The notes beneath the pieces were generated by a model that worked only from the letters and a program-made list of their open reading frames with translations, searched no databases and was not told where the DNA came from. Shown piece after piece: positions 1-64,000 of a DNA stretch of 64,000 bases. Origin of the DNA: Octopus vulgaris. Taxonomy: Eukaryota. Each line of letters begins with the position of its first letter. Positions within the stretch are counted from its first letter, which is position 1. Both the position numbers and the translations under genes were made by a program. Where the stretch lies: the NCBI GenBank assembly GCA_951406725.2, contig OX597834.1, positions 18,104,001-18,168,000 on the forward strand. The letters run 5' to 3'.

Positions 1-290
1 CCTTGTGAGTGGATTTGGTAGACGGAAACTGAAAGAAGCCTGTTGTATATATGTATATATATATATATGTATGTGTGTGTATATGATTGTTAGTGTCTGT
101 GTTTGTCCCCCTAGCATTGCTTGACAACCGATGCTGGTGTGTTTATGTCCCCGTCACTTAGCGGTTCGGCAAAAGAGACCGATAGAATAAGTACTGGGCT
201 TACAAAGAACAAGTCCTGGGCTCGATTTGCTCGGCTAAAGGCGGTGCTCCAGCATGGCCGCAGTCAAATGACTGAAACAAGTAAAAGAAA
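1..290 (+). mobile_element. tRNA-derived CORE-type SINE (family A), cut by the window edge
   Basis: Near-identical to the 3' two-thirds of the full copies at 56542 and 42821. Confidence 0.9.
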
Positions 291-845
291 AAAATATATA
301 TATTTCTGTGTGTTTGTGTGTGTGTTTATGTATGTATGTCTAAATATCATTTGTGGCATAATGAAAATAATGAAATTTGCCTGATATAAGAACCTAAATT
401 ATAACAGTGTTTGTAAGTCAAAAGTAACATATTTAAAATACATTTATTTGATTCTAATTCAATAAATATTGGCAAAGAAAAAATGGAAAATAGAGATAGT
501 AATACAATTATAATTTTTTCAGGTTGTTTACCTTGACAAGTAGGAAACATTTGTTCATTATATATATCTTATTCAATGTTTCCATTGGTTTTGTTACTGC
601 TCATCAATAATCATTATATCTCTTATTCTTAGCTTATGTGATTTTAGTCTCTCATAGTCTGAGAAGAATGGTTCTGCAATTTCTTCCTGAACACCCTGCT
701 CAAATAATTTGTTTTAAGTAGTCAAATGTATGTGCTCACTTCCTTCATCAAATTGACATGGCCTGAACAGGTGCACAATGTACCACACACAAGGTGTTGA
801 AGAATATGAGATGAAGTGTTTTGCTGAAGAACAAAATGTTCTAAT

Positions 846-1055
846 AAATCTTAGAGAGAGTTATAAACAGTAGCTGCAACACATCACGATGTATATTTGC
901 CATTTAAATATGGCTAACCCCTAAGGGTGGATGCTACTGTAGCTTGTAGTCCCAGGAGGACACCTCCTCCAGCTGTGTCTAAAGCCAGCTGGAGGAGGTG
1001 TCCTCCTGGGGCTACAAACTACAGTAGCATCCACCCTTAGGGGTTAACCATATTT
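846..1055 (-). mobile_element. Fold-back element, internally deleted copy
   Basis: Inverted arms of about 72 bp (904-975 and 986-1057). 13-bp flanking duplication AAAATGTTCTAAT (833-845 and 1056-1068). Homologous to 8940-9301. Confidence 0.85.
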
Positions 1056-3104
1056 AAAATGTTCTAATCAGTCCAGGAATTGAAACTATGACCTTGCAAT
1101 CATGAGTACAAAATCCTAACCACTAGATCATGTGTCCTCTCTTAAATATCTAGTATATATGCATACAGTATAATATTTATCATAAGATACGTGTTTTTTT
1201 AAAAAAGCGAAGTCTCAAAAAATTATCATGGGTCCTGTATGTGAAGTTGAGTGTCTAAAAACAGTTTAAGAAACTGGAGCAAAGTGAAATGAAGTGCCTT
1301 GCTCAAGGGCATATTGCACTGCCACTCTCCAGTCAGGAAATGAAACCATAGCCTGATGATCATGAAGCAAACACTAAGCCATGTTCCTTCATATTTGATA
1401 GATGTAAATATTAAACCATGTTTCATCTCTACTGATGCGGTTAAGAGTCCAAATATGCTAAGTGTCCAAATATTTCTAATTGTATCCACAAAGACTCATC
1501 TCAGATATTCTTATTTTTTATCTTTTACTTGTTTCACTCATTGGACTGAGACCATGCTGGGGCACCACCTTGAAGGGTTTTAGTGAAATATATTGATCTT
1601 AGTAATTATTCTTTAAGTCTCTTTTGCCAATCTGCTGAATTACAGGGGATGTAAACAAACCAACACCTGTAGTTAAGTGGTGGCGAAAGACAAACACAAA
1701 GATGTACACATATAAATATTTTGAGTTTCCACACAATTTCCATCTACTGAATCCACTCATAAGGCATTAGTTGGCCAAGGGCCATAGTAGGAGACACTTG
1801 CCCAAGGTACCATGCAGTGGGACTGAACCTAAAACCACATTATTGCAAAGTGAATTTATTATTCACCCAGCATCTAATACATTCTACAGAGCATGGAACA
1901 AAATGCTATCAATGTATTTGAGAGCAGACAGAAGAAACTGATGCTAATACCAATGTTCTGAAAGTCTAAGTTGCTTCTTATTATGATTTGATCTCGGACT
2001 GTAAGGGTCATAACTAAATAGCATGTGGCATTTCCGTGTGGCATTAATGATTCTACCAACTGCACTTAGGAAATTAAGCTCTCAGTGAGTGAAATCTGCA
2101 GTGTAGATCCAGTTTCTGATAGCAGCTGATTTACTTCACATAAACTAATAATGATTCTTTACTCTTTTACTGGTTATTCAGAAGCTTAATTAATTGAATG
2201 CACCTCCTCTTGGTCTTTACATCAATTCAAAAGAAATCAATATGTTCCAAAAACTGTTTAATGTATTCTATAACATATTTGATGTGAAGCAAGATAAGCG
2301 GATCTTATATAGATCTCAGATTCCTTTACAAAGTCAGCAATTATTTAATGCCTCAACAATGATTAACTATTTACAAGGAGTATGTGTCCTTTCCACTGTA
2401 GCATTGTTCACATATTTGCTTCAACACTTGCTAATTATTTGTGTATACAAAACAGTTTCTGCACAGAGACATTGCTTGCTCATCAATCTAAACTGTTGCT
2501 TATGGTTTGCATAAGTATGAATAGGTGCAAAGCATGGCTGTGTCATTGAGAATCTTGCTTCCCAACCATGCATGACACCCTGGGGAAGTGTCTTCTATGT
2601 AGCTCTAGGTCATTCAAAGTCTTGAGAGTGGATTTAGTGGATGGAAACTGAAAGAAGCTTGGTATGGTGTGTGTGTGTGTGAGTGAATAAATATGTACAT
2701 ATATATGTATGTATTTCATATGCATGTGTGTAAATGTTTGTGTGTACTCTTGTCTAGACATCATGTGAGTATTGTAAATAATCCTCCTCCTCCTCCTCAT
2801 CATCATCATCATACAAACAAGGTTGTTTGTTTCCAGTCTTCCATGAAAAAACATGTCTGATCATGGGGGAAATATTTGTAACAATTTGTAAAGAGGTGTT
2901 TCGAAATAAGTGTATCACTGCATCATTGAATAGTGAGGGGACAGTACTGTCTATTGCATCCCCTTAACAATGAGTAAATAAAGGGGTTGTGATGTCAATG
3001 CATTTTTTAAAAAGCAAGTCAATAGAGTTAAACCAAATGACACTATGAGTGAGGTACAAAACTAGACCCCACTGCTCGTTCTTCTCTATCTTAATCTTTT
3101 CTAT

Positions 3105-3390
3105 CTATCCGCTTAGTCGAAGTCGACTCTCGGTTACTCCATGGATCAGTGTCCTCCAGTCAGTTCTATCCTGGGCCGCTTCTTTCAGACTGGCTATGTC
3201 CATTCCGGTATCACTCTTGATGGTGTCAAGCCAGCGGGTTCTTGGTCGGCCTCTTCCTCTCTTGCCACTGACCATTCCGAGCATGATGTCCTTCTCCAGG
3301 GATTTTCTCCTCATAATATGACCAAAATATGCCAATCTATGCTTGGTGATCCTAGCTTCTAGTGACATTTTCGGCCTGATCTGCTTAATC
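3105..3390 (-). mobile_element. RTE/BovB-like LINE 3' fragment
   Basis: Encodes RLAYFGHIMRRKSLEKDIMLGMVSGKRGRGRPRTRWLD...AQDRTDWR, the RTE-clade ORF C-terminus. 5'-truncated. Confidence 0.92.
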
Positions 3391-6355
3391 TTTTAGCATT
3401 CAAATTATTCTGTCAAATCTATTGTTTATTTATTCACATTGTTTTGGATTAAGTTGTGCTTCAGTTTTTTTCAGTTGATGTTAAGTATAAGATAGTACAG
3501 CTTATACGTGAGTAAACACAGTGTCTTTTTCCATCTTGTAAATTCTGGGAACTGGTGCATATGTAAGAAATTCATTGGTAAATTCTATAAAGCTATACTT
3601 CAATTGTCATCAGAGAATTATGTAGCCCTGCTAATTGGTTGATTGTGTGGTGTTACTGAAAGACTGGTTCTTGCAAAGGGTTTCTACTATTTCTTTTCAT
3701 CTTGTAAGTTCCATGGCCTTACATTTAATATAATTAACGTAAACAAGACCTTCACTTGGTCAGAAATAGCAGCTAAATCTTCCCCAAATTAACACTATCC
3801 TCCTCCTCCTGTTGTCGTCATCATCATCATCATTCTAACATCCACTTTCCCATGCTTGCATGGGTTGGATGGGATTTGTAGAGACAAATTATTTATTATA
3901 TGGTTATAGTTCTTCAAGGCCCTGAAAAAGATCTCCAAGGAACCCTCAACAGAAATATAATAACAAAGGATAAAACTGGGAATAATTAAAATGAATTGAA
4001 AAAGAAAATGAACAAATTTGTCTGACAACCCAACATAGAAAGAGGGAGATGAATCTGTGATGTAGAGTAAGCTAATTTATTGAAGTGATCAATAAGAACT
4101 CTTTCCCATTTGTCTAAACCATGACCAAAATATTTCAAATCATTGCACACCATTAGCTGGAGCTATAATGTCTTAGTAAACTCTGGCAAAGCAACAAAAA
4201 CTATCAGAGAGGTACAGAAAGTTATCATAGTATTGTAGAAAACTATCATAGTGTTATTGGAACAACTTAGTTTCTTAATTTCCCTTCTCCAATCATATAG
4301 ATAAATATAAATACATGTATATATGTGTATATATATATATTGAAATAGAATAGTGAATCAATACAAAAGTGAATCCTAAAGAATTAATCTGTTAGATAAC
4401 CATGTCAGATCCCATATATAAATCAATATATATTTGTTTGAACTTTTATGGCTGTTTAAATATCTGTACAGAAGAACATCAATACATGGAAGGAAAGGCT
4501 GTTTTAATGCACAAATTTCCAGAACAGAATAAAAAGTCTGACTGAAGTGAATTTCAATCTAAAACTAAATGTTATTGTGAAATACAGTATAATTTAAGAA
4601 AAGAATTATCAAATAAATGGTGTGCAAATCTCTGACTGGTCTCTTATGTACTTCTCACCAAACATTGCAACAATATTTGTCCATTATACTTTCTGATTCT
4701 CTTTTTCTGTGACAATAGAAAGGAAAATAGATGGGAAAGGAAATCAATGACAGCAAAATGTGTTTCTGTATTATGGAATGTATTTGGTTGTTAGATAAAT
4801 TTGTTTGTTTTTCTACTTGGCACTCCATTGTCATACGTTTGGAAAGAGGTAAATCATCATCATCATCATTTAGCGTCCGCTTTCCATGCTAAGTATCATA
4901 GTATTGTAGAAAACTATCATAGTGTTATTGGAACAACTTAGTTTCTTAATTTCCCTTCTCCAATCATATAGATATGTGTATATGTGTATATATATATATT
5001 GAAATAGAATAGTGAATCAATACAAAAGTGAATCCATGCTAAAATTTATTTGAATTTCAAAATTAATAAATAAAAGCTGTAGAGGAAGAACAGGGCTAAA
5101 AAAAAACAAAAGTCATCCTAAAAAATTCCAATAAAGATATTTTTGTGTTAATTCAAATAACCTTTTTGATACCAAACTGTCTGAGACTGCCTCTGGGTTG
5201 ATGATACAAACTTTATACATAATGTTATCTAAATTAAAACCCTCCATCAAAATTTCAAGTTAATTCCCTAAACACCAGCTTAATTCTGACAACGATATTT
5301 CAATAAATTATTCATTATTTTCAAAATCAATTGAAACAGAAAAATATAATAACAAAATGGATAACACCGGAAATAATTTAAATGAATTGAAAAAGAAAAT
5401 GAACAAATTTGTCTGACAATCCAACATAGAAAGAAGGAGATGAATCTGTGATGTTGAGTAAGTTAATTTACTGAAGAGATCAATAAGAACCTATTAATGA
5501 AGGTCTTGTCAACTCCATACATGAATCAGTATAAAATTGTTTGGAATCTTGATTGTTCAGATGAACTATAACATTGCTCCAGGGAAGCAAAGGGCAATCT
5601 CAAGATTTCTAGTCTAGAATAGAGCTAAATTGAACTGAATATTTGTACAATATACCCTAACGGTAAATATGATTGTATCAAATGAATATAACTTTAAATG
5701 CTGACACAAGCTCTCAGGCATTCATCACCAACCATTGTATCCGTATTCATCCATTCACATGACAGCTTAAATGGAGAAAAATAGCAAAAAGTAATAATGA
5801 GAAAAAATTGAAAAATAACAAATCCTTTATAGCTTTTAACCACTGCATGTCAATGGAGAAGATAGAATAAAATAAAATAAAAATATTCGAAGTCTTCAGC
5901 ATGCCAGTAGTTAATGAAGCTACAAGAAGAATTGAGAGAAGGTAGTTGTTCTGTTCTTGAGTTCATGATACCTTGAATGTCATTGAAATGTCAAAGAGTT
6001 TACTAAGAATTTTGGTGAATATTGATTTTTAATGTAGGGAAAGAGCCACACATTTTGGGTTAAAGAATAGTCAATTATATTGACTCCAGTACTTGACTAG
6101 TACTGTGCATTTTATTGATCAGGCAAAGAATTGAAAAGCAAAGTTGATCTCAGCAGGATTGAAGCTCAGAGACACGAAAAAAAAAGCAACTAAAAATCAG
6201 AAGACATTTTCCCCAATGTTATACCAATTCTAGCAATCCCATCCATAAATATTAAACTCTAAATCAAGAGTTCAAGTTGAGTTATGTAATTTATAAGGTC
6301 AGATGATACAATACATCACACAGTAAGTTTTTTAAAATTTACTTTCTTACTCAGC

Positions 6356-6845
6356 TGAATATAATTCACAAGCCAATGTTGTTATTCACTAGCCAAGACT
6401 GTTATTCACAAGCTAAGACTTATTCATAATCCAATATTGTTATTCATTAGCCAAGACTGTTATTCATTAGCCAAGACTATTATTCACTAGCCAAGACTGT
6501 TATTCATTAGCCAAGGCTGTTATTTACTAGCCAAGATTGTTATTTACTAGCCAAGACTGTTATTTACTAGCCAAGACTGTTATTTACTAGCCAAGACTGT
6601 TATTCACTAGCCAAGACTTATTCACTAGCCATGACTGTTATTCACTAGCCATGACTGTTATTCATTAGCCAATGTAGTTATTCATGAGCCATGACAGTTA
6701 TTCACTAACCGAGGCTGCTATTCATAAGCCAACGTTGTTATTCATTAGCCAAAACTGTTATTCCATAGCCAAGACTGTTATTTACTAACCAAGGCTGTTA
6801 TTCAATAACCAAGACTGTTATTCATTAGTAAATGCAGTTATTCAG
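6356..6845. repeat. 20-bp minisatellite, about 24 units
   Basis: Tandem GTTATTCACTAGCCAAGACT, homogeneous in the centre and degenerate at both ends. Confidence 0.95.
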
Positions 6846-7765
6846 CTGTAAGTTAGTTACAAACTGGTAGAGTTGTTAGAACACTGAACAAAATATTTCG
6901 AAGTTTCTGCTCTCATTCTCCATGTTCTGAATTCAAATCTTGGCAAGATCAAATTTGTGTTTCATTGTTTCATGGTCAACAAACTAAAGTACCAATCCAG
7001 AGGTGATAAATCAGTAGAACTGAGAGAACATCCTGATGTCTTGTGGTATTTCTGTTCCATCCCTCTGGATTCTGAGTTCTAGGACGGGAGACTTTAGGGA
7101 GAGTTCACTCTCTAACAAATATCCTGACCAGGTGCTCACTGGTTTCACTGCACCTTCCTTCTCCTCTCCCACCAGTTTTGGAGATCAAGAAATAAAGTAA
7201 GGGATCATGGATGTCAAGGGTACAGTGCTTGTCTCTCTCTGCCTGAACATTTAAAAAAACAAAATAAATTTTAAAAAAAACAACAAAAGCAAAAACGTCA
7301 GCTGGGCAACTTTTTGTTCTTATTGTTGTTGGTGTAGTCAAGGGTGTTTGTTTACATGGCAACAAAACCCGCCTGGTAACTGTGAACTGTACTTGAAATT
7401 GTTTGACACTCAACCTATTTCTCTTCATGTCACATAATACCTTATGTCACCTGTCAACTTCAGAAAACCCAAAATCAATATTCAAACACAAATTGTATTT
7501 AAGCTGTTTTCTGTTGCTTATCTGTCAGTCAATCAGTGTACTGTGGCCATGCTGGGGCATCACTTTGGAGGGATTTCAGTTGAAGAAATTGATCCTGGTG
7601 CTTATTTTTAAGTCTGGCAACTTGCTCTATTGGTTGAACTGCTAAGTCACAGGGATGTAAACAAACCAACACCGGATAGCAAGTGGAGACAAATGTAAAC
7701 GCAAAGACCCACATGCACACAGATGCAAAACAGCACACAGATACACAAACACACACATATACGCT

Positions 7766-7769
7766 TGTG

Positions 7770-7863
<94 letters not shown>

Positions 7864-7871
7864 TGTGTGTG
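7766..7871. repeat. (TG)n microsatellite
   Basis: About 50 TG units. Confidence 0.97.
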
Positions 7872-8939
7872 CCCCCCACCCCACCCAAATGCTGATTTGT
7901 ACTTGTTCTTGTGATACGGTCGTTGAGCAAGAGACTGATAGAATAGATACCAGATTTAAAGAAAGAAAAAAAAAGCACTAGGGTTGATTTGTTTGACTAA
8001 AACCCTTCAAAGCAGTACTCCAGCATGACCGCAGTCCAATGACTGAAACAAGTAAATGATAAAAGATATGGGCTTCCACACAGTTTATATCTATCAAATT
8101 CACTCACAAGGCATCAGTTAATCTGGGACAAGTAGAAGATGACTTGCCCAAAGTGCTGTGCAGTGGAACTGAACCCAAATCCATGTAGTAGGAAAGCAAG
8201 TTTGTTAACCACATAGCTAAGCTTGCATCTATAATAATAATAATAATAATAATAATCCTTTCTACTATAGGCACAAGGCCTAAAATTTGGGCTAAGTACT
8301 TGATTTATCGACCCCAAAAGGAGAAAAGGCAAAATTGACCTAGGTGGGATTTGAACTCAGAACGTAAAGTCGGGTGAAATACCACCAAGCATTTTGTCTG
8401 GCATGTTAACAACTCTGCCGGGTCGCCACCATAATAACAACGACAACAATAATAATGATGATGATGAGGAGGAGGATTTCAAATTTTTGCACAAGGCCAG
8501 CAATTTCAGGGAAGGTGTAAGTCAAATGCATCAACTCCAGTATTCAACTGGTACTTATTTTAGAAATAGCAGCCGAATTTCTCTCTCTTAAATCACACCT
8601 TATTGTCTTAAAAGAAAGAACATATTAAGTGATATAATCCTTAGAAGAACAGCTATGGTTGAAATGCTTTTGATCTTTGTTCTGCTTGATCAGGACTTAT
8701 TTTGGGGGTCAAACAGCAACTTCATAAGTAAACTTCAACTTGTACCTTATGAGTGAGATTGGATAGATGGAAACCGTATAGAAACCATACAGAAATCCAT
8801 CATAAGTAGTTCATTGGAAACCTGTTACCAACAATGTTATTGTGTACACAATGGGATATTAAATATATAAATAATGAATAACAGATAAATGAACAGGTGG
8901 TGAGCAAGGAGGCAAAAAACAATATAACAGATGATATTT

Positions 8940-9301
8940 TGTGACATCTATTTGCCATTTAAATATGGCTAACCCCTAAGGGTGGATGCTATTGTAGTTT
9001 GCAGCCCCAGGAGGACACCTCCTCCAGCTGGCTATAGACACACTTTCTGTGTCCTATCAGTATTTGCAAAGGGAAGCCATCCTTCCCGTCTCCAGTGCCA
9101 TTGGCAATAGACTGAGCAATGACTTCCCTTTGCAAATACTGATAGAGCACAGAAAGTGTGTCTATAGCCAGCTAGAGGAGGTGTCCTCCTGGGGCTGCAA
9201 ACTACAGTTGCATCCACCCTTAGGGGTTAGCCATATTTAAATGGCAAATAGACGTCACGATGTGTTGTAGCTACTGTTTATAACTCGCTCTAAGATTTAT
9301 T
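8940..9301 (+). mobile_element. Fold-back element, longer copy
   Basis: Inverted arms of about 140 bp (8941-9080 and 9119-9258) plus a 43-nt one-sided tail. 11-bp TSD AGATGATATTT (8929-8939 and 9302-9312). Empty site at 10623-10633. Confidence 0.9.
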
Positions 9302-10039
9302 AGATGATATTTCCTTTTTCTAAAATGTTGGTCATGATATCAAATGTCCCTTCTGTTATTGGCTCAAGGCTTGAGACTTTGAGGGGAACAACTATGAGAA
9401 ATTCAAAAGGTAAAGCCTTGTCAGAGAATCAAGCTGATTCTGCCTGTGAATTGACATAAAGGATACAAATGGGACTGTTGAATGTTCATTCATTTAGATC
9501 AATGGCTCCCAAAGTTTTTCAGGGTGCTGCCCTCTTGACACTCAGGCCATATTCCTAGCACCCCACCCCTGACTAACCATCAGAAACAGAGACCCCTTTC
9601 TGAAACAAATTCAAAGCAACTGTATTTGACAAATAAAACTAAAACTAACGGATCCATTATTTTGTTCTTTTTACACGAATCCCTACCCCATTATCACTGC
9701 CCTTTTTACATGAATCACTACCCTACACTTTCCCCACTTTTCTTCAATGCCCCCTTGGAACTTTCCACTGCTCCCAGGGTGTCAATGCTGCCCACTTTGG
9801 GAACCACTGATTCGGATGTTAATTCAGGGGCAGGTAATTCAAACAGCTGAGCTCCACCATTGACTGGAACTAAAACAACAGGTGGCACTTGCTTTGTCAA
9901 TGTCACAATCAGAAATGAAGTGAACCCTTAAGTAGTTCACTGGAAACTGTATATACAATAACAGTGTTCATTGGAAACCTGTTACCAACAATGTTATTGA
10001 GCACAAAATGGGATATTAAATATATAAATAACGCACAAA

Positions 10040-10576
10040 ACTCTACTTGTTAAGGAAGACCTGTTGAGGCAAGTGAAAATCAAAATCAAAATCGATCAAC
10101 ATCAATGGAAATTGTAGCTGTGATACCAGTGCCGGTGGCACATAAGAGAACCATCCGAACGTGGCCGTTGCCAGCACCACCCTGACTGGCTTCCGTGCCA
10201 GTGGCACGTAAAAAGCACCATCTGAACGAGGCCGATGCCAGCGCCGCCTTGACTGGCTTCCGTGCCAGTGGCACGTAAAAAGCTCCATCCAATCGTGGCC
10301 GTTTGCCAACCTCGCCTGGCGCCTGTGCTGGTGGCACATAAAAAGCACCATCCGATCGTGGCCATTTGCCAGCCTCACCTGGCACCTGTGCTGGCAGCAC
10401 GTAAAAAGCACCCACTACACTCATGGAGTGGTTGGCGTTAGGAAGTGCATCCAGCCGTAGAAACATTGCAAGATCAGACTGGACCTGGTGCAGCCTTCTG
10501 GCTTCCCAGACCCCAGTTGCACCGTCCAACCCATGCCAGCATGGAAAGCAGATGCTAAATGATGATGATGATGATG
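10040..10576 (+). mobile_element. SINE-like family C with internal tandem subrepeats and (GAT)n tail
   Basis: Five GTGCC(G/A)GTGGCACGTAAAAAGCACC-type units, then a GGCGTTAGGAAGGGCATCCAG-type body and (GAT)n. Further copies near 11795-12060, 13444-13605, 17510-17751, 42031-42224, 46139-46372, 51880-52410 and 60951-61088. Confidence 0.88.
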
Positions 10577-10934
10577 AGATCAATGAACAGGTGATGAGCA
10601 GGGAGGCAAAAAACAATATAACAGATGATATTTCCTTTTTCTAAAATGTTGGTCCTGATATCAAATGTCCCTTCTGTTATTGGCTCATGGTTTGAGACTT
10701 TGAGGGAAACAACTAATTGATTATATCAACCTCAATACTAGACTGATACTTATTTCACTGACCTCAAAAGGATAAAAAGCAAAGTGAACCTCGATAGAAC
10801 TTGAACTCAAGAACGTAAAGACGGATGAAACACAGCTAAGCATTTCGTCCAGTGTGCTAATGGTTCTGCCAGCTTTCCACCCTCATAATATAATGCCCAT
10901 CCAACAGGCAAGAGCAAGAGACCCATAGTCACTA

Positions 10935-11166
10935 TTTAGCTCTTTCATCACCATATTTCTGTTGAGATGCTTTGTGCTTCTTTCAATCAATTTTAAATAT
11001 AACAAAAAATTTAGTAAAATAACTTAGTTATCATTAAGCTAGTGTTAGGAACATAAATTGTGACTAAGGTTTGGTGGAAAATTTTAATTCAAAACTTATG
11101 AAAACAAGTCATTTGTACAACAGAGCCAGAGGTGGTTTCAGCTGGGTTTGGTATTGAAAGGGTTAA
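10935..11166 (+). mobile_element. piggyBac-type MITE, family 2
   Basis: Ends ...AAAGGG-TTAA. Homologous to 5159-5340 (-) and 26654-27482. Confidence 0.65.
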
Positions 11167-12546
11167 AATCTCTTTCAGGCAAGGAAAACTCTAATGTAAC
11201 ATCTGTGACCCTTGTTTGTATCCAATAATGTAGAATAGTTCTTTTTATTAGGCAAATGCATATGTTGTTCAGAGAGTGGGGTTGGTTCTGTGCAAGGACT
11301 TTCCTCACTTTAAAAAGCTTCAGGCACAGGCAAACTCATCTGCTGCCTAACAGATTATGCTTAAAGCATAGGCTAAGGGAGTCAACCCTCATAAAAAATA
11401 AGGAGTCAAGTCTCATTCTGGTAACTCCTACATCCAGTACTTCTTAGTTGTCTTCTTCCTGTCTTGTCACTGAACAGCGGGAAAAGAGGATAAAGTGGTA
11501 GCTGCACAATTTTCCCTCTCCTTTAAAATCTTGGGCAAGTTTGTACAGCTTCACATATTTAGAAGTTATTGGTCCAATGTTCCACCACAGGACCTACAAA
11601 GTGTAACACTGCTAACCTGGTCATTTTCAGAGACATCAAGAAAGAACCTGTATATAAACTTCCTCTTCCCACCACAATGAAAACAGAAGGGAAATGCCAT
11701 TCTCTCACGTATCCCTACCCATAATGATGATGGTGGTAGTTCTGGAGATAGAGGAGAGATAACAGTGAGAATAAGTTATGTATCAACAATTAGTGGCTTC
11801 TGTGCTGGTGGCATGTAAAAAGCACCAATCCGATCATTGTTGTTGCCAGCCTCGCCTGGCACCTGTGCTGGTGGCACGTAAAAAGCACCCACTACACTCA
11901 CGGAGTGGTTGGTGTTAGGAAGGGCATCCAGCTGTAGAAACACTACCAGATCAGACTGGAGCCTGGCGCAGCCTCCTGGCTTCTCAGATCCCCGGTCGAA
12001 CCGTCCAACCTATGCTAGCATGGAGAACAGACGTTAAACGATGAAAACGATGATGATGATATAAACAATATGTTGATTACAATGGAGCTAAACAGTACAA
12101 GAAATTCATAAATCTAGCACAGCATCAAGACACAGTTTCAAAATAAAAGTACAGAGTGCAATGCTGTAATAACCATAAAATGGATGACTATGAAATGACT
12201 GAGTTGTAATTAAATTAACAGAAATTAATAATTTTTAGTAAATTATTCAGTGGAAAAATGTCCAAATGAGACATTTTTTATATGTTCATTATGTGACAGC
12301 TTTTTACTTTAAAAAATTATGCATGAGAAAATTAATTTGAAATAACTGACGAGAATTTCTAGACAATATTTCAAATAATAACTTACGCAACCATAAAAAT
12401 TTGTACATCTTGTCATGCATGTATGTGTATGTGTTGTATGTGTGTGTATGTGTTGTTTGTGTGTGTATGTGTTGTTTATGTGTGTGCATGCATGCATGTG
12501 TGTGTAAGTGTTAATAAGCATCAAAACAAATTCTCTCCGTAATATG

Positions 12547-12941
12547 TCTTTTACTTGTTTCAGTCAGTTGACTGCGGCCATGCTGGAGCACCGCCTTTAG
12601 TCGAGCAACTCGACCCCGGGACTTATTCTTTGGAAGCCCAGTACTTATTCTATTGGTCTCTTTTGCCGAACCGCTAAATGACGAGGACATAAACACACCA
12701 GCATCGGTTGTCAAACAATGCTAGGGGGACAAACACAGAAACACAAACATACACGCACACATATATATACATATATACGGCGGGCTTCTTTCAGTTTCCA
12801 TCTACCAAATCCACTCACAAGGCTTTGGTCGGCCCAAGGCTATAGTAGAAGACACTTGCCCAAGGTGCCACGCAGTGGGACTGAACCCGGAACCATGTGG
12901 TTGGTAAGCAAGCTACTTACCACACAGCCACTTCTGCGCCT
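12547..12941 (-). mobile_element. CORE-type SINE family A, full length
   Basis: tRNA-like head (GTGGCTGTGTGGT A-box, GGTTCAGTCCC B-box), CCTTGGGCAAGT CORE-like motif, internal TA/TG tract and GTAAAAGA tail. Confidence 0.92.
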
Positions 12942-14454
12942 GTATGTGTATGAATTAAATATATATGTTAATGTGTGAGTGTAAATAAGCATCAAAGTAT
13001 AAATTTCTTTTATAATGTATGTGTGTGTATCAGTATATATAAATATTCATGCATGTGTGTACGAAAGTGTCAGTTGTGAGTGACAGGAGCTCATGTAGAT
13101 ATTGGATGGCTTTTATGAAATTTTATGCGCATCTGTCTACAAAACTGGGTTATTTGTGGTCTACTGAGGATGGTTGTGAAAGAAATCCACACAACATGGA
13201 TCTGCCTGAACATTCAGGCTGCCCACAAAATGCCTATGGTTTTATAATTGTCAGTAGACTCCAATGGTCTGGCTATGACTAGGGTTCATGTCATAAGGAA
13301 GTGATCTGATTGGTTGAGAATAACCAAGAAAATACTAATCATGAAGAGCTCCTAAAAGGGGCCATAAACTGGAAGCCTTTTATTTTGCTCTTTTGCAATT
13401 TGAGCCCCTGAATCAACTACTGTACTGATGATTTGATTAGGACTGTGGCAGTGTTTCTACAGCTGGATGCCCTTCCTAACGCCAACCACTCCGTGAGTGT
13501 AGTGGGTGCTCTTTACATGCCACCGGCACAGGTACCAGGCGAGGCTGGTAATGGCCACGATTGGATGGTGCTTTTTACGTGCCACCGGCACGGAGGCCAG
13601 TCGAGTCAAGAAATACAGGAGAAAAAAAAAACATTGAAATTTTAATTAATTAAAAATTAATTAAAATTTGAATGGAAACATGCAAAAGTGAGGTGAGGAT
13701 GGGGGAGTCTGACATTTGGCAATTACTGTGGTATATCAGGACAATATTTAATCATGCGCTTAACTGCATTTGACAGTCAATACTTTAAATTCTATAAATA
13801 ATGTTATTGATTGGAATTCTTTCATTCATAAATGGAAGCTTGAAAGAAGGAAAAAAAAAAAGACATCTCCTGCATGGAATTCTCCTGAAGTACTCAGTGA
13901 CCGATAGAATCTATTTGCTTTGATCTTTATTGATACATCTACAATCTATCTATCTTTTGTTTTATCTGTCCTCATTATCACGTTGTATCTTTCTCTCCTT
14001 CACTCTCTTTTCCCTCTCTCTTTCTCTCACCTGTTTCCTCTCTCATCCTCTCCTCCTTTCTCCTCTTACCCTCTCTCACTTCTTTCTCTCTGTCTTTCCC
14101 TTCCTCTATCCCCACCTCTCTTCTCTCTGTAAGTCATATATCTGCTGGTACATCAGTGGTTTAAATTTAACAGTCGCTGATAAACCCAGCAGGAAAAAAA
14201 AACCGAGAAAAGAGAACTACACACTTCAACTTCATCTTAACCCATTTTTTTAAGGCGAAAAGATAAAAGCTGGATATGAAAAAAATTAATTAGTACTATG
14301 CGTGTGTGTGTGTGTGTGTGCATGTGCATTTGGTCATGTGTGTGCATCTATTCATGATTATCTCTATGTATGTTTTTGGACCAATTCAGTACTTACTTGC
14401 TCAATATTACAATCAAATTTGTGTGAGATGCAAGGGTTAGAAACGCTGGTTATA

Positions 14455-15545
14455 AATACACAAGCAAAAACACATGCATGATACATACACACACATGCAC
14501 ACACAGATACACACTCATATACACATACACACATACACATAGGCACACACAGACACACATATACATACATACACACATGTGCATGCATACATTCACATAC
14601 ATACACACATGTGCATGCATACATACATATATACATAGTGCAAATGCAAGAAACAGGTAGCTTGTCTTCCATTATCCTTACACCAAATCACCTGATGGAT
14701 TGCCTCTGGCCAATCCCTATTTAAGCAGATCTCACATCCCTGCACTTAACGTTGGTGTTTGAACACGGATTCAACCTAAGCATTCATTCGATAGTTCTTA
14801 CTGGTTTGTATGTCGCTTGACATCTGATTTCCTACCATTTACATTCTTGTATACATACTCACGTGCACACATACACATAAACACATACACATATTTGCAT
14901 ATATACATACATATACACATGTATGGCTATCTTCGTGCCTACCTGCCTATTTGCCTGCCTGCCTGCCTACCAACCTACCAATCTATCTACCAACCTACTT
15001 ACATGCATGCATACATATATACATACATACATACATGAATACACATGCACTCACACATATATATATACATATGCACACATGCATACACACATACATATAC
15101 ATCCACGTACATACACATACATGTATGCACAGACATGTACATGCAAACATACATACATTCATACACATCTATATACACACACACACATGTATATACATAT
15201 ACAGACACAATACACACATACACATACATACAAACAGACAAGCAAGCACACATACATATACACACACATATACACACATACACATACATACAGACAGACA
15301 AGCAAGCACACATACATATACACACATACACATACATACAGACAGACAAGCAAGCACACATACATATACACACACATATACACACATACACATACATACA
15401 GACAGACAAGCAAGCACACATACATATTACACACACACATACACATACAGACAGACAAGCAAGCACACATACATATACACACACATACCTACATACATAC
15501 ACATACATTACACTCAGACACAGACACACACACACACACACGTGT
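14455..15545. repeat. Compound (CA)/(CATA) low-complexity array with higher-order units
   Basis: CA/TA-rich tracts. A 50-60 bp unit containing CAGACAGACAAGCAAGCA recurs five times at 15210-15480. Source of the spurious H/T/Y and C/V/M ORFs. Confidence 0.93.
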
Positions 15546-16087
15546 ACAGAAAGAACAACATCAAACAAGAGACTTTTCACCTTAGAGTGTTTTCCAAATA
15601 CAGACATACAAAAGCATAACGAACAATACGAAAGATAATGAAATCATTCTCGTTTAATTTCCCAACTCAAAATCTCAACAGAGTGGAAACCATTAATAAA
15701 TAATAACGACTTTTCAAGTATGATGACAAAACTGTTGAAGAGATTCTAACAGTCTGAATTTAATAAAACTGATGAAATCTTGTGTTCTCTCGTAGCTAAT
15801 GTGTGTATATATAATCATTATCATCATCATTATCATTTAATAAAAGATGTGTGTGTGTCTACATACACACACACACACACATACACACACACAGAGTTTG
15901 ATGAGAGGAAATAAATTGGTTTATAGCGATGAAGAGAAAGAGGAATTTAATGTTCCTGGTAATGTCTTTTATCAGAGAGAGATGCTTTCTGATGGTTCTA
16001 AATATACAGACAGTATTTAATGAAGAATGAATGAATGGATTGATTGACTGACTGATTAATTAATTGATTGATTGATAAATATAAACT

Positions 16088-16118
16088 GATAGGTAGTTAG
16101 ATAGATAGATAGATAAAC

Positions 16119-16176
<58 letters not shown>

Positions 16177-16178
16177 AC

Positions 16179-16212
<34 letters not shown>

Positions 16213-16220
16213 GTAGGTAG
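16088..16220. repeat. (GATA)n microsatellite
   Basis: About 30 GATA units with two AAAC interruptions. Confidence 0.96.
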
Positions 16221-16911
16221 TGTGTAAATATGTGTGTATGTGAGAGAGAGAGAGCAAGAGAGAGAGAAGGGGAGGGTATAAATGGTGACAAATAATGGGA
16301 GAGGAAAAGAGAAACTGTAGATTTGCTAGAAATAGGAGTCAAGTTTATTTCAAATTGTTTCCTACTACGTTTTAAAATTTTGAAGGACATATTAGATAAT
16401 ATAGTTGTTGATAATATAGTTGCTGAAGTGTCTTTATGTGTTCACTAGATTTGCTTGAAATAGCAGCCAAATCTACTTCAAACTGAATCCTACCATCTTG
16501 AAATGGGAAAGACACTGGATATTGGAAAATGTAATCCTAGATACACAATCACCTTGAGAAAGATCTGGGTGGTCACTGCTGGAATGCCTTTGATTACAGG
16601 ATCGCTTGGTCAAAGCTGCCTTGAAGATCAACATCTGTCAACAGAAATGGATGTTTTAGATGCTTTACTTTCCATCTTTTAATTGCTTCACTCACTGGAC
16701 TGTGGCCAGTCTGGGGCACTGCTTTGAAGGGTTTTAGTTAAACAAATCAACTCCAGCGCTTACATTATTATTATTTTCTTTTTTTAAGTCTAGTACTCAT
16801 TTTAATAGCCTCTTTTCTGAACTGTTAAGTTATGGGGACATAAACAAACCAACACTAGGTGTTAGGCAGTGGGATGGGAAGATGACAAACAAAAGCACAA
16901 AGACACACACA

Positions 16912-16963
<52 letters not shown>

Positions 16964-17119
16964 CACACACAAACACACATCAAAAATGTGAAATAATTTT
17001 TTTTTCGTTAGGAACAGTGGATCTTGAAATTGGCAAAGCTAATAATAGTGAGTAAATATTGGGTTAAAAAGACTTTTGGGGTAGAAAAAAATCAAAGGCT
17101 GGCTTTAGGGCAGGAACCC

Positions 17120-17430
17120 ACACCTGTAAACATAGCAGGCATTCTACCATTCAAACAGGAAGGAAGAGCTATTTTCATCATCCTTGTGGCTATGGCGAAA
17201 GAATGTATCTGGTGGACGCGTCTGAAAGGATTGGAGACAAACACTTTCCTCTCTGGTCAATCTTTCATCAACTCCTTCAAGTATCACTTGAAAAGGAAAG
17301 TGAAAGTAGAGAGGCAAGTTTTGTCTAGCGTATGTTTTAAAAAAAGATGGGTGAATGTAGCAAGGATGGCATGTATGAATGACGAAGCCACCTTGAGCAT
17401 AATCCTATGAACCCAGAAATTTAAAACAGA
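17120..17430 (+). mobile_element. L1/Tx1-clade LINE 3' fragment
   Basis: Encodes FIILVAMAKECIWWTRLK...FKYHLKRKVKVER...FKKRW, resembling the Tx1/L1 ORF2 C-terminus (AK..IW..R). Confidence 0.7.
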
Positions 17431-18155
17431 TGGTTACCCACTTGCAAACAAATGTGGTAACATGTAACATGCTTTCATATCCTTCCTTCTGTGCTATAAC
17501 CCACCCAGTGGACGGATCGTGTCTTGCAAGTACGTGGTCACCTCACCAGTGCTAGGTCCCGCATGAAAAAACTCCGTAGACTCTGTAAAGTAGTTGGCAG
17601 CAGGCAGGGCATCCAGCTGTAGAAGCCATGCCAAGACAGACATTGGAGCTGGGTGCCACCCTCTGGTTTGTCAATTCATGCTGACTTGCCCAATGCATGT
17701 CAGTAAGGAAAACAGGACGTGAAATGATGATGATGATGATGATGATGATGACATTGTTGTTCAAAGTCCTAATTCCCATCACACCAACAAAATAATTCCT
17801 AGTTAAGTATTGGCACCAATTAACCCAGCAACAATCCTCCTGCAATGTTTATCACAGACATAGAAATTGTCATTTTTGTGTCGCTGATAAATATGGCTTT
17901 GAATACAGAGCTGTGGAGATAAGTCAATTATAGTTTGATAACAATAACAACAGCACAGTAGTAAATGTGAAATTATAAAACAGAATGATTGCTTTTAATA
18001 ATCCTTTTAGTTTAAACGTCGTAACATGTTTCATTAATTAATGTTTTTGTTGAGCGGGATTTATGGTGAAGGATATTCAAGAAAGAAAATTTATTGAGAC
18101 ATGCAAACTTGGCTTTTATGATACAATGCTGTTTATAATTGAATCATACATAGAT

Positions 18156-18692
18156 GCACACACACACACACACACATACATACATACACACATATACATA
18201 CATACATACATACATACATACATACATACATACACATACATACATACATACACAAACATACATACAAACATGCATACACATACATACAAACATGCACATA
18301 CATGCATACATACATACATGCACACACACACACATACATGCATACATACATACATATACATACATACATACACACATATACATACATACATATATACATA
18401 CATACACATACATACATACATACACACATACATACATACACACATATACATACATACATACATACACACATATACATACATACATACACACACATACATA
18501 CATACATACACACATACATACATACACACATATACATACATACATACATATACACACACATGCATACATACAAACATGCACATACATACATGCATACACA
18601 CCCATACATACATACATACACACACATACATGCATGCATACACAAACACATACATGCATGCATGTGTGTGTGTGTGTGAGTGTGTGTAGACA
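18156..18692. repeat. (CATA)/(CA) microsatellite array
   Basis: About 540 bp of degenerate CATA repeats. Confidence 0.96.
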
Positions 18693-18919
18693 CAGATAAA
18701 AATCACATGAATAAGATTATGAGGCAAAGCAAAATCAAACAAACAAATGAATAATGAATAAATATAGCATCATCATCATCATCATCATTTTACCATTCAC
18801 TTTTTCATGCATGAATGGTTCAGACTGGACTTGTTGACACAGATTTTCTATAGCTTGATACCTTTCCGGTCACCAAACACACACACATACATACACACGT
18901 TTATATGTGCATACATATA

Positions 18920-19769
18920 TAGGGTGCAATGGGTAAAATGTTGCCATTTTATATTCTTAATTTTACACAAGTGCATTGTCTATTTTTGATTTTGTTGACT
19001 ACACAGTATAGTAGGGTCAGTTGGGCACTGCCTGTGAGAAGAACAGCACCATGACACAATTCACTCTGCCAGAAATTTGGAAACAACATACTGTACTGCA
19101 TGGCATTCATGCTGGAAGCTCCAATATTAACATTTCAGAGTGCTTGGGTTCAATCCGAGGACATGTACCGAGAGTGATAATCAAACATCCAGTCAACATC
19201 ATGGTGTTTGGAGTGATCACTAGTAATGGTGATATTATGCCTCCATTCATCTTCCCATATGACCTCAGACTGAACACGGAGGCCTGGAAGAGGTTGTGCT
19301 GTCCTGGGTCAAAAGAGTAGCTGCTGGAAGACTCTATTCTGGCAGCAGGACTCTGCACCATGCCACACAAGCAGGAGAACTGAGTAATGGCTATCAGACA
19401 ATTTCTGCAACCATATCACCCCTAACATCTAGCCACCTAACTCAACAGACTGCAACCCCTTCATTATTATGTATGGGATGTTGTGTGAGAGACCAACAAA
19501 ACTCCTTGTAAGACCAAAGATGAACTGAAGGCAAGGATTATGGTAGTATTCACCAACTTAAACAAGGAGACCACCCAGAAGAGTTGAAGGAGATTCCAAA
19601 GTCGTCTAGAGGCCGTGGTTGAAGCCAATGGTGATTTTATTGAATAAATTTACTCTTTAATATTTCAAGATATTTTTAGGTAATTTTGGTAAATGTATCT
19701 GTTAAAATGAGATGTCAGTGTAATTTCCATTTTGTGTAATTTAGATGTCAATATATTCACCACACTCTG
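18920..19769 (+). mobile_element. Tc1/mariner relic, maT/DD37D-like, internally deleted
   Basis: TA-flanked degenerate TIRs (TAGGGTG... and ...CACTCTG). Decayed transposase KHPVNIMVFGVITSNG...WQQDSAPCHTSRRT..WLSDNF....(W)PPNSTDCNP(L)...RLEAVVEANGDFIE-stop, with stops and frameshifts. 37 residues separate the second Asp from the expected third acidic position after correcting a 1-nt deletion. Confidence 0.88.
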
Positions 19770-22700
19770 TATATTCATACATATACATAAATATATACAT
19801 GCATATACATATATGTACATACACTCCTACACGCCCCATACATATACATATATACATATACATAAAACCACTGTTGATAAAGTCTTTGTCTAAATTCCCT
19901 GCTCCATTTGTCATAGAAGCAGGAGAAGCAGTTATTTCCCTGTAGGCCTTAGTTAATCAGTGTAATCAGGAGTTTAAGACAGATGAAATATTCTCAAGTT
20001 CTCAACAAGAAGAAAGGCAGTCGTTGTGATGCAGTTGCTGTTATGTCATGTGCAGGGGATGGATGAGGGAGACAGGAAGTTATCATCTGATATTTGGAAG
20101 TTGAGAATCTGTAGAGACATTGAAGGTTTTAAATTGTATGTTGTCATAGCAACAGAGGCTGAGGGACAAGATGGCTTCTTTGTTAAATCCAAAAAGTGGG
20201 TCTTTGTTTCATTGAAGGAGACAAGACTGCCATGTTCTCCCCACCCACCCAACAGGATAATGTTTTTTGAAATTTGTATATTCATAGAGATGGTTTAGGT
20301 TTGACATGATGCCCAGGTCACATGTGAAGGGTGACTCTATGTGGAGTAATGAAGAGAAGCTTCATCTACATAGAAGTGAGTGATTTTAGTTGTGACAGCA
20401 ACAGATTGTTAACATACAGGTAGAAGAGTGTATGGAACATAACTGTACTTTAGAACAAATCAGAGTTGAGAGAGAGAAAGAGAGGGTATTTCTTTATTCA
20501 CCATAAGGTTGAAGAAAAGAGGGGATAATACGGGGACAGACAAAACAAACGTTGGGGTCAGGGTATCGAATGAGATGAAATGTATGAATTAACAAACAAT
20601 TAAAATATATACAATTAAATGAGAATGAGTGATTAACAAAAAATGAAGCGGAGGACGTGGTTGACCCCACAAACCACATACTCACACTGAAGACTTTGCT
20701 TTCTCCTTTTTCACATTCTTGATTAAACAGGGTCTTTCACTTGCAACATACTTGGAGGGGCAGCAGAGAGAAAGAGAGAGTTACATTGACACACACAAGT
20801 GTGTTGTTTAGTAGGAACATAAAATGAGATCAGAGACAGGTGAAGCTTCAGGGTGAAGAGTTTAGATCAAAGATTTCCATGCCAGTTACAGTCAAGTTCT
20901 TTACTCATGTCAAGTGCAACGACAATACAATGACGGATAAGTTATTGATATTGTTTACAGAGTATGGTATTAATAGGTCATTAAATGTGCAAGCTGAAAA
21001 AAAATTATACTTTTGCTGTGACTTTGTACAGAGAGTAAAAATTGATATATCGGATTCTTTATTCATTTGGTATCCTTATTGATTAATATATGAACAGCAG
21101 TATATTTTTTTATATTTTATCAGATGAAGTAAGTTTGTGGCAGTTAACAGGAAAAAAAAATATTGGATTTTTGGAAGAAGTATCAGAGAAAATATATGCA
21201 ATTCATAACACATTATTTGTAAAGAGCTGAACGTTGGAAGACATGATATTTGAGAGATATACTACGTGGATGAATAATGTAGAATATGCAGAAAAATGAA
21301 GATATTTTTAGTGACATAAGAATTAAGTTGACAGAGTACATGACATTCGTGAAAGCTTCACTGACAGATAACAGGCATCTGTACAATGCAGTCACTCCTA
21401 TGTTAATATGAAATATGCTCTAACATTTGATGTGATGTATGTGATTACTGGAGTAGAACTTCTTTTCTGTCAATCTTGTGCAGCAACAAAAGCAGTTTAT
21501 ACGTCAATGGCAATAAAATACTTCACTGTATTTAAACTAACTTGGTCCACATAATATTTAATAGTTAACAGTCATGGACTTTTATATGCTGAGTTCAAAA
21601 GCAGTGAAGTTGCTAAGATCAAATACCAGTCAACTATTTGGTTTGTATAACTGTCTGTTACTTACTTGCAAAACGTGTGGCCTTATACCTACGTAACAAA
21701 TCGATATTTAATGTCAGAAATCAATATTTAATATATTTTTAGCATCATTCTATTGCCTCCTCTGGTTGTAAATTTGCATTTTCTTCACCTGTTTTATTTG
21801 TCTTGGAATGTGAAAAATTCTGTAAATAACACAATTTTTACTGATTTATATCAGAGATTTTGACTAATGCAGGAGTGGTGAACTCCAAAATCATATCTAA
21901 TTTTGCTTAGTTTGTCAAACTTTATCAAATTTTTGTTATACAATATGCCACTAATTTTACAGATTGCCATTAAAAGATATCCGATTACAATGACACTGTC
22001 CAATACATATCCTGGTATCTTAAAAGTTAGACCTATTCTTGGCTAAAGAAGCTTTGTATTGAAATAAACTGATTTAGTAATATATAGTTGTTTTAATAAT
22101 GTATAATATATTAATAACATGTAATATAGCTGCTTTTGCATCAAAATAGTTAAACATTAATTAATTAGAATAGGACAAAACTGAAGCTGCTTTTGCAATT
22201 AGCTCCCCAAAAGTTGATCTGTTTTTAAAGGCACCAAAGCCCAAGGTTCAACGAGAGCAATTAACATCAGTGCACAAGGGGTTACATTAGCACATAAAGC
22301 AATGCAGAATTTCCAAAACTGGGGCTGATAGATCAAAACTAATGACATATTTGAAACAAACACCCCAAATATGCCTCAAAATAGATTTCACTTTCAACGA
22401 TGTAGAATGCTCTTCGGTTTTTGTTTTTTTTTATTGGCTCATGTAATCAATACAATACTTTAGGGTAAAATCTGAAATTCAAAGAAACTGATAACAGTTT
22501 TTGTCAGCAACGATTACTCTACCAAAGAATTCTATAAGTTCAATTGTTGTGAGGAGTGGAAAGTCTGATGTTCTGGGGCCTCAGCCTTTCACAGAGTTGA
22601 CATATTGTACTACCCATGATATAGCTATCCAACCCTCTAGGTTCTGTTTTATGCTCCCCAAGATGCCACTTTCCAGGTATTTTCTCCTCCATCCATGATT

Positions 22701-22957
22701 TTTGTTTAGCAGTTGTTCAATAATAACATTAACTCCATCAACCTCACACTTGAGATACGGTTTTGAAAAGGTTTTGCACACAGATCCTTCCTTCAGACCA
22801 ATTTGTTAATGAGTTAGAAACATTTTGGTGTCACTTTGGTTATAAGCTAATAAATTCTTTCTTTCTTTTCTTCTTTTAGCAAATGGTCTCACAAGGCTTG
22901 TGAAGATCCAAAAAGGGACCATGCTTATGACCTTCACAAGCCCTGTAGAGATCAGTG

Positions 22958-23190
22958 AGGCGGCGAGCTGGCAGAAACGTTAGCACGCCGGGCGAAATGC
23001 ATAGCCGTATTTCGTCTGCCATTACGTTCTGAGTTCAAATTCCGCCGAGGTCGACTTAACCTTTCATCCTTCCGGGGTCGATAAATTAAGTACCAGTTAC
23101 ACACTGGGGTTGATATAATCGACTTAATATCTATGTCTGTCCTTGTTTGTCCCCTCTGTGTTTAGCCCCTTGTGGGTAGTAAAGAAATAG
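22958..23190 (+). mobile_element. SINE family B with Meta-domain-like core
   Basis: Head GGCGGCGAGCTGGCAGAAACGTTAG, B-box GAGTTCAAATTC, and CCTTTCATCCTTCCGGGGTCGATAAATTAAGTACC (Meta-domain-like). Confidence 0.88.
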
Positions 23191-23837
23191 AGGCTGTAGC
23201 AGTTGATGTTCTTATAGAAAAACTATGACTGAAGAGAAAATTTCAAGGAGGAGATTTTCTGGAAGCAAAAGACATTCTATATTATTTGCAAGGTGTTATC
23301 TTGTTTGTTGTTACCACGTTTTGACTGAGCACAGTCGGTTTACCCGATGATAAAGGCCTCTTGGAAAAGATACAAAAGATAAGTGGTCCACATGACATCA
23401 GGATGGTATTTAGAAGTAATAAAAACATTTTGCAAATATCTTCTCTGAGTAAAACCACCCACAGAAGAGAATATGACCAAAAACTGCTTGTACTCTATCC
23501 CATGCAGTTGTGGTAGGCTATACAAAAGTGAAACATACCGCCCCCTTAAAGTAAGGGTAGAGGAACATTATAAAGCTGTGTCACAAGGGGATATTGAACA
23601 ATTGGGTATTGCCAATCATGTATGGAATAATGGAGACCACCTCCCGCTGTGGGATGAAGTTAAAATAACCAGCAGAGAACGCCATTGGAAAATATGAAAA
23701 TTAAAAGAGGCTGCACATATGCTAGGACACAATAACCTCCTAAGCAGACCTAGTGCAGATATGAATGTAATATGAGAACCAGTATTAAGAAAAGATAAAA
23801 TGCTAGGTTTATAAGCCCTAAACTTCACTCTATAATT

Positions 23838-23909
23838 ATCCATATAGCATAGTGGATAAGAGCATGGGCTATTAACCCTAGAATTCTAAGTTCAATGCTT
23901 GGCAGGGTC
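23838..23909 (+). pseudogene. Degenerate tRNA-like segment
   Basis: TAGCATAGTGG A-box, GGG-CTATTAA-CCC anticodon-like arm, and CTAAG-TTCAATG-CTTGG T-arm at canonical spacing. The acceptor stem pairs poorly, so this is not a functional tRNA. Confidence 0.55.
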
Positions 23910-24014
23910 TTGAAAAATAACACCAACAGAAAGAAAACAACATCAGCAACATACCTTAGGAATGAGAACAGTGTGCCCCAGGAGTCAAATAAAGGGTTGG
24001 GTTTGAAATTCCGC

Positions 24015-24066
24015 CAGAACACCTGATGAAGGCTGGAGAGTACATCAGCTGAAATGTGATAATAAC
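24015..24066 (+). ncRNA. Degenerate hammerhead ribozyme of the Penelope-like element
   Basis: CTGATGA (24023-24029), stem II GGCTG...CAGCT, GAAA (24051-24054). The stem III/cleavage triplet region is decayed (GAAATGTG, probably from GAAACG). Confidence 0.6.
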
Positions 24067-24990
24067 AAACAAGATGAGGACACCTATTCGTCCATTGTAA
24101 ATAATGTACATAATTCCTCATCCTGAAAATATAGAAAATCCATTCTGGATATAATACAGAGCCAAGAGAGGCAGACATGTTATGGGTGATGAGAAAAGAA
24201 CAACACCAGCTTCTTTCTTTTCCTCACCCCAAGATAAAAGAAAAGGGCCTAAAATAATAGATTCTTTACTCTGGATAGCAACCGAACCTATCAATGCATT
24301 AATTTATTTGGTTCTATTTATGCTTTATCACGAATAACTAATTTTTTTTTAAAAAAGGCTATAAATCAATTTATTTGGATTTCACTTTGTAAAGCATATA
24401 AACTTCAATAGTTCCAGATTGTGGAAATACAAAAAAAAATTGGCAAGAGTAGGAGTGTTGTGGTTTGTTTGATGTAATGCAGAATATATATAAGACAGGA
24501 AAGACTATGTTAATGGTAATGTAGATGGAACATGAAACATCAATAATAGCAATAACAAAGATATTGAAATGTTAATTCAGAAATATTTAATTAGTCTTGA
24601 TATTTTGGTTTTAAAGTATACATTAGGGAGGCATGAGATTAAATAAAAACTTGGCCTTGTGAAGGGTCCATTCATTGGAGATGGGAAAAGAAGATAACAT
24701 CCGAAATATTAGATTTCACTTCATTTCATGGAATGTAGCTTCTACATGGATCGCATGATCTGCTAGAAACAGTAGCCAAACCTCTCTCAAGATAGGAAAA
24801 ACATATTGGATAATGTAACCCTAGATGTACTACGTCAGAATAAAAAAACAGGATGGGCTGGTCATGATTGGAGTACATAGAGTTCATAGTTCTACTTGAT
24901 AAGGACCTACTTGGAGCTAAGCAACAGTCACAACAACAACAAAAGCAGCAACAGCAGCAGCAGAAGCAGCTATTTAGTTTTTATTATCAA

Positions 24991-25369
24991 CTAGCAGTAT
25001 CGCCCGGCGTTGCTCGGGTTTGTAAGGGAAATAACTATATAAGCATTTTTAGAGAGTTATAGCCAAAAAATAGCAAAAAAATGCATTAAAAATGGAAAAA
25101 AAAAATGATGGTAAATTTTTTTTTAAATTGTTGACTCATCGTAGACATTTTTAGAGAGTTATTTCCCTTATATAATAGCGAAAAATGCATTAAAATGGAA
25201 AAAAATGATGGTAAATTTTTGTAGACGCGCGCTAATACCCAGAAGGGCTCGATATGAATCACGACTATAAGATACCAGGTTTTGATTACACTGCACCGCA
25301 AAATATGAGAGTAGTTAGGAATCTAAATCGTAGGAGACAGACACACAATTTCACTTTTATATATAAAGA
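24991..25369 (-). mobile_element. Non-autonomous Helitron-type element
   Basis: The minus strand starts TC(TTTATATATAAAAG) after a host A and ends in a CCCGAGCAACGCCGGG hairpin plus CTAG before a host T. No TSD. Contains an internal duplicated segment of about 110 bp. Confidence 0.85.
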
Positions 25370-25585
25370 TGTGATTCTTGCTGATGCTGGCCATCTAACT
25401 TCCTCGCTCTGGTGACTGTCTTTAAAATTCTGCCTCGTTAATTAACTTTCTATTATTGATTATGTCTTTCAATACTGCATTGAAGTACACAGGAGAGTGA
25501 GGGGGAGAGGGAGGGAGAGAGAGAGAGAGAGGTGGGGTGGCAGACGAATCGAGAAGTCTGAAGACAGAGTTTTCTTACTCTAACC

Positions 25586-25804
25586 CAGTGGTTTTCAACC
25601 AGGGTTCCGCGGAACCTTAGGGTTCCGCCAGTACAGTCCAGGGGTTCCGCAAGAAGTTACAAAACTGCTAAAATCGGCAGTAATTTTTAATTCTCCTGTG
25701 CAGATATGTGTGCATAAGACTATTAAATTATTGCACAGGGGTTCCTTGAGCCAGTGGAATATTTCCTTGGGGTTCCGCTCCAGCAAAAATGTTGAAAAGC
25801 ACTG
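25586..25804. mobile_element. hAT-type MITE
   Basis: TIRs CAGTGGTTTTCAAC and GTTGAAAAGCACTG. Perfect 8-bp TSD CTCTAACC. Repeated GGGTTCC subterminal motifs. Confidence 0.92.
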
Positions 25805-26065
25805 CTCTAACCGAACTGCCATTGACTATTTCATGCACCACTTGAAGAATAAGTCAGGATGGGAAAGGAAATACTTCTCTCTGTATTGACATGTGACTGT
25901 CTGCAGAGAGTATACCCTGGTTAAATGGTTCTACCCTGAACATGCTGTAGACCACTGACATCAAATGTGAGACGGTACTTAGCCTTGGTACTCACAGTAA
26001 ACCAAAATCTGTGGAGTCCCTCGACCACCCCCAAGACAGCTGTTCTCCCATTGAGATGATTTCCT

Positions 26066-26657
26066 TTAACCCTTTAGCATTCACCTTATTCTATGAAAAT
26101 AATTCTTATTTACACACATTGTTTAAAATTGATAATGCATTATCTTGTAGCTTTGAGATTTTGATGCGGTAACTGTTAATTTTTAGAATGACATTGTAGG
26201 GTTGGTGTAAGAGGCTAGATCTGACCAGTTTGAGCATAAAACAGGTACTTTCTTTGACTGTGGCCATGCTGGAGCACCGCCTTTAGTCGAGCAAATCGAC
26301 CCCAGGACTTATTCTTTGTAAGCCTAGTACTTATTCAATCAGTCTTTTTTGCCGAACCACAAAGTTATGAGGATGTAAACACACCAGCATCAGTTGTCAA
26401 GCGATGTTGGGGGGACAAACACAGACACACAAAATACACACACATATATATGTACATATATACGATGGGCTTCTTTCAGTTTCTGTCTACCAAATCCACT
26501 CACAAGGCTTTGGTCGGCTCAAGTCTATAGTAGAAGACACTTGCCCAAGGTGCCACGCAGCGGGACTGAACCCGGAACAATGTGGTTGGTAAGCAAGCTA
26601 CTTACCACACAGCCACTCCTACACCTAGAATATTTTGGCCAGACATGGCTGGTTTAA
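26066..26657 (+). mobile_element. piggyBac-type MITE family 1 interrupted by a family A SINE (about 26253-26625, minus)
   Basis: Starts TTAA-CCCTTTAGC. The MITE sequence resumes after the SINE and matches the intact copy at 32764. Confidence 0.8.
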
Positions 26658-26887
26658 CCTTTTATTACTATAATTTCTTTTGAAGTTCTCTGTTTTTCTT
26701 TCAATTGATTTTGAAAATAATGAAGAATTTAGTAAAATAACTTTGTCATTACCAGGCTCATGTTCGGAACATAAATTAGCAAGAAATTTTCACAGAAGCA
26801 CTGATGGTGCATCTCAGTGTATCTATAAGATGTATCTTAGAACACACATAGACCACCTTAAAACATGTCTGTATCATATAACCAGAG

Positions 26888-27443
26888 TGTAAGAATTAAC
26901 ACTTCCTTCTCTAAGCCTAGATTCGAAACCGAATCCAAGGATTCTCGGTCGTCCAAACCACGACGATCAACAGGTGCGAAAAAAGGTTTCCTTTGTCCTG
27001 TCAAAAATTGATTGATCATCTCCCTTTGACCTCATCATGTCAGGCGAAGTTCAAATGGAAAAGCGCTGACCTATTTAGGTACTAACTCACCTGCAGTACG
27101 TCTGTCTTTCTAGCTGCCACTTTTTATTATAAATACAAGGGTGAAACAGAAAGGCAATCGCAGCAGACAGACAAGATAGATCTATCTACGACCCAAAGGT
27201 TTTTGGCAGACGATAGAGACAGAGAGAAATGCTCGAAGTGCCGATCGACTTCTGTTTCGAATGAAACATGCACACACACAAACATATTCATTCCTAATAT
27301 GTACTCTGTATTTCTAGCAACTCGTAGCTGTTGCCTACATTTTTGTATGTAGTGTACCTCTAACGAATCAAGTCCTGTAAATAAACTCTTTTCAATCATG
27401 AATCGGTTTACATATTTGTTTACATACACACTTAACCACTACA
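26888..27443 (+). mobile_element. Solo LTR (556 bp, Ty3/gypsy-like) inside a piggyBac-type MITE family 2 (26654-27482)
   Basis: TGTA...TACA termini with 4-bp TSD AGAG (26884-26887 and 27444-27447). TATAAATA near 27128 and AATAAA near 27380. Removing it rejoins the MITE. Confidence 0.8.
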
Positions 27444-27696
27444 AGAGGTAGTTCCAGGTGGGTTGGTATCAAAAGGGTTAAATATTTATTTTGTTATGTC
27501 TGCTTTTTTGTCTTGTTGTATCGCAGCCCTATTTCCCATTCACAGTGCAACTCTACCCACTCACCCCTACCATTTTGTCCTTCACCCTTTTGGCAATTCT
27601 GAAATCACCAAAGCATTCTTAGGTCTTATTTATGTCACAATCCTGGCAAGAATATCTGTGGAGTCTGCTTCTCTCTACCTTTATCTGCAATTAGAA

Positions 27697-27924
27697 ACTC
27701 ATATTATGCGGAGAAAATCCCTGGAGAAGGACATCATGCTTGGAATGGTCAGTGGCAAGAGAGGAAGAGGCCGACCAAGAACCTACTGGCTTGATACCAT
27801 CAAGAGTGATACCGGAATGGACATAGCCAGTCTGAAAGAAGCGGCCCAGGATAGAACTGACTGGAGGACACTGATCCAACGAGTGACTGAGAGTTGACTT
27901 CGACTGAGTGGTTAGAAGAAGAAG
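27697..27924 (+). mobile_element. RTE/BovB-like LINE 3' fragment
   Basis: Encodes HIMRRKSLEKDIMLGMVSGKRGRGRPRT.WLD..., the same family as 3105-3390. (GAA)n tail. Confidence 0.92.
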
Positions 27925-28474
27925 TCAGAATATTGACAAATTATGACAAATGTTAATTAATTGGCAATGTTGCCAGCAAAAGCATTTTTATGCAAATCAG
28001 ACAAACCAATTTAGGAAAGAATAATACATAGTGACTACAAATAGCAATTATCACAATCTCTGTCTTTCTGACTGTAGATGGAGTGGGTGCATGACCCATG
28101 ATAATGAATGCAATTAAAGTCAAAATAAGTCAGGTTAATTCCTCCTTTTCTGTCCCCAGAGGAATAAAAGAAGACATTTATTTAAATTTGTCCCCTTGTA
28201 TTAGACTGAGCATCACAATGATTGCTAAAATTTGCATTGTTTATCATTGATCTTACTATACATTTTAAATTGTGTAACATATGTGTCGTTCTTTTCAACT
28301 CTAGGCACAAGGCCTGAACATACGTATCATTAACAAATTAAGCTAAATAGTCCAGATATTATTGTCAATACTGAAAAAGAAAAAAAAACAACAGCAAAAT
28401 AATGCTAATTCTTTCTTTACTGGTGACAAGGTTTACATAAAATATTATATTCCCTACATAGATTTTATAGTAGT

Positions 28475-28633
28475 GTAGGAGTGGCTGTGTGGTAAGTAGC
28501 TTGTTTACCAACCACATGGTTCCGGGTTCAGTCCCACTGCGTGGCACCTTGGGCATGTGTCTTCTACTATAGCCTCAGGCCGACCAAATCTTTGTGAGTG
28601 GATTTGGTAGGCGGAAACTGAAAGAAGCCCGTC

Positions 28634-28670
<37 letters not shown>

Positions 28671-28870
28671 TGTGTGTGTTTGTGTGTCTGTGTTTGTCCC
28701 CCCCCACCATCGCTTGACAACCGATGCTGGTGTGTTTATGTCCCTGTTACTTAGCGGTTCGGCAAAAGAGACCGATAGAATAAGTACTGGGCTTACAAAA
28801 GAATAAGTCCCGGGGTCAAGTTGCTTGATTAAAGGCTGAAATGACTGAAACAAGTAAAAGAGAGTAAAGA
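28475..28870 (+). mobile_element. CORE-type SINE family A
   Basis: Matches family A, with a short deletion near the 3' end. Confidence 0.9.
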
Positions 28871-28989
28871 GATATAATATATAATATAGAAGAAAATATG
28901 CAAAACACTACCCTGCCCACTGCATCGTTGCTTCCCCACCCTCTCCCCCTCTATATACCCAGATTCTCGAATGCTGAACAAATACATGA

Positions 28990-29832
28990 AGAACTGTCTT
29001 GTCACTCTCTTGTCAGTTCAAGATATGACTGCCATGGAAGTGTTTGTCATATCTTGGACTGGCACTTCTGTGTCTACAGTGTCCCTAGTAATACTAACAA
29101 GTCAAAGACTGATCAGATGAACCTCTTTGATCTTGATTCTCACCCAATACATTACAAACCCACTACAGAATGCCAGGGTAGGTGTTCCACTAACTGCTTT
29201 GTCCAATTGGGTGATGACTATGAGTATTTGACCACATTTTAGATGTTAGATGCTCAAACTTGGTCTCTGCAGATGACACAACCTCAGAGCATACCTATGC
29301 ATTAACAACAGCATCTTATGTCCTTCTCCACTGGAATGGCTGTTGACAACAGATGGACCTTCTGAAAGGCAGAAACTGACCCTTTTGCAACACAAAAACA
29401 AGTGAAAGGGTAAACATTCCAGCCTGGTCAGAAGTTTCCAGAGGAAAGACGTCCAACTTTTTCATTTATGCACGTTTCTTCCACATTTCATATTGCACTG
29501 TTGGTTGAATGGTGGTATGGCACAGACAGATTTTGACGTTCATGTCTATTTTGTTTCTGAACTAAATTGATTTACTGGTTCTGCATATAATATTGGTTTC
29601 AGTGTCTGTCATCACACAGAACTCAACCAAAATACACAAATCAACCCATGTCACAGAAGCCTAGTCTTCAACCATTATGGTGTGAAGCCTTGTTCTTTAA
29701 CCACCAAATTTCATAGCCTTCACTTTCTCTCTGTTCATTTTCAATCTAGTTTTCATCTTCATTCGGTTGGAGAGTCAGATCTTGAAGATAGTCTTTGGAT
29801 TCTGCTAGCAACACATTATCATCATATGTAAC
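28990..29832 (-). mobile_element. Old degenerate LINE (RTE-like RT)
   Basis: YDDNVLLAESKDYLQDL resembles the RT motif YADD.VL.AES...LQ. Downstream sequence is heavily decayed and the boundaries are approximate. Confidence 0.55.
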
Positions 29833-30399
29833 ATAGTGGCTTTTTAAAAAATTTATTAATCTGGAAGAAAGGCAGTGTTCATAACCCTTTGCAAAGCCTC
29901 CAAGACTCGTGGGTGGGGGACAAGGAAGGTTTTTTTTTTCAAACAGGAGACCTGACTTGGATGTTTGCAACAGAGTAGTCTCTGTTAAAGGCATCCTTAA
30001 GATGCCAGGAGGTGGTGTTAAACCAGACGAGGAATTAAATCTCAACACCCAAGTAGGTCACAACAAAATTTGAAGTCAGAATACAAGGAACTGGATCAAA
30101 TACCACTAGGTATCAAGTCTGATATACTTACAGTTCTGCCAATCTACTGTCCCAAATTGTTTTTTCACTGATATAAAAAGGTCAAAAGCAAATTTTATCT
30201 CAGAGATTTGAACTCAAATTTGAACTATTATCAGCACCAATACTATGAGGCTTTCTATCCAATATTCTAACTCTGCCAATTTCAGAAGATTATCAAAAAT
30301 TATCCATACAATTAGTAAACAAGACAGGCCTCTATTTAAAAGTTTAAAACAATCAAAAGCGCTAACTCCAAAAAATACCAGCTTACTGCCAAGAACTGG

Positions 30400-32110
30400 T
30401 ACGACTGAAATACACTTTTACCAGTTGGCTTTAATCCTTCGCCTATCTAAACCATGTTCAAAACGTTGTCCTAAACGTTCATACTTGCTTTCAGACTTTT
30501 CGCTAATTCTTGTTTCATACGTTCTCGGTAATAAAACCCCTTCCTTTCATAAGCCCCAAGTTATTTTGATGGTTGAATAAAAATTAGGGATGTGTATCAT
30601 ATATAATACGCGAATGCCAGGAAAATATGCCGTGTGTATAATGTGATACATAGGGGCGGGAAAAGGTTTAAAAGTAAAACTCACTTCCATCGGAGTCGTT
30701 TCTATAAAACTGAGGTTCTGTTGAGTGTAACTTAGCAAATTAACTAATATGTTTCTACGGTCATCTCACCATGTGTCATCATTGTTGGAAACTTCAAGGA
30801 AGCTGCTTCTTGTCACTGGACATGTCTGAATAGTAGCCAAATCTCCTTCATATCACAATCTTATAGTTGTACAGGATGTCGTGGTGAATACAGTTTGATG
30901 TACAAATAATTTTAAAAAATGAATGAAAAAGATGGGATGGTCACGTTAGGACCTCTTTTAATCATAGTTTGTTTCGTGCTTGGGTGAGATAGCGATAAAC
31001 CACAACTATGCAGAAGCCTTGCTAAAAATTGCAGTCAAATTTCTTACAAATCACAGGTACTGTATTTCTTATGAAAGGAAACCATCGAATAATATAGTGT
31101 CGTAGATATGGTTGAAAGAGCAGGATATGATATATGGCAATGATATATTATATCTAGTGCGGTATGTTGCCTCATGTGCTCCTTCTAGCAAGAATACTTT
31201 GATCATAGGTCATCTTGACCAGCACTGACTGACACACCGCGTGCCATGGCAAGGGAAGACAACTTCGTTGTGTTACGAAGAGCGAAAGGAAGTAGAAGGG
31301 AAACAACTCTGTGAATAACTAAACTTAAAGCAATAATAATAAGAATTCGTCCAGAAGTGATTCAAATCCGTTCTCGCGCCGAAACCGTGTCTTCATTCAT
31401 AAATTCCGTAGAGGATACGAATTACACCAATCCACAGGAATATTGAACAGCTGCAGAAATGATCGACATCAATAAAAGTTGTACCTACAACATCCAGATT
31501 GAAGATCTGGCTCGAGTTGTGGAGTTTTCTCCTTACGAATTATCCTGTAGATTATTGGCGATCGGCACAAACAGCCGAATTATTATTTTCTCATGCCGTT
31601 TCCCTGTGAGTTCACGTATTTTAAAGTTTGTGTTTCTAATTACATTTTTGCTTGTACTTTTTTGTCGTTTGTAATTTACTTAGATTTCATATTAATGAAG
31701 CGATGAGTTTTTTTTCGTATGCTCAGTTCGTCAGCGATTCGGGTTCGATTCTGGGCTAAAGTCGTTTTACTTTTTACACCATGCTGCCAATAACTTATGT
31801 TCCCTTATAAATCCGAATTATTTTGTTCAAGCAAAGGAAATAATAATAATAATAATAATAATAATAACGAAAGCTAACGTTTTGGAAGGTCGTTGGAACC
31901 TATATATATCCCGATTATTGATTTCTTTCGAAGCCGGTAAGCGGGGTTTTTTTTTTTTTTTTTTGAGAAGACTGAGTAACTTGTTAATCAACGTGTTGAT
32001 TATGATTGATATTTATTCTGCTAACAACCTGGTAAGGATTATTATACAATGTTCTTGTTTTTGGTGTGTCAGGTAAACAAACACGAAGCAAGTCGAAGCA
32101 ATATTAATGT
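30400..32110. promoter_or_regulatory. CpG-enriched promoter/first-exon region of Nup37
   Basis: CpG density is visibly above the flanks around exon 1 (not quantified). GC box GGGGCGGG near 30653. Confidence 0.55.
31459..31605 (+). CDS. NUP37: Nucleoporin Nup37 (WD40 repeat), exon 1 of 7
   Basis: ATG at 31459. Encodes MIDINKSCTYNIQIEDLARVVEFSPYE...IFSCRFP, which resembles the Nup37 N-terminus (EDYVHVVEFNPFE). Donor GTGAGT at 31606, phase 0. The seven exons join in frame to 326 aa. Confidence 0.93.
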
Positions 32111-32615
32111 CTCAAATACTTTCTCTCTCTCCACAACACACACACACACCGTTTGTACTTTAGTTTAATCGCTGCTCATCTGAATGAGACCTGAAATTAA
32201 ATGCGAACTCCTGGTGATAGATTTGCTTTTCTGTTAGTTGTAGTTTAGTTTGTGACTTTAGTAGTCTTATTTTTATCACCTGCTTTCACTGCACTACCGA
32301 GCACAGTTATGTGTGCCTTGGGTATGTGCTGTGGTTTGTTTTGATATTATTATTTTCACTTTATTGAAAGTGGTTTGTTTACATAAGATGCATGTGGTGT
32401 CAAGCTGTGTTATTTTTTGTATGTTATACACACATACATATGTAAGTCCTGGCATTATGCATTTGTCTGTACATTTTTTAACCATACCTAATGTACCCAT
32501 TATTATAGGAATTATTTCTGTTTTCAGGCTCCATGTTTTGGTATTATTGTTGTTGTTACTATTATCTACATTATTATTGTCCATACCTTTCAAATTTTCT
32601 TTTCTTTTTTAACAG

Positions 32616-32740
32616 GAAGAAGATGCAGAATTAAAAAACATGGAATATGAAGAATTACAAATATTACAAGCCGGTTGTGCCATCACTGCTCTCAGCTGGA
32701 GTCCAGACACCTCTGTTTCTCATATCACAAATTTTATCAA
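32616..32740 (+). CDS. NUP37: Nup37 exon 2
   Basis: Polypyrimidine tract plus AACAG acceptor. Encodes EEDAELKNMEYEELQILQAGCAITALSWSPDTSVSHITNFI(K). Donor GTATGT, 125 nt, ends phase 2. Confidence 0.93.
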
Positions 32741-32763
32741 GTATGTATCTAGACGATCATTGA

Positions 32764-32991
32764 TTAACCCTTTAGCGTTCAGATTACTCTGTCAAATATA
32801 AGGCTTTTTCATTCACATTGTTTTGAATTAATCCTGCCTTATCTTGTAGCTCTAAGAATTTGATGATGTGATAGTTTATTTTGAGGATGTCATTGTAGGA
32901 TATGAGTGAGAGGCCAGATCCGGATGGTTTGAACATAAAAGAAGTTGAAAATTTGGGCCGGATATGGCTGGTTTAAATGCTAAAGGGTTAA
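32764..32991 (+). mobile_element. piggyBac-type MITE family 1, intact
   Basis: TTAA-CCCTTTAGC ... GCTAAAGGG-TTAA. Further copies near 37198-37425 (-), 50924-51152 (+) and 58742-58967 (-). Confidence 0.9.
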
Positions 32992-33247
32992 GTGAAGTTT
33001 TTAGAGAGGAAAAACAATGGAGAATAACGTCCTTGTGTAGGATTATAGCATTGTTAATTATTTCCAGCGAGTCATTTTTTGAGGGAGGGAGAAGGCTACA
33101 ACAGTAATATTGGACAGAGTCATAATGCTAATAGGTAAAGCATTAGCCTGCCTGTTCATTTGTTTTCAGTTCATATTTACAGCAAACATTTCATTGTGTC
33201 TCTAAACCAAGATTGTTTTACTATGTGCTGATCAGTAACTCTCTCTC

Positions 33248-33648
33248 TCTTTTTACTTGTTTCAGTCATTTGACTGCGGCCATGCTGGAGCACCGCCTAT
33301 AGTCGAGCAAATCGACCCTGGGACTTATTCTTTGTAAGCCCAGTACTTATTCTATCGGTCGCTTTTGGCGAACTGCTAAGTGACGGCGACGTAAACACAC
33401 CAGCATCGGTTGTCAAGCTATGCTAGGGAGACAAACACAGACACACAAACATATACACACACATACATATATATATATACACATATATACGACAGGCTTC
33501 TTTCAGTTTCCGTCTACCAAATCCACTCACAAGGCATTGGTTGGCCCGGGGCGATAGCAGAAGACACTTGCCCAAGATGCCACGCAGTGGGACTGAACCT
33601 GGAACCATGTGGTTGGTAAACAAGCTACTTACCACACAGCCACTCCTG
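33248..33648 (-). mobile_element. CORE-type SINE family A (Nup37 intron 2)
   Basis: Near full-length family A match. Confidence 0.92.
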
Positions 33649-34248
33649 TTGAAGAATAGAAAGTAAAATCTTCTGAAATGTCTCATCATCATTTAACATC
33701 TGTTTTCCATGCTGGCATGGGTTGGATGATTTTACAGAAACTGGCAAGTCAGAAGACTGCACCAAATTCTGCCAGCTATTGTGGCAGGTTTCTCTGACTG
33801 GATGCCCTTCCTAACCCCAATCACTTTCTAGGGTGTCTTGGGTGTCTTTTCCAAAATATCACGTTTATCCTTATTCCTTTTAAAGATCTTATATATGTAT
33901 GCACATGCGTGTGTGCATGTGCATGTTGATGGAAAATCTTATTTGCTAAATTGGTTGAGAAATTTATCTCCCTTGGCTAATATCTATTTCGTTTCACTTC
34001 TTCGAACTGAGGTTAGTTCTGAACAACAAAGAAACTTATGTCATGATACACATTGATACATTCTTCATTCATTAAGTCACAGGTTCCACTTCATTTCATC
34101 TTTAGAGGATGTTACTTTGATTTTGTGTTTCTGTTAATATATAAAGCTGTCTCTGCCGTTCCATATTTTGTTTAAGCTATATTAGCAGGTTGACAGAATT
34201 TAGCCTTGACAATTGATTCGTTTCCCGATACTATGAAAACTGCTATAC

Positions 34249-34479
34249 CTATTTCTTTATTACCCACAAGGGGCTAAACAGAGAGGACAAACAAAGACAG
34301 ATATAGGTATTAAGTCGATTACATTGACCTCAGTGTGTAACTGGTACTTAATTTATCAACCCCGAAAGGATGAAAGGCAAAGTCGACCTCGGCGGAATTT
34401 GAACTCACAACGTAACGACAGACGAAATATGGCTACGCATTTCGCCCGGCGTGCTAACGTTTCTGCCAGCTCGCCGCCT
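34249..34479 (-). mobile_element. SINE family B with 17-bp TSD
   Basis: TSD TATGAAAACTGCTATAC at 34232-34248 and 34480-34496. Confidence 0.93.
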
Positions 34480-35154
34480 TATGAAAACTGCTATACTTCA
34501 TGTGTAAATACAGTCAAACTAAAAATAGGTGGGTCAATCACTAAAGATGGGTTGTCAGTGCTGAGATAATCTGTTAAGAAATGAAGTAATGTAGATGGGA
34601 GGGGGATGGCAAGAGGGGTGGTCTGCACTGGGTGATGCTTTTATGAGGTGGCGCTTTTGGGCCTGCTGTATAAACCTGTTATAGGCTGTATTGAATTAGG
34701 GCTGGAGTGGGAGGCTGCAAATTCAATGGCTGCCTCAGGCAGCACACACTCTAGCTATGGCACTGTACAAATGTCTGCTTACACTATTTTAAGTGCTGGT
34801 TTGAGTATTTTTACCAATTTTTGGACCATGAATCTCACCACAGTCAAACATCTCCAAAGAGAAGATAGAAGCATAGATTGTTTACAAATGATGAGGTACT
34901 GTAAATTTTAGAAAGGTCTGATGAAGATCAACAAGAATCCAGAATATGAGTTCAAGTTAGATGAAAATGAAAGATTTCAAGTGGAAAATGATAAATGTGT
35001 CCCAAATGAAGTGGTAGCAGTGATTCAATATTGGCATTACATTAATTCTGCTGATTTCAACATTGCCTTTCATCCTTTCAGTGTCAATAAAATAAGTACC
35101 AGTCATGTACTGGGTTCAATGTAATCAACTTACTCCTCCCACGAAATTGTTGGC

Positions 35155-35458
35155 CGTTCGAAATTGGCAGATACTAGCATCGCCTGACTGGCACCCGTGT
35201 CGGTGACATGTAAAAGCACCAACCGACCGTGGCTGTTTGCCAGCCTGCTCTGGCCCCTGTGCCGGTGGCACGTAAAAAACACCCACTACACTCATGGAGT
35301 GGTTGGCGTTAGGAAGGGCATCCAGCTGTAGAAACACTGCCTAATCAGACTAGAGCCTGGTGCAGCCTCCATGGCTTCCCAGACCCCGGTTTGAACCATC
35401 CAACCCATGCTAGCATGGAAAACGAACGTTAAATGATGATGATGATGATGATGATGAT
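35155..35458 (+). mobile_element. SINE-like family C
   Basis: Two subrepeats, body and (GAT)n tail. Confidence 0.88.
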
Positions 35459-35574
35459 TGATATTAAACTCACAGCTTGCTATTTCTCAATAATGTCTTC
35501 AGTTTTTAGTTGTTTCGGTTAATAGAGTTAATTGGTTAATTAGTTTGATTATGGTGAAGATATGATCATAAATA

Positions 35575-35970
35575 CAAGTGGCTGAATGGGGTTTCCTCCG
35601 AAAGCTCTCTGGAGTAATGTTACTCGACAGGGTGCTTGGTTCAGAGATCAGGGAGTCTTTCCAGGTCGAGCTGCCAATTCTCTATATTGAGGGATTACAG
35701 TTCTGGTACTGCAGACATGTGATAAGAATGACACAGGAAAGGATTGCAGGATGGGTTCTTCAAGCCAAACCAACTGGTAGGAGTCTGAGGGGCAGACTAA
35801 GAATGAAACAGTTGGATAATATCCATAATCTCAGTTGGTCATGCTTGGAAATTCAGTGGCAAAGTGTAATGATGGTTACTTCTGATAGGACCTTATGGAC
35901 AAGGTGCCTGAGGACTCTACCCTGGCAATCCTCCTAGGAATAGGGGGCAAAGAAAATGGATGGATGGGTG
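35575..35970 (+). mobile_element. Degenerate RTE LINE 3' fragment
   Basis: Encodes AE.GFLRKLSGV.LLDRV..SEIRE....LYIE..Q..Y..HVIRM..ERI...VLQAKPTG.S.RGR. GGAT-repeat tail. Confidence 0.82.
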
Positions 35971-36035
35971 GATAGAATATCACCAATATTTATTAATGTT
36001 TGTTTTGTTATAAATATTTTCTTTCTTGCCACCAG

Positions 36036-36108
36036 GCTTGCTGCTGCAGGAATGGACCATAACATAAGGCTTGTGTCATTTGACCTGAAAAAGGAACCAG
36101 TTGTTGAG
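36036..36108 (+). CDS. NUP37: Nup37 exon 3
   Basis: CCAG acceptor. Encodes (K)LAAAGMDHNIRLVSFDLKKEPVVE. Donor GTATTG, 73 nt, phases compatible with exons 2 and 4. Confidence 0.92.
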
Positions 36109-37512
36109 GTATTGTATTATCAAAACTATTCCTTCATAACAGTTTAGAGTGGAAGTTCACCCCATGTAGTCCATCATGTAATCTTACCATCTATGTCACT
36201 ACTTTGTCCTTATACCCTTTCATTCATTGCTGCTCCTTCCTTACTGGTATATTACTAGATTTTTTTCTGTTTTCCTGTCATTCTTTGACCTTCAGGTGTC
36301 CATATAAATGGTCAGTTTTATTTTCTCTTTATCTTCTGACCATTTGACTAATATCCTCTTGCCAAGTAAGGAAATAAACCTATGGCAGTATTTTATAATC
36401 ACAACTTGGTCACCCTACTAATATCATCTTAATTTATAATGTTGGCAGCAGTGATATTTTTAATGGGTAGTGGTGGCGACGGTGGCGGTGGTGGTGGTAG
36501 AGGTGCATTAAGGGTGATAAAGGTCATAGTCTTCTTCATCATCCACTTCCTGCTCTCTGGTTGTCCCAACTTCCTCTTCATACACCCATCATTTATTCTC
36601 AAATCTTTTGCCTTCTTTGTTGAAGAAGTAATGTAGGACTGAATTTATGTATATGTGTGTTTGTGTCTGTGTGTGTATGAATGTATCGTTATCACTTACT
36701 GCTCCTTTTTCCATGCTGATATTGGTTGAATGGTTTCACATGAACAGACAAGCAAGAGGGTTGTGCCATGTTCTGATATGGTTTCTATGGCTGGATGCCT
36801 TTCCTAATGCCAACCACATCACAGTATGTACTGAGTGCTGTTTTTATAGGACCGACACTGGTGAGGTCACCAGATATCCACAAGACAAGTCTCTCTCAAC
36901 TGAGTTGGGTATATTGCGGGATAAGAAAGTAGGGAAGAGGGACAAAGAGCTGGTGTCTTGCTGGAGAGGTGAGTATATGGCTTATCCATCTGGAGAGGGA
37001 GAAAGATGTGAGGTCAGGGTTCAAGGTGAATATGAGTGATAGAAATAAGATATATATATATGTATTTATAGGCTTCTGCACAGATTCTATCTATCAAGTG
37101 TGGGTTTGGTTGCTATAAAGTCATGCCACACATTGGAACTGAACCTGTGATGATACAATTGTAAAGTTAGGCAGCAAATTTATATATGATACATATTTTA
37201 ACTCTTCAGCATTTAAACCAGCCATATCCAGCCCAAATATTCTACCTGTTTTGTATTCAAACCAGCCAGATCCAGCCTCTCACACCTATCCTACAATGTC
37301 ATTCTAAAAGTAAACAATCACACCATCAAAATCTCAAAGCCACAAAATAATGCAGGATTAATTCAAGGCAATGTGACTAAATAAGTATTACGTTTGATAA
37401 AGTAATCTGAATGCTAAAGGGTTAAAATCCTCATTAAAAACAAATGTATTTATAAATAGAAAACAATATGATTTCATTTCTTATGTCTGTCAATGTTGGA
37501 ATTTATGTTCAG

Positions 37513-37713
37513 GAGCTGTCTGGTCATAAAAGCTTCATCAATGCAATTGCTTACGAACCAAATGTAGGGCAACAGCTTGCAAGTGTTGGCGACGATAATA
37601 CCTGCAGAATATGGGAGACCAGTGGAGAGGAGTCTAAAACGAAGGAAGTGTTGTGTTTTTACCTGATGTCGCCAGGTGTCAGTGTTTGTTGGCACTATGA
37701 AGAACCCAAAAAG
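37513..37713 (+). CDS. NUP37: Nup37 exon 4
   Basis: Encodes ELSGHKSFINAIAYEPNVGQQLASVGDDNTCRIWE...SPGVSVCWHYEEPKK, a classic GH...WD-type repeat matching Nup37 (GHTDFIN...SDDHTCRIW...SPGMSVCWH). AG/GT boundaries, 201 nt. Confidence 0.96.
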
Positions 37714-37829
37714 GTAAAGTAAACTACCATATTTTTGTTCAGCTTCCTTATATTGTTGTTATTGGTCCAAATAATCGGTAGAGTGTCAGACAAAAATGTT
37801 TATAATGTTATTTAGTCGTATCCTTTTAT

Positions 37830-38133
37830 GTCATCATCATCATTATCGTTTAGCATCTGCTTTCCATGCTGGCATGGGTTGGACGGTTCAACTGGGGTCT
37901 GGGAAGCCAGAAGGCTGCACCAGGTCCAGTCTGACCTGGCAATGTTTCTACGGCTGGATGCCCTTCCTAACGCCAACCACTCCATGAGTGTAGTGGGTGC
38001 TTTTTACGTGCCACCGGCACAGGTGCTAGGCGAGGCTGGCAAACGGTCACGATCGGATGGTGCTTTTTATGTGCCACTGGCACGGAGGCCAGGTGAGGCT
38101 GGCAACGACCACGATCGGATGGTGCTTTTTACG
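37830..38133 (-). mobile_element. SINE-like family C
   Basis: Reverse-complement match to family C, about 115 nt downstream of Nup37 exon 4. Confidence 0.88.
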
Positions 38134-38998
38134 TGAGTTCAAATCCTTGCTGAGGTCAACTTTGCTGTACATTCTTCATCAGTCAAAGAACTTTCATTGG
38201 TCTACTTGACTATACTCCTTTCTTTGAAATTTGTTATCATGTACAGATGTTAAAAGTCATTATTATTGTTGTTGTTAAGTTGGTGAGCTGGCAGAATTTT
38301 TAGCCTGCTGGTCAAAATGCTTAGCAGCATTTCATCTGTTTTTTATGTTCTGAGTTCAAATTCTGCCAAGGTCATCTTTGTCTTTCATTTTTTTTTTTGT
38401 GGTCAATAAAATAAATACCAGTCAAGCACTGGGGTCAATGTAATCGCCTAGCCTCCTCCCCATAAAATTTCAGGCCATATGCTTATAATAGAAAGAATTA
38501 TTATTGTTGTTGTTTTGAGTTCAAATCCCACCAAGGTCAGAGATGGTGGAATGATAGAAACCTTAGAATGTTGGACAAAATGCCTTACAGTATTTCTTCC
38601 AGCACCTTAATTCTGAGTTCAAATCCTGCCGAGGTTGATTTTGCCCTCATCTTTTCAGGGTCGATAAAATGAAGTACTAGTTGGGTACTAAGATCGATGT
38701 AATTGACTAATCCCCTCCGCCTAATAACTAGCCTTGTGCCTAAATTAATAACAGTTGTTGTTGTTGTGGTGTTTCTTGTTGCAGTATTGAGTTCTGGTTC
38801 AAATGACTTTCTCACTCAGTTTCTGTTGCTACTCGAAGTTATTTCATGTGTGCTATTGATAAATATCCTAGGCAAATGCATGAACATCACAACTGATACT
38901 CCTTTGTTGTTCTTCCATGGCCACACACTTCCTGTTGAGCCTCAGCTAGTCTCTGGTTTCTGTGGTGTTAAATAGCTGAAACACACGGAGAGGATACC

Positions 38999-39231
38999 TA
39001 TTTCTTTATTACCCACAAGGGGCTAAACACAGAGGGGACAAACAAGGACAGACATAGGTATTAAGTTGATTACATCGACCCCAGTGCGTAACTGGTACTT
39101 AATTTATCGACCCCGAAAGGATGAAAGGTAAAGTCAACCTCGGCGGAATTTGAACTCACAGCGTAATGGCAGACGAAATATGGCTACGCATTTCGCCCGG
39201 AGTGCTAACGTTTCTGCCAGCTCGCCGCCTT
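38999..39231 (-). mobile_element. SINE family B with 17-bp TSD
   Basis: TSD CACACGGAGAGGATACC at 38982-38998 and 39232-39248. Confidence 0.93.
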
Positions 39232-39545
39232 CACACGGAGAGGATACCGTTCTATCACAAATTACCTTTCCCTCAGACAGAATTGAACTCTCGTGTAGAG
39301 AAACCAAACCTGGGACATTGTCATTGTGAAGCAAACTTCTTAACCATTCACATACTTATTGTGTCTACATACATCCGTGCACATATGTCTACACACATTC
39401 AGACATATTCATTTCCTAATTTGTCTTTCCTTACCTTCACCATTCTATCACAACTTCATTCTCGTTAAATGAAATGTTATTTTCAGTGGAAACACTTTTC
39501 CTGTTGTCAGTTACTTTTAACTTATGGTTTTGTTTTTCTCTTCAG

Positions 39546-39727
39546 ATTCTTGTAGCACAAAAGAATGGTATAATTCGGTTTTTCAGTCTTCATAACCAGC
39601 AACCTATCATGTCACTGGACTGTGGTCAAGCTCCACTCATGGCAGCAGATTGGTGCCATATCAATTCTCTTGCTGTTGTTGCTGCTGCAGCCACAGATTG
39701 GATATTGTTTGATTCCTCTGTATCTAG
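39546..39727 (+). CDS. NUP37: Nup37 exon 5
   Basis: TTCAG acceptor. Encodes ILVAQKNGIIRFFSLHNQQPIMSLDCGQAPLMAADWC...DWILFDSSVS. Donor GTAGGT, 182 nt, ends phase 2. Confidence 0.95.
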
Positions 39728-40069
39728 GTAGGTTCATCTGATGTCATTACAAAAGTAGGTCAGCACACCATTGTGAGGCTTGGTGTACAAGGGATTTCTT
39801 ACATAGCATGTGATATTATTTTTTAATAAAACCATAGACTGTTATTGTTAATGTTAAATACTATTATCATTGTTATTAAGGCAGTAAGCTGCTGAGTGAA
39901 AAGCTAAGCAGCATTCTGTCCATCTTTAATTTCTGACTTCAAATTCCATCAAGGTTGACTTTACCCTTTATCCTCTCGGGGTCGATAAATTAAGTACCAG
40001 TGAAACACTGGGGTTGATGTAACCGACTAGTCCCCTTTCCCAAAATTTCAGGTCTTGTGCCTTTAGTAG

Positions 40070-40218
40070 AGGGTGCACACTCTCCTACCCTGATGTAATC
40101 TCCAGGGATACAGGCATCCAGCAACAGGACCTCCGTAATGCCGTGATGGACCGTGAAGTCTGGCGTAGCATGGTAAATTCCATTGTCTCGACCACGGTCA
40201 AACAATGATGATGATGAT
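40070..40218 (+). mobile_element. Very short LINE 3' end (RTE-like) with (TGA)n tail
   Basis: Encodes DVISRDTGIQQQDLRNAVMDREVWRSMV. A second copy lies at about 49696-49808. Confidence 0.75.
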
Positions 40219-40889
40219 TATTATTACTTAGCCATCCCCATGGAATTTCCATGTTTTATACATACTCTTATTTCTATTGTGATGCTTAAATTTATAGATC
40301 TTTGTTTCTTTATTATAAAAATTTTGATTATATCTTTGATTTTATTTCATAGTTAAGGTTATTTAAAGCATAACTTTGAAACACACATCATGACAAACAT
40401 TATTACTATTATTATAGTGAAGTAGTTTTATTTTTATCATGTGCTTTTACTACAGAACTGGGTTGAGCTCTGTAAGCATTGAGCATTGCAAGCTAAAGAT
40501 CACTTGTTAATTCTGCTACTAGCAGTGATGAATTATAGCCCCCACAGCACCTTAGTGGATGGAGATATAAATGCAAGCCATGCCATTGACTTCTTAGCTG
40601 TTGTCTATGTCATATCCGCCAACTGGGTATAAATGCAAGGGCTGCACACTGGGACTTCAATCCAACTCTTGTTTCTCCTTAGTCTCTCTTCAAGATGACT
40701 CCCACTGTCAGCTCCGAGTATCTTGAATACTCTTTCTCCATTGAAGAGCTGCATAGATAGCCAAGCAACTAACACTGAAGTTGGTTCCCCTGCTTCCATG
40801 TTCTTCTTAGTGCTACAGTCTAGTGTCCTATGCTCTGTATAACCTTATGTCATGTTCTTAAATGTTTGATTTGCTTGAGTTGAACCAGC

Positions 40890-41118
40890 TAGCTGGCAGA
40901 AACATTAGCACGCCGGGCGAAATGCATAGCCGTATTTCGTCTGTCGTTACGTTGTGAGTTCAAATTCCGCCGAGGTCGACTTTGCCTTTCATCCTTTCGG
41001 GGTCGATAAATTAAGTACCAGTTACGCAGTGGGGTCGATGTAAAACGACTTAATACCTATGTCTGTCTTTGTTTGTCCCCTCTGTGTTTAGTCCCTTGTG
41101 GGTAATAAAGAAATAGGT
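40890..41118 (+). mobile_element. SINE family B
   Basis: Near-identical to 38999-39231 in the opposite orientation. Confidence 0.92.
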
Positions 41119-41249
41119 TACTCAACAACTTTATACTTTGTTTCTCTGTTCCGGAAACTAACAAACCGAAGTTTAAAATAGCAATGAAATGTTAACGAAT
41201 ATTTTACTGATGTTATTTTTCTGTCATTATACTCTCTTTCATATTTCAG

Positions 41250-41385
41250 TGGTCCAGCTGATAAGAAACAAGCCCATCCTGATGGTATTACTCAGCTTCG
41301 TTGGTGTAAATGTTCAGACAACCTTTTGGCTACCATTGGACATCCAGGCTGTCAAGTAAAATTATTCAATGTCAAAGGTCAACAG
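41250..41385 (+). CDS. NUP37: Nup37 exon 6
   Basis: TTCAG acceptor. Encodes (S)GPADKKQAHPDGITQLRWCKCSDNLLATIGHPGCQVKLFNVKGQQ. Donor GTATGT, 136 nt. Confidence 0.93.
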
Positions 41386-42820
41386 GTATGTGGTAACAAA
41401 AATAAATAAATAAATAACTAAATAAAAAGAACACCATTTCTTTTGTAAGCAGTAAATTTTCTTTTTACTGACGGCTTCCATTTTTAAAACTTTAACCCAC
41501 CTCAGGTTATTGCAATAAATGTTCCTCTTTCTCCTCCTCCTCCTCATCATCATCAAACATCCATGTTTCCTGCTGGTGTGGATTGGACAGTTTGACAGGA
41601 TCTGATGGACTTGAGGACTGCATCATGCTCGAGTGTCTGATTTGGCATGGTTTCCACAGTTGGATTTCCTCCCTAACACTTTACAGTGTGTAGGGGGTGC
41701 TATTTTCGTGTCACTGGCACTAGTGAGGTTATCACACAGTTTGCAAGGTTGTGGACCCCTAGGGGAAAAAAAAGGGACATGAGGGGCAAAAGACGAGTAA
41801 AAGTACAAGAGAAGGGTCCAGAGCAGAACAGGTTTTAATTTTCTATGTAGAGGAGCTACATACAACTCACATTTTAGAAGAGTAGAAGAGAGGGTAGAAG
41901 TGATCGAATGAGGCCTGAATGTTTACTGAAGTATTTCTACATTCTCTGTATTTTGCATGCTTTATGTCTATAACTTCTGTTCTTCCTTAAAATACTTTAA
42001 CTGCTCCTTCAACTACAATCGAAATATTTTGTTTGCCAGCCTCGCCTCGCCCCCGTGCCGGTGGCACGTAAAAAGCACCATCCAACCGTGGCCGTTTGCC
42101 AGCCTCGCCTGGACCCCGTGCTGGTGGCACGTAAAAAGCACCATCCGATCGTGGCCGTTGCCAGCCTCACCTGGCACGTAAAAAGCACCATCCGATCGTG
42201 GCCGTTGCCAGCCTCACCTGGCAACACAAAAACTGGGTTTCTTCTTCAGAACCTTTTCGCCCAGGGTTGTCAGTTACTAATTCATTATGAAGCAGGCATA
42301 AATTCTTTCTCCTGAATTTTGTACCTATGTCAGTGATGACCTCTTACTCATTCTCAAACAACTTGAGGACATGTAGACAAAAAGTCTGTGAGTCCTTTAA
42401 GAGTTTTTAACTATTTTCAAAAATATAGTGCAGTTCTAATCACCATCATCAACCTAGACATTACTGTCTTAAACCCAAGGATTCATAGGGGGCAGTTTCC
42501 TGGTTCCTATGGTGTACAAGTGACCACGATCACAATATTCTCCCTGAATAGAATGCTAGTCTATTGAAGGGTTATCTATTTACAGCTGATGGACTGGAAC
42601 AATGTGAAATGAAGTGTTTTGCTCAAGAACACAATGCACTGCCCAGTCTGGATATCGAAACATGATCTTATGATTGTGAGCACAACATTCAGGCTACTAG
42701 GCACCAATGGTGGAGAATGAACTCACAATCCTTTGACTAAAAATCTGCTCCTTACCTATTTATTAATTTGGCAGCAGGGTTTTTCAATGTTATATATGTT
42801 GTTATAATCTGCTCCTTACC

Positions 42821-43236
42821 TCTCTTACTCTTTTACTTGTTTCAGTCATTTGACTGCGGCCATGCTGGAGCACCGCCTTTAGTCGAGCAAATCGACCCCG
42901 GGACTTATTCTTTGTAAGCCCAGTACTTATTCTATCGGTCTCTTTTTACCGAACCGCTAAGTGACGGGGACGTAAACACACCAGCATCGGTTGTCAAGCA
43001 ATGCTAGGGGGACAAACACAGACACACAAATACACACACACACACATACATATATATATACATACATATATACGACAGGCTTCTTTCAGTTTCCGTCTAC
43101 CAAATCCACTCACAAGGCATTGGTCGGCCCGAGGCTATAGCAGAAGGCACTTACCCAAGATGCCACGCAGTGGGACTAAACTCGGAACCATGTGGTTGAT
43201 AAGCAAGCTACTTACCACACAGCCACTCCTGCGCCT
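42821..43236 (-). mobile_element. CORE-type SINE family A, full length
   Basis: Complete head to tail. Inserted into the second unit of a tandem duplication of about 64 bp. Confidence 0.93.
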
Positions 43237-43371
43237 ATTTATTAATTTGGCAGCAGGATTTTTCAGTGTTATATATGTTGCTACAACAATGTGTAATGTT
43301 ATTTTGATCACCATTTGATATAACCATATTGAGAACGACTGTTGAATTGTGTTTCTTTTGTTTCTTTCTAG

Positions 43372-43488
43372 TTACTTATGTCCCAGTCATACGCTGTGGG
43401 CTCAGGACTCACATGGCATCTAAACCTACCAATATTTGCTGTTGGTGGAGACAAATTTGTATATTTCTGGTCAGCAACAGCTTCTTGA
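43372..43488 (+). CDS. NUP37: Nup37 exon 7 (terminal)
   Basis: TTCTAG acceptor. Encodes LLMSQSYAVGSGLTWHLNLPIFAVGGDKFVYFWSATAS-stop, matching the Nup37 C-terminus (AVGSGLSWH..LP...GGD). TGA at 43486-43488. Confidence 0.94.
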   Translation, partial: LLMSQSYAVGSGLTWHLNLPIFAVGGDKFVYFWSATAS

Positions 43489-43535
43489 AGTCATACATGT
43501 TATACATAATTATTCATAATTCACTTTATTTCTAT

Positions 43536-43541
43536 AATAAA
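43536..43541 (+). terminator. Putative polyadenylation signal of Nup37
   Basis: AATAAA about 47 nt after the stop, followed by T-rich sequence. Confidence 0.55.
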
Positions 43542-44147
43542 TCTTTTTTTAAAAAATTCCCCTTTCTTATGTATATATTTTATGTATTTTATCTACTTGT
43601 TTCAATCATTAGACTGTGGCCATGCTGGGGCACCACCTTGAGGAATTTTTAATTGAATGAATCACCTTCAGTACTTTTTTTTTAAAGTGTGATATTTATT
43701 TTATTGATCTGTTCTGCCGAAGCACTAAATCATGGGGACATAAACACCACAGCACCGGCTGTTGAGTGAGGTAGGATGCGGGCAAATACAGACACATATC
43801 ATAATCATTTAATGTCCATTTTCCATGCAGGCTAGTCAATTACAGTGACCCCAGTATTCAACTGGTACTTGTTTTTATTGGCCCCGAAAGGATGAAAGGC
43901 AAAGTTGACCTCGGCAGTATTTGAACTCAGAACATAGAGATGGACGAAATGCTGCTAAGCATTTTGCCTGGAATGCTAACGATTCTGCCATAATGTTTCT
44001 AACAAAGGCACAGATCTTGAAATTTAGAGGAAGTGGAAGGTACTTACTGGTACTTTATTTCACTGACTCAGAAATGATGAAATGCCAAGTTGATTTCAGC
44101 AGATATTGAATTCAGAACACAAAGAGCTGAAATATGATGATGATAAG

Positions 44148-44530
44148 TGAGTGGCTGTGTGGTAAGTAGCTTGCTTACCAACCACATGGTTCCGGGTTCA
44201 TTCCCACTGCGTGGCACCTTGGGCAAGTGTCTTCTACTATAGCCTCGGGCCGACCAAAGCCTTGTGAGTGGATTTGGTAGACGGAAACTGGAAGAAGCCC
44301 GTCGTATATATGTGTATATATATATATATATGTGTTTGTGTTTGTCCCCCCACCATTGCTTGACAACCGATGCTGGTGTGTTTACGTCCCCGTAACTTAG
44401 CGGTTCAGCAAAAGAGACTGATAGAATAAGTACTAGGCTTACAAAGAATAAGTCCTGGGGTCAATTTACCCGACTAGAAGGTGGTGCTCCAGCATGGCCG
44501 CAGTCAAATGACTGAAACGAGTAAAAGAGA
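44148..44530 (+). mobile_element. CORE-type SINE family A (between Nup37 and MRPL23)
   Basis: Family A match. Confidence 0.92.
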
Positions 44531-44673
44531 AAAGCTTGAAATTTTGGGGGCAGATGTTAGTCAATTACATCGATCGCAATGTGCAAGTGGTTCTTTATTT
44601 TATAGACTCCAGAGGAATGAAAGGAAAAGTTGACCACAGCAGGATTTGAATTCAGATCATATAGAGCCAGAAT

Positions 44674-45053
44674 ACATCATCATCATCATCATCGTTTAGC
44701 GTCCGTTTTCCATGCTAGCATGGGTTGGACGGTTCAACTGGGGTCTGTGAAGCCGGAAGGCTTCATCAGGCCTAGTCAGATCTGGCAGTGTTTCTATGGC
44801 TGGATGCCCTTCCTAACACCAACCACTCCGTGAGTGTAGTGGGTGCTTTTTACGTGCCACCCGCACAGGTGCCAGACAGAGCTGGCAAACGGTCACGAAC
44901 GGATGGTGCTTTTTATGTGCCACAGGCACGGGGGTCAGGCAAGGCTGGCAACGGACACGAACGGATGGTGCTTTTTACGTGCCACAGGCATGGGGGCCAG
45001 GCAAGGCTGGCAACGGACACAAACGGATGGTGCTTTTTACGTGCCACTGGCAA
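44674..45053 (-). mobile_element. SINE-like family C
   Basis: Four subrepeats. Begins about 40 nt past the MRPL23 AATAAA. Confidence 0.88.
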
Positions 45054-45091
45054 TGATAATAATGTAAACAAAGAATATAACAAACTGCAAA

Positions 45092-45097
45092 TTTATT
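45092..45097 (-). terminator. Putative polyadenylation signal of MRPL23
   Basis: AATAAA on the minus strand about 35 nt after the TAG. Confidence 0.55.
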
Positions 45098-45131
45098 AAT
45101 TTCAAAAACTACAATATTGTGAAGGTTATTA

Positions 45132-45287
45132 CTATCGAAACCAAGGAGGTAGAGAAAGTTTACTCCAATTCTTTTGTTCATCAAGTGATTGTTTTTTCTT
45201 CAGGTTTTGGAATTCTTCAATTTCTTTCTCAATATTGGTTTTCTTTCCATCAAAAATATCTGGAAATTCAAATGTGTGGTCTCCACC
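45132..45287 (-). CDS. MRPL23: MRPL23 exon 5 (terminal)
   Basis: CCCAG acceptor. Encodes GGDHTFEFPDIFDGKKTNIEKEIEEF...SKLSLPPWFR-stop, matching uL23m TF.FPD.F and the terminal P.WF. Total CDS 480 nt, 159 aa. Confidence 0.94.
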   Translation of the reverse strand, partial: GGDHTFEFPDIFDGKKTNIEKEIEEFQNLKKKQSLDEQKNWSKLSLPPWFR

Positions 45288-47281
45288 CTGGGGAATCAAA
45301 TCAAAAAACAATATAACTTACAAAAATGAACTCAAAAGTATGACATACTTATTCAATTCTTAAACTTCAAACCCTACAATGTAATTTTCCTGGTAACCCC
45401 ATAAACTTCCCTATAGCAAGAATTTCTAGCAACTAAATATATATGTCTTAATGTTTACTTTTATATGCATTGAGACAGAATTTTTCTACAGCCAGATACA
45501 AGCATAAAAAAATTATGATAAATTTATTAGAAGCTATCCCATATCTAAGCTAAATCATTTGTTTGTGAGAGTTTGGTGATAAATATACAAGGAGAATCTC
45601 CCATTGCAGCTTAGAAATGAAAAGTTAATTTCATATAAGAACAGGCTTCCAATTTTGCTTTGTAACATTTTAGAGGAAACATAAAGGTTTGGTGAGAGGA
45701 AAGATTGCAAGTTCAATCTAATTAATAATAACGAGCTTATTGTGAGATTAAGAGGGGGCCAGAAAATAGCAAAAGTCAAGTAAAAAAAAGCAGTGATAGT
45801 CAAAGGTATATGCACAGTATATAGGATAAAACAAAATGACAAGTTAACAGGAAAGTGTGCACAGGGATGTCAGGAGAAGTGTTGGTGAATTTTGGGAAAG
45901 TAGGAATTTGTGAATTGATGCAATGTCTTAGCAACTAACAACTGATGCAGGCTGCTTCCATAATGGCATGTAAAATGGGCCAATGGACAAGTTTCAAAGG
46001 AGTTGCTTTGTTTAGTGGTAGTAGTGAGTGAGACTCCATAAAAATACAAAGGCAGGGTATAAATACAGAGCATGATTAGAAGAGGAAGAGACAGCAAGTG
46101 AAGAATAAAAGATATGTAGATCAGAAATACTGAGAGATTCATCATCATCATCATCGTCGTTTAACGTCAGTTTTCCATGCTAGCATGGGTTGGACGGTTC
46201 AACTGGGGTCTGGGAAGCCAGAAGGCTGCGCCAGGCCCAGTCTGATCTGGCAGTGTTTCTACGGCTGGATGCCCTTCCTAACGCCAACCACTTCGTGAGT
46301 GTAGTGGGTGCTTTTTACGTGCCAGGCTAGGCTGGCAAACGGCCACGATCGGATGGTGCTTTTTACGTGCCACAAAGTTAAATCTCATATTTTGATTCTG
46401 CCAATCCTAATCCTATAAATTTGAGTTTGTTGATCAGATATGCATGGGTTGGTTTCAACATGTGCATCTGTGTATGTCAACAGAAGAACTTTGTACACAC
46501 ACACACACAAACAAGATAATTTATTCCTTTAAACTCTTTACAAGCATGGCTGTTTGGTAAGAAGTTTTCTTCCCAACCATGTGGCTTCAGGTTTAATCAA
46601 ACTGCATGGCACCATGGGCACGTGTCTTCTACTATAGCCTTGGGTCAACCAAAGCCTTGTGAGTGCTTTTGGTAGATGGAAACTAAAAGAAGACTCATAT
46701 ATGTGTGTGTGTGTGTGTGTGTGTGTCTTTGAGTTTGTGATGCCTCTCCCCACTGTTTGACAACAGTGTTGGTTTATTAATGTCCTTGTAACTTAGCAGT
46801 TCAACAAAAGAGACTGATAGAATAAGCACCAGACTTTAAAATTAAGTACTGGACAGATTTGTTTGACTAAAAACCCTTCAATGCCCCAGCATGGCCATAG
46901 CCCAATGACAGAAAACAAGTAAATGAATAAAGATATACAAATGAAAACAAAATCCCAAACAATCTTCTACACATATCAAAACTACAATTACCTCCCTAAT
47001 TATACTAATCAGGTCGCTACCCATCACTGTGTTACCACTAAAAATATTTGCTAGTCTGTGTTGACAGAGTTTCACTTAAAATTCCCATGTTTTAAATCAA
47101 AACTTAGTTATATGGTGAAGACACTACCTATCTATCTATCTTTCACTCTCTCTCTCACTGTATTTCTCTCAACAACTTTTTCTCCTTCCCTTCTTCCCTC
47201 TTTCTACACATGTTATGACAGACAGACAGGTTGACTTTTACAATATGAGATTATTCATGGATTTTTTTTTCTTTTACTCAC

Positions 47282-47358
47282 CAATTGAACATATGCCATT
47301 TTGTAAGCATCTTCACGGAAAGCATCATATCTTTTTTCAGGGTGTTTCTTTACTTCAC
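47282..47358 (-). CDS. MRPL23: MRPL23 exon 4
   Basis: TCCAG acceptor. Encodes (G)EVKKHPEKRYDAFREDAYKMAYVQL, with the L23 signature YK.AYV.L. Donor GTGAGT. Confidence 0.94.
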
Positions 47359-47697
47359 CTGGATATTAAAAGGAAAAACATTTAGGAAACTGGCAGCAAT
47401 TGCTAGTACGTTACAGGAGCAACACTTAAGAAAGGCATGGCTGCGATGGCCATGAAATGTTCAGTTTCATAATAGGTTAAATCTACCTGCTTACAACAAG
47501 GTACCACAGTGAGGTATAATTGACAATAGCTTCATAGTCACAAGAACCAATGGGTGATTCATTGATGTAACAGTGCTGATTTTATCTTTAGTAGTAAGTA
47601 AAAATGACAACTAATGGCTTACCCTACAAGAGATTTGTCCCTTGACAAGAAATAAATAATAGTCCAATTTACTGCACATATTAGTAAATAATAATAA

Positions 47698-48890
47698 TCC
47701 TTTCTAATATAAGCACAAGACCTGAAATGTAGTGGAGAGGGCTAGTTGATTACATCAACTGCAGGGCTCCACTGGAACCGATTTCATCAACCCCAAAACG
47801 ATGAAAAGCAAAGTTGACCTCTGCAGAATTTGAACTCAGAATATAAAACTGGAAGGAAAGCTACTAAGCATTTTGCTCGACTCACTAACAATTCTACCAG
47901 CTCACTGCCTTAATAATAATAATAATGATAATCTTTTCTATAGGTACAAGGCCTAAAATTTTGGAGGAGAGGGATAATTGACTACATTAACCCCAGTGCT
48001 CAACTGGTACTTATTTTATCAACTTGAAAAGAAAGGCAAAGCCAACATGAGCAGAATTTGAACTTAGGACATAAAGATTAATGCTGCTAAGCATTTTGCT
48101 CGACTCACTAACAATTCTACCAGCTCACTGCCTTAATAATAATAATAATGATAATCTTTTCTATAGGTACAAGGCCTAAAATTTTGGAGGAGAGGGATAA
48201 TTGACTACATTAACCCCAGTGCTCAACTGGTACTTATTTTATCACAGAGAGAAAAAACAGAAAGTCAAACTTAGTGATAACAATAATTGTTTCAAATTTT
48301 GGTACAAGTCTAGCAATTTCAAAGGGAGGTGGCTAGCCAATAACATTGCCCCAGTCCTTGGCCAGTACTTTATTTTATCGACTCCAAAAGAGTGAAAAGC
48401 AAAACTGATCTCAGTGGAATTTGAACTTGTAACTCTAAGAACTGAAGAAATGCTGCTAAGCATTTTGCCTGATGTGCTATCAATCCTGTCAGCTCATCAC
48501 CTTTACAAAATTGTTTCAAATTTAGACAGAAGACCACCAATTTGTTTGTGATGGGGAGAAGTTAGTTGATACCTATTTCTTTACTACCCACAGAGGGGAC
48601 AAGCAAGGACAGACACACAGATTAAGTCGATTACATTGACTCCAGTGTGTAACTGGTACTTATTTAATCGACCCCGAAAGGATGAAAGGCAAAGTTGACC
48701 TCGGCGGAATTTGAACTCAGAACGTAACGGCAGACGAAATACAGCTACGCATTTCGCCCGGCATGCTAACGATTCTGCCAGCCCGCACCATCACCCCACT
48801 GTGCTTGATATATTTTATCAACTCCAAAAGGGTGAAAGGCAAAGTTGACCTTTGAACTCAGAATGTAAAGAGTCAGAAGAAATATAATGA
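47698..48890 (-). mobile_element. Cluster of old and young family B SINEs
   Basis: Several degenerate copies, one young copy (about 48570-48785), and a near-perfect duplication of about 160 bp (47862-48020 and 48085-48243). Confidence 0.8.
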
Positions 48891-48935
48891 AGCATTATTC
48901 AACAATCACCAATCTACTGTTGTGAATATACATAC

Positions 48936-49310
48936 AGAAGTGGGTGTGTGGTAAGTAGCTTGCTTCCCAACCGCATGGTTCTGGGTTCAGTTCCACTGCA
49001 TGGCACCTTGGGCAAGTGTGTTCTACTATAGCCTCAGGCTGACCAAAGCTTTGTAAGTGGATTTGTTAGATGGAAACTGAAAGAAGCCCGTTGTGTATAT
49101 ATATATATATATGTATGTATGTGTTTCTGTTTGTTCCCCTAACATCGCTTGACAAAAGATGCTGGTGAGTTTACGTCCCCGTTACCTAGAGGTTCAGCAA
49201 AAGAGACTGATAGAATAAGTACTAGGCTTACAAAGAATAAGTCCTGGAGTCGATTCATTCGACTAAGGGTGGTGTTTAGTCAAATGACTAAAACAAGTAA
49301 AAGAAAAAAA

Positions 49311-49312
<2 letters not shown>
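48936..49312 (+). mobile_element. CORE-type SINE family A
   Basis: Moderately diverged family A match. Confidence 0.88.
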
Positions 49313-49346
<34 letters not shown>

Positions 49347-50045
49347 TTTGTAGTAGTATAACTGTTGATAAATTAAGTACCTGCAGCATACTGAGGTTGA
49401 TCTAATCGACTGGCCCCATCCCCAAAAAAATTTTGGGCCTTGTGCCTAGAGTAGAAAAGAATATATATATATATAAAACAGTTATGACTGTGTCATCAAG
49501 AAGCTCACTTCCCAACCATGTGGTTCTGGGTTCAGACCCAGTCCACAGCATCTTGAACAAGTGTCTTCTACTTTTGCCCTGGGCTGACCAAAGCCTTGTG
49601 AATGGATATGGTAGACAGAAACTGAAAAGAAGCCTATCATGAATGTATGTGAGTGAGCGAGTGAGTTCATATTTTCCTTGCATTCACTTGTTTGTAGGAT
49701 ACAGGCATCCAGCAACAGGACCTCCGTAATGCTATGATGGACCGTGAAGTCTGGCGTAACATAGTAAATTCCATTGTCTCGACTACGGTCGAACAATGAT
49801 GATGATGATTGTTTGTAAACAATGGTTTCCTGGTAGTGTCATTTGCTTGCTGTCCACCATGAAAGCATGTCCTGGATGTTTGTTGTTCAACAGAATGTGC
49901 GATTATTACTTTTGAAAACAGGTGGGGTTGGTGACAGAAAGAGCTTCCAGTTGTTGAAAACTCTGACCCAATGTACTCTCATCTGACCTTTGCAAGTATA
50001 GGCAAGTAGACATTAAAACGTTAATGATAATCATGATAATCTCAC

Positions 50046-50128
50046 CTTCATGGGTTCTCGTCGAAACAGATACTACCGGGACTTTATAGATCTTCTCTAA
50101 ATAGTTTCTTATATCAATTTTACTCATT
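50046..50128 (-). CDS. MRPL23: MRPL23 exon 3
   Basis: TGCAG acceptor. Encodes MSKIDIRNYLEKIYKVPVVSVSTRTHE(G), the L23 core motif (D.RNYLE.IY.VPV..V.T). Donor GTGAG. Confidence 0.96.
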
Positions 50129-51410
50129 CTGCAAAATAAAGAACAGAGAAAACAGGTGACTTGGGGGAAAATGACATATTGGAGAAGCAGTTTCCTTTTT
50201 GTCTTACTTGGTTTTAAATGTCAGGAATGCAAAGTAGAACACCCTCAACTTACTTTCACTTTCTCTTCATCTGATCTAAAACAAGGTCATGGGTCCCATC
50301 ACATGTGTGTGTTTGTCTGTGTGTGTATGACCAAGTCTTGACATTATTTATGACATCATTGTCATACAAGTGATGTTGTTCATTTCCAAACTTCTATACT
50401 GAAATGAAATTAAGCACCTGTTTTCTGCCTGCCTATTCCTGATCATCAGTACTGACTTCATGGTATAGATGAATAGAAGTTGTGACATTCATACCTTTCC
50501 CAAAAGTGTTTCAGTATAGCTACAAACAGGGAAACAAAATCAAGTTACGGAACTGGCTCAGGGATCTCCACAGCTTGTCAACTGAACACCATATTTCATG
50601 GAAATTATACATCTTGGACTTCTGACTGGTAGTCCAGTTTGAAGTGTTTGGAAACAGATGAAGGTTGGTAACAGGAAAGGTATCCGGCTATATAAAATCT
50701 GCCTCAATAAAATCCACCTGACCCATGCAAGCATGGAATGGTGGATGCTAAATGATGACAATGAATGAACCAACAAAGGAGTGCTCTGCATGATTGAAGG
50801 AGATAGTTATTGTTTAAAGCTAGGTCAATCCTGATTGAACAGACTTATGATAAAAAGCATTCCAGCCTTGGTTATCCTATCATGTTTTATATCAAGGACT
50901 GCATTGTTCAATGCATTCTTCCTTTAACCCTTTAGTGTTCATATTATTCTGCCAAAATTAATCCTTTTTGATCCACATTATTTTGAACTAATCAGGCATT
51001 ATCTTGTAGCTATGAGATTTTGATGAGGTAGCTGTTAATTTTTCAAACGATATTGTAGGGTTGGTGTGAAAGACCAGATCTGGCCTGTTTGAACATAAAA
51101 CAGGCTGAATACTTTTGGCTGGATATGGCCGGTTTAAATGATAAAGGGTTAAGTTTGTAAGGTGTGATTTGAGGGAGACTTGGCTGCTACTTCTAACATA
51201 TGCATAACCACATTTTAGTGCCCGTGGCTAGAAAAGCTGAAATATGTTCATACTATTGAAGTAACCAAGTATTTTCTTCTTTTTTTTCATTAAAAACAGA
51301 TGTTTGTCCTTCAATCTGCTCATCAATCAATATTATAAAAGTAGTGGTTATTGTTTCTGCTAATCAATTTCTGAGAGACTTTGAAACAGAGGAAGAAAAA
51401 CTATACTTAC

Positions 51411-51560
51411 TGTGGATGTACAATGAAATGAACTCTGTTAGGTGGAACTTTTCCTTTTGGTTTTACCATTTTCATCCAAAATTGTGGAAGAAATAAATAG
51501 CGCTGTGGATTGCCTTGCCAGTATACTGGAAACTTAGGAATAGACTGTTTCCATAAGGGC
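51411..51560 (-). CDS. MRPL23: MRPL23 exon 2
   Basis: TGTAG acceptor. Encodes (L)PLWKQSIPKFPVYWQGNPQRYLFLPQFWMKMVKPKGKVPPNRVHFIVHP(Q), resembling uL23m YPLY..GNPQ.R.FLP.FWMKLV.P. Donor GTAAGT. Confidence 0.92.
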
Positions 51561-53583
51561 CTACATCAAGGTAAACAAATGTACAATTTAAATAACATTA
51601 TATGATTGATGGATTGATAGATGCTGATAGATGAATGAGCGAATGGATAAATGTATGTATGTATGTATATACATGCACATATAAGATCAAAAATCAGAGG
51701 GCTTGCACAGGCTCCTGTGACCCATCTGTTTGATGATCCACTTGTAACTGTAAAATTGATGAACATCAAGAAAGCCCCTGGGAATGATGGCATTGTTACT
51801 GAATTTGTTTAGAAAGATGGTGATGAAATACTGGAGCTTCTTCTCCCAGGAAGATATAGGATGAGGTAGTGAAGAATGGTCTTTGAACATTGGGCCTCAT
51901 GGAGGCAATGACTAGTTACTGAAACCTTTGGTGGTACGCTGTGCTTGAGAAGACCTGTCAAGCCAACTGAAATCATAGTTGTGGCTGTTGTCAGTAAGTG
52001 GTATGTAAAAAGTACCTTTTGAGTGTTGGGCCTCATGAAGGCAATGTGGCCAGTGCCAGTGTTGCATAATTAGCACCTATGCCAGTGGCACATAAAAAAA
52101 CACCTTTCAAGCACTGGGACTCACGGAGGTAATAACAAATGACCAAGACCTTTGGCAATATGCTGTGCTTGAGAAAGAAGATCCATCAAGTCAAGTGAAA
52201 TTGTAATCATGGCAAATACTGGTGTCATGTAACTGGAACCCATGCCGGTGGCACATAAAAGCACCCATTATACTCTTGGAGTGGTTGGCATTAGGAAGAA
52301 CATCCAGCCGCCAAATCAGACTGGATCCTGATGCAGCACCTCAGCTTACCAGCCCTGGTCATACCATCCAACCCATGCCAGCACGGACAATGGATGATGA
52401 TGATGATGATCACACAGTCACACATATATTTATATTGGCCAGTAGTTCATATAACTTAAAAACGACACTCTAAAATATTTGAACACTTTCCATATATATT
52501 GCAGAAGGCCTTACCATGAGCTGTATAAAAACAAAATATATGCAGAAGGCTTGTAAAAGCCACAGATATCACTCCTTCGTCTGGACATGACAAATGAAAT
52601 AATTAAACACCATCGTGACAGTCATATACAAAATTATAAGGATTATAGTGGATTATACCTGACTCCAGAATATAACTGGCACTTATCATATCAACTCAGA
52701 ATATACAAAATACGAAACCAAACTAATCCGTAAAAGAGTGTTTTAGATCGTAAAATAGCTTTGTTGTGCTGTTTAGCTCCAAGTTTGTCCTGGTGAAGAA
52801 GAGTTGCGATCCAGTTTTTTTTATAAGACTAAAACGTACTTTGCTTTGTTTAAGACAATAAGGTATGATCTGGGGGAGATTTAGCTCTTATTCGTAATGG
52901 GTCGAGCGACTGCATAACCATTTTCATACAGAGTAGGAGTTATGGTTTGGATCCAAATCAGCCCTGAAAAATGACCCAAGGCGTTTTAGAAGTGGCCACC
53001 CTGTCCAGCTTTCAGCCGCAATGTTTCTAGAACTACATTTTCTTTCGAGTCCTTATATTTTAAGACGGTAATGAATGACTTGATGAAAATTTGACTTCTA
53101 TTTCTGGTAAACCGAGTGACTATTTTGTCTTATACAATTCTTCGATCGGTCTAAAGCGATATCATCGTCGATTCCATGAACTGTAACCTTGTTCTGCTAA
53201 TTTCGGACATCATAAAGGAAATTTAGTTAAGATAATTGAGTAACGCAAAACACGGTAAACTTGATGTAGAGACATTCAAATCCCCTGATCTTGTTTTAAA
53301 GAATTAGGATATTTTTTCATCGTTGTTTTTACTTACATAAAAGAGTATTTACTTAAGATATAGGCCTGACCCCTAATATCATGAGGATAAGATTTCGAAT
53401 GAATATCATTTGGGATAGTGTTTATTATTATTGTTTCATATGAAAAGCACTCCCGTGCTGACCTATAAGTGTATGGAGGTCTACATTAACCTAATGTGTC
53501 CTTCGTTGTTTAAGGGTATCTATATGGGATCTTTTAGATCTACAGAGGAAACATACGCACACATGTATGCTTATGTGTGTGTG

Positions 53584-53649
<66 letters not shown>

Positions 53650-53762
53650 ATTTATTTATAATAAGGATAATATGAACATTTAACGTGGTTTTTAAAGTCA
53701 GGGTTTTGACTGCTATTTCAGCATGGTAGTGTCTCTCAGACACCCTTATTTTTAGTTGTATG

Positions 53763-53820
<58 letters not shown>

Positions 53821-54099
53821 TTATCAGCGATGGAAGCAGACTGTTATTAAATATTAGGCAAACGAGAAATAAATAAATCAGGAGGGTTAAGAGGAGATTT
53901 TTGTCTTTTGCTTTGGAAATGAAAACCAACGACCATTTCGATGATCGACAAAGCATAACCATATGCGCCATCCATTCTTAAGAAAAATTTCACAACAATT
54001 TAGGACTATATGGAAGTAAAGCACATGCGAAAATGTCAATGTGGCTGTCAAGATTATTATAAATGGCTCAGAATATTTTGTTGAAGCGATTTTACTTAC

Positions 54100-54113
54100 A
54101 GTCTGTGCGCCAT
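54100..54113 (-). CDS. MRPL23: Mitochondrial ribosomal protein L23 (uL23m), exon 1 of 5
   Basis: ccaacATGGCGCACAGACT followed by consensus donor GTAAGT. 14 nt, and phase 2 matches exon 2. Lies in a CpG-rich region. The exon is too short for homology support. Confidence 0.75.
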
Positions 54114-54215
54114 GTTGGTCGAGTTTATTATTCTGGTGTCATCAAGAGTTATGTCCTTTGGATCGTGCGCTGAGCGAGGTTTCGTCTTGGAGAAACGAAA
54201 AGTACTTTGGTTGTT

Positions 54216-55510
54216 GCGGCGAGTTGGCAGAAACGTTAGCGCATCGGGCGGAATGCTTAGCGGTATTTCGTCTGTCGTTACGTCGTGAGTTCAAATTCCG
54301 CCGAGGTCGAAGTTGCCTTTCATCCTTTCGGGGTCGATAAATTAAGTACCAGTTACGCACTGGGTCGTTGTAATCGACTTAATCCCTTTGTCTGTCCTTG
54401 TTTGTCCCCTCTGTGTTTAGCCCCTTGTGGATAATAAAGAAATATATATTTATTAAGGCGGCGAGCTGGTAGAAACGTTAGCGCGCCGGGCGAAATGCTT
54501 AGCGGTATTGCATCTGCCGTTACGTTCTGAGTTCAAATTCCGCTGAGGTCGAATTTGCCTTTCATCCTTTCGGGGTCGATAAATAAAAGTACCAGTTACG
54601 CACTGGGATCGATGTAATCGACTTAATCCCTTTGTCTGTCCTTGTTTGTCCCCTCTGTGTTTAGCCCCTTGTGGATAATAAAGAAATATATATTTATTAA
54701 GGCGGCGAGCTGGTAGAAACGTTAGCGCGCCGGGCGAAATGTTTAGCGGTATTTAGTTAGCACGCCGAATGGAATCAGTTTTAACGTTCTGAGTTCAAAT
54801 ACCACCGGAATCGACTTTGTCTTTCATCCCTTTTAGGGTCGATAAATTAAGTAACAGTTGTGTACTGGGTTCGATCTAATCGATGGGCCCCTTCCCCTAA
54901 AATTTCAGGCTTTGTACCTATAGTAGAAAGGATTATTATTATTAGTACATCTCGTTCAGAGATTTATTATTATTATTAGTAGTAGTAGTATTCATTCGGC
55001 GAGCTGCCCGGGCGAATTCTCTGTCCTTGTTTGTCCCCTCTGTGTTTAGCCCCTTTTGGGTAGTAAAGAAATAGGTATCTCTAGAAAATGGGGGAGGAAA
55101 AGACTTCAATTACAAGGGATTGTCTCCCTTTGACCGCGATCCGCAATTGAATTTGCCGGGCGAAATGCGTAGCCATATTTCGTCTGCCGCTACGTTCTGA
55201 ATTCAAATTCCGCCGAGGTCGACTTTGCCTTTTATCCTTTCGGAGTCGATTAAATAAGTACCAGTTACGCACTGGGGTCGATATAATCGACTTAATCCGT
55301 TTGTCTGTCCTTGTTTGTCCTCTCCTTGTGGGTAGAAAAGAAATAGGTATTTCGTTTGTCTTTACGCTGTGAGTTCAAATTCCGCCGGGATTGACTTTGC
55401 TTTTCATCCTTTCGAGATCGATAAAATAAGTACCAGATGCGTACTGGGGTCGATGTAATTGACTTACCCCCACCCTCAAATATCAGGCCTTGTGCCTATA
55501 ATAGAAAGAA
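54216..55510 (+). mobile_element. Tandem cluster of five to six family B SINEs upstream of MRPL23
   Basis: Copies near 54216-54445, 54456-54688, 54699-54930, 55154-55348 and 55350-55510. The junction AAGAAATATATATTTATTAAGGCGGCGAG is repeated with a 243-bp period. Confidence 0.9.
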
Positions 55511-56436
55511 TAAGGGTTGTTTAAGGATGTTGAACGAAACACCCATGTTTCCAGAAGTGAATTATTCAAACCCCAAAGAATCCCTCTCAACACATGGCTA
55601 TGATTTTGGATTAGTTATGTCAGGTGTAGAATCATCTGATGTGATGTGTTTATCTCTTTGCCTATGTATGAGAAAAAGAAGAAAATAAAGGAAAATTCAC
55701 TTCTCTTGCCCAGAATAAGGACTTATCCAAATACAATCACTTCATTGCATAATATTTATCGATTGAGACGACGAAGATCGATGAAACAAATTCTGGAAAT
55801 TAATTTTAATAAAATAATAAAAATCTAGTTTAATGCAGTCATGATTCGACAAATGTCATGTTGGTGATCTTGTCCTGTTTTGACACGTTTGCAACCAACA
55901 CTTGAGGAATTTATAAACTTTTCTATCGTCTGGATACTGTAATTCAAATAAATTGATACACAGAGGCCTATGTTTTAAGAACTTAATTATTTGTTATCCA
56001 TTTTATATTTTTTAAAATCACTACTGTCTTCAGTAAGGTAAAGAAGACAATTGATGCCAAGCAAACAAAAAGCAGACACATTGGGGTGTGTGTGTGCGCG
56101 CACGTGTGCGTGTGTGTGTGTGTGTGTAAACTTGGTTATAAAACTAAGAAGACCATTGTTCAATAAAGTACTCAATACTTGTTAAAGTCTTCTCATGAAG
56201 TTCAGAGAGTGAACTGAAATGGATAAACTGACATGTAAGGTAAATACTAAAATAGGTTTGTATATATGTGCATGGCACCTTAAACAAGTGTCTTCTATTA
56301 TAAGCCCTGGGTCAGCCAAAGGCCTGTGAGTGGAATTGGTACATGGAAACTGGAAGAAGCCCATCATGCGTGTATGTATATATGTATGTGTGTGTGTGTG
56401 TGTCTGTGTATATATATATATATATATATAAACTAG

Positions 56437-56474
<38 letters not shown>

Positions 56475-56488
56475 ATATCTAATTTTTT

Positions 56489-56541
<53 letters not shown>

Positions 56542-56542
<1 letters not shown>

Positions 56543-56948
56543 GGCGCAGGAGTGGCTGTGTGGTAAGTAGCTTGCTAACCAACCACATGGTTCCAGGTTC
56601 AGTCCCACTGCGTGGCATCTTGGGCAAGTGTCTTCTGCTATAGCCCCGGGCCGACCAATGCCTTGTGAGTGGATTTGGTAGACGGAAACTGAAAGAAGCC
56701 TGTCGTATATATGTATATATATATATATAAGTGTGTGTGTCTGTGTTTGTCCCCCTAGCATTGCTTGACAACCGATGCTGGTGTGTTTACATCCCCGTCA
56801 CTTAGCGGTTCGGCAAAAGAGACCGATAGAATAAGTACTGGGCTTACAAAGAATAAGTCCCGGGATCGATTTGCTCGACTAAAGGCGGTGCTCCAGCATG
56901 GCCGCAGTCAAATGACTGAAACAAGTAAAAGAGTAAAAGAGTAAGAGT
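56542..56948 (+). mobile_element. CORE-type SINE family A, full length, young
   Basis: Complete head, CORE-like motif, TA tract and (GTAAAAGA)n tail, with CpGs intact. Further copies at about 58305-58708, 59158-59556 and 60450-60785. Confidence 0.93.
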
Positions 56949-57109
56949 ATATGTGTGTGTGTGTTATTAATCAGCAAAAGTTAGAGTGACTCGGGGGCCA
57001 AGAGTTTCATTCATTGGTACTTATCAAACCAATTTCAGATTATGAGGATTATATTTACATAGAACAACTAAAATGATAAAAAAGATGAAAGAGGAGAGGA
57101 AGTAATGTT

Positions 57110-57650
57110 GTTGCCCAAGACATCAGCAAAGCTTTCATTTATGTCATGTATGCAAATCTCTTGTCAAAACCTCACACCAGTCCCACCCACGGGCTCTCTA
57201 TGTCTCTAGCCTTTCGTGGAGTGTGTTGACAGAGCTCTTTTTGTCTCACACTCTGTCACTCTGCTGTGTGATATGATTCAGTTCTGTCTCCTGCTTTCTT
57301 ACATCAACAATCTACTTGCCATGATGTCTAACAATGCTTGTTGTTTCATAAATCATATGATTCTTTGCACCTCCCTAATCTTGCCCAACCATGTACATCC
57401 TGACAATGTTAAACCTTTACCAATTTCATGAGTGAAGACTTCAAAAGCAACTTTCAGTAGGGCCATGCCAATCTTGTTCCTTTCAACAGCAAAATAGCAT
57501 AAGTACTATTCAATGTTTCCCATCAAGAACATCGTCCCTTATCATCCCGTTATTTTAATTTGTTTTGTAGTTCAGTGCTCATCATGCTCCTTTAAACTAT
57601 TGTACTCTCTCTTTTATGAACACTTTGAATGTTACTCAATTACTCAATTA
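57110..57650 (+). mobile_element. Highly degenerate CR1/jockey-like RT fragment
   Basis: DISKAF and LL.YINNL motifs in the expected order. Otherwise decayed. Confidence 0.5.
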
Positions 57651-57660
57651 CTAGCCATGA

Positions 57661-58038
57661 TTTGAAAATCAAAATCAAAATCAAAATCGATCAGCATCAA
57701 TGGAAATTATAGCTGTGATACCAGTGCTGGTGGCACATAAGAAAACCATTTGAACGTGGCCATTGCCAGCGCCACCCCGACTGGCTTCCGTGCCGGTGGC
57801 ATGTGAAAAGCACCGTCCGATCGTGGCTGTTTGCCAGACTCGTCTGGCATCTGTGCCGGTGGCACGTAAAAAGCACCCCCTACACTCATGGAGTGGTTGA
57901 TGTTAGGAAGGGCATCCAGCTGTAGAAACACTGCCAGATCAGACTGGGCCTGGTGCAGCCTTCTGGCTCCCCAGATCCCAGTTGCACCGTCCAACCCATG
58001 CTAGCATGGAAAGCGGACGCTAAACGATGATGATGATA
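57661..58038 (+). mobile_element. SINE-like family C
   Basis: Same 5' (AAAATC)n segment as the 10040 copy, with three subrepeats and a (GAT)n tail. Confidence 0.88.
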
Positions 58039-59323
58039 ATACACCACAAAAATATGCTACCAAAATGAATCACTATTAAGAGACAACATGCAGAGAAACC
58101 ATTTCATCACTACAATATGCAATGTCAAAACATTTCGATCACTAATATTTAAAGATGATATGCAAACAAAATAAAAATTGAAAATATTTTTATACTTAGA
58201 GCAACTAAAAGATGTATCTGTTGTTGTCCCCATATAATTCTTTTGTTTCCTATAACCATATAAAATTTTCCACAGCCACCCTGATGATAGTACTGTTCAT
58301 TTTGAGTTGTTTACCAACCACATGGTTCCGGGTTCAGTCCCACTACGTGGCATCTTGGACAAGTGTCTTCTACTATAGCCTTGGGCCGACCAAAGCCTTG
58401 TGAGTTGATTTGGTAGACAGAAACTGAAAGAAGCTCGTCGTATATATGTATATATATATATGTATTTGTGTGTTTGTGTATATGTATATGCGTGTGTGTG
58501 TGTGTCTGTGTTTGTCCCCCTAGCATTGCTTGACAACCGATGCTGGTGTGTTTATGTCCCTGTTACTTAGCGGTTCGGCAAAAGAGACCGAATAAGTACT
58601 GGGCTTACAAAAGAATAAGTCCAGGGTTCGAGTTGCTCGATTAAAGGCGGTGCTCCACCATGGCCGCAGTCAAATGAGTGAAACAAGTAAAAGAATAAAA
58701 GAAAAGAATACATATGAGGGGGTGCTGAAAAGCTCCTGGCTTTAACCCTTTAGTATTTAAACCGGCCATATCCAGCCAAAATAGTTAATCTGCTTTATGT
58801 TTAAACTGATCAGATCCAGGCTCTCACACCTACCCCACAATGTTATTCTATAATAAGTAATTACACCATCAAGATCTTGAAGATATGAGATAATGCATGA
58901 TTAATTCAAATAAATGGGAATCAATAGGCATTATGTTTGATAGAATAATCTGAACACTAAAGGGTTAAGGGTACTGTGAAAGGCTTGGTTGGAGGCCCAA
59001 CCTTCCAAGTTCTTTTACAAGGCTTAGAAAGATTGCAATATGTAAATCTGAGAGGAGAAGACAATCATAATTAACTGATCCTCCTGTATTTTCTTTTACC
59101 CAAAGCCAGGAACTTTTCAGCGCCCACTCAAATATACATAGCAGCATTTTATCATTTAGGAGTGGCTGTGTGGTAAGTAGCTTGCTTATCAACCACATGG
59201 TTCCAGGTTCAGTCCCACTGCGTGACATCTTGGGCAAGTGTCTTCTGCTATAGCCCCGGGCCGACCAATGCCTTGTGAGTGGATTTGGTAGACGGAAACT
59301 GAAAGAAGCCTGTCGTATATATG

Positions 59324-59354
<31 letters not shown>

Positions 59355-59884
59355 CTGTGTTTGTCCCCCTAGCATTGCTTGACAACTGATGCTGGTGTCT
59401 TTACGTCCCTGTTACTTAGCGGTTCGGCAAAAAAGAGACTGATAGAATAAGTACTGGGCTTACAAAGAATAAGTCCCGGGGTCGATTTGCTCGACTAAAG
59501 GTGGTGCTCCAGCATGGCCACAGTCAAATGACTGAAAGAAGTAAAAGAATAAAAGAATGCCTGCATGGGTGAATTTGTTGAGGAAGATTTTCTGTGGCTT
59601 GATGTCCTTCCTGTCACCAACCATTACCTCTTTCCAAGCAAAGTAATTTTCCTCCATGGCCAAACATGTTTTCCACAATGACTCTTGTTTACAACCATCA
59701 TAGAATGTCAGGACAAAGACACCCATACACTGACACACACACAGACACATACTCAGACGTACATACAGAAGACTACAGATTCAAACCACTGGAACTGTAA
59801 ATATTTGTAAAACCTTCCAGAAGTTTATTTAAGAAGTATATTTAAGTATATATGAGCATGTCTAGATATGCAACTATATGCATG

Positions 59885-60200
59885 AGAATACATACATAAA
59901 ACAAAACATACAAATCTGCATGTATACATACATACATACATACATACATACACACATACATACATACACACATACATACATACATACATACATACATACA
60001 TACATACATACATACATACATACATACATACACACACATACATACATACATACATACATACATACATACACATACATACATACACACATACACACATACA
60101 TACATACATACATACACACACATACATACATACATGCATACATACACACATACATACACACACATACATACATACATACATACATACATACATACATACA
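59885..60200. repeat. (CATA)n microsatellite
   Basis: About 300 bp CATA/CACA array. Confidence 0.96.
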
Positions 60201-61599
60201 AAAATATCCTGTTGATGTTGAAATTCCAATGAAGGAGCCTTGGATCTAGGTTAGAAACTGGATCTTTTTCTATTGGCAAGAAATCTTGAAATAAACTGAA
60301 TACACACACACATACAACAGGCTTCTGTCAGTTCCATCTGCCAAATCCACTCATAGGGTTTTGGTCAATCCAGGATCACAGAACCATGCCTGCACCCATA
60401 TAACACTTTCAATACAAAGAAGTTTGTAAAATTTATAAGAAAAATACACATTGCTTCCCAACTACATAATTCCAGGTTTAGTCCCACTGTGTGGCACCTT
60501 GGGCAAGGGTCTCTCTGTAGGCCTGGGATGACCAAAGCCTTGTGACTGGATTTGGTAGGCAGAAACTGAAAGAAGTCTGTGTGTGTCTTTGTGTGGATTT
60601 GTCCTCCACCACTGCTTGGCAACTGGTGTTGGTTTGTTTATGTCCCCATAACTTGGCAGTTTGACAAAAAGGACTATTAGATTAAGTCCCGGGCTTTACA
60701 ACAGAAAACAAAGTACTGCTGTCGATTTGTTTCACTAAACCCAACATGGTCACAGTCCAATGAATGAAACAAGTAAAAGATAAGACACCAGAAAACTGTT
60801 CACTGAAGGACTTGGAATTTCATGGGGAAAATGAGTTGTGCTTTATTCAAGCAGAACTATGGTATTTGTTAATGTCAGTGGGCAATACTGAGGACATCTT
60901 AATTTACATTGCGTCCATTTCCTGATCAAAAAGTTCATATACAGAATTTTTGGGCATCCAGCTGTAGAAACACTGCCAGATCTGACTGGCCTGGTGCAGC
61001 CTTCGGGCTTCCCAGACCCCAGTTGAACCGTCCAACCCATGCTAGCATGGAAAGCGGACGTTAAACGATGATGATGATGATGATGATGTACTGCCCACTT
61101 GCATGGTATTATTCCCTCATGGCCAGACATATTCTGCAAGAATATTGGGAATGAATGACACTGCTTGTATCACGGTGGTAATCATTTACAACTGTCACAT
61201 GATATTAAGACAGGGAGACACAAACAAATGAATGTGTGTGTGTATGTATGTATGTATACATACACGTCGGGCTTTCCCTCTACCATATCTTCTCACAAGG
61301 CTTTGGTTAGGCCAGGGCTATAGTAGAAAGCACTTGCCCAAGTTGTCACACAGGGGGACTGAACCCAGAACCATGTGGTTGACACGCACACTGCTTACCA
61401 CAAAGCCACAACTAACCTAACTGAAAAAGCGAATTTCTCAATGAAACAAGCATGGAAGCCATTTCATTTCACTTGTCCCAATAATGTTTGCTCTTGAGAA
61501 ATGCCTAGTCGTTAGACTATACAATTTGACGTTGTTTGTATATTTTATAAAGAAATAAATGTATAAGACACAGAAATTTAAATCCTAAATACAAAGGAA

Positions 61600-62250
61600 A
61601 AAAGGCCGGTTAAGCATGAAGTGAAGAACGATAGGGAAGGGAGATCACTCGTAAACACGAGGCTCATCGCGGAATGGCGGACCCACACTGTAGCAGCAGA
61701 CAAACCACCGCGACGCCCAGAAACACTTCTGCTACACACGAAATAACTCACTACCTCAATGTTGAGAATGCAAAATTTGTCGCTTTTATTATGATTATTG
61801 GTTTTATTGCATATCATGGAATTATACACTTAAAATACGGTAAATGCGTCATATTTATTCAAGCCATTCGCATTATTTTTCTTCTCACAAAATCCCAGTC
61901 TATTTCGCATAAAACACAATCTGTCAGAGATTATCTTACTACGTACCTTTTTTTTAGTCAATTGTTTTGCCTCTTATATCGCAAATGTATCATGTAGCAT
62001 ATGTTACTTTTTGTAAGGCCTTGTTTACTGTCTATGTATAAAAAATATGTCTAAAACTATTAAACTTGGTTCTCGCATCGAGATTACTTCGTTACACACG
62101 CACACACATACATACGCGATCAGATGCACACATAACACCGACAGATACCAGCTCAGGTATCGTTATGATCACATATACACACGTTTGCGTTTGCATTTTA
62201 TGTTCACAAAATATACTCACTAACTTCAAACTTTCATCAATAACCATGTT
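61600..62250 (+). promoter_or_regulatory. CpG-enriched promoter/first-exon region of CASD1
   Basis: Local CpG enrichment around the ATG. The start context GGAATGGCGG resembles a YY1-type motif. Confidence 0.45.
61674..61839 (+). CDS. CASD1: CAS1-domain protein 1 (sialate O-acetyltransferase family), first coding exon; gene continues past the window
   Basis: Encodes MADPH...HEITHYLNVENAKFVAFIMIIGFIAYHGIIHLKY(G), resembling the CASD1 N-terminus (EINHYFSVRSAK + TM helix + H.....YG). Donor GTAAAT, phase 1. CpG-rich context. Confidence 0.82.
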
Positions 62251-62407
62251 CATATATATATATATATATATATATATACAGGAATATATATATATATAAA
62301 ATCAAAATAAGGGTGAAAAAATTGGATATTAATTTAATAACATCAACTTAACACGAAGTGGTTTAGCGCATAAAAAACTGAGATTCAGTAAATACTAATA
62401 TTATATT

Positions 62408-62458
<51 letters not shown>

Positions 62459-63581
62459 GTATACAAAAGGGATTGAGAGAGATCTCGCACCGTTGCGTTG
62501 AGAATTCATTCCGAAACCACTAATTGTAACTGAACGATGAGATTGATGAGGACGCATATCCACATACTGATAGATGATACGATACGGTGTGTGTGTGTAT
62601 GTGTATATAAATATAGCATTATATAGTTAATATTGAGTATTTAGTCTTACTATGAAATTAAACTCCGGGATTTTTCTTTTTTTCGGCGGCTTGGAATGAG
62701 GATTGACCCGAGGTATCAGACAGAGTATGCTATGAATTGTATGACACTATCTATTTACCTGTGTACCATACACATACAGGTAAAGGGTATCAATAAAGTC
62801 TACCTCCACAAAGATTGAAAACCTAATACTATTCGAAACAAGCCTCTAAAATACACACTTCTCCATGTATGCTACATCTTTCAAAATAAACTTCGCGCTG
62901 ACATTATGTACCTCAACAAATTAAAAAAATATATGTATACTTTATTTTCTCTAATAAATACCAACAATGTACACGAAGTAGAAATAACACATACATAATT
63001 ACTTAACAAGAATATTACTACCAAGTATGGACAGACTAGCGAATGTACATCAACATCATCTTCATCTAACGTCCGTTTTCCATGCTGGTATCTGTTGGAC
63101 GGTTTGTGAGGAGCTGGCTTGGCTGCACACATACAATGTAAATATTGGAGGTAAAAGCAAACCTAAAAATTGTTATATGAAAATAGGTTAGAATGTTTAG
63201 CTAAGCGTGACGAGTAACTTAAAGACCTTCACTAAAATTCTACTTCTAAATGAATATGTGTTTTCATCTAGCTAAAAGAGATAGGGCTAATCAGGATGAA
63301 TATCTAAAGTAAGATTAGTAATTGAATTAGAAACGCAACCAGACTCCAGAAATGGAAGGAAAGTAGTCCAGTTATTAACTGGTTTAAGTATTTTAATAAT
63401 AAACATTGTTGGGGGTCACTCAGTTCGATATTGTTGATTTTTACCCTTTGATCTCTCAGTTTCTACTCTGTTGTGTCGGACAACAAAGAAATTATTATGC
63501 ACACAGAGTTTCTAAGGACTCTGCCTCGGTACTAATATAAAAAATAACACACACAAACAAAAAACAGCTGAGCCTATAGGG

Positions 63582-63782
63582 CAGTGGTTTTCAACCAGGG
63601 TTCTGCCAGTACAGTCTAGGGGTTCCGCAAGAAGTTACAAAACTGCTAAAATCGGCAGTAATTTTTAATTCTCCTGTGCAGATATGTGTGCATAAGACTA
63701 TTAAATTATTGCACAGGGGTTCCTCGAGCCGGTGGAATGTTTCCTTGGGGTTCCGCTCCAGCAAAAAGATTGAAAAGCACTG
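63582..63782. mobile_element. hAT-type MITE, second copy
   Basis: Same TIRs and body as 25586-25804. The 8-bp TSD is degenerate (CTATAGGG and CCATAGGA). Confidence 0.9.
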
Positions 63783-64000
63783 CCATAGGATCATTCTTTA
63801 TTTGTATAGGTAGATGGATCCAGTCTTGCTGCCCTACACTCCCTACTACAACAGTGCCTTGTAATAGGCAACTCCCTGTTACAATAGTGCTTTAATAACA
63901 TTGGTTTTAAAGATAAAATTATTTACATCACTAAACCCCTGCTAAATCACAATGAGAATAAATCCCACAACATTATATGAGTTGTATCTTTTTTTTTTTT

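Follow-up and report, generated by a model that had tools for sequence, protein, structure and literature searches.

A Penelope-like element family of Octopus vulgaris with a tRNA-derived head in its terminal repeat, a candidate internal Pol III promoter

The window copy and its family

The window analyzed here is the whole stretch of 64,000 nucleotides of Octopus vulgaris DNA (contig OX597834.1, positions 18,104,001 to 18,168,000), and coordinates are given from its first letter. Judged by its sequence, the feature under study is a decayed, 5'-truncated Penelope/Poseidon-type element (PLE) that belongs to an abundant family. Its parts are as follows.

23294..23328, minus strand: piece of the element's own pLTR in inverted orientation, from just 3' of the hammerhead core (blastn against family copies, 79 to 95% identity, best E value 2e-7)
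23324..23814, plus strand: 3' end of the PLE open reading frame (ORF), linker and GIY-YIG-type endonuclease, with frameshifts and stops (tblastn)
23808..23814, plus strand: TATA-like heptamer that overlaps the stop codon and lies about 28 nt upstream of the putative start site (sequence)
23838..23840, plus strand: putative transcription start, in the family the G of a short GCCC-AC-GGGC palindrome (5' ends of head-first copies)
23838..23912, plus strand: tRNA-derived head, with D arm and 3-bp anticodon-like arm (alignment to tRNA genes, family alignment)
23845-23855, plus strand: A box of the head
23890-23898, plus strand: B box of the head
23913..23961, plus strand: A/C-rich leader from the head to the start codon (family copies)
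23962..23964, plus strand: putative start codon of the PLE ORF, repeated here in the 3' pLTR (the frame from the same site enters the ORF in locus L227)
24018..24060, plus strand: minimal type I hammerhead (core 24023-24029, stem II 24031-24050, GAAA 24051-24054)
24061..24138, plus strand: remaining pLTR to the distal of two family 3' end points (~24136), copies ending near 24104-24115 or near 24136; roughly the last 30 nt are the PLE tail

The ORF remnant ends at the stop codon at 23812-23814 and matches the C-terminal part of PLE proteins in tblastn searches (E values of 6e-63 with the family frame and 4e-57 with the outside protein P0003). It shares 83 to 87% DNA identity with 39 other scored copies. 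The inverted 35-nt pLTR piece abuts the 5' truncation point, which is a typical PLE insertion signature. This copy is truncated past the reverse transcriptase (RT) domain, which was assigned from longer family copies; the ORF of one of these (L219) matches Pfam RVT_1 with an E value of 5.5e-10. A preliminary description of the locus had read it as a PLE relic, which these matches bear out, and had placed the ORF remnant, the tRNA-like segment, and the hammerhead core (24023-24054) correctly; it had overlooked the inverted pLTR piece and the start codon at 23962. The TATA-like heptamer beside the stop codon is retained in most ORF-linked copies, its role in a promoter being putative. The transcription start site is decayed in the window copy and is followed by a 6-nt deletion, the copy lacking 6 nt at the 5' end of the head relative to the family. 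As an individual, the window copy is dead and without evident function.

Searched at the DNA level, the 2.8-Gb genome from which the window comes gave 3,139 candidates. An exact 33-nt hammerhead pattern had 152 genomic matches and an exact 34-nt head pattern had 1,729, while the reversed control of each had none. These motifs, though individually weak, are real, because the ORF, head, and hammerhead are kept in the same order across hundreds to thousands of copies and because the heads align to tRNA genes far above shuffles. The family protein has 1,007 homologues, and the best matches have the same domain sets. Its C-terminal domain can be matched to outside relatives motif by motif as a GIY-YIG endonuclease, and two homologues carry PF01541; Pfam did not name the endonuclease in the window remnant or in the family copies examined. 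The label Penelope/Poseidon is the probable one given the order of the domains, the place of the hammerhead, and an anole protein with 40% identity. Family copies are 5'-truncated, frequently with an inverted 5' piece, and have a pLTR from a partial tandem and a tail; pLTRs of this origin, inverted 5' pieces, and a tail of 30 to 40 nt are given as PLE features in passages of PMC8557442. The 3' ends of copies fall mostly into two clusters about 30 nt apart, with 47 of 108 in one and 32 of 108 in the other, and only the spacing of these clusters is used below.

Two subfamilies were recognized: A, which includes the window copy, and B, which has an (AAT)n linker and in which the leader is an (AAT/AAC)n microsatellite. 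Subfamily B repeats lie 11 to 13% off the column majority, and on this basis the family is old. No intact ORF was seen among the copies examined. A scan of viral contigs for relatives of the family found none, and with a more distant PLE protein as the query, this head-bearing family alone was recovered.

Other features of the window lie outside the element. At 22955-23190, about 100 nt upstream, there is an unrelated dispersed repeat that is SINE-like by eye and has at least 7 copies in the window. A tandem array with a 20-nt period occupies 6337-6832, and a 153-codon frame lies at 27436-27897; the second half of this frame resembles the C terminus of an RTE-type LINE protein.

The tRNA-derived head and the layout of the element

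The tRNA-like segment had been proposed as a constant part of the family's pLTR, and it proved to be one. Copies were selected by the endonuclease region alone, as the best 29 of 2,414 candidates, excluding the window copy; 28 of the 29 have the head after the stop, in both subfamilies. By eye, a full or partial head stands directly behind the stop in 26 copies and after an unrelated insertion in 2, and 1 copy breaks off before the head. A further sample consisted of 91 heads from the first 90 head-pattern matches on one chromosome, obtained with a pattern search that is blind to the flanks, and 76 of these are followed by the ATG site or the hammerhead. Individual reading of the remaining 15 revealed deletions, expanded microsatellites, or unrelated breaks; a second common body behind them was not found.

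The head is tRNA-derived, as judged from its likeness to the genome's own tRNA genes, against which heads score at z values of 6 to 10 above shuffles (best tRNA per head, 10 heads, one of them at 4.9). As parents, Thr-TGT, Arg-TCG, and Arg-TCT score alike among the 11 tRNAs tried, a sample that left Arg-ACG and many others outside. The head profile reaches 65 bits at the window copy, which is itself a row of the alignment, versus at most 8.9 bits elsewhere in the window. ARAGORN detected no tRNA in the window, and Rfam found neither a tRNA nor a hammerhead in the region or in 20 family loci, returning simple-repeat miRNA matches only. Single-strand folds of the head and the hammerhead were no better than those of shuffles (z of −0.04 to −1.5). 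The cloverleaf is not conserved in the family: the acceptor stem is 54% paired and the T stem 52% paired, and covariation of the head stems beyond shuffles was not found in the family alignment. The T arm that had been described as well paired is an accident of the window copy, since 2 of its 5 pairs do not form in most of 45 family rows (in 44 for one pair and in 40 for the other). A working tRNA gene was rejected on these grounds, the acceptor and T stems being about half paired and ARAGORN and Rfam being silent. The A and B boxes are retained in both subfamilies while the cloverleaf shows no covariation, as would be expected for a head that serves as a promoter only. The two boxes stand at tRNA-like spacing, and the putative start lies about 13 nt upstream of the A box; the box consensus used agrees with motifs quoted in PMC10886601.

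The upstream edge of the head is also the edge of most copies that contain it. In 74 of the 91 heads, the copy starts with the head, and in 17 it runs on upstream into the ORF. The 5' end lies 0 to 10 nt upstream of the head anchor in 68 of the 74 head-first copies, with the mode at 9 to 10 nt (28 copies); this modal end is the first G of the small palindrome, a G that precedes the tRNA-like part by about 6 nt and the A box by 13 nt. Inverted family sequence stands directly upstream in 44 of the 74, and the 30 without a recognized inverted piece share the same edge. An independent sample was selected by the hammerhead and comprised 92 motifs, drawn from 89 loci among the 152 pattern matches. 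Of its 92 5' ends, 30 fall within the 40 profile positions where the head starts versus 11 in the 240 positions upstream; a further 7 lie still further upstream and 44 lie downstream.

The order of parts in the element is head, leader, ATG, hammerhead, ORF, stop, head, leader, ATG, hammerhead, and tail. At locus L227, the head, leader, ATG, hammerhead, and tail are followed by the N-terminal ORF. This is the only complete head-to-ORF junction among the long copies examined, L217, L240, and L296 having shorter 5' repeats. In the pLTR, only about 25 nt separate the stop codon from the head. This layout and the pile-up of 5' ends point to the head as the 5' end of the whole protein-coding element.

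The short head-first copies appear to be solo repeats of the same family. Comparison of short with ORF-linked subfamily B repeats (100 versus 31) found 0 of 233 columns differing after Bonferroni correction, and the main spacing variants, those of short copies included, keep the reading frame. On present evidence, then, the short copies show no sign of a separate SINE lineage. An independent tRNA-SINE lineage was rejected on the 0 of 233 diagnostic columns and the lack of a second body behind the heads. Sampled loci are mostly single or inverted copies, and no head-to-tail arrays of the short unit were seen among them.

Runs of T in the sense strand and the hammerhead in the reading frame

Pol III terminates at sense-strand runs of at least 4 T (here T4), as PMC3141230 also states. 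In the head-bearing family, no T4 site was found that is common to even 25% of the covering copies. Counted over 2,633 sense-strand columns (84 copies), runs of 1, 2, 3, and at least 4 T number 385, 74, 13, and 0, respectively. The internal expectation over those columns is 2.3 to 4.6 T4 runs (P of 0.08 to 0.01), and G4 runs are absent from them as well; on this expectation the depletion is modest, and its significance is moderate overall. Fourteen decayed single copies hold 17 T4 runs, which is 0.31 of expectation. Taken singly, three frames gave no significant result in codon-shuffle tests (P of 0.11 to 0.38).

The stronger comparison is with controls from outside the family. For one of these, 80 metagenome loci of PLE relatives were reduced to 36 clusters with one representative each; their headless status comes from the A/B pattern and from ARAGORN on 45 of the 80 loci. 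T4 runs occur at 4.2 per kb over all these clusters and at 2.9 per kb over the 23 whose T content is similar. The latter hold 92 T4 runs in 32 kb, from which 7.6 would be predicted for the family (Poisson P of 5e-4, the controls being overdispersed). Three of the 36 clusters have no T4 in 1.2 to 1.7 kb of ORF. One of these three, on the metagenome contigs L389 and L332, combines a 1.7-kb ORF without T4 with a T-rich pLTR and no head, which shows that T4-free frames arise without a head too. No A/B pair was found downstream of the ORF in the 36 clusters where a flank was available. One metagenome contig (L314) has a tRNA-like A/B pair about 484 nt upstream of its PLE ORF match, outside the element's repeats, which resembles a flanking SINE.

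Two PLE families of the same genome, obtained through a search for the GIY-YIG family, served as a closer control. In one, a GIY-YIG family with the same base composition (T 0.21, A 0.40), three 781-codon frames (2.34 kb) have 9, 8, and 9 T4 runs plus 4 T5 runs, and in the other there are 8 T4 runs in 574 codons. No A/B pair was found in the repeats of either family. By eye, these repeats contain CCAAT-, CRE-, or TATA-like words. A young family in the window's genome (L511 to L513) has many near-identical 781-codon open frames; its pLTR consists of repeated CCAAT- and TGACGTC-like units, and the plain hammerhead pattern has no match just behind the ORF.

The hammerhead is of the minimal type I form described for PLEs in part of PMC4209133. 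Its place in the pLTR, as first described, is a family trait, but it also lies inside the ORF, 60 nt downstream of the start codon in one subfamily and 33 nt in the other. The spacing from ATG to core is mainly 33 nt (170 motifs) or 60 nt (61 motifs) and is in frame in 245 of 297, and the spacing from core to tail is in one frame in 119 of 151, counts that include some loci twice. A loose hammerhead pattern by itself has 2 matches in the window versus 3.5 expected by chance.

The full form, with core, stem II, palindromic stem III, and UU triplet, is found in 74 of 117 motifs in pattern-selected loci and in 30 of 44 in ORF-selected ones, CpG decay counted. A form that is 3 nt short and has no NUH accounts for 11 of 117, 8 of 37, and 6 of 44 motifs; it keeps the reading frame and recurs in both subfamilies, and inheritance and repeated slippage would look the same in the present data. 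The other 32 of the 117 pattern-selected motifs are otherwise altered. Pairing in the family is 95% for stem II and 62% for stem I, and covariation of the hammerhead stems beyond shuffles was not found. The window hammerhead has this short form: it lacks the 3 nt after GAAA and with them the NUH cleavage triplet, and it is predicted to be inactive. Loss of the triplet, which had been named among the grounds for giving up the proposal, is a property of this copy but not of the family, in which 74 of 117 motifs have the full form. Three other loci of the genome (L253, L256, and L269) contain hammerhead-like motifs with an unrelated stem II, and neither a tRNA head nor a PLE ORF is present within 1.5 kb of them.

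Transcription of the element: readings and known systems

The constant head, the 5' edge, and the T4 depletion make a Pol III promoter inside the pLTR, as the preliminary description had suggested, the best reading of the element. We consider that this autonomous PLE is probably driven by an internal, tRNA-derived Pol III promoter that serves the whole protein-coding element. We hypothesize that Pol III would initiate at the G that precedes the tRNA-like part by about 6 nt and, with no oligo-T terminator in its way, would continue for about 2.9 kb, across the ORF and into the downstream repeat. Translation of the uncapped RNA would begin at the AUG that follows the A/C-rich leader, and this is the weakest step of the scheme. 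The RT/endonuclease protein would prime at internal sites 50 to 80 nt past the hammerhead cut site, as in PAc. Reverse transcription begun in the downstream repeat would give ORF-bearing, 5'-truncated copies like that in the window, and a start in the upstream repeat, or on short transcripts, would give the commoner SINE-like copies of about 300 nt from head to tail. With the palindrome at the 5' end of the RNA, a finished cDNA could fold back and prime itself, which would produce inverted duplications. Cleavage by the hammerhead would sever the AUG from the ORF, so that it may act as an off switch or in a late step rather than in template release. A short self-cleaving RNA, or a retrozyme or SINE precursor, had been put forward as a possible product of the element; that this is its main product is not supported, as the hammerhead lies inside the frame and the short copies are not distinct.

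A fuller version of the history, in which the PLE swapped a Pol II promoter for a captured tRNA promoter, lost its sense oligo-T runs, became fully transcribed by Pol III, had its RNA translated via the A/C-rich leader, used the in-frame hammerhead as an off switch, and spawned thousands of SINE-like solo repeats, is put forward with somewhat less confidence. A published opinion that the processivity of Pol III is too low for autonomous elements, found in passages of PMC10886601, counts against the Pol III-driven reading. Since the family is old and no intact ORF was seen, the promoter may no longer work in an in vivo test. Contigs from sequencing runs presumed to be RNA cover the family but do not show start sites, and they speak neither for nor against this reading.

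The labor might instead be split, with Pol III making short pLTR RNAs that the PLE protein mobilizes like SINEs and Pol II making the full-length mRNA, either from the TATA-like word that longer partial tandems contain or by read-through. The excess of head-first short copies over ORF-linked ones (74 versus 17) fits such a division, and a capped mRNA would remove the translation problem. The TATA-like word stands at about −28, a position that fits Pol II or Pol III equally, and TATA-like words were seen by eye in the pLTRs of other PLEs. Drosophila Penelope, for its part, has a LINE-like, TATA-less internal promoter (passages of PMC2377424). Division of labor would, however, leave the T4-free state of the whole ORF unexplained, and the absence of any diagnostic column in the short copies, with their main length variants in frame, suggests that they descend from coding masters. 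The 25 nt or so from stop to head are, moreover, too short for the long Pol II-type region of other PLEs. We regard this alternative as unlikely.

Less probable still is a passenger head, an old SINE or tRNA insertion in a master element whose palindrome stops the RT or triggers fold-back on a longer Pol II RNA. The pile-up of 5' ends does coincide with the palindrome, inverted family sequence does lie directly upstream of 44 of the 74 head-first copies, and 17 of 91 copies do pass through the same site. A hairpin of 4 to 5 bp, however, is unlikely to halt about 80% of cDNAs, and the 30 of 74 copies without a recognized inverted piece end at the same edge. The A and B boxes, moreover, are retained in two subfamilies, and the T4 depletion would go unexplained. 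Finally, a chance tRNA-SINE insertion in the window copy, or a head belonging to a separate SINE family with its own body, deserves almost no credence: the window is full of tRNA-type SINEs, and Rfam and ARAGORN miss the head, but the head is at the same position in nearly all ORF-linked copies, 76 of 91 heads lead to the ATG site or hammerhead, and the other SINE heads in the window score at shuffle level against the head profile, so that the family data refute the chance insertion, which the preliminary description had also doubted.

PLEs are already known to have hammerheads, tails, and promoters in the pLTR, and the element is best compared with five systems, as they are described in passages of the papers cited. 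The closest is PAc (Poseidon_Ac of the green anole; PMC11167929), which likewise has a single ORF with RT and, at its C terminus, a GIY-YIG-type domain, the cut site of a minimal pLTR hammerhead inside that ORF, two 3' end points separated by about 30 nt, 5' pieces in inverted orientation, and a hammerhead that is apparently dispensable for insertion. In PAc, the cut site follows the start codon by 26 nt, mutants of the hammerhead retain insertion in vitro, reverse transcription starts in vitro at internal sites 50 to 80 nt past the cut site, and the promoter is said only to be likely in the pLTR (PMC11167929). Unlike that of PAc, the octopus pLTR begins with a tRNA-derived head with A and B boxes, and its sense strand has no T4. 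Penelope of Drosophila virilis (PMC2377424) also has its promoter internally, within the pLTR and at the transcript's 5' end, but that promoter is TATA-less and LINE-like, with Inr, DPE, and an intron.

The Schistosoma elements Sm-alpha and Sj-alpha (PMC6765202, PMC2770079) resemble the octopus unit in coupling a tRNA-related, Pol III-type promoter to a hammerhead in a short mobile unit. Sm-alpha is non-coding and often tandem, and cleavage releases its monomers (PMC6765202, PMC2770079), whereas the octopus unit is the terminal repeat of a coding element, occurs mostly singly or in inverted pairs, and has its hammerhead in the coding frame. The TRIMp3 elements (Cassandra, Helenus, and Ajax; PMC10886601) have a small-RNA-derived Pol III promoter in the terminal repeat, with a non-working tRNA part, as in the octopus family. 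They are short, non-autonomous LTR elements, whereas the octopus PLE encodes its own RT and endonuclease; that 2024 paper argues that the autonomous partners of TRIMp3 must use Pol II (PMC10886601). Animal non-LTR retrozymes (PMC7229834; bioRxiv 10.64898/2026.07.22.740005) are hammerhead-bearing short units related to PLE pLTRs, but they form tandem arrays, unlike the octopus copies. In the portions of PMC7229834 consulted, "tRNA" refers to ligases and a mention of tRNA processing, and the text of the retrozyme preprint, as far as it was available, mentions neither a promoter nor Pol III. A PLE with a tRNA-derived promoter was not found in the accessible parts of the open literature, a search that left Repbase, Dfam, and SINEBase outside, so that the short form may be catalogued as a SINE; main-text passages of two cephalopod repeat papers (PMC13282606, PMC8967140) do not mention one.

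Pol III promoters in mobile elements have so far been described for short, non-coding passengers (SINEs, TRIMp3, and Sm-alpha). A 2.9-kb RT/endonuclease element read by Pol III, if true, would break the rule that autonomous elements need Pol II and would require translation of an uncapped RNA. It would also offer a route to a Penelope-mobilized SINE without any fusion event, and the head-first solo repeats link PLE pLTRs to Sm-alpha-like hammerhead SINEs. With promoter, leader, and ribozyme within 300 nt, the repeat is a compact test system. For annotation, thousands of head-first copies would pass as tRNA-SINEs though they are solo repeats of a PLE.

Two minor observations concern the 5' edge of head-first copies. 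By eye, the loop of the palindrome occurs in either orientation among them (L003, L013, L147, L431, L443, and L460), as if a terminal hairpin had been opened either way. At two loci of the window's genome (L435 and L440), a sense piece of the element's N-terminal ORF followed by an A run is joined exactly to the first G of the head, a junction that resembles a template jump from the 5' end of the RNA to an oligoadenylated fragment.
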